From: Nitrospirota bacterium
GTDB taxonomy: Bacteria; Nitrospirota; UBA9217
Assembly (NCBI GenBank): GCA_963663225.1
Contig: OY760142.1
Coordinates: 1,504,001-1,568,000 of the forward strand
DNA length: 64,000 nucleotides
Direction: 5' to 3'
Shown here piece after piece: positions 1-64,000 of the stretch. The position numbers and the translations under genes were made by a program. The notes under the pieces were generated by a model that saw only the letters and a list, made by a program, of their open reading frames with translations, was not told the origin of the DNA and made no database searches. Numbering within the stretch: position 1 is the first letter of the stretch; each line of letters opens with the position of its first letter.

Positions 1-599
1 GCCGTAATAATCACGCCCAGCGCCAGAGCAAGAGCAAAAAGAAGGGCAATCAGATACGGAGCAGGATGGGGAGAGGTGACAACCAAGATGCCGGCCAGAA
101 TGGTGAGGGCATTCAGGACGATATTAACGACATTATGGAACGGCAAACGGAGCGCTTTCTGCATAATGCCCTGCAATTTCGCGAATGCTATGCAGGAACC
201 GGAGAATGATACAGCGCCCATGATGGCGCCTACAACCGCAAGCGCAACCACGATGGTGTTGTGAGACTCACAGCAGGAGAGCTTGATTGCGGCTATTGCC
301 GCAGCCGCTCCACCGCCCATGCCGTTGTAGACGGCGACCATCTGGGGCATATTGGTTATTTTTACCGTCTTGCCGGACCACCAAGCCGCCCCGCCGCCGA
401 TGACGAGCGCTATAATCATCAGGAGGTAATTCTCCATGCCGGGCCAGGCAAACGTCACCAGAGTGGCGAGCATCATGCCGATGCCCGCCCACAGGATGCC
501 CCGCCGGGCGGTAACCGGAGAAGACATGCTTTTCAAACCGAGAATAAACAGCACGGCGACCGCAAAATAACTCGCATTGATAAAAGGGGGCGTTGTCAT
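1..599 (-). CDS. pntB: NAD(P) transhydrogenase subunit beta (5' part; runs off window)
   Basis: Manual translation MTTPPFINASYFAVAVLFILGLKSMSSPVTARRG...MPQMVAVYNGMGGGAAA; ATG overlaps stop of upstream pntA part 2. Confidence 0.92.
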   Translation of the reverse strand, partial: MTTPPFINASYFAVAVLFILGLKSMSSPVTARRGILWAGIGMMLATLVTFAWPGMENYLLMIIALVIGGGAAWWSGKTVKITNMPQMVAVYNGMGGGAAAAIAAIKLSCCESHNTIVVALAVVGAIMGAVSFSGSCIAFAKLQGIMQKALRLPFHNVVNIVLNALTILAGILVVTSPHPAPYLIALLFALALALGVIIT

Positions 600-883
600 G
601 TGCGGTCCTTTCTGCTTTTAAACATGGCAAGCATGCGTTCCGTCACCACATAGCCGCCGGCCGCGTTTGCCGCGCCGAGCAATACTGCAAAAAAACCGAT
701 CCCTTTTTCAAGCGGTGTCTGCGCTTCCCCCAAGGCGACCATGGCGCCCACAAGCACCACGCCATGGACGAAGTTTGCCCCGGACATGAGGGGTGTATGG
801 AGAATCACAGGCACTTTGGAAATAACTTCGTAGCCGGTAAATGCGGCCAGCATAAAAATATATAGTGCTAGAAATCCTTCCAT
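596..883 (-). CDS. pntAb: NAD(P) transhydrogenase subunit alpha part 2 (membrane)
   Basis: VPVILHTPLMSGANFVHG and N-xx-GGYVVTERML motifs; start set at MEGFL after GGAGGT. Confidence 0.92.
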   Translation of the reverse strand: MEGFLALYIFMLAAFTGYEVISKVPVILHTPLMSGANFVHGVVLVGAMVALGEAQTPLEKGIGFFAVLLGAANAAGGYVVTERMLAMFKSRKDRT

Positions 884-942
884 CAGCGACCTCCATCCGA
901 TCAGAAATAAGACACCTAGAAAAAAATCCGTGAGTAAACGGT

Positions 943-2067
943 TCAAAGAATGTCCAGTGCTTTTTTAGCGCTTTCGTTTCGCACCTGCCCTGCATGCGTG
1001 AACACGCTGCCCGCAAGTATTTCATCGTTCCAGTCGAGCTGGAGTTCACCGTTCTTGAGAAAGGGAGAGATGAAGTTAAACAAGTTTTTCGAATACATTT
1101 CCGAAGCATGGACCGGCATGCGGGACGGAAGATTGCCGGTGCCGATGATGTTTACTCCGCTGACAACAACGGTTTTCCTGGGCTGTGATCCGGCAACGTT
1201 TCCGCCTGCATCTGCGGCCATGTCCACGATGACGGACCCCTGTCTCATTCCGCGCACCATGTCTTCCGTGACAATGAGCGGGCTCCGCTTCCCCGGAACG
1301 GCTGCAGTGGTAATCAAGACGTCAGCCTGTGAAACCGCTTTTGCCAGCCTTTCCCGCTGTTTGTTCTTTTCATCGCTTGTCAATTCGCGTGCATAGCCGC
1401 CGGCACCGCTTGCGGCGACCCCGGTATCGACGAATTTCGCACCCAGCGATTCTACCTGTTCTCTGGTTTCAGGCCGGACATCGTACGCCTCGACAATTGC
1501 CCCCAGACGATGGACCGTTGCTATGGCTTGCAGCCCCGCCACACCTGCGCCTATTACCAGTACCCGGGCCGGACGCAGCGTTCCTGCGGCGTACGTCAGC
1601 ATGGGGAAAAACTTTGGAGAAAGCACGGCGGCAAGAAGAGCGCATTGGTACCCTGCAATGGCGGCCTGCGATGAGAGCGCGTCCATGCTTTGGGCGCGGG
1701 AAACGCGGGGAATCAATTCGACCGCAAAACTCGTGATGTTCTGACTGCACAGCAGAACTGCACGTTCCTTGTTTTGGTAGGGGGCAAGAAAACCGATAAG
1801 GACGGTGCCCTGATGCATCGCGCGTATTTCCTCAAGCGTGGGAGGTTGCACTTTGAGAATAACGCCTGACTTGGAAAATATTTCAGTATTGTCCGCGAGG
1901 CAGGCAGTGCCGAAGTCGTCATCAGAAATATAGCTGCCCGCTCCCGCTCCTCGCTCCAGGCAACATCGCGCGCCGAGCGCGCTGAATTTTTTCACTACTT
2001 CTGGCACTATCGCTACGCGTCGTTCTTCAGGGTCTGTTTCATGAGGCACACCAATTACAAGGGGCAT
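943..2067 (-). CDS. pntAa: NAD(P) transhydrogenase subunit alpha part 1
   Basis: ERRVA, RAQSMDALSSQ, GAGVAGLQAIAT, GAGGYAREL motifs. Confidence 0.95.
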   Translation of the reverse strand: MPLVIGVPHETDPEERRVAIVPEVVKKFSALGARCCLERGAGAGSYISDDDFGTACLADNTEIFSKSGVILKVQPPTLEEIRAMHQGTVLIGFLAPYQNKERAVLLCSQNITSFAVELIPRVSRAQSMDALSSQAAIAGYQCALLAAVLSPKFFPMLTYAAGTLRPARVLVIGAGVAGLQAIATVHRLGAIVEAYDVRPETREQVESLGAKFVDTGVAASGAGGYARELTSDEKNKQRERLAKAVSQADVLITTAAVPGKRSPLIVTEDMVRGMRQGSVIVDMAADAGGNVAGSQPRKTVVVSGVNIIGTGNLPSRMPVHASEMYSKNLFNFISPFLKNGELQLDWNDEILAGSVFTHAGQVRNESAKKALDIL

Positions 2068-2723
2068 ACTCTTGTTCCTCCGCTCCGTTGCTTACGTATT
2101 TCAATGCTGAAAACAGACAAGGGTGCGACCATACGCATTTATTATAGCATTATTTTTTTGCAATGGCCGTGCCGCTGATCCAAACTATGGACGGGCCATT
2201 GTTCCCCTCTAATGGTCGAACCAGTATTCCTTTTCCTGGATGAACCAGTGTTCCGGACGAATGCTCGCGAAAAAAACAAGAAAGTGCTTGCATTCAAATC
2301 TGATTGGTTTTAAGATAATTACAGTAATTGAAAAAGTTGCAAACTGAAACTAATTTTTCCCTGCCTTGTTTTGCCGGTTTTTGACTAATGAATTGCTGCT
2401 GCCCGTGGCAATGGCCGACTTGTATACTGTTAGGAATGCAAGATGCTGCTGTCATTTACCGCTGATCGAGAACGATAGAACGTTTTTAACTCTAGAATAG
2501 CGGGAATTCGCCAGATCTGAAGGCCTGTGTTTACGTCTGCATACCTGCCATGGGAAGATAATCTCACCATTGCTTTTTCACCACAGCTCAACGATGCCGG
2601 ACCATGCGGGAAAGACAGCATTTTTCGCACTGCTAACTAAAGAAGACTGTTTCTCCGGGATGTCATAAACATAAATTTTCCGAAAATTCAGGATATCGTC
2701 ATTTTGTAAGAAAGGGGAAAAAA

Positions 2724-3278
2724 ATGTTTGAGATGTTCAAGGTCAAGGCAGAAGCAGTGGGCGCCGAAGTCCACCGCTTTCGCACGAAGGCAGAAGCACT
2801 CGGATTTATTGAGGACTTTATGAAGAAGGCTGGTACGAAAGATGCACCCGGTTCATATGCAATCTGGCCGGAGAGCTCGATTTTGAAGGAATTCGATGCC
2901 CAAGGACTTGCGGACAGAGTACCCGGCTTAAAATTTCAGATAACCCGTCAGCTGGCAAAAGATTCTTTGATCGGTATTACCCAAATGGAGTGGGGAATTG
3001 CCAACAGCGGCACCGTCGTGAAAGACACTACCGCCGTTGAGCAGCGTCTGGCTGCCGCACTCTCAAATATTCATATCGCCCTGCTTGCAACAAACAGCAT
3101 TGTTGCAGATTTAGCGACGCTGTTGTCAAAAGTAGATCCCGGCAAGAGCGGCTATATCGCGCTGACCACCGGACCAAGCCGGACCGCCGACATCGAACGT
3201 GTGCTTGCCATAGGCGTTCACGGACCTGAGCGGCTTGTGATTGTCTGTATCGATGATTTAGGAGGTATGAAGTCATGA
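2724..3278 (+). CDS. lutC: LUD-domain lactate utilization protein C
   Basis: C-terminal TGPSRTADIERVLAIGVHGP signature. Confidence 0.9.
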   Translation: MFEMFKVKAEAVGAEVHRFRTKAEALGFIEDFMKKAGTKDAPGSYAIWPESSILKEFDAQGLADRVPGLKFQITRQLAKDSLIGITQMEWGIANSGTVVKDTTAVEQRLAAALSNIHIALLATNSIVADLATLLSKVDPGKSGYIALTTGPSRTADIERVLAIGVHGPERLVIVCIDDLGGMKS

Positions 3279-5404
3279 AAAAAGCATTTACGGAATCCAT
3301 AGACCGGGCCCTGAAAAATCAGAACCTGGGAGGCATCCTCGACCGGTGGAATTATCCCGCTGCGCGCGCAAAGGCGCTGGAGGGCCTCGATTTTGAGGCG
3401 CTCAGAACACAGATCGCTGAAATTAAAAACAATGCCGCCAGCCGCCTTGATGAACTGGCAGAAAAATTCAAAAAATCCGCAGAGGCCCGCGGCGCAAAGG
3501 TTTTCATTGCCAACAGCCACCAGGCCGTCAAGGACTATATCCTGAATCTCTGCAAGGAAAAAGGCGTTAAGAAAGTCGCCAAATCAAAGTCGATGGCCTC
3601 CGAAGAGCTCCATCTGAACAAGTTCCTTGAAAAACACGGCATTCATGCGGATGAGACGGACCTCGGTGAATGGATTGTTCAGCTTGCCCATCAGACACCG
3701 TCTCATTTTGTCATGCCGGCCCTGCATCTCACCAAGGAAGAGATTTCCGGTCTCTTCAGCAAAGAAGTCAATAGAACGCTGTCCAGCGACCCCCAGCAGC
3801 TGGTAAAGGTTGCCAGAAAGGAATTGCGCGAGAAATTCTTCAAGGCGGACCTGGGCGTCAGCGGCGCCAACATCGCCATCGCGGAAACCGGAACAATCGT
3901 TACGGTCACGAATGAAGGCAACGCCCGCCTCGTTACGACGCTTCCCAAAACACACGTGGCCATCGTGGGCCTTGAAAAGCTGGTGGAGAAATATTCCGAC
4001 GCGGCTCCGATTCTGACTGCCCTGCCCCGATGCGCAACCAGCCAGCTTATGACCAGCTATGTTACTCTTATCACCGGACCGACCCCGAACGATGATGGAT
4101 CGATGAAGGACCTCCATATCATTCTCATGAATAATAAACGGACCATCATGGCAAACGATCCAAAATTCAAGGAAGCGCTCCAGTGTATTCGCTGTGCATC
4201 CTGCCTGAACGTCTGTCCTGTCTACCGGCTGGTGGGCGGGCATGTCTTCGGGGGGCATGTCTATAGCGGCGGGATCGGCACCATTTTGACCGCGTGGTTC
4301 AATGAACTGAAACAGACGGAAGACATTCAGGGCCTGTGCATCGGCTGCGGAAAGTGCAAGGAGGTCTGTCCCGGGAAAATAGACATTCCGGAACTGATTC
4401 TTGAGGTCCGTCGGCGATTGACAACGAAGCAGGGGCTGCCGTTCATCTACAAAAGCGCCTTGTCGATCATTAATAACCGCAGATTTTTCCATACCATGCT
4501 GCGGGCCGCTTCCATTGCCCAGAAGCCGTTTGCCAAGGAAGGCTTCATCCGCCACCTTCCCATGTTTCTGTCCGGTCTTTCCGAGTACCGGAGCCTTCCG
4601 ACCATTGCGCCTGTACCGTTCCGTGATCTGTTCAAAAAGATCAAACAGCCGCCGAGCAAAACAAAAATTGCGTTTTTCTCCGGGTGCGCCATTGACTTTG
4701 TGTTCCCCAGAATCGGTGAAGCCCTGGTCAAGGTGCTGAATAAGGCGGGGATTGAAGTTGTTTTCCCGGATTCGCAGTCATGCTGCGGCATCCCGCACTG
4801 GGGCAGCGGCGCTTTTGACATGGCGGCCCTGGCAGCGGCCCACAATATCAAGCCGCTTCTTGCGGAAGACGTGCAGTATGTGGTTACCGCTTGCGCGACC
4901 TGCGCGACGGCCCTCAAAAAAGAATGGCCGCATGTGCTGAAAGATGAGAAGATGGAGGCACTGGTCCCCGATGCTGAGAAACTGGCTGCAAAGACAGTGA
5001 TGTTCTCGGAATTAGTGAATAAGCTGATAGAAGAGAAGAAACTGACCCCAAAGGATGGGCAGCAACTGCAAAGAATCACCTATCATGACTCCTGTCATGC
5101 TAGACGGCACGTGGGGATTTATAAAGAACCTCGTGCGGCACTTACTGCGGCTGGATATGAGCTGAAGGAAATGGTGGAACACGATACCTGCTGCGGCATG
5201 GGCGGATCGTACACGGTGAAACAGCCGAAGCTTTCCATGAAAATGCTCCAGCGGAAACTGAAAAATATTGAGGATACGGGTGCGGAATATGTATGTGCCG
5301 AGTGCCCCGGTTGTCTCATTCAGCTGGCTGGAGGGCTGGATAAATCAGGATCAAAAATAAAGGCAAAGCATCCGGCAGAGCTGCTGCTGGAAAAACTGAA
5401 ATAA
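3275..5404 (+). CDS. L-lactate dehydrogenase large Fe-S subunit (LutB LUD + ferredoxin fused to CCG domains; LdhH/LldH-like)
   Basis: KSKSMASEE, ETDLGEWI, CIRCASCLNVCP, CIGCGKCKEVCP, CCG motifs, YHDSCH; overlaps lutC stop. Confidence 0.88.
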   Translation: MKKAFTESIDRALKNQNLGGILDRWNYPAARAKALEGLDFEALRTQIAEIKNNAASRLDELAEKFKKSAEARGAKVFIANSHQAVKDYILNLCKEKGVKKVAKSKSMASEELHLNKFLEKHGIHADETDLGEWIVQLAHQTPSHFVMPALHLTKEEISGLFSKEVNRTLSSDPQQLVKVARKELREKFFKADLGVSGANIAIAETGTIVTVTNEGNARLVTTLPKTHVAIVGLEKLVEKYSDAAPILTALPRCATSQLMTSYVTLITGPTPNDDGSMKDLHIILMNNKRTIMANDPKFKEALQCIRCASCLNVCPVYRLVGGHVFGGHVYSGGIGTILTAWFNELKQTEDIQGLCIGCGKCKEVCPGKIDIPELILEVRRRLTTKQGLPFIYKSALSIINNRRFFHTMLRAASIAQKPFAKEGFIRHLPMFLSGLSEYRSLPTIAPVPFRDLFKKIKQPPSKTKIAFFSGCAIDFVFPRIGEALVKVLNKAGIEVVFPDSQSCCGIPHWGSGAFDMAALAAAHNIKPLLAEDVQYVVTACATCATALKKEWPHVLKDEKMEALVPDAEKLAAKTVMFSELVNKLIEEKKLTPKDGQQLQRITYHDSCHARRHVGIYKEPRAALTAAGYELKEMVEHDTCCGMGGSYTVKQPKLSMKMLQRKLKNIEDTGAEYVCAECPGCLIQLAGGLDKSGSKIKAKHPAELLLEKLK

Positions 5405-5681
5405 CCATTGCCTGGGCGCGGAAACACGAGCACGTTTCTCGCTGGTTCAAACTTGCAAATGAACTGTTTCCGCGTCCAGCTACCCTTTTTCTTTACAATT
5501 TTCTCCCCTCGATTATTCCCCGAAAAATTGGGTGACCATGCTTCTGCGCGGCCAGCAGGAAATGCATCTTTTTGTGACATGTTTTACCCCGGTTTGCCAA
5601 AATTTCTGGTTAGCCTTGTTTTTTTGTTTCCTGATGTATCCAGGTTGGTGTATAATTATGAAAAACGACGCAGGGGTGAGC

Positions 5682-6443
5682 ATGGCAACAAATACATCGC
5701 GGAAGAAACAAGACACGGTGACGAGATCGGACCAATTTTTATTGATTGTAGAAAGCGAGCCAGATAATCTCAATTACGTGTCCGCGCTTCTCACGCGGTT
5801 TAAGTACCAGACCCGTACTGCAGCAAGTGCTGCCGAAGCCTCGGCAATTATCGCAGAAACAGTACCGCCACTCGTAATTACATCGGCGTTTCTCCAGGAT
5901 ATGGACGGAGTGGAATTTATCAAACAACTGAAGAACGACCCGCGTACTGCCCACGTTCCCTGTATTGCATTAACCAGAGAAGGAGACCTGTACCAGGAAG
6001 CGCGCTGCTTTGAAGCAGGGGCAGCAGAATGCTTCTCCCACCCGATTTCCGCCGAACTGCTGTACAGGACCGTACAAGCCATAATCGAACCGACGCCACG
6101 CAAAAACATGCGGGTTCAGACTATGCATCCGGTGAAAGTGACCAATACGCCACGTGACGAGCGGGAAGGTATCTATACTCTGGATCTGTCGGAGCAGGGG
6201 ATGTTTGTCCGCACAGCTGAGCCCGCCCCTCTTCATACGCGGCTTTCCCTCCAGCTGGATCTTGAAGGTCAGACGATTCCGTTGGAGGCTGCTGTTTTGT
6301 ACCAGTGCAGAGGAGACGCAAACCCGTATCACGAACCAGGGATGGGATTGGGTTTTGTCCAGATAACACAAGAAGATCAGGAATATCTCCGAAAGTTCAT
6401 ACTGGAAGAAGTCATGCGGGGCATTCCTCACGGGCATGCATGA
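5682..6443 (+). CDS. Atypical receiver + PilZ domain protein (paralog 1)
   Basis: REC-like N-terminus; PilZ RKNMR and DLSEQG; start chosen downstream of TATAAT at 5651. Confidence 0.8.
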   Translation: MATNTSRKKQDTVTRSDQFLLIVESEPDNLNYVSALLTRFKYQTRTAASAAEASAIIAETVPPLVITSAFLQDMDGVEFIKQLKNDPRTAHVPCIALTREGDLYQEARCFEAGAAECFSHPISAELLYRTVQAIIEPTPRKNMRVQTMHPVKVTNTPRDEREGIYTLDLSEQGMFVRTAEPAPLHTRLSLQLDLEGQTIPLEAAVLYQCRGDANPYHEPGMGLGFVQITQEDQEYLRKFILEEVMRGIPHGHA

Positions 6444-6523
6444 GAATACTACATAATCAGCCGGATACGATTGCATAAACTCCGGATTGCTGCAATGAAA
6501 CATGCTTCACAAGGGAGTCCATC

Positions 6524-7288
6524 TTGACTGACAACAAATCACAGAAGAAAACTCCGGGCAATCTTGATCGAAAAAGCCGTTTCCTGCTGGTGATAGACAG
6601 CAATGCCGAGAACGTTTCCCACTTATCCGCACTGCTTCGTCGTTTTAATTATCCGACATTCTGTGCTCCCACTGCAAAAGAGGCCCTTGAAATCGCGGCA
6701 ACCGCAGTTCCTCTCCTTATTCTTATTTCCCTCGACTGTTTAGAAATGGACGGCTATGATCTCATGCGGCGGTTTAGGGAATCCCCACAGACTGCCGCTG
6801 TTCCCTTAATTGCATTGAGCAAGCAGCAGGATAGGACTGTAAGAACACGGTGCCTGGATCTGGGAGCAGTCGGCTGCCTCTTTTATCCGATTTCCGCCGA
6901 AGCATTGTACCGGGTTGTCCAGGTTGCTATAGAAAAAAACCCGCGTTCCTGCATGCGTATTCAGACGAACCAGCCGGTAAAAGTAAATGATATAAAGCAT
7001 GACAGCCTGTATGGCGCATATACGCTGGATCTGTCAGAGCGCGGCATGTTCCTTCGAACGGCTAATCCCGCGTCTGCAAAAACGAAGCTTCCGCTTCAAC
7101 TTGACTTGAACGGCAGAATTATTAATACCGAGGGAGAAGTGCTCTACAGCTGCAAAGCGGGTGATGAGCCGTATAAAGAACCGGGGATCGGCCTTAAGTT
7201 CACCCAGCTTGAATCAAAAGACCGGGAATATCTCCGGAATTTTATCAGCGAAGAAGTTGCGCGAGATAAGGCAGAGGACGAAAAATAG
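6524..7288 (+). CDS. Atypical receiver + PilZ domain protein (paralog 2)
   Basis: RSCMR, DLSERG, PGIGLKF. Confidence 0.8.
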   Translation: MTDNKSQKKTPGNLDRKSRFLLVIDSNAENVSHLSALLRRFNYPTFCAPTAKEALEIAATAVPLLILISLDCLEMDGYDLMRRFRESPQTAAVPLIALSKQQDRTVRTRCLDLGAVGCLFYPISAEALYRVVQVAIEKNPRSCMRIQTNQPVKVNDIKHDSLYGAYTLDLSERGMFLRTANPASAKTKLPLQLDLNGRIINTEGEVLYSCKAGDEPYKEPGIGLKFTQLESKDREYLRNFISEEVARDKAEDEK

Positions 7289-7385
7289 CGAAATGGTTGC
7301 CTGTACTGTTGCTGGTACGCATGATTTTTGAAAATCCTGCTCGGCGAATCAGTTGTAAAAATCTGTTCATACGAGGGCTATAAGC

Positions 7386-8147
7386 ATGGCGAACTATGAT
7401 TCTGCCAAGCCTTTATACCGGCACACGCTTGGAAAACCTACCATCCTTGTTGTGGATGGCGACCTCAACAGCAGCTTTTACATGACCACCCTGCTGAAAC
7501 GGTTCAACTATGAGCCCTGCACGGCAAGAACCGTCGACGAAGCCCTCGACATGACGGTGAGCATGAAAATCTCTCTTCTCATCGTATCGTTGTCTTTAAG
7601 GAATATGGATGGCCCTGAGATCGTGCAGCGCTTTAAGACGAGTTCGGCAACTGAGACCATTCCTCTTCTTGGACTCTCGAGAAAAAACGATCCGGCCATG
7701 ATGCACTGTTGCATGCAAGCCGGGGCGGCTGATTGCCTTGTGCAGCCGGTTCCCGCTGAGCAACTGTACCGAACCGTCCAGAAGGCAACCGAAGCAAAAC
7801 CACGGAAGGACATCCGCATTCGGACGCTCCAACCGGTAAAAATAGGCCAATCGTTGCCCGAAACGTTTGAGGCCGCATGCATCCTTGATTTGTCGGAACG
7901 CGGGGTGTTTTTACATGCCATGAAACAACCCCCCGTAAACGCAACACTCTCTCTGCACATTGATCTGAATCACGTTATTATTCCGGTAGAGGCAGTGGTT
8001 GTATACAGTTATCAGGCTCCGGGCGGCCCCTCTCCGAGAGTGGGAATGGGGCTTGAGTTTGTAAAAATCGCCCCGGAAGACCAGGGATATATCCGGCAGT
8101 TTATCCGAGACGAAGTGACGCGGGGGATCGCACCTGTCAGTGCCTGA
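7386..8147 (+). CDS. Atypical receiver + PilZ domain protein (paralog 3)
   Basis: RKDIR, DLSERG, GMGLEF. Confidence 0.8.
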   Translation: MANYDSAKPLYRHTLGKPTILVVDGDLNSSFYMTTLLKRFNYEPCTARTVDEALDMTVSMKISLLIVSLSLRNMDGPEIVQRFKTSSATETIPLLGLSRKNDPAMMHCCMQAGAADCLVQPVPAEQLYRTVQKATEAKPRKDIRIRTLQPVKIGQSLPETFEAACILDLSERGVFLHAMKQPPVNATLSLHIDLNHVIIPVEAVVVYSYQAPGGPSPRVGMGLEFVKIAPEDQGYIRQFIRDEVTRGIAPVSA

Positions 8148-8215
8148 TAGACGGCTGCCTGAAACGCTGATGTTCTGTTAAAGCAATCCTCTTGCAGAAA
8201 TGAGGAAATACCCGG

Positions 8216-8800
8216 TTGCCGAATTCTTCCACAACATACTACGATGATGATGAATTACGCGAAGCGCTGACTCTGGTCAATTCGTACAGGACGCTTCACG
8301 AAATTTACGGGTTATTTTACGGCTGCATGGCTGCGGCAAAACGCGTGGATTCCTCGCAGTACCTGCCTCTGGTGTACGATGTGGACACCGAAGACAACAT
8401 ATCGGCGGAAAACAGCGAGAAGGTTCACAACAATCTCATATCTCTCTGGAATTTTGTCGCGCGCTGGAAGCCGCAGGATGAGCCATTTTCTTTTCCCGAT
8501 CAGGTCTATTCCGACACTGCCCAGGGGCTGCTTGAGCATGCGGCCGATGATATGGCGCTGATAGAATATTTTAAAAAAGGGCTTGAAATGGCAGGCATGC
8601 CTCAGTCGCCCGCGATTGCAACTGCGATGCGCGATCTTGATGCTGTTACAGGCCAACTACAGCATTATGCCGAAATGTATGAAGCCGTGGATCCGGAAGC
8701 GGAGGTAAAAAACCTAAAAGCATCTGAACAGAAATTTGAAGAACTGGAAGAGGCCATAGCCCGCAGCATAGCCAGAATAACCATGGTGAAAAAAAAATAG
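8216..8800 (+). CDS. UPF0149/YecA-like protein
   Basis: Acidic helical protein with TLHEIYGLFYGCMAA...QYLPLVY pattern. Confidence 0.55.
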   Translation: MPNSSTTYYDDDELREALTLVNSYRTLHEIYGLFYGCMAAAKRVDSSQYLPLVYDVDTEDNISAENSEKVHNNLISLWNFVARWKPQDEPFSFPDQVYSDTAQGLLEHAADDMALIEYFKKGLEMAGMPQSPAIATAMRDLDAVTGQLQHYAEMYEAVDPEAEVKNLKASEQKFEELEEAIARSIARITMVKKK

Positions 8801-8890
8801 TTTACCCGCCGCAGTCCATCCAGCATTTTCCCCCAAGACTGCATACTATTTCGTTTGGTATCGATAACGAGGTGCCGCGTTCTCTATCGG

Positions 8891-9670
8891 TTAATCACCG
8901 GGATTTTCACGCTGCGGCAGTATCGCATACAGAAGATATTCAACATTGCCGTCCTGGCCGGTGATCGGCGACTGAATAACACCTTGTATCTGGAGACCGC
9001 AATTACCTGCGAAATTTTTGATTCTGTCCACCACCTCGGTTCTCGCAGCCGCATCGCGCACGATACCGCCCTTTCCAACCCTGCCTTTTCCCACTTCAAA
9101 CTGGGGTTTTATGAGAGCAATGAGCTTTGATCCCGGTTTTAAAAAGTTTAAAACAGGCGGAAGCGTCTTTTCAAGAGAGGTGAACGAAACATCAATAACT
9201 GCCATATCAACGGGTTCGGGTATACGCGTTGGATCCATGAAACAGATGTTTGTCCGTTCTATTACGATTACTCGCGGATCCTGCCGCAGTTTCCATGCCA
9301 GCTGGCCATAGCCCACATCAACAGCATAGACTTTTCGCGCCCCGTGCTGGAGCAGGCAATCAGTAAAGCCGCCGGTTGAAGCTCCCACATCAAGGGCTGT
9401 TTTACCCTCGACAACTACGCTAAATTCACTCAAGGCCGCCTCGAGCTTTAACCCTCCGCGGCTTACGTAGGGCAGCCCTTTTCCCAGAAGACGGAGATCA
9501 GCGGTTTTCGATACCAGCGTACCGGCTTTGTCCAGTTTCCGGCCGTCTACAAGAACCAAACCTGCAAAAATGATAGCCTGCGCTTTTTCCCGGCTTTCCG
9601 CAATGCCGCGTTCCACAAGCATGCGGTCAAGGCGGAGTTTATCGGTTTTTTTATCCCCTGGTTTGGTCAT
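8891..9670 (-). CDS. tlyA: TlyA family rRNA 2'-O-methyltransferase
   Basis: S4 RLDRMLV, YVSRGGLKL, DVGASTGGFTD, LIKPQFE. Confidence 0.93.
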   Translation of the reverse strand: MTKPGDKKTDKLRLDRMLVERGIAESREKAQAIIFAGLVLVDGRKLDKAGTLVSKTADLRLLGKGLPYVSRGGLKLEAALSEFSVVVEGKTALDVGASTGGFTDCLLQHGARKVYAVDVGYGQLAWKLRQDPRVIVIERTNICFMDPTRIPEPVDMAVIDVSFTSLEKTLPPVLNFLKPGSKLIALIKPQFEVGKGRVGKGGIVRDAAARTEVVDRIKNFAGNCGLQIQGVIQSPITGQDGNVEYLLYAILPQRENPGD

Positions 9671-9839
9671 GAGAAAGTAAACCACGCGACATACTGCCGT
9701 ATGGGTGAGCCTATCAGAAGCATGATGGTGTGTCAACGGACATTATAATAAGCTTTTTGTTGACGTATTTGTTGGTGCGGTCTAAACTATTCACATATGC
9801 AGACGTCTAATCTGACAGCGAGAGCGGGAGGTCCGGAAT

Positions 9840-10178
9840 ATGAAGAAAAATCATGTCTTGTGCTTCTTTGTCTTGGTAGTAACAATTCTCTTGTGCAGCA
9901 CGGTTTTTGCTGATTCTTTCAGCTGCCCTGGCGGGATTATTTCCGATGGCGACAAAAGCCCTGACGTTTTCGCAAAATGCGGGCCGCCGGATTTCCGGGA
10001 TTCCCATCAGGAAGAAGTAAGTCAACGGGTCGATTCGGACACGAAAAAAACAATTTATATTGCAGTGGAAGAATGGACGTATAACCTCGGGCCGAATCAG
10101 CTCATGCGGATTGTTGTTCTGAAAAACGGGACGGTTGCAGAAATCCGGACCGGTAAATACGGATATGCAAAACCGTAA
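9840..10178 (+). CDS. Secreted DUF2845-like protein
   Basis: Signal peptide, then C...GD...KCGPP...VEEWTYNLGP. Confidence 0.75.
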   Translation: MKKNHVLCFFVLVVTILLCSTVFADSFSCPGGIISDGDKSPDVFAKCGPPDFRDSHQEEVSQRVDSDTKKTIYIAVEEWTYNLGPNQLMRIVVLKNGTVAEIRTGKYGYAKP

Positions 10179-10185
10179 CAATGAA

Positions 10186-10210
10186 GCCGCCCGGTATGAT
10201 GCCGGACGGC
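10186..10210. terminator. Hairpin between convergent genes
   Basis: GCCGCCCGGTA-TGA-TGCCGGACGGC imperfect stem right after the DUF2845 stop. Confidence 0.4.
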
Positions 10211-10254
10211 CATGAACAGTTTATAAATTATAACGGGCCGCGCGCAAACGCCGA

Positions 10255-12183
10255 CTATACATCCCGTTGCTTTCGGTTTGCCATCGGTGCCACTGCTTTC
10301 AGGCGGGATGTTTCCAGGAAGCCTTTCAAGGAAGCATAAATTCCTTCCGCATCAAGGCCGTATTTTTGTCTCAGAACCTTCTGAGGTCCGTGCTCGATAT
10401 AACTGTCCGGAAGTCCTATACGCAGTGTTTTTATTCCGGTTAACTTCAGTGCATCGAGACATTCCAGTACGGCGCTCCCGAAACCACCGAAAAGTGCGTG
10501 TTCTTCAACGGTCACGATGCGGCCGGTTTTTCGGGCCATCCGGAGTATCATCTCTTCGTCAAGCGGTTTTGCGAAGCGTGCATTTACTACAGCAACTGAA
10601 ATTCCTTCTGCTGCAAGCCGTTTCGCAGCATCAAGCGCGGGAAGTACCATATTGCCGATTGCGATGATTGCGGCATCCGTGCCGTCCAGAAGGATTTCCG
10701 ATTTTCCGATTTCTAAGACTTTCAGGTCCTGGTCCATGGGTACGCCGAACCCGGCGCCGCGGGGATAGCGGACCGCGGACGGGCCCGGCCATTCGGCTGC
10801 GGTTTTGATCATATGCTGGAGTTCGTTTTCGTCCTTAGGAGACATCAGGATCATGTTGGGAACATGGCGCAGATAGGCGATGTCAAACACGCCGTGGTGT
10901 GTCGGGCCGTCTTCTCCCACAAGCCCTGCGCGGTCGAGAGCAAGCGTTACCGGAAGATTTTGAAGACAAAGATCATGCACGATCTGGTCATAAGCGCGCT
11001 GGGTAAACGTTGAATAGATGGCCGCCACGGGGTGCAGTCCCTCCGCGGCAATTCCGCACGCGAACGTCACACCGTGGGATTCGGCCAGGCCGACATCAAA
11101 AAAGCGGTTCGGAAATTTCTCAGCGAATTTGTCAAGCCCGGTGCCGTCCGACATTGCTGCAGAAATAGCGACAATGTTATTGTTCTCTTCTGCCAGCCGG
11201 AGCATGGTTTGCCCGAAAACAGCAGTATAGCTGAGGACCGGCTGTGCCGGTTTTTTTGCCACAAGCTCGCCCGTCTCCGGATCGAAAGGCGGTGTACCAT
11301 GGTACTGAGACGGCTCGCACTCTGCGAAGTCGCATCCCTTTCCTTTCTTTGTAATTACATGCACGAGGACAGGCCATTCGATATTTTTGGCATTTTTAAA
11401 CATCTCAAGCAGATTGTCGATATTGTGTCCGTCAATCGGGCCGATATACTGAAAACCGAGCTCCTCGAAAAGGATGCCGGGTACGAGCAGTCCTTTGAGG
11501 GATTCCTCGGCTTTTTTGGCGAAATTGAACATGGACTCACCGACTCGAGGGATTCCCTGAAGAAAATTTTTTGTTTCGACGCGAAGCTTCGTGTAAAACT
11601 GTCCGGACATGAGCCTGCTGAGATACGAGGACAGAGCACCGACGTTGTGGTTGATCGACATTTCGTTGTCATTCAGCACAACAATCATTTTTCTCTGCAG
11701 GTCTCCGGCCTGGTTAAGTCCTTCAAAAGCGAGGCCGGCAGAGATGGACCCGTCGCCGATGACGGCGATCACATGGTAATCTTCCCCTTTGATGTCGCGC
11801 GAGACAGCCATGCCGAGCGCCGCAGAAATGGACGTGCTTGAATGGCCCACGCCGAAATGATCACACGGGCTTTCTGCGCGCTTGGGGAACCCGCTCAAAC
11901 CGTCGTGTTGCCTTATCGTACGAAACTGGGCCCGCCTGCCGGTAAGAATCTTGTGGGCGTATGCCTGGTGCCCGACGTCCCAGACAATGCGGTCTTTCGG
12001 TGTGTTAAAAGCGTAGTGCAGGGCGATCGTCAAATCGACCACACCGAGACTGGATGCCAGATGGCCGCCGGTCTTTGATATGACATCGATGATTTCCTGC
12101 CTGACTTCCTTTGCAAGTTCCGGAAGGTCTTTCTGGGGAAGAGCTCTCAAGTCTTTTGCGTCTTTGATTGAATCCAGTAACAT
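10255..12183 (-). CDS. dxs: 1-deoxy-D-xylulose-5-phosphate synthase
   Basis: [20 protein letters not shown]...NDN TPP motif, [15 protein letters not shown]. Confidence 0.97.
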
Positions 12184-12291
12184 GAATACCTCGTGAACAG
12201 TTTCCGGCCGCCAAATAATTAGATTCCTGCGCAGGCCGATGTTATCAATCCCGAAACAGTGCCGGCAGCAGCTGCAGCTCGATAAAGAAGA

Positions 12292-13182
12292 TTAGTTTAC
12301 ACGGTTAATAATGTATTTTGCCAGTTCCCGCAAGGGGTCGGCCTTGCGGTCAAAATCTCTCAGTGAGAGAATTGCTTTGTCTACCACTTCCACTGCCCTG
12401 CGCCGTGATTCTTCAAGGCCGTAAAAGCTCGGGTAGGTTTTTTTGTCCTTTTTAAGGTCGCTCCCGACATCTTTCCCGATTTCCTCCTGCGTGCCGGTGA
12501 TGTCCAGAATATCGTCGGCGATCTGAAATGCGAGGCCGATCAACTCACCGTAGCGGGTTAATGCGGCAAGTTGACGTTTTCCGGCTCTCGCATAAAGCGC
12601 ACCAACCCGTACTGATGCACGGATGAGAGTCCCGGTTTTGTGCGTATGGATATATTCGAGTGTCGGAAGATCGACGTCCTTGCCTTCTGACTCCATATCC
12701 ACCACCTGGCCTCCCACCATGCCGAAGACGCCTGCAGCGGTTGCAATTTCTTTTGCAACAATCAAAAGCCTGTTTGCAGGGACAGTCTTGGTTCTCCGTG
12801 GATCAGTCAAAACCTCGAACGCCATGTTTAACAGGCCGTCGCCAGCAAGGATGGCGATGGCTTCACCATATACTTTGTGACAGGTTGGCCTTCCCCGCCG
12901 GAAATCATCATTGTCCATCGCCGGAAGATCGTCGTGAATCAGAGAATAAGTGTGAATAAGCTCCAGGGCGCCTGCAAGAGGAAGCACGCCGGCTGTTTTG
13001 CCGCCCAGTGCCTCGGATGCCGCGATCGCAAGGATGGGCCGAACGCGCTTGCCGCCTGCGAACAGGCTGTAACGCATTGCCTCGTGCACGGAAGAGGGGA
13101 AAGTCTTTGAAGGCGGCATCAGCTTGTCGAGCACCTTATCTACACTGTTTTTTCTCTGAGAAAGATATGTTTTTATGTCCAT
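12292..13182 (-). CDS. ispA: Farnesyl/geranylgeranyl diphosphate synthase
   Basis: GGKRVRP, LIHDDLPAMDNDDFRRG, FQIADDILD. Confidence 0.93.
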   Translation of the reverse strand: MDIKTYLSQRKNSVDKVLDKLMPPSKTFPSSVHEAMRYSLFAGGKRVRPILAIAASEALGGKTAGVLPLAGALELIHTYSLIHDDLPAMDNDDFRRGRPTCHKVYGEAIAILAGDGLLNMAFEVLTDPRRTKTVPANRLLIVAKEIATAAGVFGMVGGQVVDMESEGKDVDLPTLEYIHTHKTGTLIRASVRVGALYARAGKRQLAALTRYGELIGLAFQIADDILDITGTQEEIGKDVGSDLKKDKKTYPSFYGLEESRRRAVEVVDKAILSLRDFDRKADPLRELAKYIINRVN

Positions 13183-13203
13183 GGCTAAAATTTGAACCGT
13201 CCT

Positions 13204-13434
13204 CTACTCGTTTTCATCTTCAAAAGGTTTTACCGTCAGTTTTCCCGATGAGTCTTTCAGCAGGATTTCCACCTTTCGCTCCGCTTCTTCGAGCCGCTTG
13301 CTGCAGATGCGGGAAAGCTTGATCCCTTCCTCAAAGAACTTCAGAGACTGTTCAAGCGGAAGGTCTCCCTTCTCAAGTTCCTGTACAATCTCTTCCAAGC
13401 GCGCAAGCGCAACCTCAAACTTTTTTTCTGCCAT
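13204..13434 (-). CDS. xseB: Exodeoxyribonuclease VII small subunit
   Basis: FEVALARLEEIVQELEKGDLPLEQSL; xseB-ispA-dxs synteny. Confidence 0.95.
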   Translation of the reverse strand: MAEKKFEVALARLEEIVQELEKGDLPLEQSLKFFEEGIKLSRICSKRLEEAERKVEILLKDSSGKLTVKPFEDENE

Positions 13435-13730
13435 GAGGCTTATACTCTCCGAAGCATGTCCTCTGATAGTTGTTTCGCGTTCTGCAAGCTTTAATTATAT
13501 CCGGATATGCCGGTGAAAATCAAGGCAAAATGATTGCATAAGGCAGGACAGGCAGTATTGCGAGAATATTCCACGGTTCCAGTTTCTGGCATGAAGGTTC
13601 GCTCAGAGGGGTATATTCGCGCTGTTCCAGGAGAAAAATCAGGGGTACACAAAACAATCCGTCGCAAGTCGGTCAGGTGAAAAAACGGGATGCTGTTCCT
13701 CCAGTTGAGAAATAGTTGCTGACTCGCTGA

Positions 13731-14330
13731 TTAAACCCCAGTGCGGCGTTTTTTTCTCATCCATAACTGATACAGCACGAAAACGGCGACAACAGCAATA
13801 GAAACGCCTCCCAGAATATTGTGAATTACAGCTGTTTGGCGTTTCCATTCTTCGCCCAGAAAGTAACCCAGAGAAATATACAATACCGTCCAGATAAGTG
13901 TGCCTGAGAATGAAAAAAAAGCAAATTCCGTAAAAGACATTCTCGATGTCCCTGCGACGATTGGCGCCAGGTGCCGTATACCGGGAAGAAAATTGGAAAA
14001 CAACAGCCCCCATTTTCCTGCGTGGCCGAACCAGGCGCGTATTTTCGTCAACTGCTCCGGGTTCAGGCGCAGCCGGCCGGCATATTTATGTACAAAATAG
14101 AAACCCATTGCCCTGCCTAATAGATAATTGACCGTCATGCCGAATATGCAACCGAAGTATGCAGCGGTGACCGTGGGCAGAGGGAGAAGTTTACCTGAAT
14201 AAATAAAATAGCCAAGATAGCCGAGAAGCAAGTCATTCGGGACTGGAGCACCGATGACTCCACCGGCAAATACGCCAAAAATGATGCCATAGCCGTGAAG
14301 AGCGATCCAGTGAGCAATAGCCTGTATCAT
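13731..14330 (-). CDS. DedA family membrane protein
   Basis: GAPVPND, FLPGIRH, AGTSRM motifs. Confidence 0.85.
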   Translation of the reverse strand: MIQAIAHWIALHGYGIIFGVFAGGVIGAPVPNDLLLGYLGYFIYSGKLLPLPTVTAAYFGCIFGMTVNYLLGRAMGFYFVHKYAGRLRLNPEQLTKIRAWFGHAGKWGLLFSNFLPGIRHLAPIVAGTSRMSFTEFAFFSFSGTLIWTVLYISLGYFLGEEWKRQTAVIHNILGGVSIAVVAVFVLYQLWMRKKRRTGV

Positions 14331-14400
14331 GTATTTATTTTAACAGAAGGCAATAGTTTTACAGTGGTTTTTTTCAGAAAACGATTTGACATGCAGACGG

Positions 14401-14949
14401 CTAGCGTTGGGGAGATTTTTTTCGGTTCATGGCTTTGCCGAGGTATTTGTTGACAGGGTTTGAACGGTCAAGAAAAGATACAATCGGTTTTTTTCTTGCA
14501 CCGAGGCTTCTGAGTTCTTTCTTGATCGCTGTATGGAGAGGATCATAATGGAGTCCCTGGTAGAAAGCAGCAACCGCATTCTTTTTTTTGCCTGCAGCCA
14601 CGTAGGCCTTCCCAAGGTTGAGGTAGAGGACCGGGAACAGCAGCTCTTTGCCGACCACACCGGCATTTTTCTGCACCATTGAAATGGCTTTGGTGCAATT
14701 GTCCACCCCGCTTCTATGTTTCTTGTCGACGCTGGCCTGCAGGCTGCCATAGAATGAAATGACGAACGGATCATCCGGACACATTACCATGGCACGCTGT
14801 ATAACAGCATATGCACTTTTCTTGTTCCCTTTCAGGAGGTAGCCGTTTACCGTCCGGATGTATTCAATCGGTTTTAGCTCCCGAACTCGTTCATTCGGAT
14901 CGTCTCCTGCAGCGTCTTTTGTCCGTTTCGGTTCAGGTAAGTCATCCAT
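14401..14949 (-). CDS. TPR-like hypothetical protein
   Basis: LYLNLGKAYVAAG TPR helix; start uncertain (ORF open to 15021). Confidence 0.65.
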   Translation of the reverse strand: MDDLPEPKRTKDAAGDDPNERVRELKPIEYIRTVNGYLLKGNKKSAYAVIQRAMVMCPDDPFVISFYGSLQASVDKKHRSGVDNCTKAISMVQKNAGVVGKELLFPVLYLNLGKAYVAAGKKKNAVAAFYQGLHYDPLHTAIKKELRSLGARKKPIVSFLDRSNPVNKYLGKAMNRKKSPQR

Positions 14950-15071
14950 GATTTGCATCTCCGCTTTCGATAGAAAGTTTGATAACAAGCTCCGGGGAAC
15001 TCCGGGCCTTGCTGTGCACATGCTTCAACGTATATTTTTCAGTCATAATAGCAGAAATATCGAAAAGAATT

Positions 15072-15087
15072 TGTGATTTTGCTCACA
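15072..15087. promoter_or_regulatory. CRP/FNR-family or Rex-like operator
   Basis: Perfect TGTGA-N6-TCACA in AT-rich intergenic DNA upstream of the TPR gene. Confidence 0.45.
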
Positions 15088-15227
15088 CGATTTTTTTTGT
15101 TTTCGTCAGCCAGTATGAGCCAATATAAATGCGCTTGCCAGTTGAACCATAACAGATAAGTCTTTACCGGCGAACCGCTCCGGCACAAAATACTTGTTGT
15201 GTTATTGTAAAATATACCTTCGGAAGT

Positions 15228-16196
15228 TCACCATAACTTCGGCAGTTTTTCTATGAGTATGCCAGCACCGATGCGCCTGCTATATCGGTTATAGTCGATA
15301 AGACTGAGGCCATAGCCATCGAAGTATTGAACAAAAAATTTTAAATCGTTTTTAAGCGGTATGGTAAGGTTCAGTTGGGTTGAGCCAAAGTTTGAACGCT
15401 CTCGTAGATTGTTACGCACAGTAAGAAAGAGGTCTGCTCTGGTTGTTCGGTATCCTGCCGTTAGTTCTCCATAACCCATATAGCGGGTAATATCGGGATT
15501 ATCATCGCCGTGTGCATCTGCAGGAGATGATTTCGAGCGTTCGGGAATACGGTACCATGGTTTCAGGATCAGGATAAGATGTTCCCACTCCAGAACAATC
15601 TCTCCATATATGCGGTTCCAGCTCCGTGAGTCAGATCCTCCCTGACCGTTCGACTCATGAATCACGCTGTATTTTGTCCATATTTTCCCCAATCCGAGAA
15701 CCGAAGGACTGTAACTGAACGTCGCCATGAGTTCCGGCGCATAGTTCGTTTCGCGGAAAGGAGAGGAACCATTGCTATTGAACGCCTGCCAAAAGGAAAC
15801 TTGTGTATAGCCGAAGGCGAGGTTGCCATCTGTCCAGGGGATGGCTGTAATCGGGATCTTGAAGCTTAATTGAAACTGCAATTCCCAATCCTGATTTGCC
15901 CGGTCGCCCCGGCTCAGCGTCCGGTCATATGCCGCAATTGCGTACAGAGGCTTATAGGGGCGCAGGAAAAAGTAGTCGGTCTTTTCAGGCGCCGTGGCGG
16001 TAGAATTGCTGCATACAGAAGCGGTTACGGCCGGTGCTGAAAAAAGAGTACCGCCTGCCGTGCTTTTTGCAGAGGTGGTTTCCAGCAACTCTTCCGCAAG
16101 AGACGGTGAATGAAGCAGTAAAGCGAACGCCAACACCGAAACCAGTAACATAAATCCGGAGCAGCGCCCTTGCAGAAAGAAAGATTTGAAAAACAT
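15228..16196 (-). CDS. pldA: Outer membrane phospholipase A
   Basis: FQLSFK, YTQVSFWQ, SSPFRETNYAPE, HESNG...SRSWNR catalytic motif. Confidence 0.93.
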   Translation of the reverse strand: MFFKSFFLQGRCSGFMLLVSVLAFALLLHSPSLAEELLETTSAKSTAGGTLFSAPAVTASVCSNSTATAPEKTDYFFLRPYKPLYAIAAYDRTLSRGDRANQDWELQFQLSFKIPITAIPWTDGNLAFGYTQVSFWQAFNSNGSSPFRETNYAPELMATFSYSPSVLGLGKIWTKYSVIHESNGQGGSDSRSWNRIYGEIVLEWEHLILILKPWYRIPERSKSSPADAHGDDNPDITRYMGYGELTAGYRTTRADLFLTVRNNLRERSNFGSTQLNLTIPLKNDLKFFVQYFDGYGLSLIDYNRYSRRIGAGILIEKLPKLW

Positions 16197-16486
16197 TTAC
16201 CCTCCTTGCTTCAGAATCCATATCACTCACAAATTGATAATTGCTCTTCCCTAGATTAATTACGACAAGGCAAAACCTATGCCGCAGGGTGAGAAACGCC
16301 GGTTCTCTTTTGCAAGTATGGCCGCAAACATGAGGAATAGTCAAGATCTAAGGAACGCATATACACAAAAAGCGGTGCGTGCCTTGCAGGGGAACTAAAT
16401 TTTATCCGGATTTGTCTCTCCTCCCGGCACTTTTACGCTTGAAATCGCCCTATTATTCTGATAGTATGAAATTCTCAGGAGGCATA

Positions 16487-16975
16487 GTGCAGAGGGCGGA
16501 TCTTACAACCAGATCAGTCGCAGGATTTGTGGATATCCTCCTTATTATCGGATTGGCAAGACTGCCAGACGCATTCGGTTTTTTATCCGCAGCAGGGTAC
16601 ATCCTCATTCGAGACGGACTGCTCAATGGTCAAAGCATCGGGAAAAAACTCATTGGTCTTCGGGTGATAGCATACGAAACATCCGGATCTTCGATGAGCT
16701 ACCGAGAGTCAATTATCAGAAATGTACCACTCGCCATAGCTTTTTTCTTCTTTTTAATCCCCTATGTAGGGTGGGTTTTGGGCCTGCTGGTCCTCAGCGT
16801 GGAATGCCTGACCGCCCTCGGTGATGACGAGGGGATGAGAATTGGAGATATGCTTGCGAGAACGCGCGTTGTCTGCAGGGCCCCTGCCTCAGAGACTCCA
16901 AAAGATGACAGGGGACAGCAGCCGACCGATACTGCCCTGACCAATACGGGCGAATCCCCCGATTCACGGAAATGA
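16487..16975 (+). CDS. RDD family membrane protein
   Basis: R...D, GQSIGKKLIGLRVI, RIGDMLARTRVV; GTG after AGGAGG. Confidence 0.8.
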   Translation: MQRADLTTRSVAGFVDILLIIGLARLPDAFGFLSAAGYILIRDGLLNGQSIGKKLIGLRVIAYETSGSSMSYRESIIRNVPLAIAFFFFLIPYVGWVLGLLVLSVECLTALGDDEGMRIGDMLARTRVVCRAPASETPKDDRGQQPTDTALTNTGESPDSRK

Positions 16976-17098
16976 TGACGGAGAAGAAAATCACAAACAG
17001 TTCAGGAGCCGGTATTGCAATCGGCAGCTTTGACGTCCGAGATGGCTGTTTTCTTGCTTGTAATTCATGTTTAATTTTGAAAGGAGTTTTTGCGCACA

Positions 17099-18124
17099 AT
17101 GATTATTAATACTATCATGGGTTGGTTCTCAAATGATATGGCGATAGATTTGGGGACGGCGAATACCCTGGTTTACGTAAAAGGAAAAGGAATCGTTTGC
17201 AATGAACCTTCGGTTGTTGCTATTTCCGTGAAGACCGGGAAAGTGCTTGCTGTTGGTGCCGGAGCAAAAAAAATGCTCGGCCGTACACCAGGGGATATTA
17301 AAACGATCCGGCCGATCAAGGACGGTGTTATTTCCGACTTTGATGTTACCGGAGAAATGCTCAAATATTTTATCCAGCGGGTTCACAACCGGCAGCGATT
17401 CATGCGTCCGCGCATCGTTATCGGCGTGCCGACGGGGATCACGCAGGTGGAGCAGCGTGCTGTCAAAGATGCCGCCATCACCTCCGGAGGACGTGATGTG
17501 TATCTGATAGAGGAACCCGTAGCAGCTGCCATCGGGACGGGACTGCCCATCTCTGAACCTTCGGGCAATATGATTGTCGATATCGGCGGCGGCACCACGG
17601 ACATTGCCGTAATCTCGATGGATGGAGTGGTGTACAGCAAGGCCATCCGCGTCGGCGGCGACAAGATGGACGAGGCCATCATCAACTATATTAAACGTAA
17701 ATACAACCTCCTCATCGGTGAGATGATGGCCGAACAGATCAAGCTTGAGATTGGATCGGCATATAAAATGGACAGCACCCGTATGACCATGGAGATTAAA
17801 GGTCGCGACCTGGTCTCCGGCATACCCAAGACGCTCATCCTTGACGACGATGAAGTGCGTGAGGCTCTGGCGGAACCCATTGCCCAGATCCTGAACGGCA
17901 TCAAGCTTGCGCTTGAAAATACTCCTCCGGAACTCTCGGCAGACATTGTTGACAAGGGCATTGTCCTGGCGGGCGGCGGGGCGCTCCTGAAGGGGCTGGA
18001 TGTTTTTCTCAGAGAAGAAACATCACTTCCCATTATCATAGCGGAAGACCCTCTTACCTGTGTTGCGCTTGGTGCGGGCAAGGTCCTCGACGATGAGGAA
18101 ATACTGCAAAAAGTCATCATGTAA
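17099..18124 (+). CDS. mreB: Rod shape-determining protein MreB
   Basis: [21 protein letters not shown]. Confidence 0.97.
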
Positions 18125-18185
18125 AGCGTGCCGGGGATATTGCTGTTTGATTACCTGGCAATACTGAACGGAAAGATACCGGCCG

Positions 18186-18992
18186 ATGCTCGGATTTGTC
18201 TCGAAGCACAGAAAATTTTTTTTCATCTTCCTTCTTTTTGTCATCCTGTTCTGGCTGATTACCGTGCAGGTAAAAAACGGGCGTTTTTTGTTTATGGAAA
18301 AACCTGTTCTGGCCGTGTCAGGTTTTTTTGAGAGAATGATAACCAAAACATTCACGGCTGTAGAAGCTGTCGGCAATCATTATGTGCTGCTTGTGCAGAC
18401 ACAGCGGAACAATGAGCGGCTGAAAGAAGAAAATGATCGACTGCGGCTCGAAAGCGCGGTTGTAAATGAGCTGCTTGCCGAAAATGGGAGGCTTCGTGAC
18501 GCCCTGGCGTTTAAACAGCTGTACCAGCCGACGTCAATCATGGTCCAGGTAATCGGCAAGGAAATGTCTCCCGTCTCCGCCACCATAACGATCGGCAAGG
18601 GCTCCGACCAGGGCATCAAGAAGGATATGGCGGTCATTACGCCGTCGGGTGTTGTGGGAAAAGTGCAAACAGCGCTTTCCGGATCGGCTAAAGTCATTCT
18701 GCTGACCGACCCGGGAAGCACCCTTGCTGTACGAGTGCAGAGAAACCGTGAAGAAGGACTGCTGGAAGGCAAGCTGGTGAACTGCGCTCTCAAATATGTT
18801 TCCTACTATGCCGATATCCAACAGGGGGACCTGCTTGTCACCTCAGGACTTGATGGCGTTTATCCGAAGGGCCTCGCCGTGGCCACCGTTGTGAAAGTCA
18901 TAAAACGCGAGACGAGCGCGTTCCAGACAGTTGTTGCGGAACCTGTCGTCCGATTTTCGCGTTTGGAAGAAGCATTGGTACTGACAAAATGA
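18186..18992 (+). CDS. mreC: Rod shape-determining protein MreC
   Basis: TM + coiled coil + GDLLVTSGLDGVYPKGL. Confidence 0.93.
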   Translation: MLGFVSKHRKFFFIFLLFVILFWLITVQVKNGRFLFMEKPVLAVSGFFERMITKTFTAVEAVGNHYVLLVQTQRNNERLKEENDRLRLESAVVNELLAENGRLRDALAFKQLYQPTSIMVQVIGKEMSPVSATITIGKGSDQGIKKDMAVITPSGVVGKVQTALSGSAKVILLTDPGSTLAVRVQRNREEGLLEGKLVNCALKYVSYYADIQQGDLLVTSGLDGVYPKGLAVATVVKVIKRETSAFQTVVAEPVVRFSRLEEALVLTK

Positions 18993-19501
18993 AGGCCGGC
19001 GTATATTGCGTTTTTTTCTTGCTGATCATTCCGTTTCAATCAAGCTTGTTCAACCCTCTGGCGATAGCGGGAATTAAACCCGACCTTGCATTTTCTTTTC
19101 TCTATATTATCGGGCTTCTTACCGGCCCTGGTGAGGCAACACTCGCCGGCATGGGTGCGGGGTTGCTTATCGATATTGGATCTTCGAGCTTTCTCGGAGT
19201 CACCGGGATCAGCCGAGGTCTTCTTGGTCTTTCCGCCGGCCTGCTCGGGAAAAAAGTGCTTGATATTACGAGCCCATCGAACGGCATATTTATGACTGCT
19301 TTCAGCTTGCTGGAAGGGGTTATTTTTTTGTTTTTTCTGCAGATTGTTTACAGCGACCTTCCTTTCCTCAACCTTGTGATAGAGCGTATTCTGCCTCAGG
19401 CGATCTACACCGGCGTACTCGGGATTATATTACTGAGATTAATAACCGAAAAAAAAATTCTGCCTGTTCTGATGAGAAGGACTGCTCAAAAGGAGTTGTA
19501 G
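18989..19501 (+). CDS. mreD: Rod shape-determining protein MreD
   Basis: Hydrophobic, IKPDL motif, synteny. Confidence 0.85.
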   Translation: MKAGVYCVFFLLIIPFQSSLFNPLAIAGIKPDLAFSFLYIIGLLTGPGEATLAGMGAGLLIDIGSSSFLGVTGISRGLLGLSAGLLGKKVLDITSPSNGIFMTAFSLLEGVIFLFFLQIVYSDLPFLNLVIERILPQAIYTGVLGIILLRLITEKKILPVLMRRTAQKEL

Positions 19502-21313
19502 ATGTTCCACGAAGAGAGCCCCGCCGCAATTCAGAAAAGGCTTCCCCTGCTGGCAATTTTCATTGTTCTCGGTATTGTGGTTCTTTTTACCCGTCTTTGG
19601 TATCTGCAGGCGGTCCGCGGTGAATACTACTATGAGCAAGCGGAGAACAACCGGATCAGACCGGTAAAGCTCAGGCCGCCGCGGGGAATAATCTTTGACA
19701 GAAACGGCAAGCCGATCGTCGAAAACGTGCTGACGTTCGATATCTCGCTCGTCCCTGAAGACGCCACAGACCTCGATGCGACCATAAAAAGACTGTCTGC
19801 AATCGTCAAAGTCGATCAGAACACAATCCGACAGATACTCGATGATGCTTCTACGGTCAGAACGAAATACGAACCGGTGAAAATCAAGGAAGAAGCACCC
19901 TGGGACGAAGTAACCGTCGTTGAAGCACACCTGGACGATCTGCCCGGCGCCATTATTGAGCCTGAGCATCGCAGGCATTATCCGTATGGCGGAACCGCCT
20001 CTCACCAACTCGGTTACCTCGGCAAGGTCTCGCAAAGCCAACGCAAGCAGCAGCAAACCGACGTCGGATTGCTTACCGGCCAGGGGGGGCTTGAAAAAAT
20101 CTATGACAAAATTTTGCGTGGAACGGCAGGCAGACGCATGATCCAAGTAAATGCGGCGGGCAGAAAAGTCAAGGATCTCGGCATCGTGGAGCCCAGACCG
20201 GGTGATGACATTTTTCTGACTCTTGATCTTGATGTCCAACGGGCCGCAGAAGAGGCGCTCGGCAGCCGCCCTGGTTCCGTTGTAGCAATGGACCCGAATA
20301 CCGGGGAAATTCTCGCGATAGTAAGTCATCCCAATTTTGACCCGAACCTGTTTCCCCGGGGCATTGCTCCCAAAGACTGGGTTCGTCTGACCAATGATCC
20401 TTCGCATCCGCTTTATAACCGTGCAATTCAGAGTGTCTATCCGCCCGGTTCTGTTTTTAAGATTCTTGTTGCACTGGCAGGACTCGATTCCGGCGTGATC
20501 GATCCCGATGAAAAAATAACATGCAAGGGCTCTATCAAGAGCGGCAAGCATTCCTTCCGGTGCTGGAAGGGTCATGGCCATGGTCCCATCGCATTTCACC
20601 AGGCGCTTGTCGAATCCTGCGACGTATATTTTTATCTTATGGGTGACCGCATCGGGTTCGACCGTATTGCGCAATACGCAAAAAAGCTGGGACTCGGCAG
20701 CCTGACTGGAATCAATCTCCCTGATGAAAAGGCAGGGTTGATACCAACGACGGACTGGAAAAAGAAACGCACTGGTGAGGCCTGGTATGCGGGAGATTCC
20801 TATATCAACTCCATCGGCCAGGGGTTTGTTCTTGTCAGCCCTCTTCAGGCCGCGCGAATGATCGGCGCAGTTGCGAACGGAGGCCATCTCTATCAGCCGC
20901 TGCTGCTGAAGCAAACCAGGAACAGAGAAACGGGAGACATTAAAACGTTTTCATCAAAGCATCAGGACGTCGTTCATCTTGACCCTGATGCGCTTGCCGA
21001 AGTGAACCGGGCGCTTGCAGGCGTGGTCGCAGAACCGGGAGGAACCGGACATGCCGCGCAAACGCTCTTTGCAACGGTGGCCGGCAAGACCGGAACTGCG
21101 CAGGTCGTTTCGCAGAAGACCCCGGGCAAAAAGCTGTCAGGAAAAACGCAGGACCATGCCTGGTTCGTTGCATATGCGCCGGTTGAAAATCCCAGAATAG
21201 CAGTGGCTGTTTTGGTCGAGCATGGAGGGCACGGCGGCGGAGCGGCGGCGCCCGTGGCAAAAGCGGTCATTGAGGAGTATATGAAAAATGCAGAGCCAAC
21301 GATGGTTCACTAA
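19502..21313 (+). CDS. mrdA: Penicillin-binding protein 2
   Basis: PGSVFK, SCD, KTGTAQ, DHAWF. Confidence 0.95.
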   Translation: MFHEESPAAIQKRLPLLAIFIVLGIVVLFTRLWYLQAVRGEYYYEQAENNRIRPVKLRPPRGIIFDRNGKPIVENVLTFDISLVPEDATDLDATIKRLSAIVKVDQNTIRQILDDASTVRTKYEPVKIKEEAPWDEVTVVEAHLDDLPGAIIEPEHRRHYPYGGTASHQLGYLGKVSQSQRKQQQTDVGLLTGQGGLEKIYDKILRGTAGRRMIQVNAAGRKVKDLGIVEPRPGDDIFLTLDLDVQRAAEEALGSRPGSVVAMDPNTGEILAIVSHPNFDPNLFPRGIAPKDWVRLTNDPSHPLYNRAIQSVYPPGSVFKILVALAGLDSGVIDPDEKITCKGSIKSGKHSFRCWKGHGHGPIAFHQALVESCDVYFYLMGDRIGFDRIAQYAKKLGLGSLTGINLPDEKAGLIPTTDWKKKRTGEAWYAGDSYINSIGQGFVLVSPLQAARMIGAVANGGHLYQPLLLKQTRNRETGDIKTFSSKHQDVVHLDPDALAEVNRALAGVVAEPGGTGHAAQTLFATVAGKTGTAQVVSQKTPGKKLSGKTQDHAWFVAYAPVENPRIAVAVLVEHGGHGGGAAAPVAKAVIEEYMKNAEPTMVH

Positions 21314-22418
21314 CCTGCCCTGGGGCATGGTCGGGCTTGTTTTCCTGATCGCACTGTTCGGCCTTGCAGCGGTATACAGCGCGACGTATACGGTACGAGG
21401 CCCTTCACCTCTTTATTACAAACAGATTGTCTGGATAGGCATCGGAATGGTTGTGATGTTTCTTGCGCTTATTCCGGACTACCATACGGTTGGGCGTTAC
21501 GCATACATCCTTTATGCATTGTCGCTTGTGCTGCTTCTGCTGGTCATGATAATGGGAAAGACCGGGATGGGAGCACAGCGATGGCTTTCCATCGGCCCTT
21601 TCGCGTTTCAACCATCGGAACTGGCAAAATTATCCATCACACTCGCGCTGGCGAGGTACTTTGCCGATACTGCAAGACACGGTGGGTATAATCTGAAGGA
21701 TCTGGCCATCCCCGGCGTCATGGTGCTGGTGCCGCTTTTGCTCGTGCTGAAGCAGCCCGACCTCGGCACTGCTCTCATGCTGCTGCTGACGTCCTCGCTT
21801 ATTGTCATGCTTGCGGGGATACATCTGCGGTCGGTCGCCGTGGTTCTCGTTACCGGCTTAGTAATCGCGGCGCTTGTGCTTTTTGTACCGCCCGTGCGCA
21901 ACAAGATTTGGGGATCGCTCAAGCCGTACCAGCAGAACAGAATCAAGGCTTTCATTGATCCGAGTTCAGACCGGCTTGGGAGCGGCTACCATGCGAATCA
22001 GTCGAAAATAGCCGTAGGATCAGGCCAGATTACCGGCAAAGGCTTCCGGAAAGGCACGCAAAGTCAGATGGCTTTCTTGCCTGAGCGCCACACAGATTTT
22101 ATTTTTGCGGTCATCGCGGAGGAGACAGGTTTTCTTGGCAGCACGATCCTGATTCTTCTGTATCTGATCCTTCTTCTGGTTGGTGTTGATACGGCAAAAA
22201 ACGCTAAAGACCGTCTCGGGGTGCTGATGGCTGGAGGTATCGTATCGATGATATCTCTTTACGTATTCATCAACGTGGGCATGGCGGTAGGTATCGTGCC
22301 TGTTGTGGGAGTGCCGCTCCCGCTTGTAAGTTACGGCGGAACTTCCATCATTACCACCTTCCTTGCTCTTGGCCTGCTTCTCAACATCCAGACGAGGCGG
22401 TTTATGCTGTTTTACTAA
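21288..22418 (+). CDS. rodA: Rod shape-determining protein RodA
   Basis: GAQRW, FQPSE, QPDLGT, HTDFIF, SYGGTS. Confidence 0.95.
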   Translation: MQSQRWFTNLPWGMVGLVFLIALFGLAAVYSATYTVRGPSPLYYKQIVWIGIGMVVMFLALIPDYHTVGRYAYILYALSLVLLLLVMIMGKTGMGAQRWLSIGPFAFQPSELAKLSITLALARYFADTARHGGYNLKDLAIPGVMVLVPLLLVLKQPDLGTALMLLLTSSLIVMLAGIHLRSVAVVLVTGLVIAALVLFVPPVRNKIWGSLKPYQQNRIKAFIDPSSDRLGSGYHANQSKIAVGSGQITGKGFRKGTQSQMAFLPERHTDFIFAVIAEETGFLGSTILILLYLILLLVGVDTAKNAKDRLGVLMAGGIVSMISLYVFINVGMAVGIVPVVGVPLPLVSYGGTSIITTFLALGLLLNIQTRRFMLFY

Positions 22419-22492
22419 TACGCTGCCACTTCCTTGATGCCTGTGCAAAGTCCAAGAAAATTCAGCAAGCCGCGCGTGTATAAAGGAGCCTC

Positions 22493-25165
22493 ATGTTTGA
22501 ACGTTTTTTGCCGCTGGTAAGCAAGCCGGCGCGGTATATTAATGCGGAAATCAACAGCGTTCGGAAAGACTTTTCGAAGGTCAAAACGAAAGTCTGTCTT
22601 TTTTTCCCCGATACCTATGAAGTAGGCATGTCTCATCTCGGATTGAAAATCCTCTATCACATTCTGAACACCCGGGAAGACACCGCCTGCGAACGGGTGT
22701 TTTCCCCATGGACGGACTATGAAGAGCGGCTCCGCGCCTCCGAACACAAGCTCGCAAGCCTCGAATCAAACCTGCCTCTTTCTGAATTCGACATTCTCGG
22801 AGTTACGCTTCAATATGAGTTGTCATACTCGAATATTCTGACGGCTTTGGACCTGGCAGGCATCCCGCTCCGTGCAGCAGACAGGACCGACAAACATCCG
22901 ATTGTTATCGCAGGAGGGCCCTGCACTATGAATCCGGGGCCGCTTTCCGATTTTATCGATGTTTTTTTTCTCGGTGATGCGGAAGAGGCCGTGCATGAGC
23001 TCGTTGAGCTTAAACAGCAGCATAAACGCCGACAGGTTTTTCTTGAAACCATTGCCCGTCAGGAAGGGTTCTATGTGCCGGAAATCGGCACGAAGGGTGT
23101 TACCAGGAGGTTTCTTGAAAGTCTCGAGCACGCCTCTTATCCGGCTAAACCGGTGCTTCCATTTTTAAAACCCATACACGACAGAGTCACGGTAGAGGTT
23201 GCCAGAGGATGTATCCGGGGGTGCCGGTTCTGCCAGGCAGGGATGATTTACCGGCCCTATCGCGAACGAAGTCCTGAAACCGTCAAAGCCCTGCTTCACG
23301 ACTCCCTGCGTTGCACGGGATATGAAGAGCTGTCTCTGGCCTCGCTCAGCGCAGGCGATTACACCGGCATCCAACCGCTTGTCGTCGATTTGATGAAGCA
23401 ATACCATGACAGCCGCGTTTCGATTTCTCTTCCTTCTCTTCGCGTGGGAACGCTTACGCCGGAAATGGTGCAGGCCATTGCTGATACACGCAAAACCGGA
23501 TTTACGCTTGCGCCGGAAGCGGGAACTGAGCGCCTTCGCAATGTCATCAATAAACCGCTGAGTGACAGCGACCTTTTTCGCGCTGCGGAAACTATTTTTA
23601 AAAACGGTTGGAATGTCCTTAAGCTGTATTTTATGATCGGACTGCCGACGGAAACCGATGAGGACCTGGACGGGATCGTCAGGCTCGTCAACGAAATCTT
23701 TGCTCTCGGCAGAAAAGTGTCGAAGCGCGGGGTGCAGTTGAATATTACGCTGTCCTCGTTTGTTCCAAAACCGCACACCGCTTTCCAGTGGACCGGGCAA
23801 GCCTCATTGGAGGAAATACGCACCAAGCAACGCTACCTGGAACAAAGGCTTCGGCGACGCGGTATTGCGCTAAAACCGCATAATGCTGAAATGAGTCTGC
23901 TAGAAGGGGCTTTTGCGCGGGGTGACAGAACGCTCGGCAGGGTGATTCAGGAAGCGATGCGGATCGGCTGTCGGTTTGATGCTTGGAGTGAATGCTTTGA
24001 TTTCAGAAAATGGGAGGAGGCGTTCGCAAAATTTGGGGTTGCAATGCCCGATTATGCGTGCCGTACTTTTAAAAAAGAAGAACCCCTTCCGTGGGAATAT
24101 GTGCACAGCGGGATCTCCAAAGAATTTTTCCAGACCGAATATCAACGCGCTTTGGCTGCAGAAACCACGGAAAACTGCAGAATGGAATGCAGACAGTGCG
24201 GGCTGGAGTGCAAGGACGGCGGGACCCCATCATTGGGAAAACCGGCCGCGCTGGCGCCGCATTGGGAATATGTGCACAGCGGGATCTCCAAAGAATTTTT
24301 CCAGACCGAATATCAACGCGCTTTGGCTGCAGAAACCACGGAAAACTGCAGAATGGAATGCAGACAGTGCGGGCTGGAGTGCAAGGACGGCGGGACCCCA
24401 TCATTGGGAAAACCGGCCGCGCTGGCGCCGCATTCGGCGCCTCCCAAAACTGCATCTGTCGCGGACTCCCAGGAACAGAAATCAAACGGAATCGAACCCT
24501 CTGTCCGAATCAGATTTCAATATGCAAAAACCGGCCGCATAAGATTTCTTTCACATCTCGACCTGATGACCCTTTTTCATCGGGCAGCAGTGCGAGCGGA
24601 AATCCCCCTGATGTTTTCCCAAGGGTTCAACCCGCATCCAAAAATCGCTTTTAGTCCTGCCCTATCCGTCGGCATGGAAAGCGAAGCGGAATATTTGGAT
24701 ATGGAAATCAGCCATCTCACCAGCCTCGATCACATCACGCAGGCGTTCAGTAATGCATTGCCGAGTGGAATACAAATCAGGAAATCACGCATTATTCCTT
24801 TAAAAGCACCGTCGCTTTCCGGAAGTATCAGCAGGTATGTCTATACGGTCAGAGTTCCAGCCCCTTATTCTGACATCGTCGATCATCGTTTGACGGCGTT
24901 CTCAGCCCAACCAACAGCGCTGGTGGAAAAAGAAGGGAAAAAAAAGGACATCAAACCGCTTATCGAATCGATAACACACGAACCATCCTCTGGCACGATT
25001 ATCGCAACGCTGCAGGACAGCGCCGAATCCAAAATACGCATTCAGGATGTTCTCAAGATTCTTTTTGATGCATCCCCTGAGGATATTCCATTCTTTGAGA
25101 TCGTCCGTACTGCGCTTTATGCAAAAAAACAGAACCAGTGGATAGACCCTCTGGAAAATATCTAG
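22493..25165 (+). CDS. TIGR03960-type B12-binding radical SAM protein fused to DUF2344 (TIGR03936-type) domain
   Basis: PDTYEVGMS, RGCIRGCRFCQAG, RFLSHLD...SQGFNPHPK; typical position between rodA and rng. Confidence 0.9.
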   Translation: MFERFLPLVSKPARYINAEINSVRKDFSKVKTKVCLFFPDTYEVGMSHLGLKILYHILNTREDTACERVFSPWTDYEERLRASEHKLASLESNLPLSEFDILGVTLQYELSYSNILTALDLAGIPLRAADRTDKHPIVIAGGPCTMNPGPLSDFIDVFFLGDAEEAVHELVELKQQHKRRQVFLETIARQEGFYVPEIGTKGVTRRFLESLEHASYPAKPVLPFLKPIHDRVTVEVARGCIRGCRFCQAGMIYRPYRERSPETVKALLHDSLRCTGYEELSLASLSAGDYTGIQPLVVDLMKQYHDSRVSISLPSLRVGTLTPEMVQAIADTRKTGFTLAPEAGTERLRNVINKPLSDSDLFRAAETIFKNGWNVLKLYFMIGLPTETDEDLDGIVRLVNEIFALGRKVSKRGVQLNITLSSFVPKPHTAFQWTGQASLEEIRTKQRYLEQRLRRRGIALKPHNAEMSLLEGAFARGDRTLGRVIQEAMRIGCRFDAWSECFDFRKWEEAFAKFGVAMPDYACRTFKKEEPLPWEYVHSGISKEFFQTEYQRALAAETTENCRMECRQCGLECKDGGTPSLGKPAALAPHWEYVHSGISKEFFQTEYQRALAAETTENCRMECRQCGLECKDGGTPSLGKPAALAPHSAPPKTASVADSQEQKSNGIEPSVRIRFQYAKTGRIRFLSHLDLMTLFHRAAVRAEIPLMFSQGFNPHPKIAFSPALSVGMESEAEYLDMEISHLTSLDHITQAFSNALPSGIQIRKSRIIPLKAPSLSGSISRYVYTVRVPAPYSDIVDHRLTAFSAQPTALVEKEGKKKDIKPLIESITHEPSSGTIIATLQDSAESKIRIQDVLKILFDASPEDIPFFEIVRTALYAKKQNQWIDPLENI
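24092..24434 (+). repeat. Exact 171-bp tandem duplication (2 copies, in frame, 57 aa)
   Basis: 24092-24262 identical to 24263-24433. Confidence 0.97.
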
Positions 25166-25292
25166 CCCTGTCTCTTCAGCAGAAGCCGGTTGACCGCCTC
25201 AGGCTTTTGTCCCAGACATTTTTGCTTTATCTCTTGTATTCAATCACATCCTCATATACAATAGTAAAAGATATCATGCATGAGGAGAAGCT

Positions 25293-26798
25293 ATGTCATC
25301 CGAGATCATCGTAAACGCGGGCCGGGAAGAGACGCGCGTGGCCCTTACAGACAACGGTCTGGTTACGGAAATATATATCGACCGTAAAAAAGACCGCGGC
25401 GTTGCCGGCAATGTATATAAAGGCCGTGTCATGAAAGTGCTGCCCGGCATGCAGGCTTCCTTTGTGGACATCGGACTTGAAAAGTCCGCTTTTCTTTACG
25501 TGGGGGACGTTTTTGACAGCACCTCGGAATATACCCCGATGATGGACGATGAAGGACTTGAGCTCGAGGTTGAGCCGAAGCGAAAGCGTGCATATGCCAC
25601 CCAGATTGAAGACCTGCTTCAGGAAGGGCAGGAGATCCTCGTGCAAGTTTCGAAAGAGCCGATCAGCACCAAAGGCGCGCGGGTCACCACCTACATCAGC
25701 ATTCCCGGCCGGTATCTGGTCATGATGCCGGGTGTCAACCATATCGGTGTTTCGCGGCGGATCGAAAACAGCGAGGAGCGAAACCGGCTCCGTGAAATCG
25801 TGGGCAGGCTCCGGAAACCGAACACGGGTTATATCATCCGGACTGCGAGCGAGGGCAGAAGCGAAGAGGATTTTACCGCAGACATCGAGTTTCTCGGCAG
25901 ATTATGGGAGAATATTCAGCGGAAAAAAGAACGGACGTCCGCCCCAGCGCTCATGCACAATGAGCTTGACCTCGTTTTCCGCATTATACGGGATATCTTC
26001 ACCCGGGATGTGGACAAAATGATCATCGACTCGTCCGAAGAATACCAGCGAGCAAAAGAATTCATCGATTCCTACCTTCCCCAGCTCAGCAGGCGTGTAA
26101 GGCCCTATGAGGGCGACGACCCTATTTTTGATCACTACGGTGTGGAAATTGAAATTTCACGCGCTCTTGGCAGAAAAGTCTGGCTCAAGTCGGGGGGATA
26201 CATTATCATCGACCAGACGGAAGCGCTTACCACCATTGATGTTAATACCGGACGATATGTGGGAAAGCGGACGCTGGAAGACACGATCCTGAAAACAAAC
26301 CTTGAGGCGGTACGCGAAATCGCCTATCAGTTGCGGCTCCGGAATATCGGCGGCATTATTATTCTTGATTTTATCGATATGGAACGCGAGGACAACCGCC
26401 GCAAAGTATATTCGGCTCTTCAGGAAGCCCTTGCCATCGACAAGGCAAAAACGACCATATCCCATATTTCACCGATCGGGCTTATAGAGATGACCCGCAA
26501 GCGGATACGCGAGAGCCTGGGCAGAACGCTTTGCGAACCCTGTCCGTATTGCGATGGGCGGGGCTATATTAAATCGGCACGGACAATCTGTTACGAGGTT
26601 TTCCGGGAAATCAGGCGTGCTTTTTCAAATGCGGATGAAAAGAAAGCTCTGGTGACCGTTAACTCAGTGGTCGCTGATTTGTTGTACGACGACGAGCGGC
26701 TGGGAGTTGAGGAACTGGAAAGGGAATTTCAAAAGAAAATCGTCATCAAGGCCGATCCCAATCTTCATCAAGAACAATATGAAGTCGTTATGGTCTGA
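25293..26798 (+). CDS. rng: Ribonuclease G/E family
   Basis: GNVYKGRV S1 domain, IDVNTG, GGIIILDFIDM, CPYCDGRG. Confidence 0.93.
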   Translation: MSSEIIVNAGREETRVALTDNGLVTEIYIDRKKDRGVAGNVYKGRVMKVLPGMQASFVDIGLEKSAFLYVGDVFDSTSEYTPMMDDEGLELEVEPKRKRAYATQIEDLLQEGQEILVQVSKEPISTKGARVTTYISIPGRYLVMMPGVNHIGVSRRIENSEERNRLREIVGRLRKPNTGYIIRTASEGRSEEDFTADIEFLGRLWENIQRKKERTSAPALMHNELDLVFRIIRDIFTRDVDKMIIDSSEEYQRAKEFIDSYLPQLSRRVRPYEGDDPIFDHYGVEIEISRALGRKVWLKSGGYIIIDQTEALTTIDVNTGRYVGKRTLEDTILKTNLEAVREIAYQLRLRNIGGIIILDFIDMEREDNRRKVYSALQEALAIDKAKTTISHISPIGLIEMTRKRIRESLGRTLCEPCPYCDGRGYIKSARTICYEVFREIRRAFSNADEKKALVTVNSVVADLLYDDERLGVEELEREFQKKIVIKADPNLHQEQYEVVMV

Positions 26799-26849
26799 TC
26801 AGACTGCCTGAATACGGCGCAGGCGGCAGCTCCGGAAAACGGGTTTTCG

Positions 26850-27227
26850 CTACGCGCTTTTCTGCTTCAACATCGGCTCAATAACCATCCTGTCAATATC
26901 CTCCGGGCGAAACGGTTTCTCAATATACTGCACTCTTCCTTTTTTCTGCAGCAATGCTTGCAATTCCAGCGACCACGATGCCGTCATGATGATGACCGGA
27001 ACGGAAGGACACTGCTTTTGGGCATACTCAATGACAGTATATCCATCAAGATTCGGCATTACCAGATCGGTCAGAATCATATTCACGCAGTTTGATTCGA
27101 GCAGATGAATGGCCTTCTCCCCGTCTCCCGCAGTCAGTACGGTCAAGTCGGGTACTCTTGAGCAAAGATAGGATGCAAGTGTATCGCAAAGAGTCTTATT
27201 ATCATCAACGATAAGAATGGTTCTCAT
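26850..27227 (-). CDS. Single-domain response regulator
   Basis: IVDD, TDLVMP, MTA, EKPF. Confidence 0.9.
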   Translation of the reverse strand: MRTILIVDDNKTLCDTLASYLCSRVPDLTVLTAGDGEKAIHLLESNCVNMILTDLVMPNLDGYTVIEYAQKQCPSVPVIIMTASWSLELQALLQKKGRVQYIEKPFRPEDIDRMVIEPMLKQKSA

Positions 27228-27281
27228 GGCTGTCCTATATAAGCGTATAAGAACGAATTAGTACACCTCTTTTTATTAATT

Positions 27282-27297
27282 AGCAAAATGGATACCA
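27282..27297 (-). promoter_or_regulatory. Sigma-54 -24/-12 promoter
   Basis: Minus strand TGGTAT-CCATT-TTGCT (GG-N10-GC), about 55 bp before the ATG. Confidence 0.65.
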
Positions 27298-27491
27298 GAC
27301 GGATAACAGCAGGATAATGCAGGAAATGACCGGTAATAGCAGATTGAATTGTTCCTTGGATGATTATTTTGGCTGACCCATTTTGATCAGGGATCAGAAA
27401 GGAGGCATCAGATCAGCAGATACGGAGTTTTTCCAAAATGCACGGAATATCGGAGAGGTTTCTTGGTGCTTTGCGGTTATGTGAAGCTTTA

Positions 27492-28844
27492 CTATGAGTT
27501 GGTCTTAATCTTTCGCTTTAACGTGGATAAGGATATTCCCAGGGCTTTTGCTGTTTTTGTAAAATTATTTCCAAGTAGTTCCAGCGCATACCGGATATGC
27601 CTTTTTTCCAGTTCATCGAGAGAGATAATTTCGTGCGAATTTGCCGGCTGTGCGTCCGGCACAGGGGCCGGAGGATTTTTTTTCTGATCAAGCAGCAGGG
27701 ACGGGCGGAGTTCCGCACCATGCTGAAGCATCAGGGAGCGCTCCAGGACATTTCTGAGTTCGCGCACATTGCCCGGCCAATCATATGCCATAAGCTGCTT
27801 CTGTTCCTCGGAAGACAGGGCCGTTATTTTGTTTGCATTCAAGGTTCCCAGCAGATAGTTGGAGAGTGCCGGAATATCGCCGCGCCGCTCCCGCAAAGGC
27901 GGAAGGTGGATCTGCAGCACGCTGAGTCGATAAAAAAGGTCTTTGCGGAAGGTTTTGCCTGTAGCGCTGCTTAAGTCGACACCGGTTGCGGCTATGATAC
28001 GGACATTAACAGACCGGGCGGACGTCCCGCCCAGCTTGCGTACAAGCTTGTCATCGATCACGCTCAAAAGCTTGGCCTGCAGGTGCGGAGGCATTTCCCC
28101 AATTTCGTCGAGAAACAGGGTGCCGCCTTCCGCCATCTCAAAGATGCCCTTTCGTGACGCAGCTGCGCCGGTAAACGCCCCTTTCTCATAGCCGAACAGC
28201 TCCGCTTCAATCAATGTTTCGGGCAAGGCGGCACAGTTTATGCTGATGAACGGTGCCGAATTTCTTGCACTTTGGTAATGAATTGTTTTTGCCAGCATTG
28301 TTTTGCCGGTACCTGTTTCTCCGGTGATGAGAACCGGCGAGTCGGAGCGTGCGGCAAGCTCCTTCATTTTCATGATTTCGCCCAGATTTTCTCCACCGAT
28401 AAAAACCGTTTCTGCATTTTCGCGAGTTCCTCGATAGTTCTGAAGCTGCTCATATCGTTCCAGTTCCAGAGTCCTAAGCGCTTGCCCGACCGCCAGACGC
28501 AGTGCCTCAAGTTCAAAAGGTTTTGTCAGGTAATCATATGCACCCTGCCTTATGGCCGCCACGGCATGCTCAAAGCTGGGATAAGCGGTTGCAAAAATGA
28601 TTTTAGTTTGGTCGTTGTATTTCAGAATTTCGGGGCAGAGCGTGTGGCCTTCCGCGTCCGGAAGCTGCTGATCAAGCAGCACGACGTCGACTGTTTGGCG
28701 GGAGCATACGGTGATTCCTTCTTGTGCGGTGTGTGCCGTGAGCACAGCAATTTTCCCCTTGTCAAAGTAATCTTTTACCGCCTCGGCATATATCCTGTCA
28801 TCGTCAATGACAAGTAATGTCTTTTCACCATCGCGCTGCACCAC
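27492..28844 (-). CDS. NtrC-family sigma-54 response regulator (REC-AAA-HTH)
   Basis: LLDQQLP, GETGTGK, GAFTGA, WPGNVREL, Fis HTH; start approximate (GTG after GAGGGAGG). Confidence 0.93.
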   Translation of the reverse strand: MVQRDGEKTLLVIDDDRIYAEAVKDYFDKGKIAVLTAHTAQEGITVCSRQTVDVVLLDQQLPDAEGHTLCPEILKYNDQTKIIFATAYPSFEHAVAAIRQGAYDYLTKPFELEALRLAVGQALRTLELERYEQLQNYRGTRENAETVFIGGENLGEIMKMKELAARSDSPVLITGETGTGKTMLAKTIHYQSARNSAPFISINCAALPETLIEAELFGYEKGAFTGAAASRKGIFEMAEGGTLFLDEIGEMPPHLQAKLLSVIDDKLVRKLGGTSARSVNVRIIAATGVDLSSATGKTFRKDLFYRLSVLQIHLPPLRERRGDIPALSNYLLGTLNANKITALSSEEQKQLMAYDWPGNVRELRNVLERSLMLQHGAELRPSLLLDQKKNPPAPVPDAQPANSHEIISLDELEKRHIRYALELLGNNFTKTAKALGISLSTLKRKIKTNS

Positions 28845-29184
28845 AACAGCCTCCCTCTCATTACATACCATATGCTGCTTTTTAGCTGTAGTTGGTGCAA
28901 ATGTACGCGGAGGAAGCAGTTTTGTCAAGAGGAAGGATTTGCAATGAAGCAATACGGACAGAGGCCGATATAAACCCTGGGTAATTGAACTGTCACGGGA
29001 AAGCATACGTCCATTTTGAAATAACTATACAGAAAATTCTTGATTTTTTGGCATGGTCCGATGGTTGGGAAGAAGGAGTAAATAAATTTTTTTGATAAAA
29101 CTAAAAATTGCAATAAGGGTATCAGCTCGACATAAGCCGGAGTGCTCCGCAGTCGCGGAGACTCCGGCATGAACGGCTTCAGTG

Positions 29185-30159
29185 TTACAGCATTTCTTCA
29201 AGACTGATGGTCCTGGTTGTGGTGATGTTCCTGAGCTTCTTGAGCGCCTGCTCCTGGATTTGCCTTACCCGTTCCCGGGTAATTTTGAGGGCTTTACCGA
29301 TGCTGTCCAGGGTCCGTGGTTTTTCGCCGTCCAGTCCAAACCGCAATTCAATGACTTCCCGTTCAATATCGCGAAGTTCTGCAAGCCACTCATCGATATG
29401 TTTCCGTTTGCGGATTTCATCCGAGGCTTCCATGGGAGAAAAAGCTTTTTCATCCTCAAGAACGCTTTGAAGTGTGTCCTCCTCGTGATCCCCGATCAGC
29501 ATATCCAGAGAATACGTTTCGCGGAGCACTTGAGACAGGCTTCGCACTTTATCGATGCTGATGTTCATTTTTTTTGCAATTTCATCCAGGCCGGGTTCAC
29601 GGCCAAGTTCCTGCGTCAGGGAGCGCACTGTCGCAGAATATGAGTGTACCATGCCCGCGACATGCACCGGAAGACGAATGATCCGGGCTTGATTTACAAT
29701 AGCCCGTTCGATTGCCTGTCTGATCCACCAAACGGCATACGTGCTGAATTTCAAACCGCGCTGATACTGAAACTTTTCGACCGCCCTGATAAGGCCGAGA
29801 TTGCCCTCTTCCAGAATGTCGGCAAAGGGCAGCCCCCGGTTGATATATTTTTTGCCGACGGCAACCACGAGCCGAAGGTTTGATTCGATCATGGCCTTAC
29901 GGGCCCGGTCATCTCCCTCGGCAATTCTTTTTCCCAAGGTCTGCTCTTCCGCAAATGTGAGAAGAGGAAAGCTTCTGATGTCTTTGAGGTAGTATTTAAC
30001 TGCATCCAGGTCCTTTGCAGGGGTCCGGCCGCGTTCCTTAATCTGATCGAACTTGCTGCCTGAATCTTCGCGCGCTATTTCCATTCTCTCGTCAAGTTGA
30101 AGATCAGGTTCAAGAAAATCCGACACTGACAACTCAGGTTCCATAGTCATTGTGCTCAT
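29185..30159 (-). CDS. RNA polymerase sigma factor, RpoS/group 2-like
   Basis: Region 1.2 [44 protein letters not shown]; no region 1.1. Confidence 0.88.
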
Positions 30160-30266
30160 TATTGTCTCCTCGTTCTTCGTTTGGAAATGCATAAAAATGC
30201 AACGTATTGTTTTTGTTTATGGTACAGGATGGTTCTGTAATTTGTTGCGGGCAATACGCTACTCTA

Positions 30267-30282
30267 TGCAAACAGGAGGCCA
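30267..30282 (-). promoter_or_regulatory. Sigma-54 -24/-12 promoter upstream of the sigma factor gene
   Basis: Minus strand TGGCCT-CCTGT-TTGCA followed upstream by AT-rich DNA. Confidence 0.7.
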
Positions 30283-30554
30283 AGACAAAAAATAATAAAG
30301 GATTAAATAAATCAGTATGTTAACGAGTAAAAAGTTATAAAAAAATGCGGACCCATTCAAAATGACCTATCTATTTTGTGGTAGCATTCATTTTCAACAG
30401 TCTTTAACAAAAATTTTTTCGCTGCATCATAAATAATGAGAGGAAATGATATCTGCATAAAATGACGCGGAGGTAATTGATGGCAAGCAGGAAGCTGTAA
30501 TGGGAAGCGTTGCGTGACAGAAAGGAATTACAAATAGTGCAGCGTGGTTGTCTG

Positions 30555-31400
30555 TTACTGTGTGACGAGAATATTATCAATCAATCTTGTACGTCCCAGC
30601 CGGACTGCGACCAGTATGGCCATTCTCGGTGTGGTAGTGGAGAGCGGAGCAAGGGTCTCCGGATCGACAATTGCGATGTAGTCAATGCTGAATTTTTCTT
30701 CTTGCGTCAGTATGCGGTGCATTTCAAGCCGAATTTTCTCCGGTTCATTCATGCCTGACTTCACCAATTGTTCAGCAGCAGAAAGAGCTTTAAAAATCGT
30801 TGCTGCAACCTGGCGCTCTCCGGTATTTAAGTACGTATTGCGGGAACTCATTGCAAGGCCATCCGTCTCGCGAATGGTAGGCTGAACGCATATTTTGACA
30901 TCCATGTTCAGCTCCTGTACCATATGTTTAATCACCATGCACTGCTGGTAATCTTTTTGGCCGAAAAAAGCAGCATGGGGTTTGACAATATTGAAGAGTT
31001 TCGCCACCACCGTTGCGACACCGCGATAATGACCCGGCCTTATGGCACCTTCCAGTATGTCGGATATGCCGTCCACCGTAACGAAAACAAAAGGTTTTTT
31101 CGGATACATTTCCTGTGGATCGGGCATAAAGAGAAAATCAACTCCGGCTGTTTTGCACTTTAAGCAGTCTCCTTCATGATCCCGCGGATAACGGTCGAGG
31201 TCTTCCGTGGGCCCGAATTGAGTCGGATTGACAAAAATACTGGCACAGACGATATCAGATTCCTGTCGAGCCTGCCGCATGAGAGAAAGATGGCCCTCGT
31301 GCAAAAAACCCATGGTGGGGACAAAACCGATTCTTTGCCCCTGTTTTCTGGCGGAATCTGCCAGCGACTGCATTTCAGATAGGTGAGTAATTATGCGCAT
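30555..31400 (-). CDS. panC: Pantoate-beta-alanine ligase
   Basis: PTMGFLHEGH, FVNPTQF, FGQKDYQQ, AMSSRN, RLIDN. Confidence 0.97.
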   Translation of the reverse strand: MRIITHLSEMQSLADSARKQGQRIGFVPTMGFLHEGHLSLMRQARQESDIVCASIFVNPTQFGPTEDLDRYPRDHEGDCLKCKTAGVDFLFMPDPQEMYPKKPFVFVTVDGISDILEGAIRPGHYRGVATVVAKLFNIVKPHAAFFGQKDYQQCMVIKHMVQELNMDVKICVQPTIRETDGLAMSSRNTYLNTGERQVAATIFKALSAAEQLVKSGMNEPEKIRLEMHRILTQEEKFSIDYIAIVDPETLAPLSTTTPRMAILVAVRLGRTRLIDNILVTQ

Positions 31401-31484
31401 AAATTTCGGCCGGACACGTGTGGTCGCACGTGCCAGCCCCGCTCCGTAGGTCGAGTTTTTTGATAAACAGATATCTCCGAATCG

Positions 31485-31910
31485 CTATTTCCCGAGCAGG
31501 TTCATAAATGTGTCGTGGTGCTTTTCTTCGTCTGCGAGAATTTCCTCGAACAATAAGCGCGTGGTTGAATCGCTTTCCGATACTGCTTGCTTAATGATTT
31601 CCTTGTAGAGGTCAATGGCCTCTTCTTCCGCGCGTGCATCCGCTTCAAGCATTTCCTTTGTTGATGTCACTACCGTGATAGGGTCCGGCTTGGTGGTCGG
31701 TATGACATTAAAATAGAAGAGCCGTTCGGCTATTTTCTCCGCGTGCTTCATTTCCGCAATTGCCACCTTTTCGAATACGTCGGAGAGGCCGGCTGATTCA
31801 AGCCCTTTTGCCATGACATGCTGCCACATATATTGAACACTCACCTGGATTTCCCGTGCAATGGCGCTGTTCATCATATCCGTTAGTTTGCTGCTTGCTT
31901 TCTGTACCAT
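31485..31910 (-). CDS. Ferritin-like/bacterioferritin-like diiron protein
   Basis: E, EMKH, E, EEKH ferroxidase pattern. Confidence 0.85.
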   Translation of the reverse strand: MVQKASSKLTDMMNSAIAREIQVSVQYMWQHVMAKGLESAGLSDVFEKVAIAEMKHAEKIAERLFYFNVIPTTKPDPITVVTSTKEMLEADARAEEEAIDLYKEIIKQAVSESDSTTRLLFEEILADEEKHHDTFMNLLGK

Positions 31911-32095
31911 GGGTATTCTCCTTTCGTATTAATACTGACGTCGCCGTTGGTGACACAACTGAAAACGGACTCTTCGTCCGCATCAGCGTTCCTGTTTGCA
32001 TCGTAGCATCAAACACCAGCGGTTTCAAGGATAAATATTTTTACAAAATGAAATTTTGTTTTGTAACTCGTGCTGTTTTGAGCGTCAGCCTCTGG

Positions 32096-33826
32096 TCATC
32101 GGCCTCGCTGGCCTTTTGTCGCAGCAGAGAGTCTCACCCGAATCGCAGGAGAGCGGTTTACTGCGCTCGCGACGGCCTTGAATGATGCAACGGAAATGTT
32201 CGAATCAATGCCGACCCCGAAAAACTTCTTGTTGTCGATATCCTCAATCTGGATATATGCTGCTGCCAGTGAGTCCGATCCTTGTTCAAGAGCGTGCTCA
32301 TGGTAAGAGACCAGCGTGAAGTCAATGTTCAACTCTTTTTTAACGGCATGACAAAACGCGTCCACCGGGCCGTTTCCCGTCCCGGCTATCCGGCATTCCG
32401 CACCGTTTACCAAGACGGAAGCCTTTATTTCGGATACGCGTGGATGCTCTTTTTCTTTCGGCACCGGCCGCTCCCTGATTTCACATGTTTTAAACAGCAG
32501 CGGTCCGTTCGACGCAAGATATTCCTGCTCAAAAACCTCAAGGATTGCCTGGGGCGGAACCTCACTGCCTGTTTTATCTGAAACTGCCTGAATAATCCGT
32601 CCGAATTCCGGGTGCATTTCCTTCGGGAGAATAAAACCGAACTCCTTCTCCATTATGTAGGCGATGCCGCCCTTTCCCGACTGGCTGTTGATTCTGATAA
32701 TGGCCTCAAAAGTCCTGCCCACATCCGTGGGGTCAATAGGTAAATAGGGAACTTCCCAAATCGGGCTCCGACTATCCTGATAGTTTTTTATTCCCTTATT
32801 GATTGCATCCTGGTGGGAGCCGGAAAAAGCCGTATATACCAATTCTCCTGCATAAGGCTGACGTGCATGAATCTGCATCTTGGTGCATTGCTCGTAGACA
32901 TCAACAATCCTGCCGATATTATGAAAGTCAAGCTTTGGGTCAATACCCTGTGAGAACAGATTTAAGGCAAGCGTCACGATATCAACATTGCCTGTTCTCT
33001 CGCCATTTCCGAACAGTGTTCCCTCGACCCGGTCTGCGCCTGCCATCAGGGCGAGTTCGGTGGCGGCGACCGCCGTCCCTCTGTCATTATGAGCGTGGAG
33101 GCTCATCTCAAGCGTGTCGCGGTTTTGAAGATGTCTGCACATCCATTCGATTTGATCGGCATACACATTGGGTGTTGCCATTTCGACAGTGGAGGGAAGG
33201 TTCAGGATCATTTTGTTGTCGCGCGTAGGCTGCCAGACGTCCATCACGGCCCGGGAAATTTCCAGGGCAAACTCCAGCTCGGTTCCGGTAAAACTTTCCG
33301 GTGAATACTCGTAGAAAATCTTTGTGCCGGAAATTTTTTTCGTCTCGTCCCTGATCAGACGGGCGCCCTGCACCGCGATATTCAGAATTTCCGATTTTTC
33401 CCGGCGAAATACAACCCGGCGCTGCAGCTCAGACGTCGAATTATAGAGATGCACAATAACTTTATTTGCCCCGCGGACTGCCTCGAATGTTCTTGTAATC
33501 AGGTGCTCCCGTGCCTGGGTCAATACCTGTATGCACACATCATCAGGAACAAGTTTTTTTTCAATGAGCAGCCGGGTAAAATCATATTCAACTTGCGATG
33601 CTGAGGGAAATCCGACTTCTATTTCCTTGAATCCCATCTGCACAAGCAGATTGAACATGTCCAGCTTTTCGTTGAGGCTCATCGGGGTGGCTATTGCCTG
33701 ATTGCCGTCCCTGAGGTCCACACTGCACCAGCGTGGCGGGTGCGTAATGGTATTGGAAGGCCATTGCCGGTTCGGGAGGTCAACCTGAGGAGCCGGCTTA
33801 TATTTGCGAGCTGACATGTTATTCAT
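32096..33826 (-). CDS. leuA: 2-isopropylmalate synthase (yeast/Corynebacterium type)
   Basis: DLRDGNQA, YSPESF, HAHNDRG, GNGERTGN, RINSQSGKGG. Confidence 0.96.
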   Translation of the reverse strand: MNNMSARKYKPAPQVDLPNRQWPSNTITHPPRWCSVDLRDGNQAIATPMSLNEKLDMFNLLVQMGFKEIEVGFPSASQVEYDFTRLLIEKKLVPDDVCIQVLTQAREHLITRTFEAVRGANKVIVHLYNSTSELQRRVVFRREKSEILNIAVQGARLIRDETKKISGTKIFYEYSPESFTGTELEFALEISRAVMDVWQPTRDNKMILNLPSTVEMATPNVYADQIEWMCRHLQNRDTLEMSLHAHNDRGTAVAATELALMAGADRVEGTLFGNGERTGNVDIVTLALNLFSQGIDPKLDFHNIGRIVDVYEQCTKMQIHARQPYAGELVYTAFSGSHQDAINKGIKNYQDSRSPIWEVPYLPIDPTDVGRTFEAIIRINSQSGKGGIAYIMEKEFGFILPKEMHPEFGRIIQAVSDKTGSEVPPQAILEVFEQEYLASNGPLLFKTCEIRERPVPKEKEHPRVSEIKASVLVNGAECRIAGTGNGPVDAFCHAVKKELNIDFTLVSYHEHALEQGSDSLAAAYIQIEDIDNKKFFGVGIDSNISVASFKAVASAVNRSPAIRVRLSAATKGQRGR

Positions 33827-33881
33827 AATGCCTCTCTTTAAAAGAAATCGTACAAGGTTAATAATCAAACGTACTGAGTGC

Positions 33882-33916
33882 AAATAAAAAAGCCACGGTA
33901 ATTTTCCGTGGCTTTT
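33882..33916 (-). terminator. Attenuator terminator of the leuA leader
   Basis: Minus strand AAAAGCCACGG-AAAATTA-CCGTGGCTTTTTTATTT. Confidence 0.85.
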
Positions 33917-33942
33917 GTAGGGAATCCAGTGTTTTATTTCTA

Positions 33943-34038
33943 TCAGCACAAGTGAATAGAATTTCTCCCCAGCCACGGCAAGTTGAGTTCTGCCGCCAAA
34001 CGAGCGAGTTTAAGATTGAGGAGGAATACATCTATCAT
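33943..34038 (-). CDS. Leucine-rich leader peptide (LeuL-like), 31 aa
   Basis: MIDVFLLNLKLARLAAELNLPWLGRNSIHLC*, 9 Leu; contains CCGTGGCT complementary to the terminator 5' arm. Confidence 0.8.
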   Translation of the reverse strand: MIDVFLLNLKLARLAAELNLPWLGRNSIHLC

Positions 34039-34173
34039 AAGTTGATATTAAGGCAACGCATGACTGGTGTCAAGAAAAATATGCCTTCATCGGAGCAAAA
34101 ATCATAAAGCGAGTTGTCGCACGTCCGAAAAAAAGCAATCCTGTGCATGCAACGAAAATGCATCCGTACTCAA

Positions 34174-34818
34174 TCATTGAACCTGAGGAAGCAGTTTTTG
34201 GACGTCATGAAAAAGCTTTGCTGTAAAGCCTGCTTTGCTTGCCGGAAAGGGGACGAGACAGGTCAATGTGCCGCCGGACAGCAGGGAGTACCCGAGAAAG
34301 ATAGAAGCCATGTCCTCATGAATATATTCGGCAACATGGCTTGGGATATCAGAGCGCTGAGAATTATGGCTTATGATTTTTTCACGAGACAACTCATCTA
34401 TAAACCGTTCTGCAAATGAATAACAAGGTCCGTACCCGTGAAACTCCAGATCAGCAGTAACAACATAAGTCAAGAAGGTCCATGGCAGAGTGGCAGCCGA
34501 TTCTACTCGTTCAGTAAATTTCCCCAGGCGTAATTCAGAAAGCAGCAGCTTGCCGATTGCCTTGATTTCGCTGCAAGTATTTCGCGTGGACAGGAGGAGG
34601 TCCAGCGCTTTGACGGGCTGTGCTTCTAATCCGTGATCTGCAATACAGTCTTTGATTTTTTGGATTTCGATGGTGTCGAAACCGTTCGCTTCCCGCTGGT
34701 TTACCGCATCCATCGCCTGGTATGCATCAAGATAAAAGTTGATATTTCTGGCAGGAATATGTCCTGCCAATTCGAGTAAATATTGCCCGGAGTTCATAAT
34801 TTTTACCAATCTGTGCAA
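34174..34818 (-). CDS. Hypothetical protein
   Basis: 214-aa ORF, no recognised motif; start uncertain. Confidence 0.5.
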   Translation of the reverse strand: MHRLVKIMNSGQYLLELAGHIPARNINFYLDAYQAMDAVNQREANGFDTIEIQKIKDCIADHGLEAQPVKALDLLLSTRNTCSEIKAIGKLLLSELRLGKFTERVESAATLPWTFLTYVVTADLEFHGYGPCYSFAERFIDELSREKIISHNSQRSDIPSHVAEYIHEDMASIFLGYSLLSGGTLTCLVPFPASKAGFTAKLFHDVQKLLPQVQ

Positions 34819-35460
34819 ATAACGAAGCTGCCGTAGCTTGCCTGTTCAGTGCAGGAAAAGTTTGAAATTGATCATCCGTTATGATCGAGATTGCGAGATA
34901 CTCCGGAATCAGTTATATAGCAGTTGTTTCTCTAGAGATGAAGGGAGCTCACATGATAAATGAATTTTCTAATCTTACAAGGAGGAGTTTTTTCTGTCAA
35001 GAAGTTTAAGCATAGATTGACACACTGCCTGCTCAAAGTAGCAGCATATTGCATTAGTATGTAAATAATTTCAAATTATAACATTATGCAATACTGGCAA
35101 ATTGGTTTTTAGGTGAATACTGATTTAAAAAAACTGTCAGATATTCAGGGAGAAACCCGCCAGTGAATACATAAAACTGCGAGTCATTCTTTCAAGTTAT
35201 ATTATCAATAATTTTCTTCCTGTCTTCCACACTTATCATGGCTGAGGAGTTTTAGTAATCGTTACACAGTAAATCTTAAATTCATTAATGTAATATTATG
35301 CAATCTTCTGTAGACAAAAAATTTCAATGTAAATATAAACTTTGGCTTGCAACTTTTTTTACGCTGTGCTAGTTTTCATAGAGGTATACTTATATGCAAA
35401 GTTATAGTAAATTGATAAAACAGTACACGCTTATTCAATTCAATTATTTGGAGGAGAGAA

Positions 35461-37557
35461 ATGTTGGGATCATTCATAATGAATTTTGTGTATGTATTGA
35501 TTATTGCTGCAGGCATCGTTCTGATCTGGCAGGCAATTATTGTCGTTCGCGGGATAGAAATTGCTGTTGTTGAGCGCAGGCTTTTCGGTAAGAAGATGGA
35601 GCCCGGCAGGGTCGTCGCATTGTCGAATGAAGTAGGCATTCAGGCCAGAACGCTCGGCCCAGGTCTCCACTTCTTGATACCCTTTCTTTATAAAGCAAAA
35701 AAATATCCGTTTACTATAATAGCGGATAATGAGGTTGGTATTATAGAATCCATTGATGGCGACCCGATTCTACCCGGCAAAATATTCGCGAAGGTAGTGA
35801 GTGGCCATAATTCCTTTCAGGACGGTGAAACGTTTATGAAAAATGGCGGGCAGAAAGGCCCCCAAATAGAAATTTTGCCGCCAGGTAACTATCGTATCAA
35901 CACGGTTCTTTTTAAAACAATAAAACAGCCAGCTGTTGTGATTAACCGTGGAAAGATTGGTCTTGTTACTTCCATGGATGGTACCCCTATTTCACCTGGA
36001 CGTCTTCTGGCAAAAAAAGTAAATGGCCACTCGAACTTTGAAGATGGACAGGCCTTTTTGAACAACGGCGGGCAGAAAGGCCCCCAAATCGAAATCCTTT
36101 TGCCGGGGACTTACCGCATTAATACGGACCTTTTTCGTATTGAAATACAGGATGCAACAGTTATTCCCGCCAATAAGATTGGATTGGTCACTGCACTTGA
36201 TGGGCAGCCGTTGCCGGAAGAAGAATATGTGGCTAAATCCGTTTCCGGACATAACGATTTTCAGGATGCATCAACATTCCTGGCGGCCGGCGGGGAACGC
36301 GGTCCTCAGTTTGATGTGCTGAAACCCGGAACCTATTATATCAATCCGCTGATATTCAAGGTTGAGCTGGATGATGTGGCAGTTGTAGAACGCGGTCAGG
36401 TTGCGGTAGTTGTATCAAATGTGGGAGAAGAACCGGTCCAGATTAGAAGCCTCATTGAACAGACCGCAAAGAAGGAAAACGTCTCAACTGGAAGCGATTC
36501 ATATAAAGAAATAGAAAACCGTTTCAATGTAGGGATAGAGCGATACGTTGTGCCAAAAGGATTCCGCGGCATCCAGCAGGAAGTGGCTGGTCCGGGCATC
36601 TATTACCTCAATAGACGCGCTTATATCGTTTATGTCGTCGATACGACCAACATAACTATAGACTGGGACGACTCAAAGGACACTCGCTTCGATCCGCTTA
36701 AAGTTATTTCCCGGGATGGGTTTGAAATCAGCGTATCTGTGAAGGTCGTGATACGAGTAAGGCCGGACCAGGCACCGTATATGGTCGCGAAGATCGGGTC
36801 CATAGAAAACCTGGTTCTTCATGTTATTCACCCAATGATAGATTCCAGTTTCCGGAACCAGGCTTCGTCCACGTCAGCCATGAATTTCATGCAGGACCGG
36901 CAGGATGAGCAGCGCAAAGCAGAAGACCGGGCGCGAGCGGAACTTGAACGATATCACGTAGAGTGCGTTTCTGTGCTGATTTGCCAGATCAATCTCCCAC
37001 AGGAGCTGATGGATACACAGACGAAGAAGATAATCGCTCAGCAACAACAGGCAATGTATCAGGACCAGCAAAAGGCAGAGCAGGCCAGAATTGCGATGGA
37101 AAAAACCCGCGCAGAGGCTGAACAGCAGACAAATCTTGTGGAAGCTGAAATCGGCGTAAAAATTTCCGAGCAGAATAAAATGAAGGCAATCAGGATCGCC
37201 GAAGGAGATGCTGAAAGCATTAGATTACGTGCGGAAGGTCAGGCGAAGGGAATTAAGGCTACCGGTGAAGCCGAGGGAGCAAAAATTCTCGCCATGGGCC
37301 AAGCCACTGCCAAGGCGTACGAGCTTCAAAACAAAGCTGTCGGACAGCAAGGGGTCACTGCTATTGAAATTGCGAAGCAAATTTCCGCGGGTAATGTAAA
37401 AGTCACTCCCGATTTTCTGATCCAAGGCGACGGCAATTTGGGAGGACTTCTTTCTGCCTTTCTGACGGGGAAAATTTCTAGCATGTCCAAGCAAGCACTT
37501 CCACAACCAGCGAAAAGCGGGGATAAAGTTGCTTCAGATGAGCCAATGGATAGTTGA
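35461..37557 (+). CDS. SPFH/Band 7 (flotillin-like) protein with three internal repeats
   Basis: N-terminal TM, 3x (G...DG...HN.FQD...GG.KGPQ..L.PG.Y.IN) units, SPFH domain, AEA-rich coiled coil. Confidence 0.88.
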   Translation: MLGSFIMNFVYVLIIAAGIVLIWQAIIVVRGIEIAVVERRLFGKKMEPGRVVALSNEVGIQARTLGPGLHFLIPFLYKAKKYPFTIIADNEVGIIESIDGDPILPGKIFAKVVSGHNSFQDGETFMKNGGQKGPQIEILPPGNYRINTVLFKTIKQPAVVINRGKIGLVTSMDGTPISPGRLLAKKVNGHSNFEDGQAFLNNGGQKGPQIEILLPGTYRINTDLFRIEIQDATVIPANKIGLVTALDGQPLPEEEYVAKSVSGHNDFQDASTFLAAGGERGPQFDVLKPGTYYINPLIFKVELDDVAVVERGQVAVVVSNVGEEPVQIRSLIEQTAKKENVSTGSDSYKEIENRFNVGIERYVVPKGFRGIQQEVAGPGIYYLNRRAYIVYVVDTTNITIDWDDSKDTRFDPLKVISRDGFEISVSVKVVIRVRPDQAPYMVAKIGSIENLVLHVIHPMIDSSFRNQASSTSAMNFMQDRQDEQRKAEDRARAELERYHVECVSVLICQINLPQELMDTQTKKIIAQQQQAMYQDQQKAEQARIAMEKTRAEAEQQTNLVEAEIGVKISEQNKMKAIRIAEGDAESIRLRAEGQAKGIKATGEAEGAKILAMGQATAKAYELQNKAVGQQGVTAIEIAKQISAGNVKVTPDFLIQGDGNLGGLLSAFLTGKISSMSKQALPQPAKSGDKVASDEPMDS

Positions 37558-37834
37558 TCAGAGATTGGATGGTTTGGGCTAAGCCGAATATGTCGTGCAG
37601 ACGCTGAGGATGCATGATATGCATGTTTCTATCGTAAATAGAATATATATCATCCTGTTGCATAGAAGACGAAACATGTTTGATCTTAAGTAAAAACATG
37701 AGCTGTTTTTCATTATTTTACGATTCAGTGGAATTAGAGATGCGCGAGGATATTAGGGAGAATAGATAGCAAATAAACTTTAGCGATAAATTAAGTAATG
37801 AAAACTTCCTGTTTTATACAAATATTAAGACCAA

Positions 37835-38323
37835 GTGGCAAATATAGTTATCGAACAGCATCCTATAAAGCTAGAAATTATCATTTCAATAGTAAGTCAA
37901 TTCAAAAAGAGAGGAGAGACCATAGGTATGAACGATCAACAGATTGAAGTAAAAAAATCACTTCGTGCCAATAAAAAACTTTTTACACAATTGTTTGGTA
38001 TCGGTATTATCTGTTTATTTATTTTGCATTACGTTTATGGATTTATCCAAACTCCTGATAAGCTATTAGAAAATGCCATTCAACGCGGCATGTCGGCAAC
38101 CTCTGTAAAAGCTGGCTATGCTTTTGGTATATTTTGTATATTTGCGTTGCCAATTCCCATGGCGGTTTCTTTTTTATCGTTATTAATAAAATCAAAAAGA
38201 ACCCTATCATCATTCATAAAGATATTATTTTACAGTCTCGTTCTTACGTTCATAGCAAGCATAGTGGTTGGGCTTGTATGTGTACCACGAGCCGTACAGC
38301 AGATCAATTTTAATACTTTATAA
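37835..38323 (+). CDS. Hypothetical membrane protein
   Basis: Three hydrophobic segments; AT-rich; likely start near 37928 after GAGGAG. Confidence 0.55.
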   Translation: MANIVIEQHPIKLEIIISIVSQFKKRGETIGMNDQQIEVKKSLRANKKLFTQLFGIGIICLFILHYVYGFIQTPDKLLENAIQRGMSATSVKAGYAFGIFCIFALPIPMAVSFLSLLIKSKRTLSSFIKILFYSLVLTFIASIVVGLVCVPRAVQQINFNTL

Positions 38324-38556
38324 AAGCTTTTCGTTTGTTAGTAGCATGTATCAATTTCTTTCTGTATTCGCGAGTTACAAGATTTTGGCTATTGTGTAAT
38401 TTTTCATATAGAGGATTATGCAATGCACTTCGGGAGAGCAATTTTCTAAATAAATTGCGAGTTGCTTATGGTCTTTTTATCGAATAATCAATTCCTTATG
38501 AATAGGCAACTTTAAGAGCTTTCCAGTAATGTGAGTGAAAGGTTCTTGTTATTGCT

Positions 38557-39063
38557 ATGGTAAAGAATAATGAATTAATTATAGTTGGCACGAAATCAAA
38601 GGTTGTTTTTTTTATTGTAAACTACCCGTTGTTAGTCATGATAATTATTGTTGGTTCTTTTGAGGTATTTGCTTTCTTTTATGGAGAAGATGTTACTCAC
38701 ATGCTCAGAGGTTTGATGTTGTTGCCTGCCGTTCTTTTGCCACAAGTCATGCTACTTTATATATTATCAAATAAGTGGTGCTATAAAATAGAAATAGATA
38801 AAACAAATAATACTATAAATTTTTATCGTATATGCAATAGGGCCATGCGTACCTTTTTGACGAAAAAGATGAAAGTAGCTATTGGTGCTTATTGCCATAT
38901 ATATATTAATAATGCTGATTTCATTTTGCCTGAAGCATATATACATGAGTTAGTATCGTATTTACCAAAAGATACTGTTGTTGAATACAAAGGTGCTCTT
39001 GGAAAATCCAAGAAAAAGTATTGGATTAAAATTAATAAGCCACTCATCCCTGACAGACGATAA
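38557..39063 (+). CDS. Hypothetical membrane protein
   Basis: Two TM segments then a soluble domain; AT-rich. Confidence 0.55.
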   Translation: MVKNNELIIVGTKSKVVFFIVNYPLLVMIIIVGSFEVFAFFYGEDVTHMLRGLMLLPAVLLPQVMLLYILSNKWCYKIEIDKTNNTINFYRICNRAMRTFLTKKMKVAIGAYCHIYINNADFILPEAYIHELVSYLPKDTVVEYKGALGKSKKKYWIKINKPLIPDRR

Positions 39064-39527
39064 AAGCTGCACTTAAGTTAATGTCATTTTCTTCATTTAG
39101 CGGTTATACAAGTTATAAACTGTATCCTGCATAGGATTTTTGCAAAAGCTGATGCAAAAAAGTAGGTACATCATTGATATCTGTTTAAATTAGGACATTA
39201 ATGGTCAGGTTGAAGTATTGACCATACTGATTGTTCCTGTTAGAGGTGAAGGAAGAAACGAAAGAATCGGAACAGTGGCAGCTTTAGAGGAGAATATAGG
39301 GCCGATTTCATGCAGAATGGACGACTGTACGCTTCGTAATATTGTGGTTAAATCAATTCGTTGTCTGTCGCCGCAGCTATACAAGCAGGCTCAAGAGTTA
39401 TTTTTAATAAATCCTCAAAGGTATTGCGCAGTACTCATTCTTTCAAGCACAGGGTGACGTAGTTAAATAAATCGGCTTGCGATTAGGATTTGAGCAGCCA
39501 GCTTGAGTTTAGAATGAAAGACATTCA

Positions 39528-40436
39528 TCAAGGTGGGCATTTTGCGCATACCGAGGCAAATAACGATGTGCTGAGATAACGGTCGCCCCGATCAGGGAGG
39601 ATGACAACAACGACACCTGTTTTCATCTCTTGTATTTTTTGGAGAGCGCCTTGCACGGCGGCGCCGCTGCTCATACCCACAAACAGACCTTCTTCGACTG
39701 CTAGCCGGCGTGTAATGGTAAATGCGCTGTCATCATCCACGGTTCTGATCTCATCCAGTAAACTCGGATTGTAAATTTTGGGCACTATGGCTTCTGACAT
39801 GTTCTTGAGCCCTTGTATCTTATGGCCGACGGTTGGTTCCATGCCGACAATGGTGATTGACCGGTTGTATTCCTTGAGCCTGCGGCTGCAGCCCATAAGG
39901 GTGCCGGTTGTGCCCATGCCCGCAACAAGGACGCTTATCGTGCCGTCTGTTTGAGTATAAATTTCTTTTCCGGTGGTTTCATAATGTGCGGCTATATTAG
40001 CCGGATTGTCAAACTGGTTCGGCATGAAATAAGCATCCGGATTTTCATTGTACAGTTTATGGGCGAGACGGATTGCGCCATCTGTTGCCTCCGCCCCGGG
40101 GCTGAGCACCAGTTCAGCGCCAAACGCTTCCAGAATTTTTCTTCGCTCCAGACTGACGCACCCCGGCATCACGAGCTTGACTTTATAGCCTCTGGCGGCG
40201 CCTACCATGGCGAGGCCGATTCCCGTGTTTCCGGATGTCGCTTCGAGAATAGTGGATCCTTTTTTAAGTCGCCCTTCCTGTTCCGCGATCTTTATCATGA
40301 ACCAGGCAACGCGGTCCTTTATTGATCCGCCGGGGTTGCTCCCCTCAAGTTTGGCGAGGAGCGCAACGTGCGGATTGGGGTTGATTTTATCCAGTTTCAC
40401 CAGCGGTGTATTGCCGATGGAATCGAGTATGCTCAT
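39528..40436 (-). CDS. cysM: Cysteine synthase B family
   Basis: GNTPLV, NPGGSIKDR, TSGNTG, GMGTTGT, PDRGDRYLS. Confidence 0.9.
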   Translation of the reverse strand: MSILDSIGNTPLVKLDKINPNPHVALLAKLEGSNPGGSIKDRVAWFMIKIAEQEGRLKKGSTILEATSGNTGIGLAMVGAARGYKVKLVMPGCVSLERRKILEAFGAELVLSPGAEATDGAIRLAHKLYNENPDAYFMPNQFDNPANIAAHYETTGKEIYTQTDGTISVLVAGMGTTGTLMGCSRRLKEYNRSITIVGMEPTVGHKIQGLKNMSEAIVPKIYNPSLLDEIRTVDDDSAFTITRRLAVEEGLFVGMSSGAAVQGALQKIQEMKTGVVVVILPDRGDRYLSTSLFASVCAKCPP

Positions 40437-40699
40437 GTGCGGTATTCTCCCGGTGTTGTATAAATTTGAGCACTGAGTATAATAAATTCTTTGACGATAC
40501 GCAACCTCAATGTGACTCCGTGCATTTGCCGGCAAATGGCAAGACCATACCATCGCGCCTATATGCTCCGCACACCGCAGGGGTTCCCTAAAACCGGATA
40601 TTTCTATCGGGGGTTGACAAGGCAAACAAAATATCTTGTTTTTTTATTTTGTTTATACTATATTTTTTGTGCAGATCGTCTGTCGGGAGAAAAACAACC

Positions 40700-42001
40700 A
40701 TGAAACAGTATTTTGAGTTTGCCAAATACAATACCAGTTATCGGCAGGAAACGCTGGCGGGGATTACGACTTTTCTTACCATGGCTTACATTATCATCGT
40801 CAACCCGGCGATTCTCGAAGTAGCCGGAATGCCAAAAGGGCCGTCCATGACCGCAACAATCCTGTCTGCAGCATTTGGAACACTGATCATGGGTTTCTAC
40901 GCAAAACGACCTTTTGCCATCGCTCCCTACATGGGCGAGAATGCCTTCATAGTTTTCACCGTCGTAAAGGTGCTCGGCTATTCCTGGCAGACTGCGCTCG
41001 GCGCGATTTTCATAGCCGGAGTTTTGTTTACCATACTCACGCTGCTGAAAGTGCGGGGATGGATGGCGGATACTCTTCCGCAATCGCTTAAATACAGTTT
41101 TGCCGTCGGAATAGGCCTTTTTCTCGCATTCGTTGGGTTGAATGAAACAAGGATCGTATCTCTTGGCGTACCGGACGCTCCTGTCAGCCTTGGCGCGGTT
41201 TCACAGCCGCCCGTGTTGCTGGCGATTTTCGGTTTTTTCCTCATCGTTTGGCTTATGATGAAAAGGATACATGGCGCGATCATCATCGGTATTATTGCGA
41301 TAACCGTGATCTCATTTTTCGCGGGAATAACGAGTGTACCGCATTCGTGGATTGGTTTGCCGCCTGATCCGACCCCTCTTTTCGGCCAGTTGGATATCGC
41401 GGGAGCACTGACGATCAAAAATCTGCCGGTTGTTCTTATTATTTTTGTCATGGCATTCGTTGACACGGTGGGGACGCTGATCGGCCTGTCTGCGCGCGGC
41501 AATTTGCTGGATGAAAACGGCAATCTGCCGCAGATTGAAAAGCCGATGCTCGCCGATGCGCTGGCGAACCTTATCAGCCCGCTGCTCGGCACAACTACAT
41601 CGGGTGCTTACATAGAATCGGCGGCTGGAATTGAGGAGGGAGGTCACACGGGTTTTGTGGCCCTGGTGGTCGTTGGACTGTTTCTGTTCGCGTTGTTTTT
41701 CGCTCCGATTCTGACTGTGGTTCCACCCCATGCGTACGGTGCTGCGCTCATTGTGATCGGTTTGTTAATGATCAGTCCTATTACAAAAATTGATTTCAGC
41801 GATTACACTGAATTTATACCGGCCTTTCTCACGATAATCCTGATGGTCTTCACGTTTAACATAGGCGTTGGCTTGACGGCCGGATTGCTGGCGTATCCCG
41901 TTCTCAAAGTGCTCTCCGGCCGGTACCGGGAAGTCCCCGCAGGGATGTGGCTCTTTGCCGCATTGTCGCTGATATTTTACATCGTCTATCCCTACAAGTA
42001 G
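40700..42001 (+). CDS. NCS2/AzgA family purine permease
   Basis: TTFLTMAYIIIVNP, APYMGENAF, YIESAAGI. Confidence 0.92.
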   Translation: MKQYFEFAKYNTSYRQETLAGITTFLTMAYIIIVNPAILEVAGMPKGPSMTATILSAAFGTLIMGFYAKRPFAIAPYMGENAFIVFTVVKVLGYSWQTALGAIFIAGVLFTILTLLKVRGWMADTLPQSLKYSFAVGIGLFLAFVGLNETRIVSLGVPDAPVSLGAVSQPPVLLAIFGFFLIVWLMMKRIHGAIIIGIIAITVISFFAGITSVPHSWIGLPPDPTPLFGQLDIAGALTIKNLPVVLIIFVMAFVDTVGTLIGLSARGNLLDENGNLPQIEKPMLADALANLISPLLGTTTSGAYIESAAGIEEGGHTGFVALVVVGLFLFALFFAPILTVVPPHAYGAALIVIGLLMISPITKIDFSDYTEFIPAFLTIILMVFTFNIGVGLTAGLLAYPVLKVLSGRYREVPAGMWLFAALSLIFYIVYPYK

Positions 42002-42055
42002 ATAGTGCCTCCAACCGTCCGATTTCGTGTGCTGCGCGTATGCTATAATAACAAG

Positions 42056-42071
42056 TGGCACCGGTTTTGCC
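42056..42071 (+). promoter_or_regulatory. Sigma-54 -24/-12 promoter (next to an extended -10 TGCTATAAT at 42041)
   Basis: TGGCAC-CGGTT-TTGCC. Confidence 0.6.
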
Positions 42072-42136
42072 CTTTTCTAAGCACGCTGATTGCGTAATAG
42101 GACGTGGTGCCACATTCCACTTCCGGGAGGTGCTGT

Positions 42137-42718
42137 ATGGCCGCAAAAAAAATCCTGATGCTTGTCGGCGATTTTGTGGAAGACTATGAAGTTATGGTGC
42201 CATTCCAGGCGCTGCAAATGGTAGGGCACACCGTCCACGCTGTCTGCAGCGGCAAGAAGGCCGGTGAAAAGGTCCGCACCGCGGTGCATGACTTCGAGGG
42301 GGATCAAACGTATTCTGAAAAACCCGGCCACAATTTCACGCTAAACGCGACGTTCTCAGAAGTAAAGCCGGAAAACTACGACGCACTTGTTCTTCCCGGC
42401 GGGCGGGCGCCTGAGTACATTCGTCTGGATGAAAAGGTGCTGAGCATAGTGCAACACTTTGCAAAAGCAAACAAGCCGATTGCTGCGATCTGTCATGGAG
42501 CCCAGGTCCTGGCGGCAGCGGGCATACTCCAGGGACGCAGCTGCTCCGCCTATCCTGCTGTGGGACCGGATGTTACCAGAGCCGGCGGAAAGTACATAGA
42601 CATTCCGGTAAGCCAGGCCTATGTGGACGGCAATCTCGTGTCCGCGCCTGCCTGGCCGGCACATCCCGAATGGCTTGCGAAATTCCTTGACGTTTTGGGA
42701 ACAAAAATCACCCTGTAA
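42137..42718 (+). CDS. DJ-1/PfpI family protein
   Basis: [31 protein letters not shown]. Confidence 0.92.
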
Positions 42719-43005
42719 TCAGGGTAATCCGCAGCGCGGAATCCCTGGATGTCAGCATGTACGCGATTTATAAAAACGGCGGCATTGTTTTGTCTTTTTA
42801 TCGGTGTGAGTGTCTAAAAGCTGTGACTGATGCATGCAGTTTATCCGTACGTATTCTCTGATCTGTTTCACCGGAAAGCGGGGTGATTACAAACTGTTGC
42901 TGCTATTCTGACGTGCGAAATGCAAAGGGGAAGGACGCACGGACCATTTCAGACGATGTTCCGCACCGCTAAAACGACCTGAACCGGAAAAAAGGACCAG
43001 CGTTT

Positions 43006-44361
43006 ATGAACAGCACGAACCTGAAGAAAATACTCATTGCCTGCATTATTTGTTCAGTATCCATCCTGGCACTGCCTGCTTATGCGGAAGATGAACCTCT
43101 TGCGTACTCCCTGTCCTTCACGGACGCAGAACTGGATGACCTGCTTGCGCCTATCGCGCTCTATCCCGATCCCTTGCTGGCGCAGATGCTGCCTGCTTCC
43201 ACGTATCCAACAGAAATAATTGACGCGGATGAATGGCTTCGAAGCGGAGGCACGGTGGCAGGTATTGACGGCCAGAACTGGGACGAATCCGTCAAGGCAA
43301 TTGCCCACTATCCCGACGTCCTGAGGATGATGGCCGACAATATGGACTGGACCGCCAATCTGGGCGATGCTTTTTTGAACCAACCTGAGGATGTGTCAAG
43401 ATCAATCCAGCATCTGAGGCGGCAGGCAAGAGACATGGGCAACCTGTCCAGTAATGATAAACAGAGTGTGGACATTCTTGAAGAAGGCAACATCGAAATC
43501 ATTCCTGCTCAGCCGCAGTATGTGTATGTCCCGGTGTATGATCCTACCGTCGTGTATTTCAGGCGGCCGTCGCTGAGCATTCCGCCATTTATACTCTTCG
43601 GTCCTCCATTTCTCCTCGGCGGATGGCTCATCATGGATTTTAACTGGGGGCACCATGAGGTGATTTATCATGGCTGGAACCGTCCCGGCTGGGTCAATCA
43701 TGCAAGACCGTATGTACACGTGACGAATGTATATGTTAACAGAAGCAGGCCCGCCATTCAGCAGCGATGGAGGCATGATGCATCTCACGGCGACCCTGCA
43801 AAATATCTTATGACGCGGCCCAGTGGTCCGAAAGCAGACAGCTACTCCCGTATCGGCGAAGTCAGGGGAAAAGCCGTTGTTACACAACCCAAACCGGCCG
43901 GAAGGCTGTTCGATTCCAAGTCCGGTGTTCACACATATAGTAATCGCGGCAGGGAGAGCCGCGGCATAGTGCAGCAGCAAACGTCTCCATCGGCAATGCC
44001 CGGCACCAGTCCGCGAAGGACCATTCCGACGCCCCGCGTGAACGAGCGACCGACGGCACCTGCTCCCGCAGTTAGTCAACCGGTCCAGAAACCTGCTCAG
44101 CAGAGACCGGCAGGAATCAGCAGTGATAAAAAAATGACGAGCGGCACCGGACCTGCTCGTGAGGCACCACAAACCATAAAGCGGCCTTCGACCGCTTTCG
44201 GAGGTTACCGCGGTGCAGACGAGGCCAGAGCACAGAGTATGCGCGGCCAGACCAGCCGTCAGAGCAGCGCAGGCGGTGCTTCATCTACCGTCCACCCGCC
44301 AAATCGGGGCGGCAATCCTCCCGCAGGCGGGCATTCATCGGGAGAAAAGCAACGTCGATAA
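43006..44361 (+). CDS. DUF3300 domain protein
   Basis: LAPIALYPDPLLAQML, WDESVKA, YVPVYDP; low-complexity tail. Confidence 0.88.
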   Translation: MNSTNLKKILIACIICSVSILALPAYAEDEPLAYSLSFTDAELDDLLAPIALYPDPLLAQMLPASTYPTEIIDADEWLRSGGTVAGIDGQNWDESVKAIAHYPDVLRMMADNMDWTANLGDAFLNQPEDVSRSIQHLRRQARDMGNLSSNDKQSVDILEEGNIEIIPAQPQYVYVPVYDPTVVYFRRPSLSIPPFILFGPPFLLGGWLIMDFNWGHHEVIYHGWNRPGWVNHARPYVHVTNVYVNRSRPAIQQRWRHDASHGDPAKYLMTRPSGPKADSYSRIGEVRGKAVVTQPKPAGRLFDSKSGVHTYSNRGRESRGIVQQQTSPSAMPGTSPRRTIPTPRVNERPTAPAPAVSQPVQKPAQQRPAGISSDKKMTSGTGPAREAPQTIKRPSTAFGGYRGADEARAQSMRGQTSRQSSAGGASSTVHPPNRGGNPPAGGHSSGEKQRR

Positions 44362-44413
44362 GAAATGTGAACGTTGGTAAAAGGATATTTTTTGCAGAGA
44401 AAGGAAGCATATT

Positions 44414-45382
44414 ATGGCGACAAAGACCGGCAAGAAAACATTCCAGAATACTGCGCACGCGGTTGCTTTATTTATAATATGTGCGGCAATAATCACGATC
44501 GGGAGCATGTCGGTTACAGCGCAACCAACGCAGCAGGTATTCTCGTCTCCGGAGGATGCATTGAAAGAATTGGCAGCGGCAGTTAAAACGAAAGACAAAA
44601 CCGCGCTTGCCCGCATATTCGGGCCGTCCGGAGAAGAACTGCGCGCTACTGACGCGGTGCAGGCTGCCGCTGAATTCGAAGAATTTTCGAAATTATTGAC
44701 GATGAAGGCAAGCTTGGTTAAAGAGAATGAGTCGAAAGTGGTCCTTTATATAGGAAATGAAAACTGGCCGTTTCCAATCCCGCTGATTAAAACGAACAAT
44801 CAGTGGGTTTTTGATACAGAAGCAGGGAAAGAAGAAATTTTGAACCGCAGAATTGGCGAGAACGAGCTGACGGCCATCCTGGTTTGCCGTTCCTATGTAA
44901 AAGCCCAGCGTGAGTACGTACTGAAAGACTGGGATGGTGATGGAATTTTGGCGTACGCACAGAAGCTCCGGAGCGATCCGAACAAAAAGAACGGCCTCTT
45001 CTGGAAACGGGTTCCGGGCGAACCGGTAAGCCCTCTTGGTGAACTCGTGGCGCAGGCCCGGATGGAGGGATACCGGAAGGAAAAGTCGTTATTTAAAGAA
45101 GAGCCGGTGCCTTTTCACGGCTATTACTTTAACATCCTCACGAAACAGGGCAAACGCGCACCGGGAGGGAAATATAGTTACATTGTAAATGGAAATATGG
45201 TCGGGGGATTTGCTCTTGTTGCCTTTCCGGCGGACTGGGGCAAATCGGGAGTAATGACTTTTATTGTGAATCAACAAGGCAAGGTGTACCAGAAAAATCT
45301 CGGAGAAGAAACTCTGAAGATGGCCTCGAAAATGAAGATATACGATCCTGACGAGACATGGGCACTCGTTAAGGGCCAATAA
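44414..45382 (+). CDS. DUF2950 domain protein
   Basis: WPFPIPL, RRIGENE, PFHGYYF, GVMTFIVN; usual partner of DUF3300. Confidence 0.88.
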   Translation: MATKTGKKTFQNTAHAVALFIICAAIITIGSMSVTAQPTQQVFSSPEDALKELAAAVKTKDKTALARIFGPSGEELRATDAVQAAAEFEEFSKLLTMKASLVKENESKVVLYIGNENWPFPIPLIKTNNQWVFDTEAGKEEILNRRIGENELTAILVCRSYVKAQREYVLKDWDGDGILAYAQKLRSDPNKKNGLFWKRVPGEPVSPLGELVAQARMEGYRKEKSLFKEEPVPFHGYYFNILTKQGKRAPGGKYSYIVNGNMVGGFALVAFPADWGKSGVMTFIVNQQGKVYQKNLGEETLKMASKMKIYDPDETWALVKGQ

Positions 45383-45625
45383 TTTTTTGAACTCTGTTTT
45401 GTCCGAACAGGGTTTTTCGAAATAAAGATTGGTTTAGCTGGAGTTTTCCGCAAGAAAGACCTAAAGGGGTCTGCGTTTATAAAACTACCGCAAATTCTGA
45501 ACTCGTTCAATATCAACATGCTCGAAACCTATCGCCGGTAGTTGTTCGCATCTTTTCCCTCACGTTTTCCCCCCTATTACAGCAAAGATCGTATTTACTA
45601 TTTAATTTAGCGGTTTAGAATATTA

Positions 45626-45654
45626 TTGACATTATAATTTCCCTTTGCTACCTT
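45626..45654 (+). promoter_or_regulatory. Sigma-70 promoter of the cytochrome-rhodanese unit
   Basis: TTGACA-N17-TACCTT with TG extension. Confidence 0.55.
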
Positions 45655-45826
45655 ATACCTAAGCAGTATGTGCGCTTGACGCACATACAAAACTAAACAG
45701 CTCTTATTAATTCAAAATCCAACGTCAATTTAAGAATAAAACTCATACTGCCAATTGATTAAAAAGTTCCGAGCTTCTTTGACAGGTGGCCTTTAAGAAG
45801 CTACAATTTCCCCTAAAGGAGGTATT

Positions 45827-47083
45827 ATGAGGAAAATCGTCATATGCGCCAGCCTGCTGTTCGTAATCCTTCTTGCGTATTCTGCTTCCCCTGCCTACTC
45901 AAAGTCAAGCCAGCCCCAAATTAACGCTTGTGTTGCGTGTCATACCAGCGACCAAACCTTAAAGAAGCTGTTCATACCCCCCAAGGTCCAGGCCTCGGAA
46001 GGAGAAGGGTGAGCAGGGGTGCCACCGTCAGTTCCGGCGGAACTGATGTACAAGGCGTTCCTGGTTGACAAGGATTTGCTTGATCAGGACGCGCATTTTT
46101 CAGAAGGTTGCAGCCCGTGCCACAAAGGCAATGAAAAAGGAAAAGGCAAGGAAGGGGCACACCGCGGCATGGTAAAACGGCCGTCAGATAATCTTGCTGT
46201 CTGCGGAAAATGCCATGAGGATACTTCGCAGCATTACAAAACAGCTCTTCACTATACCTCAGCAGGCCAGATGCATGGAGTCAAGGCGAGATTCAATGAG
46301 AAGGAATTCAAAGCATTTGATCAGAAAGTCTTTGGAAAATCCTGCAGGAGCTGCCATGCATCCTGCGGAGATTGCCATGTAAAATCTCCATCCATAGGAG
46401 GCATCGGAACAGGATTTATCAAGGGGCACCAGTTCGTAAAACGTGATGAAGGAAAAACATGCGGTATCTGCCACGGAGGCAGAGTGTATCCGGAATACAC
46501 CGGCGACTATGGCGGCTCAGCAGACGTCCATTACCAGAAAGGAATGCTCTGTCTGGACTGCCATAAAAAATCGGAACTGCATGGCAATGGTACGGCTTAT
46601 CAAGGAAGAAAGGAAGTCCAGGGACGGCCTGCCTGCGTTCAATGCCATCCCCGGGGCAGTGAAAAAACGGACACCTCGAAGACCGCCCATGTCCAGCATG
46701 GAGACAAGGTGAGTTGCTATGCGTGCCATTCAGGGGGAACCTACAGAAACTGCTACGACTGCCACCTTGGGAAGGGTGCATCATCAAAACCCGGCTTTAT
46801 CCTGGGAATAGATCCACAGAATAAAAAAACCGTTACTACCCTGAGACTGATACCAACCGTACGGGACACATTCAAACCGGCAGGAATTTCTATGGCAGGT
46901 TTTGATGCGCTCCCGAACTACTGGGGCACGTCGCCTCACAATATCAAAAAGCGCACCGAACGCACCCGGTCGTGTGACGTGTGCCATCAGGAGCACAAGG
47001 ATTTTCTGACAAAAGAAGGATTGATACCAAACGGTTCCAAGGCGAATGAAGGCCTAATTTATGACTTTAAACTCAATAAATAA
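45827..47083 (+). CDS. Exported 11-heme c-type cytochrome with predicted selenocysteine (UGA 46010-46012, codon 62), 418 aa
   Basis: Two same-frame ORFs joined by one TGA; signal peptide + CVACH before it, 10 CxxCH after; SECIS-like hairpin follows. Confidence 0.82.
46013..46047 (+). promoter_or_regulatory. Bacterial SECIS-like element
   Basis: GTCAGTTCC-GGC-GGAACTGAT stem-loop; apical G 23 nt after the UGA. Confidence 0.72.
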
Positions 47084-47096
47084 AAGGAGGATGCTT

Positions 47097-47993
47097 ATGA
47101 TCAGGAAACGTATGCTGCAAATGCTGGTGTTGGTTCTTATTGTGATGCTGGTGCCCGTGGTGGCGGCAGCACGGGATGCCGCCCCGATTGTATCAACAGA
47201 CTGGCTCGAAAAGAACCTGAAAAACAACAATGTGGTGATTATCGATATTCGGAAGGTGGAAGAATACAAGGCAGGCCACATTCCCGGAGCGGTTAATGCG
47301 GTCTATGGAACATGGGCGATTATGAAGGGTGGCCTGAGAAATGAGCTGCCCGCAGCAGATGACTTGTTTGATGCAATTGGTGCCGCAGGTATTGAGCCGA
47401 CATCAAGCGTGGTTGTCGTAGGGAATGTTGAAACAACACCCGATCGCACCGATGTTACGAGAGTTGCTTGGACACTCAAGTACGCAGGCATTGAAAATGT
47501 TGCACTGCTCGATGGTGGTTATAAAAAATGGTTGGCGGATAAAAAGACGATATCTACCGACGTGGTGAAAGCAAAAACAAAAACATACAAAGGAAAAATC
47601 AATGCCAATCTTTTTACGAACAAAGACTATGTGTTAAGCCAACTTGGTAAGGCAACAATTGTCGATGTCAGGGAAAAAGATTTTTACGAGGGCAAGAAAA
47701 AATTCGATTTTGTAGCTAAAGCAGGAAGAGTCCCCGGCGCAAAGAATTTGCCCACCTCACTTCCTTATACAAAAGAGGGGACATTCAAGGACAAAGCAGA
47801 ACTTACTGCGATTGCGGCGAATGTTGTGGGAACCGATGTATCAAAAGAAATAATCACCTATTGTGATACAGGCAAAGTATGTTCAGCCTGGACATTCTTG
47901 CTGTCTGAAGTCCTTGGATACAAGAATGTAAAGGATTACGACGGTTCTATGGAAGAATGGACAAAAGATCCTAAGGCTCCGTTCGAACCGTAA
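47097..47993 (+). CDS. Exported tandem-domain rhodanese/sulfurtransferase
   Basis: Signal peptide, VSTDWL, GHIPGA, LLDGG, GRVPGA, active-site YCDTG, YDGSMEEW; AGGAGG RBS. Confidence 0.92.
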   Translation: MIRKRMLQMLVLVLIVMLVPVVAAARDAAPIVSTDWLEKNLKNNNVVIIDIRKVEEYKAGHIPGAVNAVYGTWAIMKGGLRNELPAADDLFDAIGAAGIEPTSSVVVVGNVETTPDRTDVTRVAWTLKYAGIENVALLDGGYKKWLADKKTISTDVVKAKTKTYKGKINANLFTNKDYVLSQLGKATIVDVREKDFYEGKKKFDFVAKAGRVPGAKNLPTSLPYTKEGTFKDKAELTAIAANVVGTDVSKEIITYCDTGKVCSAWTFLLSEVLGYKNVKDYDGSMEEWTKDPKAPFEP

Positions 47994-48004
47994 GCAGTCT
48001 TACG

Positions 48005-48038
48005 AAAACGGGCAGAATTTTTCTGCCCGTTTTTTTAT
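48005..48038 (+). terminator. Rho-independent terminator
   Basis: AAAACGGGCAGAA-TTT-TTCTGCCCGTTTTTTT. Confidence 0.85.
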
Positions 48039-48238
48039 TCCACCTGCGCTTAGTCCTCAGCGCCATCCTTCTCCGTGTCTTTTGCCACGATGCTTTCCAG
48101 CCCCAAAATACGCCTTTTATAGCCGAAACAGGTATTGCACAAGAAAAATTAAAGTATTAAATACCCATTTCGGGCGATTTACTTTCACGGAAGACTATGG
48201 TATGTCATCTGTTAACGATATTGAAGAGGGCATACGAG

Positions 48239-49012
48239 ATGAAAAATGATGGTGAATTTACGCAAGACGGTACCGAACAAAGAAAACATACCCTGCTAAT
48301 TCTCGACAGAGAGCCGCAAGAACTTATTCGAATGTCAAAGCTCTTTGAGCGAATAGGTTATCAAACCGCTACAGCTAGGATGGGTTGCGAGGCATTCAAG
48401 ACAGTAAAGAAGATAATTCCAAACCTGATTCTTACTGCGATGGACCTTGAAGATATGAGTGGAATTGCATTCATTAGTCAGCTCAGCCAAAACAGAAAAA
48501 CAGAACATATTCCAATCGTTGTTTTGAAAGGTCCCCAGGATCTTGCCAGGGAACAAGATTATCTTGGCGCTGGCGCAGCGGTTTGCCTGTGTAAGTCGTC
48601 TTCGATCGAAACGATGTATCAAACAATGCAGAGACTCCAGAAGAAAGAATTGCGGGAAAAAATCCGCATTCAAACGCATCACCCTGTTAAGATTGAGACT
48701 GCCCCGTTCTGCGATCATTATGGCATGCACACACTGACGTTATCGGAACGGGGGATGTTTCTTTTCAGCAGGGTGCATGCCCCTGAAAATACCAGGCTTG
48801 CGCTCCGTATTAATCTACAAGGACTTATCATTGCGGCCGAAGCCAGGGTTTTGTACAATGGCCGGTCACGACGTAGTTCTCATCAGGAGCCCGGGTTAGG
48901 GCTTGAATTTATTACTATTGGACCTCAAGACCGGGAATGCATACGGACATTCATAAACAATGAAATAATGAAAGACATTCAGCCGAAAATTAGCCTGCAG
49001 CTATCTGCTTGA
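48239..49012 (+). CDS. Atypical receiver + PilZ domain protein (paralog 4)
   Basis: REKIR, TLSERG, EPGLGLEF; clearly similar to the 5682-8147 paralogs. Confidence 0.8.
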   Translation: MKNDGEFTQDGTEQRKHTLLILDREPQELIRMSKLFERIGYQTATARMGCEAFKTVKKIIPNLILTAMDLEDMSGIAFISQLSQNRKTEHIPIVVLKGPQDLAREQDYLGAGAAVCLCKSSSIETMYQTMQRLQKKELREKIRIQTHHPVKIETAPFCDHYGMHTLTLSERGMFLFSRVHAPENTRLALRINLQGLIIAAEARVLYNGRSRRSSHQEPGLGLEFITIGPQDRECIRTFINNEIMKDIQPKISLQLSA

Positions 49013-49107
49013 TAATTTTTCCAGTTAATTTTTTCAATATGTGAACAATGGTTGGAATTTTGATATAATCATGACTAAAAGCGGCCTACAAATGGAGACC
49101 TTAGCTA

Positions 49108-49640
49108 TGCAGAGGGTACGCGGTACAGCCTTTATAATTATCCTGACATTTTTTGCAACGCTTCAGGCTTGTGTAGCGGGTGTTCATCTCCTGCCGAAAT
49201 CGGCAGACCCGTCGGAAATTAAAGGAACTTATACGCTTATACTCTATGGATGCCGGTACGCAGATGATTTGGAGAACGTGGCTGTTCTTGTAGACGCAAA
49301 AAACAAGTATAAATTTGAAGTTTATGCGCTTGAAAACATGTATAAAGTAAAAAAAGAAGTTTCGGGTTCAGAGGCAATTCGTGAAGCAAACGCATTTATC
49401 AACTGCAGCATGCATACCGTATGGCAGACGGTGCTGCGCAGAATTTCCGATGCCGACGGCAGAACCATCGCATACGAACTGAAACCATTATACAGGCCAT
49501 GGGAATTTAAGATTTCAGAAGTACTGTTGTCTTCGTACGTGTTGCACGACGACACGGTGACGGCTTACTTTACGCTTGATCCGTCGGTGAAAATGGACGA
49601 TGGACCTTTAATCTGGCCAAGAACCCTGAGACGTTATTAG
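49108..49640 (+). CDS. Putative lipoprotein
   Basis: Hydrophobic stretch with lipobox LQAC; start uncertain. Confidence 0.55.
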
Positions 49641-49699
49641 AGTACGGCACGCTGTTCACAATGGCTGCAGTTTGTATCCAAGCAAGAGGAGAGACAAGT

Positions 49700-50104
49700 A
49701 TGCTTCAAAATAAGATCGTAGCCCGCTACCAGGATGGCCGTGTAATAAAAGGATTCACCAGCGATTTTATGCCTGGAAAAAATATGCTGCACCTCAGTGT
49801 CTTCGGCGCACAGCCGAATTCGAAGCCCATACCTGTTTCTGTTCAGGAGTTAAAAGCGATTTTTTTTGTCAAGGACTTTACGGGAAATCCTGCGTATCAG
49901 GACAAAAGAGAATTCGATCCGGAGAAACCGGTTGCAGGTCGGAAGATTAAGGTGATTTTTAAAGATGGAGAGCTTTTGGTAGGAACTACACAAGGGTACC
50001 AACCAGGCCGGATAGGATTTTTTGTCTTCCCGATAGACCCGAAATCGAATAATGACCGCTGCTTTGTTGTCTCTCCCGCCACAAAAGGTATCTGGCTCGT
50101 CTGA
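49700..50104 (+). CDS. Conserved hypothetical protein (DUF6982-like)
   Basis: NKIVARYQDG..IKG.T.DF, LKAIFFVKDF.GN, GFFVFP.D..SNN. Confidence 0.7.
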   Translation: MLQNKIVARYQDGRVIKGFTSDFMPGKNMLHLSVFGAQPNSKPIPVSVQELKAIFFVKDFTGNPAYQDKREFDPEKPVAGRKIKVIFKDGELLVGTTQGYQPGRIGFFVFPIDPKSNNDRCFVVSPATKGIWLV

Positions 50105-50162
50105 TCACAAGCCAGACATCCGAAAAAATGGAATGGATAATTGTTTCTGACCAAAATCCCTG

Positions 50163-51098
50163 TCAATATCCTGCAAGAATCATTTCAAGGAGTGCCATGC
50201 GGACATACAATCCGTTTTCGGCTTGTTCGAAGTACTTGGCCCTCGGATCACGATCAACGGCAAAGCTGATTTCAGTCACGCGCGGCAGGGGATGCATAAG
50301 GATGGAGTTTTTTTTCATCAGGTCGAGAATCTCAGTATTGATGGTAAAGCGTTCACTCTCCTTCACTACCTCTTCGTACGTGCTTTGCGGGTCATCTTGA
50401 AAGCGTTCTCGCTGCACTCTTGTCTGGTAAATAACATCCGCAACTGGGGCGACTGCCCGCAAATCATCCGTTTCGCTCCAGGAAATCCGGTGTTCATCAA
50501 GGTATGCCTTAATGTCTTCGCCCATCTTTGTCTGGACCGGTGAAACGAAGATAATACGGTTATCGGGAAAATGTTTTGCGAGAAAATACGAAAGAGAGCG
50601 AACCGTGCGTCCGTGCGCGAGGTCGCCGACCATCGCCACCGTAAGCCCCTGGATCCCCGCGAACGACTTGCGTATGGTGTACAAATCGAGGAGCGCCTGA
50701 GTCGGGTGCTGGCCTTTGCCGTCTCCGGCGTTGATTACCGGTACTTTTGAAAATCGCTGGGCCCGTTCTGCGCCGCCTTCCTTATGGTAGCGAAGAACGA
50801 TCACGTCGCAATACGTACTGATGACACGAATGGAATCTTCAAGGCTTTCACCTTTTGCTTTTGAGGAAAACTGCTGCGCATTTTCCGTGCTGATGACATC
50901 CCCGCCCAGGTGTTTCATGGCCGCCTCAAAACTTAACCGAGTTCTGGTGCTCGGTTCATAAAATAACGAGGACATAAGCTTTCCATGGAGGACGCGCTGG
51001 ACCGGTTTTCGTTCCATTTTTTCTGCGACGCTGAAAATAGTATTTAAGGTATCTGCATCAAATTGTTGCGCTTCGATGACCCCGCCTAATTTTTTCAT
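50163..51098 (-). CDS. pyrB: Aspartate carbamoyltransferase catalytic subunit
   Basis: FYEPSTRTRLSF, NAGDG..QHPTQ, HPLPR. Confidence 0.96.
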   Translation of the reverse strand: MKKLGGVIEAQQFDADTLNTIFSVAEKMERKPVQRVLHGKLMSSLFYEPSTRTRLSFEAAMKHLGGDVISTENAQQFSSKAKGESLEDSIRVISTYCDVIVLRYHKEGGAERAQRFSKVPVINAGDGKGQHPTQALLDLYTIRKSFAGIQGLTVAMVGDLAHGRTVRSLSYFLAKHFPDNRIIFVSPVQTKMGEDIKAYLDEHRISWSETDDLRAVAPVADVIYQTRVQRERFQDDPQSTYEEVVKESERFTINTEILDLMKKNSILMHPLPRVTEISFAVDRDPRAKYFEQAENGLYVRMALLEMILAGY

Positions 51099-51382
51099 GA
51101 ACAGTCTCCTTAAAAAGTTTCTGAAGAATGGTTCGGCAGCAGCATAAAAACCGACTGTAATCCGATCGATTATAACATATTTCAAATTGTCGTATACCAG
51201 AAAATCATAAATATACAGATAACCTGATAATAACAAGTATTGCGGGAATGATTAAAGTAGACTATAATTAAGCGTTCTATCGTTCCGAAGCATTATAGGG
51301 TACCATGCAGCGTATCGAATTGTAACCCAAAATAAGTAAGAGCTGTCAAGCATAGCCAACAGATAAAAAGAAAGGTGGCCTT

Positions 51383-51558
51383 ATGCTCAGTTCAAACGTG
51401 CTGCTGCGAATTCCTATTCCCGCGTTTTTTCTCTCTCCGGACTGCTTGCCGGAGCAGTCCACGGGGAATCAATCTCACCTGACGAAGAAATTATCATTAT
51501 CGGCGGCAATCGAAACTATCCTCTATTATACGAATTCCTTCAACAAAGTAATGCCTGA
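51383..51558 (+). pseudogene. Remnant of a periplasmic binding (PBPb)-domain gene
   Basis: Frameshifted signal-like segment then EEIIIIGGNRNYPLLYEFL*, resembling VGGDxxYPPYEF. Confidence 0.4.
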
Positions 51559-51566
51559 TCCAAAAG

Positions 51567-51582
51567 TGGCGCATACCTTGCT
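51567..51582 (+). promoter_or_regulatory. Sigma-54 -24/-12 promoter of the tct operon
   Basis: TGGCGC-ATACC-TTGCT. Confidence 0.65.
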
Positions 51583-51709
51583 CGATAGGGGGAGATATGC
51601 CTTCACAAGCGAATAGCCGTCATAAAAAGAGCTATAATAAGTAACAAGTATCTAGCGTATCGAGGCCCACCGCATTCATGGTTAACTTCATGGACAAAAG
51701 GAGAAAAAA

Positions 51710-52696
51710 ATGAAAAGTCTGGTAAGCGTGCTTTGCATTGTAGTGCTCACAGTTGTTTTTACCGTACCTTCATTTGCAGCGGACAAGGACCAATATCCTT
51801 CTAAGGTAATAACAATCATTGTGCCATTCTCCGCTGGGGGACCGTCAGACACGGTAGCCCGTCTGCTCGCTCAGGCCATGGGACCGGTCCTCAAGACGCA
51901 GATTATTGTTGAAAATGTCGGTGGTGCGGGTGGAACCATTGGAGCCGCCAGGGTTGCCCAGGCTTCGCCCGATGGATATACGCTCTTTGTGCATCATATC
52001 GGTCATTCCACGGCCCCGGCACTTTATCGCAAACTGCCTTACGACCCTATCAGGGATTTTGAACCGATCGGACTGGTCAATGATGGAGCAATGGCTCTGG
52101 TGGCCAGAAAAAATTTTCCTGCAGACAACCTCAAGGAACTGATCACCTATGTAAAAGCCAACAAGGACAAAGTCAATCTGGCCAATGCGGGCGTAGGCTC
52201 CGCTTCGCATTTGTGCGGGATACTTTTTATGTCCGCCATCCAGACGGACTTCATGACTATTCCGTATAAGGGAACGGGACCGGCCATGAACGACCTTCTC
52301 GGCGGCCAGGTGGATTTCATGTGCGACCAGACGACGAATGCCACGAGCCATATCAAAGCCGGAAAAGTCAGGGTGTATGGCGTGACCACGAAAAAACGAA
52401 TCGATTCCATGCCGAATGTTCCTACGATGAGTGAGGCGGGCCTTCCGAATTTTACGATAACCGTCTGGCATGCCCTGTATGCACCGAAAGGCACGCCAAA
52501 ACCGATTATTGCGAAGCTCTCAAAGGCTTTGCAGGAGGCACTGAAGAACCCCGTCTTAAAACAACGGTACGCCGATCTGGGCTCCGAACCTGTTGCGCAG
52601 AACCGCGCGACTCCCGAGGCCCTCAGAGCTCATCTCAAGGCTGAAATCAATAAATGGGGACCGATCATAAAAAAAGCAGGTGTGTTCGCAGATTGA
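51710..52696 (+). CDS. tctC: Tripartite tricarboxylate transporter substrate-binding protein (Bug/TctC)
   Basis: VPFSAGGPSD, ENVGGAGG, PDGYT, PYKGTGPA. Confidence 0.92.
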   Translation: MKSLVSVLCIVVLTVVFTVPSFAADKDQYPSKVITIIVPFSAGGPSDTVARLLAQAMGPVLKTQIIVENVGGAGGTIGAARVAQASPDGYTLFVHHIGHSTAPALYRKLPYDPIRDFEPIGLVNDGAMALVARKNFPADNLKELITYVKANKDKVNLANAGVGSASHLCGILFMSAIQTDFMTIPYKGTGPAMNDLLGGQVDFMCDQTTNATSHIKAGKVRVYGVTTKKRIDSMPNVPTMSEAGLPNFTITVWHALYAPKGTPKPIIAKLSKALQEALKNPVLKQRYADLGSEPVAQNRATPEALRAHLKAEINKWGPIIKKAGVFAD

Positions 52697-52711
52697 TCTG
52701 GGGAGGGTGGT

Positions 52712-53173
52712 TTGAGACATATAGTGCGCAACACAAAAGATTTCTGGATCGGCCTCATCTATATCGCTATCGGATCTGCTGCCCTCATAATCAGCAGAGA
52801 CTATGGCATGGGTACGGCGGTGAGGATGGGGCCGGCCTATTTCCCCATCATACTCAGCGTTCTTTTGGTTACGATCGGGATAATTTCACTTATTCGTTCA
52901 TTTCTTAAACCAGGCGGTCCTGTCGGCGACTTTGCATGGAAAGGCTTTTTCTTCGTCATCGCGTCGACCATCCTGTTCGGTTTTATCGTTCGGGGAGCAG
53001 GATTGCTTATTGCGTTGCCTCTCCTGATAATCATCAGCTCCTGCGCAAGCACCCGTTTTCGCTGGCAGTACTCGCTGGCGTTGGCAGCCGGTGTGACCGT
53101 ATTTTGCATTTTGGTATTTCAAAAAGGGCTGGGAGTTCCGATTCCCATTGTGGGGCCATGGTTCGGACAATAG
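52712..53173 (+). CDS. tctB: Tripartite tricarboxylate transporter TctB
   Basis: MGPAYFP motif, multiple TMs, synteny. Confidence 0.88.
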   Translation: MRHIVRNTKDFWIGLIYIAIGSAALIISRDYGMGTAVRMGPAYFPIILSVLLVTIGIISLIRSFLKPGGPVGDFAWKGFFFVIASTILFGFIVRGAGLLIALPLLIIISSCASTRFRWQYSLALAAGVTVFCILVFQKGLGVPIPIVGPWFGQ

Positions 53174-53304
53174 CATTGGGAGGAGGACGCTCCGGCCAGC
53201 ATCGGGATTTTAACTTAAAGCATGGACAGCTGGATTTTTTGAAAAATTAAAAACTGGACGCTCGTGAAAATTCTAAGCGGAAGTGCTGAACGTAGCGAGG
53301 GACT

Positions 53305-54804
53305 ATGGATCTGATTGCCAATATTGGTTTGGGTCTGTCGACCGCATTAACGCCGACCAATCTGCTGTATTGTCTTATAGGTGTTTTTCTCGGAACCCTG
53401 ATTGGGGTGCTGCCAGGACTTGGGCCGACCGCAACGATTGCGATGCTGCTGCCTGTCACCTTTACGTTGCCGCCGGTTTCCGCACTCATCATGCTTGCTG
53501 GCATCTATTACGGCTCCCAATACGGTGGGTCTACAACATCCATTCTGGTCAATGTTCCGGGAGAGGCCGCTTCCGTAGTCACAGCGCTCGACGGATATCA
53601 GATGGCGCGCAAGGGACGTGCCGGAGTTGCCTTGGCTACCGCAGCAATCGGTTCCTTCTTTGCCGGCACGGTTTCGACAATCATCCTCGCTCTGTTTGCC
53701 CCGCCTCTGGCTGCTATTGCGCTTAAGTTTGGTCCTGCGGAATTTTTCTCTCTCATGGTTCTGGGACTCCTCGCTTCGATGGTCCTTGCGAGGGGATCGC
53801 TGCTGCATGCTACCGGAATGGTTGTTCTGGGACTGCTTCTGGGGCTGGTTGGGGCGGATGTCAACACCGGCACCCAGCGGTTTACCTTTGGCATACCGCA
53901 ACTTGCTGATGGCATCGGATTTGTGGTGGTTGCCATGGGCATGTTCGGCCTCGCGGAGATCATCCGCAACCTGGAGCATGAGGAGCAGCGATCAACAATC
54001 GTGAACAAAATTTCGAGTCTGATGCCGACCAGAGAGGACTGGAAACGCATCGTAGGTCCGATTCTGCGCGGAACCGGGATCGGGTCAGCGCTCGGCATAC
54101 TTCCCGGTAGCGGTTCCATTCTGGGGTCGTTTGCAGCGTATGCCATAGAAAAAAAAGTTTCGAAGCACGGCAAGGAATTCGGAACAGGGGCGATTGAGGG
54201 TGTTGCTGCACCGGAGTCGGCGAACAATGCCGGGGCCCAGACTTCCTTCATCCCGATGCTTACCCTGGGCATTCCTTCGAATCCTGTGATGGCGCTCATG
54301 ATTGGAGCGATGATCATTCAGGGGATTCAGCCCGGTCCTTCCGTGATCAACGAACAGCCGGTATTGTTTTGGGGCATCATCGTTTCCATGTGGATCGGCA
54401 ACCTCTTTCTTGTCATTCTTAACCTGCCTATGATCGGCATGTGGGTGCGCATTGTAAGCGTGCCCTATCAACTCCTTTTTCCGGCGATCCTGGTGTTCTG
54501 CGGCATCGGCGTATTCAGTTTGAATAATACCGAATTCGATATTTACCTCATGGCGTTGTTCGGCCTGCTCGGCTATATCTTCGTCAAATTGGACTGCGAG
54601 CCTGCTCCCATGCTGCTGGCGTTCATTCTTGGTCCGTTGATGGAGGAGTATATGCGCCGGGCGTTGCTGCTCTCGCGCGGCGATCCGATGATATTCCTTA
54701 CGCGTCCGATCAGCGCTACGCTGCTCGCGCTCGGCGCGCTCGCAATCGTTGCGGCCAGCCTCCCGATTTTTTATAAAAAACGCGAAGAAACATTTCGTGA
54801 ATAG
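53305..54804 (+). CDS. tctA: Tripartite tricarboxylate transporter TctA
   Basis: GVLPGLG, YGGSTTSIL, APESANNA, LTLGIP. Confidence 0.94.
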   Translation: MDLIANIGLGLSTALTPTNLLYCLIGVFLGTLIGVLPGLGPTATIAMLLPVTFTLPPVSALIMLAGIYYGSQYGGSTTSILVNVPGEAASVVTALDGYQMARKGRAGVALATAAIGSFFAGTVSTIILALFAPPLAAIALKFGPAEFFSLMVLGLLASMVLARGSLLHATGMVVLGLLLGLVGADVNTGTQRFTFGIPQLADGIGFVVVAMGMFGLAEIIRNLEHEEQRSTIVNKISSLMPTREDWKRIVGPILRGTGIGSALGILPGSGSILGSFAAYAIEKKVSKHGKEFGTGAIEGVAAPESANNAGAQTSFIPMLTLGIPSNPVMALMIGAMIIQGIQPGPSVINEQPVLFWGIIVSMWIGNLFLVILNLPMIGMWVRIVSVPYQLLFPAILVFCGIGVFSLNNTEFDIYLMALFGLLGYIFVKLDCEPAPMLLAFILGPLMEEYMRRALLLSRGDPMIFLTRPISATLLALGALAIVAASLPIFYKKREETFRE

Positions 54805-55029
54805 TAAACAATTTCTTTAAGTCCTCCCAGATGATCGTATTGTCTCATAAGTCTTCCGGTTTCATTTTTTTCAGAAAAAAACTCTTAAAATCCATCTAAC
54901 GCTTTGGCACTATTTTTGATCATTCTTTGTCTTTAGATCCTCCTCCCTGAGAATATTTACGATATAATAATAACCATAAACAACATCAGACAGACGAAAC
55001 TTCTGTTATGTTTCCCGAAAGGAAATGCC

Positions 55030-55464
55030 ATGAAAATACTGACAACGCCCAGAATGGAACGGTGCATCGGGTGCCATTCCTGCTCCCTGGCCTGTGCACG
55101 GCTGGTACACAAACGGCTGTCCTGGGACACTGCCGGTATTCGCATATCCTCATCCGGAGGACTCTCAACGGGATTTGAGGCCCGGACGTGCGTTGCCTGT
55201 GACCCAGCGCCGTGCGCCGCAGCCTGCCCTACAGGTGCATACTCGCAACGGAAAGACGGTGGCGTCATCGTGCGGAAAAATCTCTGCATACGATGCGGTG
55301 CATGCGAACGGGCCTGCCCCGTGGACGCGATTTACCGTGATTTCACCGGCGAGCCTTTTGTGTGCATCCACTGCGGCCGCTGCGTTCCGTTCTGTCCGCA
55401 CGACTGCCTTGAGTTGGGGGAAGCCGGAACCAGAACAGCGGCGGAGAAGGGGGCGGCGTCATGA
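55030..55464 (+). CDS. 4Fe-4S ferredoxin subunit (AOR partner)
   Basis: Four Cys clusters; overlaps the AOR start. Confidence 0.88.
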   Translation: MKILTTPRMERCIGCHSCSLACARLVHKRLSWDTAGIRISSSGGLSTGFEARTCVACDPAPCAAACPTGAYSQRKDGGVIVRKNLCIRCGACERACPVDAIYRDFTGEPFVCIHCGRCVPFCPHDCLELGEAGTRTAAEKGAAS

Positions 55465-57200
55465 TCAGAAATCAATTCAGGGTGCTTGTTGTTGATCTGG
55501 CCACCGGGAAGGGCAACATCATCATGGTTGACGGAAGAGACAGCGTGGCCGGCGGCAGCGGACTTGCGGCGCTTTTGTTCGGCAAGTATGGCTATCCGGA
55601 TCGTCCGTGGAGCGACGCGGAACAGCCGCTTATTTTTGCTATCGGTCCGCTTACCGGCTACTTTCCGCTCATGAGCAAGACCGTATGTGCGTTCAAGTCG
55701 CCATATCACGACCAGTATGCCGAAAGCCACGGCGGCGGCCGTTCCGCACTTTCACTCCGTTTTGCCGATCTGGACGCGCTCGTGATTACGGGCAAGGCCG
55801 CGCGACCGTCCGCCTTGTCGGTGGGATCACGGCACTTGGAAGTAAAAGAAGTCCACTATCTCTGGGGCAAGGATCTTTTTTATACCGGGAAAATGCTGCG
55901 CAAAATGTTCACCGGTACAGGACATCGGAGCATTCTGCGCATCGGACCCGCGGGTGAGACCGGCTCTGCCATGGCAGGCATCAATGTGGATTCCTACCGC
56001 CATTTCGGCAGGCTCGGCGGCGGCGCGGTCATGGGCAACAAGAACCTGAAAGCTATTGTGATACAGGGTGACGGAAGTTTTCCTCTCATGGACTCCACGG
56101 AGTATCCGAAGCTGTTCCAAGAAGTCCATACCAAACTGACGGATACGGACATGATGAGCAAATACCACAATCTCGGTACGCCGGTGAATGTTGCGGTGCT
56201 GAATCAGATCAAGGCGCTCCCTATCCGCAACCTTCAGCAGACTTTCGATCCGGACATCGGCGGTATTACCGGAGAAAAGTTTGCAGAGGCGGCGCTGCTC
56301 AGAAATGCCGCGTGTTCCGGCTGCCCTGTGGGGTGCATTCATATTGGTTTTGTCCGGGAACGATTCCAGGAAGAGAACCAGTATCTCTACCGTCAGGTTC
56401 CGTATGACCATGAACCGATTTTTGCCGTGGGAGCCATGCTTTCGGTTAAAAACTGCTTTGCAGTGCTCGGGCTTCTTGACGTGGTGGAGAAGATGGGGCT
56501 CGATGTAATGTCTGCCGGCGTAGCGCTTGCGTGGGCGACGGAAGCCATGGAAAAAGCCCTCATCACCACGCGGGAGACCATCGTTCCTCTTGCATTCGGC
56601 AACACGGAAGGATACAAAAAAGCAGTGGAGCATCTCGCGTACGGTTCGAATGAGTTTTATCGGATTCTCGCGCAGGGAACTCTGAAGGCGGCAGAACACT
56701 ATGGCGGAAAAGATTTTGCCTGTGTCCTTGGGCAAGAAATGGGCGGATACGCAACCGGCGAGGTTTTCTTTACATCTCAGGCGCTCGGGTTCCGGCACTC
56801 CCATCTCGACACGGCTGGATATACATACGATCAGAAGCAGACGGACAAAGATGTTCCGAAAGCTGTGGACTTTTTGATCAAAGACGAGCAGGGCCGAGTG
56901 TTTCTTACGTCCATGGTTTCCTGTCTTTTTGCCCGCAATGTATATTCAGATGATTTGCTCGCAGCCTGCTTAAAATCAGTAGGCTACAGCACGCTTGCTG
57001 ACAACATCGGTGCGGTCTCACGAAGCATACAGGCGCTCCGCTGGAAGACTCGTTTAGCGACCGGGTTCAAACCGGAAACAGTGACTATACCAAAACGTTT
57101 TTCAGAACTGACTACCTGGAAAGGGTCGATTGATACTGCGTACATGCAGGGACTCATGAATGCCTATAGCCAGCGTATTCTTGCGTTGGGCAGGGAGTAA
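55461..57200 (+). CDS. Aldehyde:ferredoxin oxidoreductase family (W/Mo pterin)
   Basis: KSP...ES.GGG, GRLGGGAVMGNKNLKAI, CSGCPVGC, GLDVMSAG. Confidence 0.92.
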   Translation: MIRNQFRVLVVDLATGKGNIIMVDGRDSVAGGSGLAALLFGKYGYPDRPWSDAEQPLIFAIGPLTGYFPLMSKTVCAFKSPYHDQYAESHGGGRSALSLRFADLDALVITGKAARPSALSVGSRHLEVKEVHYLWGKDLFYTGKMLRKMFTGTGHRSILRIGPAGETGSAMAGINVDSYRHFGRLGGGAVMGNKNLKAIVIQGDGSFPLMDSTEYPKLFQEVHTKLTDTDMMSKYHNLGTPVNVAVLNQIKALPIRNLQQTFDPDIGGITGEKFAEAALLRNAACSGCPVGCIHIGFVRERFQEENQYLYRQVPYDHEPIFAVGAMLSVKNCFAVLGLLDVVEKMGLDVMSAGVALAWATEAMEKALITTRETIVPLAFGNTEGYKKAVEHLAYGSNEFYRILAQGTLKAAEHYGGKDFACVLGQEMGGYATGEVFFTSQALGFRHSHLDTAGYTYDQKQTDKDVPKAVDFLIKDEQGRVFLTSMVSCLFARNVYSDDLLAACLKSVGYSTLADNIGAVSRSIQALRWKTRLATGFKPETVTIPKRFSELTTWKGSIDTAYMQGLMNAYSQRILALGRE

Positions 57201-57337
57201 AAATAAAGTTGTGCCGGTGATGTGCCACTATGTCGTGTGGCTATCCCTGCCTTGACTTGCAGCCTATATGACTGCCTAAAGAAATCGTTGTTTGCCTAAT
57301 AACTCAATTGATGCTTTGTATCACAAGCCTCTTGCTG

Positions 57338-57721
57338 TTATTGAGCATACTGTGCGATGCCGTTGCCGAATGACCAGTTCTCTTTCTTGACTTCAACAAG
57401 GTTGATCAGGACATCTTCCATCCGTACGCCCAGTTCAGCGTGCAATCGCTCGGCAATGATTTTATACAGAGCCTTTTTTGCCTCTGTAGTGCGTCCTTCA
57501 TTCAATGTTATTTGTACTACTATGATTCCGTCAGTGCGCCGAATATCAAGATAGCCAGGATCATAGATCAGGCTGTCTGCATCGTGTTCCGTAATGATCT
57601 GAAAATGGTCGTTTCGGGGAACGTTGATTGTTTCGAGCATGGCATTGTAGACGATTTCTCCGGCCTTCCTGCCGAATGAATGCGGTTTTCCCTTCCTGAG
57701 CGAAATGTGAACGAGCGGCAT
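57338..57721 (-). CDS. Tautomerase family protein
   Basis: N-terminal Pro (MPLVHI), GRT..K, ENWSFGNG. Confidence 0.88.
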   Translation of the reverse strand: MPLVHISLRKGKPHSFGRKAGEIVYNAMLETINVPRNDHFQIITEHDADSLIYDPGYLDIRRTDGIIVVQITLNEGRTTEAKKALYKIIAERLHAELGVRMEDVLINLVEVKKENWSFGNGIAQYAQ

Positions 57722-57977
57722 TTTCAACCTCCTGTCTGAAATAATATATTGTCAAATAGAGATTATCTGAGCATATTTTTTCTGTACATGCACAAGTGCT
57801 TGCGATTTTTTCATTGTTAACACTATAGCACAAAATGAACGGTTCGACGTCGCTCGGGCACTATTTTGAACTTGCGTTTTGGAAATAAATAGACTATTTT
57901 TTTATCAAAGCATGCGCAGGCTCAAAATTTCCGAACACTGGTCGGGTTGAATTCTATTCAGGGATAGAGGGATTCGT

Positions 57978-59348
57978 ATGAAATCAAAGATTAAAACCGT
58001 TTATGTGTGCCAGTCCTGCGGAACCCAGTCGCCGCGATGGATGGGAAAGTGCCCGGATTGCGGCCAGTGGAACACCATGGTAGAGGAGCGTTTTGAGAAA
58101 CCTAAGGACGTTGGTGCTGCAAAGCAAGGAAATGGTTCGGAACCGCTTCTTCTGGGTGATATTCAGGCTCGCGACGAAGACCGGTTTGTTACGAGAATCG
58201 GTGAGCTTGACCGGGTGCTGGGCGGTGGAATAGTTTCCGGTTCGGTGGTGCTGGTCGGCGGCGATCCCGGAATAGGGAAATCCACGCTTGTGCTCCAGAT
58301 GCTGAGACAGGTATCCGAGCTTCGGGGCAAGGCGCTTTATGTTTCCGGCGAAGAATCGCCCGCACAGATCAAAATGCGCGCACTGCGGCTCGGTGTGAAA
58401 ACGGACAATCTCTATATACTTGCGGAAACACAGCTTGAAGACATTCTGCATGCCGCGGACGGACTGCAGCCGCAGGTGCTTGTTGTCGATTCCGTGCAGA
58501 CGGTTTATACATCCGAGCTTCCCTCGGCGCCGGGCAGTGTGGGACAGGTGCGCGAAGTATCAGGCCGGCTTATGCTGTATGCAAAACGCACGGGCGTCCC
58601 GACCTTTCTGATCGGACATGTGACCAAAGACGGCGCCATTGCCGGACCACGCGTGCTGGAGCACATCGTCGACACGGTCTTGTATTTTGAGGGAGACAAG
58701 GGACATTCCTTCCGCATTCTGCGCGCGGTGAAAAACCGTTTTGGCTCCACGAACGAGATCGGTGTTTTTGAAATGAAGGAAAGCGGACTTGCGGAAGTTG
58801 CAAATCCGTCGGAGATATTTCTCGCCGAACGTCCGGCGGACGCCACCGGCTCGGTGGTGGTTTCCTCGCTGGAAGGGAGCCGCCCCATCCTGGCCGAACT
58901 GCAGGCGCTGGTTGCGCCGTCAAAACTTGCGATGCCGCGCAGGACCTGCATCGGAGTGGATTTCAACCGGGTTTCGCTCCTGCTGGCAGTCCTGGAAAAA
59001 CGCATAGGCATGCATCTTATGGGCATGGACGTGTTCGTAAACGTGGTGGGCGGACTTGCGGTTGACGAGCCCGCGGTTGATCTCGGCATCGTCGCCGCGA
59101 TTGCATCAAGCTTTCGTGAGAAGCCCATTCACGCGCAAACCGTGGTCATGGGGGAAGTTGGCCTGACGGGTGAAATACGCGGAATCAGCCAGGCTGAAGC
59201 AAGAATCAAGGACGCGGCAAAGCTGGGATTTACGCGATGCATTCTGCCGGCGCTGAATGTGGAAAAAATGGAAAAATCCGCTGCGTTAAAAAAAATGGAA
59301 CTTCTCGGGGTTCGCTCCGTGGAAGAAGCCATGGAGCGTCTGTTTTAG
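57978..59348 (+). CDS. radA: DNA repair protein RadA/Sms
   Basis: C4 zinc finger, GDPGIGKST, KNRFG. Confidence 0.97.
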   Translation: MKSKIKTVYVCQSCGTQSPRWMGKCPDCGQWNTMVEERFEKPKDVGAAKQGNGSEPLLLGDIQARDEDRFVTRIGELDRVLGGGIVSGSVVLVGGDPGIGKSTLVLQMLRQVSELRGKALYVSGEESPAQIKMRALRLGVKTDNLYILAETQLEDILHAADGLQPQVLVVDSVQTVYTSELPSAPGSVGQVREVSGRLMLYAKRTGVPTFLIGHVTKDGAIAGPRVLEHIVDTVLYFEGDKGHSFRILRAVKNRFGSTNEIGVFEMKESGLAEVANPSEIFLAERPADATGSVVVSSLEGSRPILAELQALVAPSKLAMPRRTCIGVDFNRVSLLLAVLEKRIGMHLMGMDVFVNVVGGLAVDEPAVDLGIVAAIASSFREKPIHAQTVVMGEVGLTGEIRGISQAEARIKDAAKLGFTRCILPALNVEKMEKSAALKKMELLGVRSVEEAMERLF

Positions 59349-59361
59349 CAAAGGCAACCGT

Positions 59362-61278
59362 ATGAGCAAAATCACTTTTTTCATTCCTTACCCGGAAATT
59401 ATTCCCGTCGTGGAAGATGTTTTCCAGGAGCAGGGCACGGACGGCTGGGAGCTGGAAATTGTTTTGTCCAAGTTTGTGCGTGAAATCGCGGACTGGAAAG
59501 ACACGGGCACGGACGTTTTGATCGCCCGCGGCGTGACAGCCGCCGCCCTGAAAAAGATCGTGCGGGGCACGCCTGTGGTGGAGTTGCCGGTAAGCGGCTA
59601 CGAAGTAATGCGGGCCATTTGGGAATGTCAGAAAAAATACGCGCCCCGGAAGATTGCGATCGTCGGTTCCCGCGACATGATCTACGGTGTCAAGAAGATC
59701 GAAGAAATAATCGGAATAGAACTTATGGTGGTGGAAGTGCAGCATGAAGATGAGGCCGAGTCGGTCCTTCAGGCGGTAAAGGACAGCGGTGTTTCGGTAA
59801 TTATCGGCGGAGTCATGTCCACCTGGGTGGCAAAACGGATCGGTCTGCAGGCAGAGTTCATTCAGATAGGACAGGACGCAATATACCGGGCCTTGAGCGA
59901 AGCGAAGAGGGTTGCGCTCGTGCGACGGCAGGAACAGGAGCGGGGAGAGCAGTTTCGCGCGATTCTGGAGTATTCAACCGAAGGTGTTGTCGCCGTCGAT
60001 GCGGACGGCGTCATTAATCTGATCAACGCGGCAGCCGTGAAATTGGCGAATGTGAACGAAGAGGCGGTCGGCCTCCCCGTGGACAATGTTTTTCCGCAAC
60101 TGGGCCTGACGAAAGCTCTGGAGTCCGGGCGCGCGGAATTGGGAGAAATTGAAACAATAAACGGACAGCCGATGGCTGTTAATCGGGTCCCGTTTTCCAT
60201 CGGCGGCCAGGCGGTCGGCGCGGTGGCAACATTTCAGCCGGTGAGCGTGATCCAGGAACTGGAAGGCAAGATCCGGCGAAAGGTCTATCAGCGCGGCCAT
60301 GTGGCGAAACTGACCGCATCCAACATTCTGGGCAAAAGTCCTGCGATACAGCGCGCAATAGCCATTGCAAAAGAGTTCAGTGATATAAACTCAACCGTGC
60401 TTATTATGGGAGAAACAGGCACGGGCAAGGAAATATTTGCCCAAAGCATTCACAATGCAAGCGGCCGCAAAAAAGGCCCGTTTGTTGCTGTCAACTGCGC
60501 GGCCCTGCCGGAAAATCTTCTGGAGAGCGAATTGTTCGGTTACACGGAGGGGGCTTTTACCGGGGCGGCGCGCGGCGGAAAAATCGGCCTGTTTGAATTG
60601 GCCCATATGGGGACGATATTCCTGGATGAAATTTCGGAAATATCGCATAAGCTACAGGGCCGTTTGCTGCGGGTGCTGCAGGAACGGGAAATAATGCGCC
60701 TTGGCGACGACAAGCTGATCCCGATCAATGTGCGTGTTATTGCTGCCACGAACCAGGACTTGTATCGCTTGATGCGGAAAGGTCTTTTTCGCGAAGATCT
60801 TTATTACCGGGTTGATATCCTCCGGCTTGTTCTGCCGCCGCTCAGGGAGCGCCGTGAGGACATTATTCCGCTGCTGCATCATTTTTTGAAAGAATATTGC
60901 CACCACTTCAATAAAAAATTCCGGGATATCAGCCCAGAAGCCCAGCGGCTGTTTCAAGACTATTACTGGCCGGGCAATGTCAGAGAACTGCGGAATGTCG
61001 CGGAGCGCCTGGCGGCGCTCAGCCGGAGCGGCGTGATAGAGCCTGAAGATGTCGAGGGGATGTTCGCACAATCACCCGATCAAGCGCATGCCGCTGTGCC
61101 GGTGTCCGGGGTTGAATCCGCGTTGATGTACACGGCCGGCGGCACGGACCTGAACCGTACGCTGCTCATGAAGGCTCTGGAAGAGTCTCATTATCATTAC
61201 GGAAAAGCCGCGGCTAAACTGGGTATCAGCAGAACCACTCTCTGGCGTCGACTTAAAGAAAACGATTCTCGGAAGTAG
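59362..61278 (+). CDS. PrpR-type sigma-54 activator (PrpR_N-PAS-AAA-HTH)
   Basis: DVLIARG N-domain, PAS, GETGTGKE, GAFTGA, LGISRTTLWRRL. Confidence 0.92.
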   Translation: MSKITFFIPYPEIIPVVEDVFQEQGTDGWELEIVLSKFVREIADWKDTGTDVLIARGVTAAALKKIVRGTPVVELPVSGYEVMRAIWECQKKYAPRKIAIVGSRDMIYGVKKIEEIIGIELMVVEVQHEDEAESVLQAVKDSGVSVIIGGVMSTWVAKRIGLQAEFIQIGQDAIYRALSEAKRVALVRRQEQERGEQFRAILEYSTEGVVAVDADGVINLINAAAVKLANVNEEAVGLPVDNVFPQLGLTKALESGRAELGEIETINGQPMAVNRVPFSIGGQAVGAVATFQPVSVIQELEGKIRRKVYQRGHVAKLTASNILGKSPAIQRAIAIAKEFSDINSTVLIMGETGTGKEIFAQSIHNASGRKKGPFVAVNCAALPENLLESELFGYTEGAFTGAARGGKIGLFELAHMGTIFLDEISEISHKLQGRLLRVLQEREIMRLGDDKLIPINVRVIAATNQDLYRLMRKGLFREDLYYRVDILRLVLPPLRERREDIIPLLHHFLKEYCHHFNKKFRDISPEAQRLFQDYYWPGNVRELRNVAERLAALSRSGVIEPEDVEGMFAQSPDQAHAAVPVSGVESALMYTAGGTDLNRTLLMKALEESHYHYGKAAAKLGISRTTLWRRLKENDSRK

Positions 61279-61503
61279 TTTAAACCAAATCCCTATAATC
61301 TTTCCTGGACTTACCTCTCTTCCTTTTTCAGGGTACCTGCCGCCTATGGATTGTCTTTAGTAAAGATATATTTGCTGAATACTTTTCATGAGTAATGAAA
61401 CATTTGAAACATATGAAACGTAATCATTTTGCTGTTTCTGTAAAAAGTACGTATGGCCAGATATTTTTGTAATATATTCAAATAGTTATGTATGTATCTG
61501 GAT

Positions 61504-61519
61504 TGGTATTGTTTTTGCT
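61504..61519 (+). promoter_or_regulatory. Sigma-54 -24/-12 promoter
   Basis: TGGTAT-TGTTT-TTGCT directly downstream of the activator gene. Confidence 0.7.
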
Positions 61520-61562
61520 CATACAGGAATGGCATCAAGCTATTGCAGAAAGGAGAAAAGCA

Positions 61563-62309
61563 GTGAAAGTAGACGAAACCAAATGCGTAGGATGTGGTCG
61601 TTGCGTTGCATACTGCACCATGGGAGCAATCGGTTTTACCAGTGACAACCATGGCCGGATATGCGCTCGCGTTGATCAGGAAGAATGCGTGGACTGCGGC
61701 GTATGCTATCGGGCCGAGGTTTGTACAGGCAAGGCACTTTACGAACCGATGCCGGAATGGCCCCGGTCCGTACGCGGTACTTTCAGCAATCCGCTTGTGG
61801 AGCACAAGGAAACTCGAGTGCCCGGGCGGGGAACCGAGGAAATGAAAACCAATGACATTACCGGCCGTTTTAAGTTTGGGGAAGCCGGAATGGCGATTGA
61901 GATGGGACGGCCGAGCACAGGGGCGCGTTTTTCCGACATCGAGAAGGTTGCCATGGCTATCGCATCGCTGGGAGGCATAGTTTTCGAACCGAGGAATCCC
62001 GTGACGACGCTCATGGTTGATAAAAACGCCGGCAAGATGAATCCGGAAATCATGAATGAAAAAGTTTTGTCCGCAATTATCGAGATGACCGTTCCCCTGG
62101 GACGGGTCCAGGAGATAATTGCAGCCGTAAAAAAAGTGACGAAGGAGATTTCCACGGTATGCAGTTTTGACCTCACTTGCAAGGTTCATCAGGGAGATGC
62201 GACTCCTGCTTTTGACCTGGCCCTGGCAGCCGGTGTGAAGCCGACGCCCAACGGAAAAACGAACATCGGGCTCGGGAAACCGTTCTTTGTTGAGGAGGCA
62301 GCGCGATGA
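61563..62309 (+). CDS. 2x[4Fe-4S] ferredoxin-domain protein of unknown function
   Basis: CVGCGRCVAYC, CVDCGVC...C, then PGRGTEEMKTND domain; GTG after AGGAG. Confidence 0.8.
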   Translation: MKVDETKCVGCGRCVAYCTMGAIGFTSDNHGRICARVDQEECVDCGVCYRAEVCTGKALYEPMPEWPRSVRGTFSNPLVEHKETRVPGRGTEEMKTNDITGRFKFGEAGMAIEMGRPSTGARFSDIEKVAMAIASLGGIVFEPRNPVTTLMVDKNAGKMNPEIMNEKVLSAIIEMTVPLGRVQEIIAAVKKVTKEISTVCSFDLTCKVHQGDATPAFDLALAAGVKPTPNGKTNIGLGKPFFVEEAAR

Positions 62310-62947
62310 GCCATACATTACATCGGCGGGGAACACGGGAGAGTCTGAAGAAAGATTTTGTTCTGTTTGCCATGTCGGCAAAAGGCATTAACGAAGTGGG
62401 GTCCAATACGAAGCTGAAACGGTTCCTTGAAATCGTGAGCGAATATGGCCCGGTGAATGTCGGCGACATGAGAACGGGAAACAGCTTTATAACCCCCCAG
62501 CAGGAGATTGTCAACAAGACACGCGATACATCCATCGTGCATGGCGTATTCGACAACCGGGAGTCGCTCATCAAGGCGATGAAGGCGTTGAAAGATGAAG
62601 ATCTGGGCATCTCCGTGATCGTGTCCGGCCTTTTCGACGAGGTCCAGGAGTGCTGCAAGCAGGCCGGCGTCAAACGGCATACGTGCGAAACGTCTCTCGG
62701 CATTTGGGGGAAGACGGAGCGGCTGCCCGACGAAGATATTCTTCGGTTCACGACTATGTGCGGGCATGGCCAGGTGCCGTTTAATCTGGTCAGAAAGATG
62801 ATTGCCGATATCAAAGAAGGTAAACGGACGGTTCAGGAGGCGGCGGTGGAGTTGGCAAAACCCTGCCAGTGTGGAGTCCTTAATCCCAATCGCGCCGCAG
62901 AGATGCTTGAAGAAATACTGTGCCTGTGGGGCATACGGGTCTCTTAA
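62306..62947 (+). CDS. Conserved Cys-rich hypothetical protein
   Basis: MSHTLHRRG, TMCGHG, CQCG motifs; translationally coupled (ATGA). Confidence 0.75.
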   Translation: MSHTLHRRGTRESLKKDFVLFAMSAKGINEVGSNTKLKRFLEIVSEYGPVNVGDMRTGNSFITPQQEIVNKTRDTSIVHGVFDNRESLIKAMKALKDEDLGISVIVSGLFDEVQECCKQAGVKRHTCETSLGIWGKTERLPDEDILRFTTMCGHGQVPFNLVRKMIADIKEGKRTVQEAAVELAKPCQCGVLNPNRAAEMLEEILCLWGIRVS

Positions 62948-62980
62948 GAGCAAGGCGACTGTTTACAGGTGGAGGGAATA

Positions 62981-63535
62981 ATGAAACGTATCTGGGTGGA
63001 CCGGGAAAAATGCCTGGGTTGTAAAACTTGCGAATTGCAGTGCGCAGTGGAGCGAAATTCAGTAACCAAAAAGCTGTTCGACGCGGTACGGGAGAACCCA
63101 AAGCCGGTAGCGCGTGTCGGGGTTTTCGGACCGAGCGGGGCGAGTTTTCCGCTCCAGTGTCGCCATTGTCAGGACGCCACCTGCTTGATGGCCTGCCCTG
63201 CGGGCGCAATGCAGCGGGATCCGGAAACAGGGACGACGTTCGTTGCCCAGGACAAGTGCAGGGGCTGCTGGATGTGTGTTATGTCCTGCCCCTTCGGCAC
63301 GGTAACTCCGTCGGCAAAATACAAAGTAGCGATGAAATGTGATGCCTGTGCGCATATGGAGCAGCCTGCCTGCGTCGCGTCCTGTCCGACCGGCGCGCTC
63401 GTCTATGGCGATGAGGAGGCGTATGCGAAGGTACTGGCTGTAAAGCGGGGCAACATAGCTGTTTTCGTCAATTCGACAGCGCCGCAAGGGCGGTCGAAGG
63501 CGCTCAGTTTGGACTTTTCAAAGGAGGATAAATAA
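62981..63535 (+). CDS. CooF-like 4x[4Fe-4S] electron transfer protein
   Basis: CLGCKTCELQC, CRHC...C...CP, CRGCWMC...CP, KCDAC...C...CP. Confidence 0.85.
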   Translation: MKRIWVDREKCLGCKTCELQCAVERNSVTKKLFDAVRENPKPVARVGVFGPSGASFPLQCRHCQDATCLMACPAGAMQRDPETGTTFVAQDKCRGCWMCVMSCPFGTVTPSAKYKVAMKCDACAHMEQPACVASCPTGALVYGDEEAYAKVLAVKRGNIAVFVNSTAPQGRSKALSLDFSKEDK

Positions 63536-63539
63536 TCTT

Positions 63540-64000
63540 ATGAAAGAAGTTCGGAAAAAATCGTTTGATGCGGCCACCAATGAGATGCTTATCAAGGCCC
63601 ATCGCTCAAAGACGGAAGTGATCTGGGACCGTGCTGACGCAATGCAGCCCCAGTGTGGTTTTGGACGCATGAACATCTGCTGCAGCGACTGTTCTGAAGG
63701 TCCCTGCCGGGTGAACCCGTTTGCCGACGTTCCGCAGCAGACGATATGCGGACGGACGCAGGCAGATCTGGTTTCCGGAAGTTTTCTGAAGCAGGCTGCG
63801 GACGGAGCGGTTGCTTTTGCCGGCCTGGGACTTGAGTTTAATGCAAAGCTGGACGCTCGTGCGCTGCAGACGGTATGCACGACCAGGGACAGTATGCTCG
63901 CTCCCGCGGATTATTCCTTCCGGGTATCGGAAATCGGCCAGACGGTTGCAAAGACATTGCAGGCGATCCGTGAGGTCAAGGAACAGGTATATGGAAAAAC
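63540..64000 (+). CDS. CooS (Ni-CODH)-like protein, N-terminal part, divergent
   Basis: Manual translation: WDRADAMQPQCGFGRMNICCSDCSEGPCRV...ICG (D/B-cluster Cys pattern); runs off window. Confidence 0.8.
   Translation, partial: MKEVRKKSFDAATNEMLIKAHRSKTEVIWDRADAMQPQCGFGRMNICCSDCSEGPCRVNPFADVPQQTICGRTQADLVSGSFLKQAADGAVAFAGLGLEFNAKLDARALQTVCTTRDSMLAPADYSFRVSEIGQTVAKTLQAIREVKEQVYGK

Follow-up and report, generated by a model that had tools for sequence, protein, structure and literature searches.

A selenocysteine-containing 11-heme cytochrome and its tandem rhodanese partner form a two-gene module with a proposed role in periplasmic sulfane-sulfur reduction

In Wolinella succinogenes, the periplasmic rhodanese-like polysulfide-sulfur transferase Sud feeds the polysulfide reductase PsrABC. 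Another periplasmic enzyme, the octaheme tetrathionate reductase (OTR), has eight hemes, among them an unusual, lysine-ligated active-site heme. A multiheme polysulfide reductase with selenocysteine (Sec), MccSep, was first described in 2026 (PMC13510729); according to the accessible part of that paper, it is identical to ExtKL (GSU2937-2936) of Geobacter sulfurreducens, has the rhodanese-like lipoprotein ExtH in its gene cluster, is a homotetramer, and contains five hemes, a heme-ligating Cys, and Sec U325 in a D-G-U-P loop of a C-terminal Ig-like domain. The selenoprotein table in the available portion of a 2026 review (PMC13188914) has entries for ExtKL, the GSU2204 family, and a GenBank-annotated selenoprotein within TIGR04315, the OTR family, and none that corresponds to the family presented here. 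Likewise, our literature search turned up no account of an 11-heme Sec cytochrome with a rhodanese partner, and the accessible parts of PMC3543383, PMC12545173, and PMC13490349 hold none. The accessible part of PMC8840924 added no detail on the active site of OTR.

Such a pair is encoded in the window, i.e., the whole 64,000-nt stretch of DNA analyzed, which belongs to a Nitrospirota genome. All coordinates are positions in the window, and all of the following features are on the plus strand.

45626..45654, plus strand: promoter-like site P1, TTGACA-17-TACCTT, read from the sequence; putative function
45779..45807, plus strand: promoter-like site P2, TTGACA-17-TACAAT, 20 nt 5′ of the ATG, from the promoter scan (11/12 matches)
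45815..45822, plus strand: ribosome-binding site AAAGGAGG of the cytochrome gene, read from the sequence and kept in the two other genomes of the genus
45827..47083 (stop included), plus strand: gene of an 11-heme c-type cytochrome selenoprotein, 418 aa, predicted to be exported (ORFs, Pfam multiheme families, alignment, AlphaFold2 model)
46010..46012, plus strand: UGA codon, very probably decoded as selenocysteine (U62), within the loop EGEG-U-AG (conserved TGA, Cys forms at the column)
46024..46048, plus strand: SECIS-type hairpin (family consensus stem, RNA folding)
47084..47090, plus strand: ribosome-binding site AAGGAGG between the two genes, read from the sequence
47097..47993 (stop included), plus strand: gene of a tandem rhodanese, 298 aa, predicted to be exported (Pfam Rhodanese in two stretches, E 5.9e-36)
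47862..47864, plus strand: codon of the catalytic Cys256 in the loop CDTGKV, invariant in 60 partner rhodaneses
48004..48040, plus strand: intrinsic terminator, 14-bp hairpin plus U-run (RNA folding)

The cytochrome gene runs from an ATG at 45827 to a TAA at 47081-47083, and the 61-aa and 354-aa ORFs that flank the TGA at 46010-46012 have a common frame. Translation through this TGA yields one multiheme cytochrome, as a preliminary description of this DNA had claimed; it has a signal peptide and 11 CXXCH motifs, and the Pfam scan matched it to multiheme families. All 11 motifs are kept in an alignment of 66 cytochrome sequences, in which only nine His residues outside the motifs are conserved for the 11 hemes; two hemes have no conserved distal His, and no Cys outside the motifs is conserved.

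Sec62 falls in a flexible loop, G-U-[AG]-G, that separates heme motif 1 from heme motif 2. At the equivalent alignment position, TGA occurs in 69/72 homologous loci from different species and in 6/6 near-full-length matches of a phylum sample; Cys takes its place in locus L100 (GGGCGG) and in 17 representatives of a protein library, mostly as G-C-G-G. The UGA is followed by a hairpin. The family consensus stem is formed by nt 15-20 and 27-32, counted from the U of the UGA, with GU at nt 22-23 of the loop; in the window's own genome, an alternative, longer stem of 10 bp spans nt 17-39, and the window hairpin folds with −29.2 kcal/mol (z −2.9). Three clade-specific hairpins with unrelated sequences present GU in the apical loop at nt 22-23 (21-22 in clade C); in the SECIS of Escherichia coli fdhF, the corresponding loop nucleotides are G23 and U24. 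The six stem pairs of the clade A hairpin are standard in 40 to 45 of 45 unique sequences, and covariation is slight (mainly C-G to U-G, with two cases of C-G to U-A). An Rfam scan of 45300-48200 gave nothing near any gathering score. Furthermore, the genome encodes SelB (375.9 bits), SelA (597 bits), and SelD (372 bits), each above the cut-off, and a tRNA-Sec with the anticodon tca. All four marks by which bacterial selenoproteins are recognized (a conserved UGA, a hairpin, the Sec machinery, and Cys homologs) were thus found, and the assignment of TGA 46010-46012 as a selenocysteine codon, already made in the preliminary description, is very well supported by these comparisons.

Gene callers nevertheless read the TGA as a true stop, which would leave a 61-aa peptide with one heme and a separate ten-heme protein of 354 aa, i.e., a split or decaying gene. 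In line with this reading, 113 of the best 120 database relatives begin 3′ of the TGA; these relatives carry the names "hypothetical" or "cytochrome c3 family protein." However, the 354-aa piece has no signal peptide and therefore could not receive heme, and the in-frame TGA of 69/72 species with its fixed distance to the hairpin, the Cys forms at the Sec site, and the complete Sec machinery of the genome all speak for readthrough. A true stop is therefore most improbable and was rejected.

Upstream of the cytochrome gene, the promoter hexamer TTGACA previously noted at 45626-45631 is indeed present as part of P1, but P2 is the better match. P1 is absent from the list of the consensus promoter scan and lies in a block that this genome shares with L032 and L033, which belong to the same genus. 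Both sites keep their hexamers in these genomes; those of P2 are invariant in all three, and the P2 spacer is variable, differing in L033. Promoter-like sites in the region are no commoner than in shuffled sequences (6 vs 4.2 ± 2.3). At the other end of the cytochrome gene, the intergenic gap comprises 13 nt (47084-47096) and opens with AAGGAGG, which agrees with the short gap and AGGAGG described before.

The rhodanese gene starts with an ATG at 47097 (an in-frame ATG at 47091 is an alternative) and ends with a TAA at 47991-47993. Its product has a signal peptide ending in AAA/RD and two PF00581 domains, the C-terminal one of which carries the six-residue loop C256-D-T-G-K-V; the exported tandem rhodanese with the sequence YCDTGKVC was thus correctly recognized. 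It scored under the cut-offs of all NCBIfam equivalogs, for instance with 95.1 bits against the 3-mercaptopyruvate sulfurtransferase model NF008557 (cut-off 250). The second Cys that had been pointed out near the catalytic one, Cys262, is present in this protein, but the position is occupied by C, A, S, or N in the family, and a role of Cys262 as a conserved resolving Cys was rejected. The gene is followed by the strong terminator expected at this site, which was missed by a consensus terminator scan; folding reveals it (−20.3 kcal/mol, z −6.4, with 0/200 shuffles as good). The cytochrome and rhodanese genes thus form a real pair, predicted to be a two-gene operon. A search for transcripts of this stretch returned short contig pieces only, 90-99% alike and probably DNA of relatives.

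A survey of homolog neighborhoods, one of the checks proposed beforehand, found a rhodanese gene directly 3′ of the cytochrome gene or fused to it in 65/66 assessable loci from other species, among them four natural fusions (L079, L086, L097, and L099) and 14 loci with two rhodaneses. A gene pair that recurs to this extent is not a matter of chance. The sole locus without a rhodanese, L098, has lost the Sec loop too, and the rhodanese loop is of a different type in each cytochrome clade. Judged from these neighborhoods, the pair is a self-contained, predicted two-gene operon with obligate genomic coupling. The claimed absence of adjacent porin or quinol-oxidizing genes was borne out for the window and for most loci, and no electron donor gene adjoins the pair in the window. 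A conserved neighboring quinol oxidase or porin was rejected on the basis of the neighborhoods of the loci.

A candidate active-site segment, H216-G-G-R219-V-Y-P-E, follows heme 6. Among the best 120 database relatives, GGR[VI]YPE is kept in 110/113 that start after the TGA and is whole in 0/5 that have R, Y, S, A, or A for Sec. Among the library representatives, Arg219 is kept in 28/28 that start after the TGA, in 2/2 with W (TGA read as Trp), in 11/17 Cys forms, and in 6/22 forms with other residues. This association of Arg219 and GGRVYPE with Sec, which comes from related sequences and few non-Sec variants, may be taken as a hint of an active site. The AlphaFold2 model of the cytochrome has a mean pLDDT of 82.5; residues 56-65, the Sec loop, are its least confident part (pLDDT <50), and therefore, the model does not show the placement of Sec62 relative to any heme. 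Model residues 87-418 matched the structure of the octaheme tetrathionate reductase 1sp3_A (Z 10.9, rmsd 4.0 Å, 266 residues aligned), with the next-best structure at Z 4.8; Foldseek also ranked 1sp3 first, with an E value of 0.036 that is weak when taken alone. PDB sequence and profile searches gave generic multiheme matches only and did not retrieve 1sp3. In its predicted fold, the cytochrome resembles OTR.

With this match alone at the top and two hemes without a conserved distal His, the cytochrome might be an OTR-like enzyme that reduces free small anions (tetrathionate, nitrite, or hydroxylamine) at one of its hemes, and the rhodanese would be an accessory that scavenges or detoxifies sulfane sulfur or repairs over-oxidized Sec. 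However, a common fold proves no function, and the fusions point to a direct partnership, as does L098, in which Sec loop and rhodanese are lost together. The OTR family model TIGR04315 (cut-off 375 bits) had no match in the genome at E ≤ 0.01, and membership in this family was rejected. We consider an OTR-like enzyme with an accessory rhodanese to be improbable.

In our model, the pair is a periplasmic, molybdenum-free sulfane-sulfur reductase in which the rhodanese persulfide and Sec62 form a cycle; the chemistry is proposed, and we favor this reading with somewhat more confidence than doubt. Rhodanese Cys256 would take up sulfane sulfur as a persulfide, either from polysulfide or S0 or from thiosulfate, which would liberate sulfite, and would offer this persulfide to the cytochrome. 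The selenolate of Sec62 would then attack the persulfide (or polysulfide) to give a selenosulfide next to the segment after heme 6, where Arg219 may bind the anionic substrate. Electrons from the heme chain, ultimately deriving from a periplasmic or quinol-linked cytochrome pool, would release sulfide and regenerate Sec. What we infer in this model is the identity of the substrate, the direction of the reaction, a direct handover of the persulfide, the part played by Arg219 and heme 6, and the source of the electrons. That Sec multiheme polysulfide reductases exist is established by the precedent of MccSep, as described in the available text of PMC13510729.

The genome encodes DsrA, and the carriers, among them the cultured Geobacter sp. 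OR-1, are anaerobes of sulfur-cycling lineages; we count both as context for a sulfur reductase. On the other side, many carriers are syntrophs (Syntrophus, Smithella, and Syntrophorhabdaceae) that are not known as sulfur respirers, and thiosulfate reduction requires very low potentials; both points count against the reductase reading, as do the absence of an electron donor gene next to the pair and the rhodanese scores below the equivalog cut-offs. The broader proposal of the preliminary description, a two-gene redox module, held as far as Sec, the co-occurrence with rhodanese, and the lack of porin and quinol oxidase genes are concerned; the link to ExtKL is one of analogy, and the second Cys is not conserved in the family.

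A bolder version of the model is imaginable, in which the pair is a new kind of protein-persulfide reductase: the cytochrome would have its own rhodanese, persulfidated at Cys256, as its true substrate, Sec62 would serve as sixth ligand or immediate redox partner to one of the two hemes that have no conserved distal His (a His/Sec heme), and the whole would be a compact, horizontally mobile, molybdenum-free module for S0 or thiosulfate respiration. We put this forward tentatively, as a possibility with appreciably more against it than for it.

Sequence sets no direction, and the reverse reaction has to be considered: the pair may oxidize or disproportionate sulfide, polysulfide, or thiosulfate and pass electrons to the cytochrome pool, with Sec forming a chalcogen adduct much as Cys does in TsdA or SoxAX. 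Members of clades B and C come from Desulfobulbaceae, Desulfocapsa, "Candidatus Sulfobium," and Thermodesulfovibrionales, lineages that include sulfur disproportionators and sulfide oxidizers, and DsrA is encoded in the genome studied here (552 bits). Furthermore, the accessible part of PMC13510729 likens Sec/heme chemistry to the reverse of that of TsdA and SoxAX. However, the only characterized Sec multiheme enzyme is a reductase, and many carriers are fermenting syntrophs or reducers of metal or sulfur, which makes an oxidative or bidirectional pair unlikely in our view.

A role in selenium metabolism, as proposed for the Geobacter ext cluster, would make the rhodanese a perselenide carrier and the cytochrome a selenite reductase, or more generally make the pair a selenium/tellurium oxyanion reductase or a selenium trafficking system. 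The rhodanese indeed has a weak match to ExtH (NF040901, "selenite/tellurite reduction operon"), the cytochrome matches ExtM, ExtN, and ExtO weakly, and MccSep reduces selenite too, although less well than polysulfide, according to the part of PMC13510729 at hand. Every Ext match is far under its cut-off, however (69.3 bits vs 200 for ExtH), no ExtI-type porin is nearby, and the roughly 70 carrier species found in a one-genome-per-species collection come from ordinary anoxic habitats, in which there is far more sulfur than selenium; the chance of a selenium function therefore seems small. Across the whole genome, including the cytochrome gene, the ExtKL model NF040886 (cut-off 250 bits) retrieved nothing at E ≤ 0.01, and it is absent from the NCBIfam matches of the cytochrome. 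Membership in the ExtKL/MccSep family was rejected on this result and on the different architecture, and the previously drawn link to ExtH and ExtKL stands as an analogy, not as homology (11 vs 5 hemes).

The protein library holds about 800 relatives, with 210 clusters at E ≤ 1e-30. In a quick tree, the module of this DsrA-bearing Nitrospirota genome nests among Syntrophorhabdaceae sequences, and hence, it was probably acquired by transfer. The family is widespread but misannotated: the gene is cut at the UGA in public records, and therefore, those entries lack the predicted catalytic residue as well as the first heme and the signal peptide. Recognition of the module would change predictions of sulfur metabolism in syntrophic Desulfobacterota, Thermodesulfovibrionia-type Nitrospirota, Spirochaetota, and others. 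If the persulfide-reductase reading is true, fermenting syntrophs, metal reducers, and this Nitrospirota genus would have a molybdenum-free respiration of S0 or thiosulfate. As a compact system of two proteins, the pair would also lend itself to studies of how a persulfide is passed to a selenoenzyme.

In sum, the module would be a second, unrelated solution from the same ingredients as MccSep: hemes, Sec, and a rhodanese. Like MccSep, the cytochrome is a periplasmic multiheme c-type cytochrome with one catalytic (here predicted) Sec encoded by an in-frame UGA with a hairpin, its gene is split in two by gene callers, it has a rhodanese-family associate, and its proposed role is in sulfur/selenium reduction; an anion-binding Arg near Sec is R83 in MccSep, as given in the accessible part of PMC13510729, and is proposed to be Arg219 here. 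Unlike MccSep, it has 11 hemes instead of 5 and no detectable homology, Sec62 is in an N-terminal G-U-A-G loop before heme 2 and not, like U325, in a C-terminal Ig-like domain, and there is no conserved heme-ligating Cys. The rhodanese is an immediate, sometimes fused partner, whereas ExtH is a lipoprotein encoded several genes off.

A chalcogen nucleophile next to or on a c-type heme and the chemistry of S-S bonds would be shared with TsdA and SoxAX, as far as the available portion of PMC13510729 describes them. Those proteins, in contrast, are His/Cys-ligated dihemes that use Cys and not Sec, are oxidative, and have no rhodanese partner gene.

OTR of Shewanella oneidensis (1sp3) is the best and isolated structural match for residues 87-418, and it, too, is a multiheme enzyme of the periplasm that has a sulfur compound as its substrate, as is proposed for the cytochrome here. 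It has eight hemes rather than 11, and the extra N-terminal heme, the Sec loop, and the obligate rhodanese partner set the present cytochrome apart. The likeness to Sud-PsrABC is one of function only: a periplasmic, rhodanese-type Cys carrier hands sulfane sulfur to a respiratory reductase, with a single-domain dimer and a membrane-bound molybdopterin enzyme in W. succinogenes and, in the module proposed here, a tandem rhodanese and a Sec multiheme cytochrome.

The window spans G000:C1:1504001-1568000 of a genome (3.26 Mb, single contig) whose closest public relatives among the matches listed are MAGs labelled uncultured Nitrospiraceae, and it contains a two-gene unit with the following features:

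From 45626: first promoter-like site, TTGACA-17-TACCTT
45779-45807: second promoter-like site, TTGACA-17-TACAAT (11/12 matches)
45827-47083: cytochrome gene; N-terminal signal peptide, 11 CXXCH motifs, U62 (in EGEG-U-AGVPP) separating the first heme motif from the second; stop codon TAA (47081-47083)
47097-47993: rhodanese gene; AAGGAGG after the cytochrome TAA, ATG at 47097, 13 nt past that stop; the 298-aa product has two rhodanese domains (E 5.9e-36) behind a cleavable signal peptide and contains the loop Y-C256-DTGKV-C262
Closing the unit: terminator, a 14-bp hairpin with U-run (−20.3 kcal/mol, z −6.4)

An ORF list gives two cytochrome ORFs in the same frame, of 61 aa (45827-46012) and 354 aa (46019-47083), with TGA 46010-46012 between them; with the TGA read as U, a single protein of 418 residues results. 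Judged from sequence comparison, this TGA is a selenocysteine codon. The genome encodes SelA (597 bits) adjoining SelB (375.9 bits), SelD (372 bits), and a tRNA-Sec with the anticodon tca, and selD (G000:C1:522565-523479, minus strand) carries an in-frame TGA of its own. Immediately beside selD lies a second match to the tRNA-Sec model (144 nt, G000:C1:522308-522451, minus strand; 48.9 bits, marginally above the gathering score). In a phylum sample, 15 of 401 genomes matched the cytochrome at E ≤ 1e-10; six matches are long, with one in-frame TGA each (one with an additional TAA), and the remaining nine are partial (~180 residues) and stop-free. A scan in which each species was represented by a single genome yielded at least 128 relatives, 80 of which were kept; the 72 loci with full-length-type matches (L032-L103) were analysed, leaving out L104-L111 (partial, 22-26% identity). 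TGA occupies the aligned site in 69 of the 72 loci, and the other loci among the matches listed have Cys (L100), Pro (L075), or a lost loop (L098). Three clades share the context G-U-[AG]-G, namely EGEG-U-AGxPP (A), AIAG-U-GVSAPQVRGRD (B), and SGxG-U-GGxVAPLEP (C). Each clade has its own hairpin downstream of the UGA; the three are mutually unrelated in sequence, and all start 12-14 nt past the UGA and carry a GU 22-23 nt (clade C, 21-22 nt) from the U of UGA in their apical loops, close to the position of the G23/U24 on which the fdhF SECIS of E. coli depends. The six stem pairs of the clade A hairpin are standard ones in 40 to 45 of the 45 unique sequences and covary little, and the minimum-free-energy structure in the window's genome is a longer alternative 10-bp stem. 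Furthermore, Cys fills the Sec column in 17 representatives from a large protein library, mostly as G-C-G-G. That the TGA is a true stop is practically excluded; the ten-heme remainder would have no signal peptide.

Public records misread the cytochrome gene. Among the best 120 of 578 database relatives (E ≤ 1e-20), 113 start just past the TGA and are labelled "hypothetical protein" or "cytochrome c3 family protein," and W at the Sec site in two reflects TGA read as Trp. In one clade B homologue (L085 [= L021, G397:C160]), a TAA lies within heme motif 3 (~1064-1066; C-R-stop-C-H, compared to C-K-E-C-H in a relative), possibly through pseudogenization or assembly error; both of its downstream rhodanese genes are intact.

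Pfam assigned the cytochrome to generic multiheme families only (Cytochrome_C7, E 2.2e-14), and NCBIfam (release 20) had no family for it, the top matches being ExtN, ExtO, and ExtM with 36-38 bits versus cut-offs of 200-800. In an alignment of 66 sequences, all 11 heme motifs are kept, heme 11 nearly invariant and the remaining ones invariant. Only nine non-motif His residues are conserved (H90, 112, 142, 201, 235, 252, 288, 291, and 371), Met240 is nearly invariant, and no extra Cys outside the heme motifs is conserved; at least one heme probably has a sixth ligand other than His. The AlphaFold2 model has a mean pLDDT of 82.5, with the Sec loop (residues 56-65) below 50.

Natural variants hint at a connection between the Sec loop and the segment H-GGRVYPE after heme 6. 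Five of the best 120 relatives have R, Y, S, A, and A for Sec (P0009, P0045, P0053, P0065, and P0084, full length), and none of the five keeps the segment whole (GGRVYSE, GGGVYAE, EGRVYQE, GDRVYPE, and SRSVYPE); these proteins may be either decaying copies or electron carriers without catalysis. GGR[VI]YPE is kept in 110 of 113 Sec-type entries among the same 120. Arg219 was surveyed in the best 150 library representatives plus one, a further 118 rows being uninformative on the site. It is present in all 28 proteins starting just past the TGA and both W forms, in 11 of 17 Cys forms, and, where the site has some other residue, in 6 of 22 forms. This association is new, and it is a lead and not a test, because the sequences are related. 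It suggests that the Sec loop could work jointly with Arg219 beside heme 6, in a way similar to R83 in MccSep (ExtKL), the Sec multiheme cytochrome of Geobacter.

The pairing put forward in the preliminary description holds beyond the window: among the matches listed, a rhodanese immediately follows the cytochrome gene on the same strand, or is fused to it, in 65 of 66 assessable loci. Six of the 72 end ≤200 nt from the cytochrome stop (L066, L068, L075, L094, L095, and L096) and were not assessable; the rhodaneses of L100, L101, and L103 were identified by Pfam, since the tblastn query missed them. Four loci are natural fusions (L079, L086, L097, and L099) and 14 loci of clade B carry a pair of tandem rhodanese genes, again among the matches listed. 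In the second gene of clade B (L080-L093 and L102), Ser stands in for the catalytic Cys (Y-S-N-x-G), and the product of this gene is a predicted non-catalytic paralogue. The single assessable locus without a rhodanese among those listed, L098, is also the one with the Sec loop deleted, a joint loss that is new; its cytochrome neighbours a MetA-pathway outer-membrane protein. All 60 partner rhodaneses that were aligned have the catalytic Cys; the second Cys noted earlier beside the catalytic loop is present here as C262 but is not conserved among the partners. By gene order, the rhodanese is the obligate partner of the cytochrome. Near the pair are found a hybrid sensor kinase (11 loci), an 873-aa multiheme cytochrome (7 loci), and cytochrome-maturation genes (4-5 loci) among the matches listed; no other neighbour is conserved family-wide among these loci, and therefore, the two genes are the unit. 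Some clade A loci (L057, L059, L061, L065, L067, and L070) have a longer operon form, absent from the window, with the 873-aa cytochrome and a further rhodanese ~1-4 kb downstream. Preceding the Pro-for-Sec variant at L075 (2360-4677) are a 13-heme cytochrome and a membrane protein of the cytochrome b561 type, the latter a possible quinol-linked donor; this contig stops short of the place where a rhodanese might lie.

The promoter placed at 45626 in the preliminary description was recovered as the first promoter-like site, and the hexamers of both sites are kept in the two other same-genus genomes with the operon. Between the sites, a perfect 9-nt inverted repeat (45665-45690; GTATGTGCG ... 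CGCACATAC), partly kept in L032 and not conserved in L033 (both of the same genus), may be an operator. The flanking genes are unrelated to the module: upstream a recurrent pair (43006-45382) of a secreted DUF3300 protein and a DUF2950 protein, which in other species does not belong to the module, and downstream a protein joining a response-regulator receiver to a PilZ domain (48197-49012, directly past the terminator), an unknown lipoprotein-like ORF, and DUF6982.

The operon occurs in only two of five other genomes of the genus. Among the matches listed, other Nitrospirota have clade B or C copies with ~30-35% identity to the window's, which shares 57-68% with Syntrophorhabdaceae and Syntrophales sequences. 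In a quick maximum-likelihood tree (66 rows; L032, L042, L068, L073, L081, L085, and L094 omitted), the window and L033 nest within a Syntrophorhabdaceae-rich subclade (SH-aLRT 94). Hence, from distribution, identities, and nesting, the module was likely acquired horizontally; the GC content of the region is unremarkable. A Nitrospirota case of the module with probable transfer is new, and the portions of the literature available to us contained no published description of an 11-heme Sec cytochrome plus rhodanese family.

The best-supported reading, which we hold to be moderately probable, is that the two proteins form a molybdenum-free sulfane-sulfur reductase. The rhodanese would be loaded with sulfur on Cys256, the Sec62 selenolate would receive it, and the adduct would be reduced by the heme chain. 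Polysulfide/S0 would be the likeliest source, with thiosulfate a plausible alternative. The genome encodes DsrA (552 bits), and therefore, the host handles sulfur compounds. Operation of the pair in the oxidative direction or by disproportionation is unlikely, and selenium or tellurium chemistry is less likely still.

The sole clear structural relative of the cytochrome is the octaheme tetrathionate reductase (OTR) 1sp3_A (Z 10.9, rmsd 4.0 Å over 266 residues, model 87-418; Foldseek E 0.036), the next match having Z 4.8. An OTR-like reductase of free anions, with the rhodanese as an accessory, is about as improbable as the selenium or tellurium reading. Neither TIGR04315 (OTR) nor NF040886 (ExtKL/MccSep) had a match in the genome at E ≤ 0.01. 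MccSep is described as a tetrameric polysulfide reductase that binds five hemes, has Cys239 as a heme ligand, and carries U325 in an Ig-like domain at its C-terminus (PMC13510729). Compared to MccSep, the window's cytochrome family has the same ingredients, whereas ancestry and architecture differ.

Follow-up and report, generated by a model that had tools for sequence, protein, structure and literature searches.

Multihaem cytochromes with known or probable selenocysteine

The closest described systems to the gene considered here are two kinds of periplasmic multihaem cytochrome in which selenocysteine (Sec) is found. MccSep (ExtKL, GSU2937-2936, NF040886) of Geobacter sulfurreducens is a Sec-containing polysulfide reductase, which the accessible part of Mihara et al. 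2026 describes as having five haems, a C-terminal Ig-like domain that holds Sec325, and a catalytic haem 2 that is His/Cys-ligated via a conserved Cys (PMC13510729). According to the same part of that paper an in-frame UGA interrupts the MccSep gene, a SECIS-like hairpin comes after it, and the cluster includes a rhodanese-like gene, extH (PMC13510729). The second kind is the octahaem tetrathionate reductase (OTR) family (Shewanella SO4144, PDB 1sp3, TIGR04315), with eight haems, of which haem II has Lys56 as a ligand according to the accessible text of PMC3769277, and the available sections of a 2026 selenoproteome review state that this family has Sec-containing members (PMC13188914). The table of that review, as searched, holds ExtKL, GSU2204 and OTR-type proteins as its only haem-related selenoproteins (PMC13188914), and full-text searches of the literature, taken without the supplements of PMC13510729 and PMC13188914, found no 11-haem Sec cytochrome.

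The gene at 45827-47083 on the forward strand of the 64,000-nucleotide stretch of Nitrospirota DNA that was analysed (the window) resembles MccSep in several ways, as far as the accessible text of PMC13510729 goes. Both would be periplasmic multihaem cytochromes c encoded by a gene split by UGA, with a hairpin and a rhodanese-type neighbour, and in both the Sec follows a Gly and precedes a Pro-rich stretch. Unlike MccSep, with the five haems and the C-terminal Sec325 given in that text, the present protein has 11 haems and its putative Sec is residue 62, and unlike MccSep with its haem-ligating Cys, the cytochrome family contains no invariant Cys outside the haem motifs. These differences, together with the lack of an NF040886 match, mean that the protein is not MccSep, and the fewer haems and late Sec that the original prediction had ascribed to MccSep agree with the published description as accessible. 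MccSep may still serve as a working analogy for Sec-mediated chalcogen chemistry beside a haem.

The gene and its reading frame

Two open reading frames, 45827-46009 and 46019-47083, lie in one frame and are joined through the TGA at 46010-46012, which is followed by GCA GGG and then by the GTG at 46019 that starts the longer, 354-residue frame. Beyond the TGA the frame runs for another 356 codons with ten CxxCH motifs to a TAA at 47081-47083, and there is no second stop or frameshift within it. Translating the TGA as a residue gives a 418-residue product which, with CVACH upstream of the TGA, has 11 CxxCH haem motifs. Codons 1-61 (45827-46009) encode, as judged by eye from the hydrophobic N-terminus, a signal peptide at about residues 1-25 and then haem 1, whose CVACH motif is residues 35-39 (45929-45943), whilst haems 2-11 are assigned to the rest of the gene (46013-47083) from the CxxCH motifs and from profile and structure comparison.

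The export signal is on the upstream frame only, and the same frame is preceded by near-consensus expression signals. A putative sigma-70-like promoter, TTGACA and TACAAT with a 17 nt spacer (45779-45807, forward strand), matches the consensus at 11 of 12 positions and ends 20 nt 5' of the start codon, and a candidate Shine-Dalgarno sequence, AGGAGG (45817-45822), lies 4 nt 5' of the ATG at 45827. The layout is as the original prediction had it, with a 61-residue and a 354-residue frame in phase and split only by TGA GCA GGG, all ten of the CxxCH motifs it listed past the TGA, and a downstream part that has no export signal of its own.

Conservation of the TGA

It is apparent from other species that this TGA is a conserved feature of the gene. 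A scan of one genome per species gave at least 250 stretches encoding relatives of the cytochrome, from which the best 80 were retained, most of them belonging to Syntrophorhabdaceae, Syntrophales and Smithella. At the column of residue 62 there is a TGA in 79 of these 80 loci and a CGA in the remaining one (L067), with no TAA, TAG or change of frame among them. The frame and spacing are the same throughout the 80, and the peptide flanking the TGA reads EGEG-U-AG(A/P)PP(P/S)V. Where TGA-bearing frames of about 400 codons were checked the TGA was the sole in-frame stop in all 59, and the frame upstream of it is open and contains a CxxCH motif in 72 of 73 homologous loci. The TGA is kept in two congeners (96% and 85% identical) and also in a far more distant paralogue from another genus of the same family (L012, 34% identical), which has the TGA after haem 1, 11 CxxCH motifs and a rhodanese gene downstream.

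The TGA is also secure as sequence. Contigs from three sequencing runs belonging to three studies span 45800-47100 and all have it. One of these matches the window almost exactly, and this assembly may derive from it; the remaining two depart from the window at 19-21 sites with no indels, and none of the differing sites falls at the TGA or in the hairpin, the nearest being 45928 and 46057.

The residue at the putative selenocysteine column

More distant relatives offer a further line of evidence. When 1.84 billion cluster representatives were searched with a profile there were 1213 matches, and among the best 150 of these were 42 distant representatives covering the N-terminus. In 14 of those 42 a Cys is found 20-29 residues after the His of haem 1, in motifs such as GEGCGG and EDGCA, the Sec of the present protein being at a distance of 23. 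The two outcomes that had been looked for in homologues, a Cys or a conserved TGA at this column, are both seen, the TGA in the close loci and the Cys in the distant ones.

Within the close family the picture is less simple. Seven full-length database records have R, W, Y, S, A, W and A at the Sec column, of which the Arg is a genuine CGA in L067 and the Tyr, Ser and two Ala are known from protein records alone, so that Cys occurs in none of the five sense-codon variants of the close family. This argues against the simple view that a redox Cys or Sec is indispensable here, and it implies either that Sec is dispensable in some members or that those copies have changed function. Loss of the Sec trait was weighed as a cause of the Arg variant; the genome of this variant contains selA and the hairpin is largely retained there, whilst a tRNA-Sec above the cut-off was not found in what is an incomplete assembly. 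A Trp at the column was considered and set aside for one record, P0033, as the locus L096 encodes this protein exactly under translation table 4 and its codon is TGA, which makes the Trp an artefact of gene calling. A word-indexed search with residues 22-73 alone gave no match and hence no list of sense-codon variants.

Selenocysteine machinery

The genome to which the window belongs is equipped for Sec insertion. It has selA (597 bits) with selB adjacent (376 bits), selD, which has an in-frame TGA of its own, and a tRNA-Sec (62.8 bits) that ARAGORN calls as SeC with the anticodon tca. In four TGA-bearing genomes of other lineages a tRNA-Sec above the cut-off was found in all four and selA in three.

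A hairpin downstream of the UGA

A bacterial comparison is the fdhF SECIS of E. coli, which exposes G23 and U24 in its apical loop. The stem-loop named in the original prediction does exist, CGUCAGUUCC (46026-46035) pairing with GGAACUGAUG (46039-46048) around the loop GGC (46036-46038) to give a 10-bp hairpin of -13.8 kcal/mol, and its geometry is as described, with 23 nt between the UGA and the first G of the loop. However, the hairpin that is conserved across the family is shorter and in a shifted register, 46025-46040. Taken alone the 10-bp region is modestly unusual, as a 76-nt folding window has z = -2.42 and is equalled by 4 of 200 shuffles, and the weight of the hairpin evidence is thus placed on comparison with relatives and not on the fold of this one sequence.

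That comparison points to constraint on the RNA. Amongst 70 distinct sequences the third positions of codons +2 and +3 (Gly and Ala) have an entropy of 1.97-1.99 bits, whereas those of codons +4, +5, +8 and +9 have 0.36, 0.55, 0.19 and 0.00 bits, and it is these four codons that form both arms of the family hairpin. In a 77-sequence alignment hairpin columns 20-26 with 33-39 are paired in 84.4% of cells, as against 26-54% when the partners are slid, and double-sided changes occur at four hairpin pairs in 10 of 539 cells. The covariation score was reached by 0 of 500 shuffles, a control that ignores the kinship of the sequences, and RNAalifold recovers the core of the same family stem. Most of the hairpin signal is conserved sequence that also codes for the conserved Pro-Pro-x-Val-x-Ala-Glu. 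The family loop is six nucleotides, NGUNNN, whose G and U do not vary and fall at +22 and +23 when numbered from the U of UGA. In L012 the stem is 7 bp long and unrelated in sequence, and it again places G and U at +22 and +23. A conserved hairpin in homologues, which had been proposed as a check on the Sec reading, is therefore present, together with silent-site constraint and compensatory changes.

The element in the window itself is a weaker version of the family hairpin. It has 5 bp and the loop AGUUCC with G+22 and U+23, the outer pair being an A-A mismatch that weakens the stem, and the family register folds at -6.9 kcal/mol as against the -13.8 kcal/mol of the competing 10-bp stem (46026-46048), with which it is mutually exclusive. 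In the more stable stem G+22 and U+23 are paired and not looped. The two congeners have an identical 10-bp hairpin, and the A-A mismatch at the outer end of the family stem is found in them too.

Like the fdhF SECIS, the family hairpin lies about a dozen nucleotides after the UGA and exposes a G-U in its loop (G22/U23 in the family), and unlike it the stem has just 6 bp, the loop has 6 nt and a bulged U is not evident, whilst in this window the competing 10-bp stem buries the G-U. Rfam gave no match at the gathering score anywhere in the window, the rows at the junction being at chance level only. The conserved hairpin next to the UGA is, in the general sense, a putative SECIS-like element of a bacterial selenoprotein gene.

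Relationship to the OTR family

Domain models are of little help in placing the protein. Pfam finds generic multihaem domains only, and NCBIfam gives partial sub-threshold matches with no row at E <= 10 for NF040886, for TIGR04315 or for NF041027, the model of the GSU2204-family CXXCH selenoproteins, of which the cytochrome is by this measure not a member. TIGR04315 (cut-off 375 bits) finds nothing elsewhere in the genome either. Searching the PDB sequences with the family profile yielded short haem-motif matches only, and no MccSep chain at E <= 0.01.

Comparison of profiles is more informative. With hhalign the cytochrome family aligns to six TIGR04315 loci from Desulfobacterota at a probability of 98.1% (E 1.1e-13, 188 columns), and haems 3-9 of the cytochrome match OTR haems I-VII as seven consecutive motifs. 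Those six loci share a conserved column, 10 residues ahead of haem II, that holds TGA in two of them and Cys in four, and the 11-residue OTR loop that bears this Cys or Sec is a gap in the cytochrome family. K167 was considered as the counterpart of OTR Lys56 and rejected, since it is displaced by one column when the profiles are aligned and is conserved in only 36 of 108 rows of the wide alignment.

Structural modelling agrees with this placement. An AF2 model built from the 67-sequence alignment of the close family had a pLDDT of 59.8 and was discarded, and with distant relatives added the pLDDT was 90.2 and the pTM 0.84, falling to a pLDDT of about 71 around residues 51-70. Foldseek of this model against the PDB gave nothing at E <= 0.001, with OTR at E 0.045, and VIA-align placed 1sp3_A at Z 10.4, with an rmsd of 4.0 A for 258 aligned residues (87-418 in the model) and the runner-up at Z 4.7. 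With the haem alignment of hhalign and a structural match that is by far the best, the cytochrome is, by profile and model, a remote OTR homologue whose core of about haems 3-9 (residues ~112-307) does not have the OTR chalcogen loop. It would belong to the OTR superfamily by shared fold and haem-motif order, and not to the OTR family proper as TIGR04315 defines it. The OTR family, which is the closest relative, was absent from the original prediction.

Like OTR, the cytochrome family would be periplasmic and multihaem with Sec or Cys forms. It has 11 haems to the eight of OTR, two of the extra haems being N-terminal and one lying between the counterparts of OTR haems VII and VIII, and its Sec is about 110 residues earlier than the OTR Cys/Sec, on the N-terminal extension. 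A rhodanese partner is typical of the cytochrome family, unlike OTR.

The rhodanese partner and possible function

Directly after the cytochrome gene, at 47097-47993 on the same strand, is a gene predicted to encode an exported tandem rhodanese (PF00581, 123 bits, in two stretches) with the active-site loop CDTGKVCS at residues 256-263, the domain and the catalytic Cys loop together marking it as a rhodanese. A rhodanese gene adjoins the cytochrome in 66 of the 80 loci, in 62 of them directly downstream on the same strand and in four directly upstream. In the other 14 none was found in the flanks that were fetched, one of these having almost no flank. The catalytic Cys is kept in all 64 loci whose match spans the active-site loop, and in one database entry, a single record, the cytochrome is fused to a mature rhodanese.

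Other conserved neighbours are lacking, with none occurring in more than 11 of 78 loci except for one cluster of 24 loci, and there is no other pointer to a pathway within the 64-kb window. The proteins of that 24-locus cluster have no Pfam match, and antisense ORFs are suspected.

Analogy and gene neighbourhood give about an even chance that the enzyme reduces a sulfur or selenium compound, and this is the best guess on account of the homology to a tetrathionate/thiosulfate reductase, the Sec and a partner that would carry sulfane sulfur. The substrate might be polysulfide, thiosulfate, tetrathionate or selenite, with Sec62 acting as the nucleophile and the presumably co-transcribed periplasmic rhodanese carrying sulfane sulfur or selenium. 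It is conceivable that Sec62 reaches the counterpart of the OTR active-site haem, which is haem 4 (CRSCH, residues 173-177).

Alternative explanations of the in-frame TGA

UGA is the leakiest stop codon, the stop at this position is invariably UGA, and the sense codons that replace it in the close family encode an assortment of Arg, Tyr, Ser, Ala and Ala; all of this would suit read-through by a near-cognate tRNA (Trp, Cys or Arg) without any Sec, in which case the leaky stop would set the ratio of a monohaem peptide to the full cytochrome. Such read-through is quite improbable in view of the conserved hairpin with its G and U at +22 and +23, which are kept even on the differing stem of L012, the Cys at this column in 14 of the 42 distant relatives among the best 150 of 1213 matches, and the full Sec machinery in the genome, and at least one of the two Trp records that might be cited for it is a table-4 translation of TGA.

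Two separate genes are a slightly less probable solution still, and a very unlikely one. Here a 61-residue exported monohaem peptide would be followed by a 354-residue protein re-initiated at GTG 46019 with the purine-rich GGAGAAGGG, 10-19 nt 5' of that codon, as its ribosome-binding site, and 112 of the best 120 database homologues are indeed annotated as starting just past the stop. Covalent haem attachment happens outside the cytoplasm, yet the 354-residue part has ten CxxCH motifs and no export signal; the residues on either side of the stop (EGEG-*-AGxPP) are strongly conserved, in a frame and spacing that are constant in the 80 loci, and the database starts vary in the way expected of arbitrary gene calls. 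That the gene is a pseudogene, or the TGA an assembly error, has nothing in its favour beyond the in-frame stop itself and is improbable in the extreme, given that 79 of 80 loci in other species have the TGA, as do contigs from each of the three studies' runs, and that the frame has no other stop or frameshift.

The TGA at 46010-46012 is very probably read as selenocysteine. The region 45827-47083 would be a single gene in which SelB with Sec-tRNA(Sec) decodes the UGA, guided by the hairpin just 3' of it, and the product would be a periplasmic cytochrome c of 418 residues and 11 haems, exported through the Sec pathway, with Sec62 placed between haems 1 and 2, in a Gly/Glu-rich loop of the N-terminal extension that bears these two haems. 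This whole explanation, one gene for an exported 11-haem OTR-related cytochrome with Sec62, also has a high probability. The original prediction had arrived at a Sec cytochrome with Sec62 in a Gly/Glu linker between haems 1 and 2, and is upheld by the conserved TGA, the hairpin, the Cys forms and the Sec machinery. The points on which it could have fallen have gone its way: homologues have neither TAA or TAG nor another frame at the junction, the genome has selA, selB, selD and the tRNA-Sec, the TGA is unchanged in the contigs of all three runs and is no sequencing error, and gene-calling pipelines do split the gene, as the homologues truncated at the junction attest.

It is tempting to go further and regard the cytochrome as a third, independently evolved Sec multihaem enzyme, in which the catalytic chalcogen changed place: the ancestral OTR-type Cys/Sec loop next to the active-site haem was lost, a Sec on a new N-terminal two-haem arm came to reach back and took over its role, and a Se-S relay with a dedicated periplasmic rhodanese reduces sulfane sulfur or selenium. 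Syntrophic and sulfate-reducing anaerobes would in that event possess an unrecognised sulfur- or selenium-respiring or detoxifying module. This is a tentative proposal and rather doubtful.

Implications for annotation and metabolism

The family appears to be a distinct selenoprotein family within a known general kind, the Sec-containing multihaem cytochromes, and it is one that selenoprotein catalogues and genome annotation overlook. The 112 homologues that are N-terminally truncated at the TGA have lengths of 328-362 residues, and most start at a Met 12 codons past the TGA, the start sites differing from record to record (MYK..., MPAES..., VPAES... and others). As they start downstream of the TGA, these records are without the Sec and haem 1, and the signal peptide is missing too. 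In the scan of species genomes the family turned up in at least 250 stretches, many of them from syntrophic Desulfobacterota of digesters and sediments. Annotating the gene correctly would alter both the predicted selenium demand and the inventories of periplasmic electron transfer in the organisms that carry it.

The family also makes a natural comparison with MccSep and OTR for the use of Sec beside haems, and is a candidate sulfur- or selenium-compound reductase that would work with a rhodanese.

Neighbouring genes

Directly 5' of the cytochrome gene is a DUF3300/DUF2950 gene pair (window 43006-45382), separated from it by a 444-nt gap that contains a promoter-like site. The window also carries four genes that encode a receiver (response-regulator) domain together with a PilZ domain and are paralogous to each other, three are in tandem (5532-6440, 6524-7285 and 7386-8144) and the fourth (48197-49009) is found a short way 3' of the cytochrome-rhodanese pair.

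The exported tandem rhodanese and the cytochrome are found in one ORF in a single database record, P0068 (632 aa), which joins a cytochrome to a mature rhodanese that is 59% identical to the window rhodanese. Its cytochrome part is truncated at the N-terminus, as is usual for database homologues, and the record may be a genuine fusion or else an artefact of assembly.

A second tRNA-Sec-like element

Outside the window, the organism's own genome has a second tRNA-Sec-like match to RF01852 immediately 3' of selD, on the minus strand (G000:C1:522308-522451; L002:1501-1644), scoring 48.9 bits against a cut-off of 47. It has a ~55-nt insertion in the variable arm and CUGCAAA as its anticodon loop, giving the anticodon GCA that reads Cys codons; ARAGORN called no tRNA at this location. 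This element resembles tRNA-Sec-like Cys tRNAs described in the literature.

Distribution of the probable Sec form

A 5-kb contig of a different organism, from sequencing run X2, matches the window solely at 45995-46041, with 6 differences over 47 nt; therefore the stretch spanning the in-frame TGA junction and the hairpin is conserved at the nucleotide level between organisms within one sample.

Six Desulfobacterota loci encoding octahaem cytochromes of the tetrathionate reductase family (TIGR04315; L109-L114) were also compared. A conserved column 10 residues upstream of haem II, within the motif NNF/Y-[U/C]-I/L, is TGA in two of the six and Cys in the other four. The position of this Sec/Cys pair differs from that of the probable Sec site of the window cytochrome.

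The paralogue L012 (G017:C45), whose genome belongs to the taxonomic family that the window comes from, has 495 codons and is 34% identical to the window cytochrome. Its reading frame encodes 11 CxxCH motifs and contains an in-frame TGA that follows haem 1; a strong hairpin places G/U at +22/+23, and a rhodanese lies 3' of the gene. These features suggest that the Sec form extends across deep branches of the superfamily.
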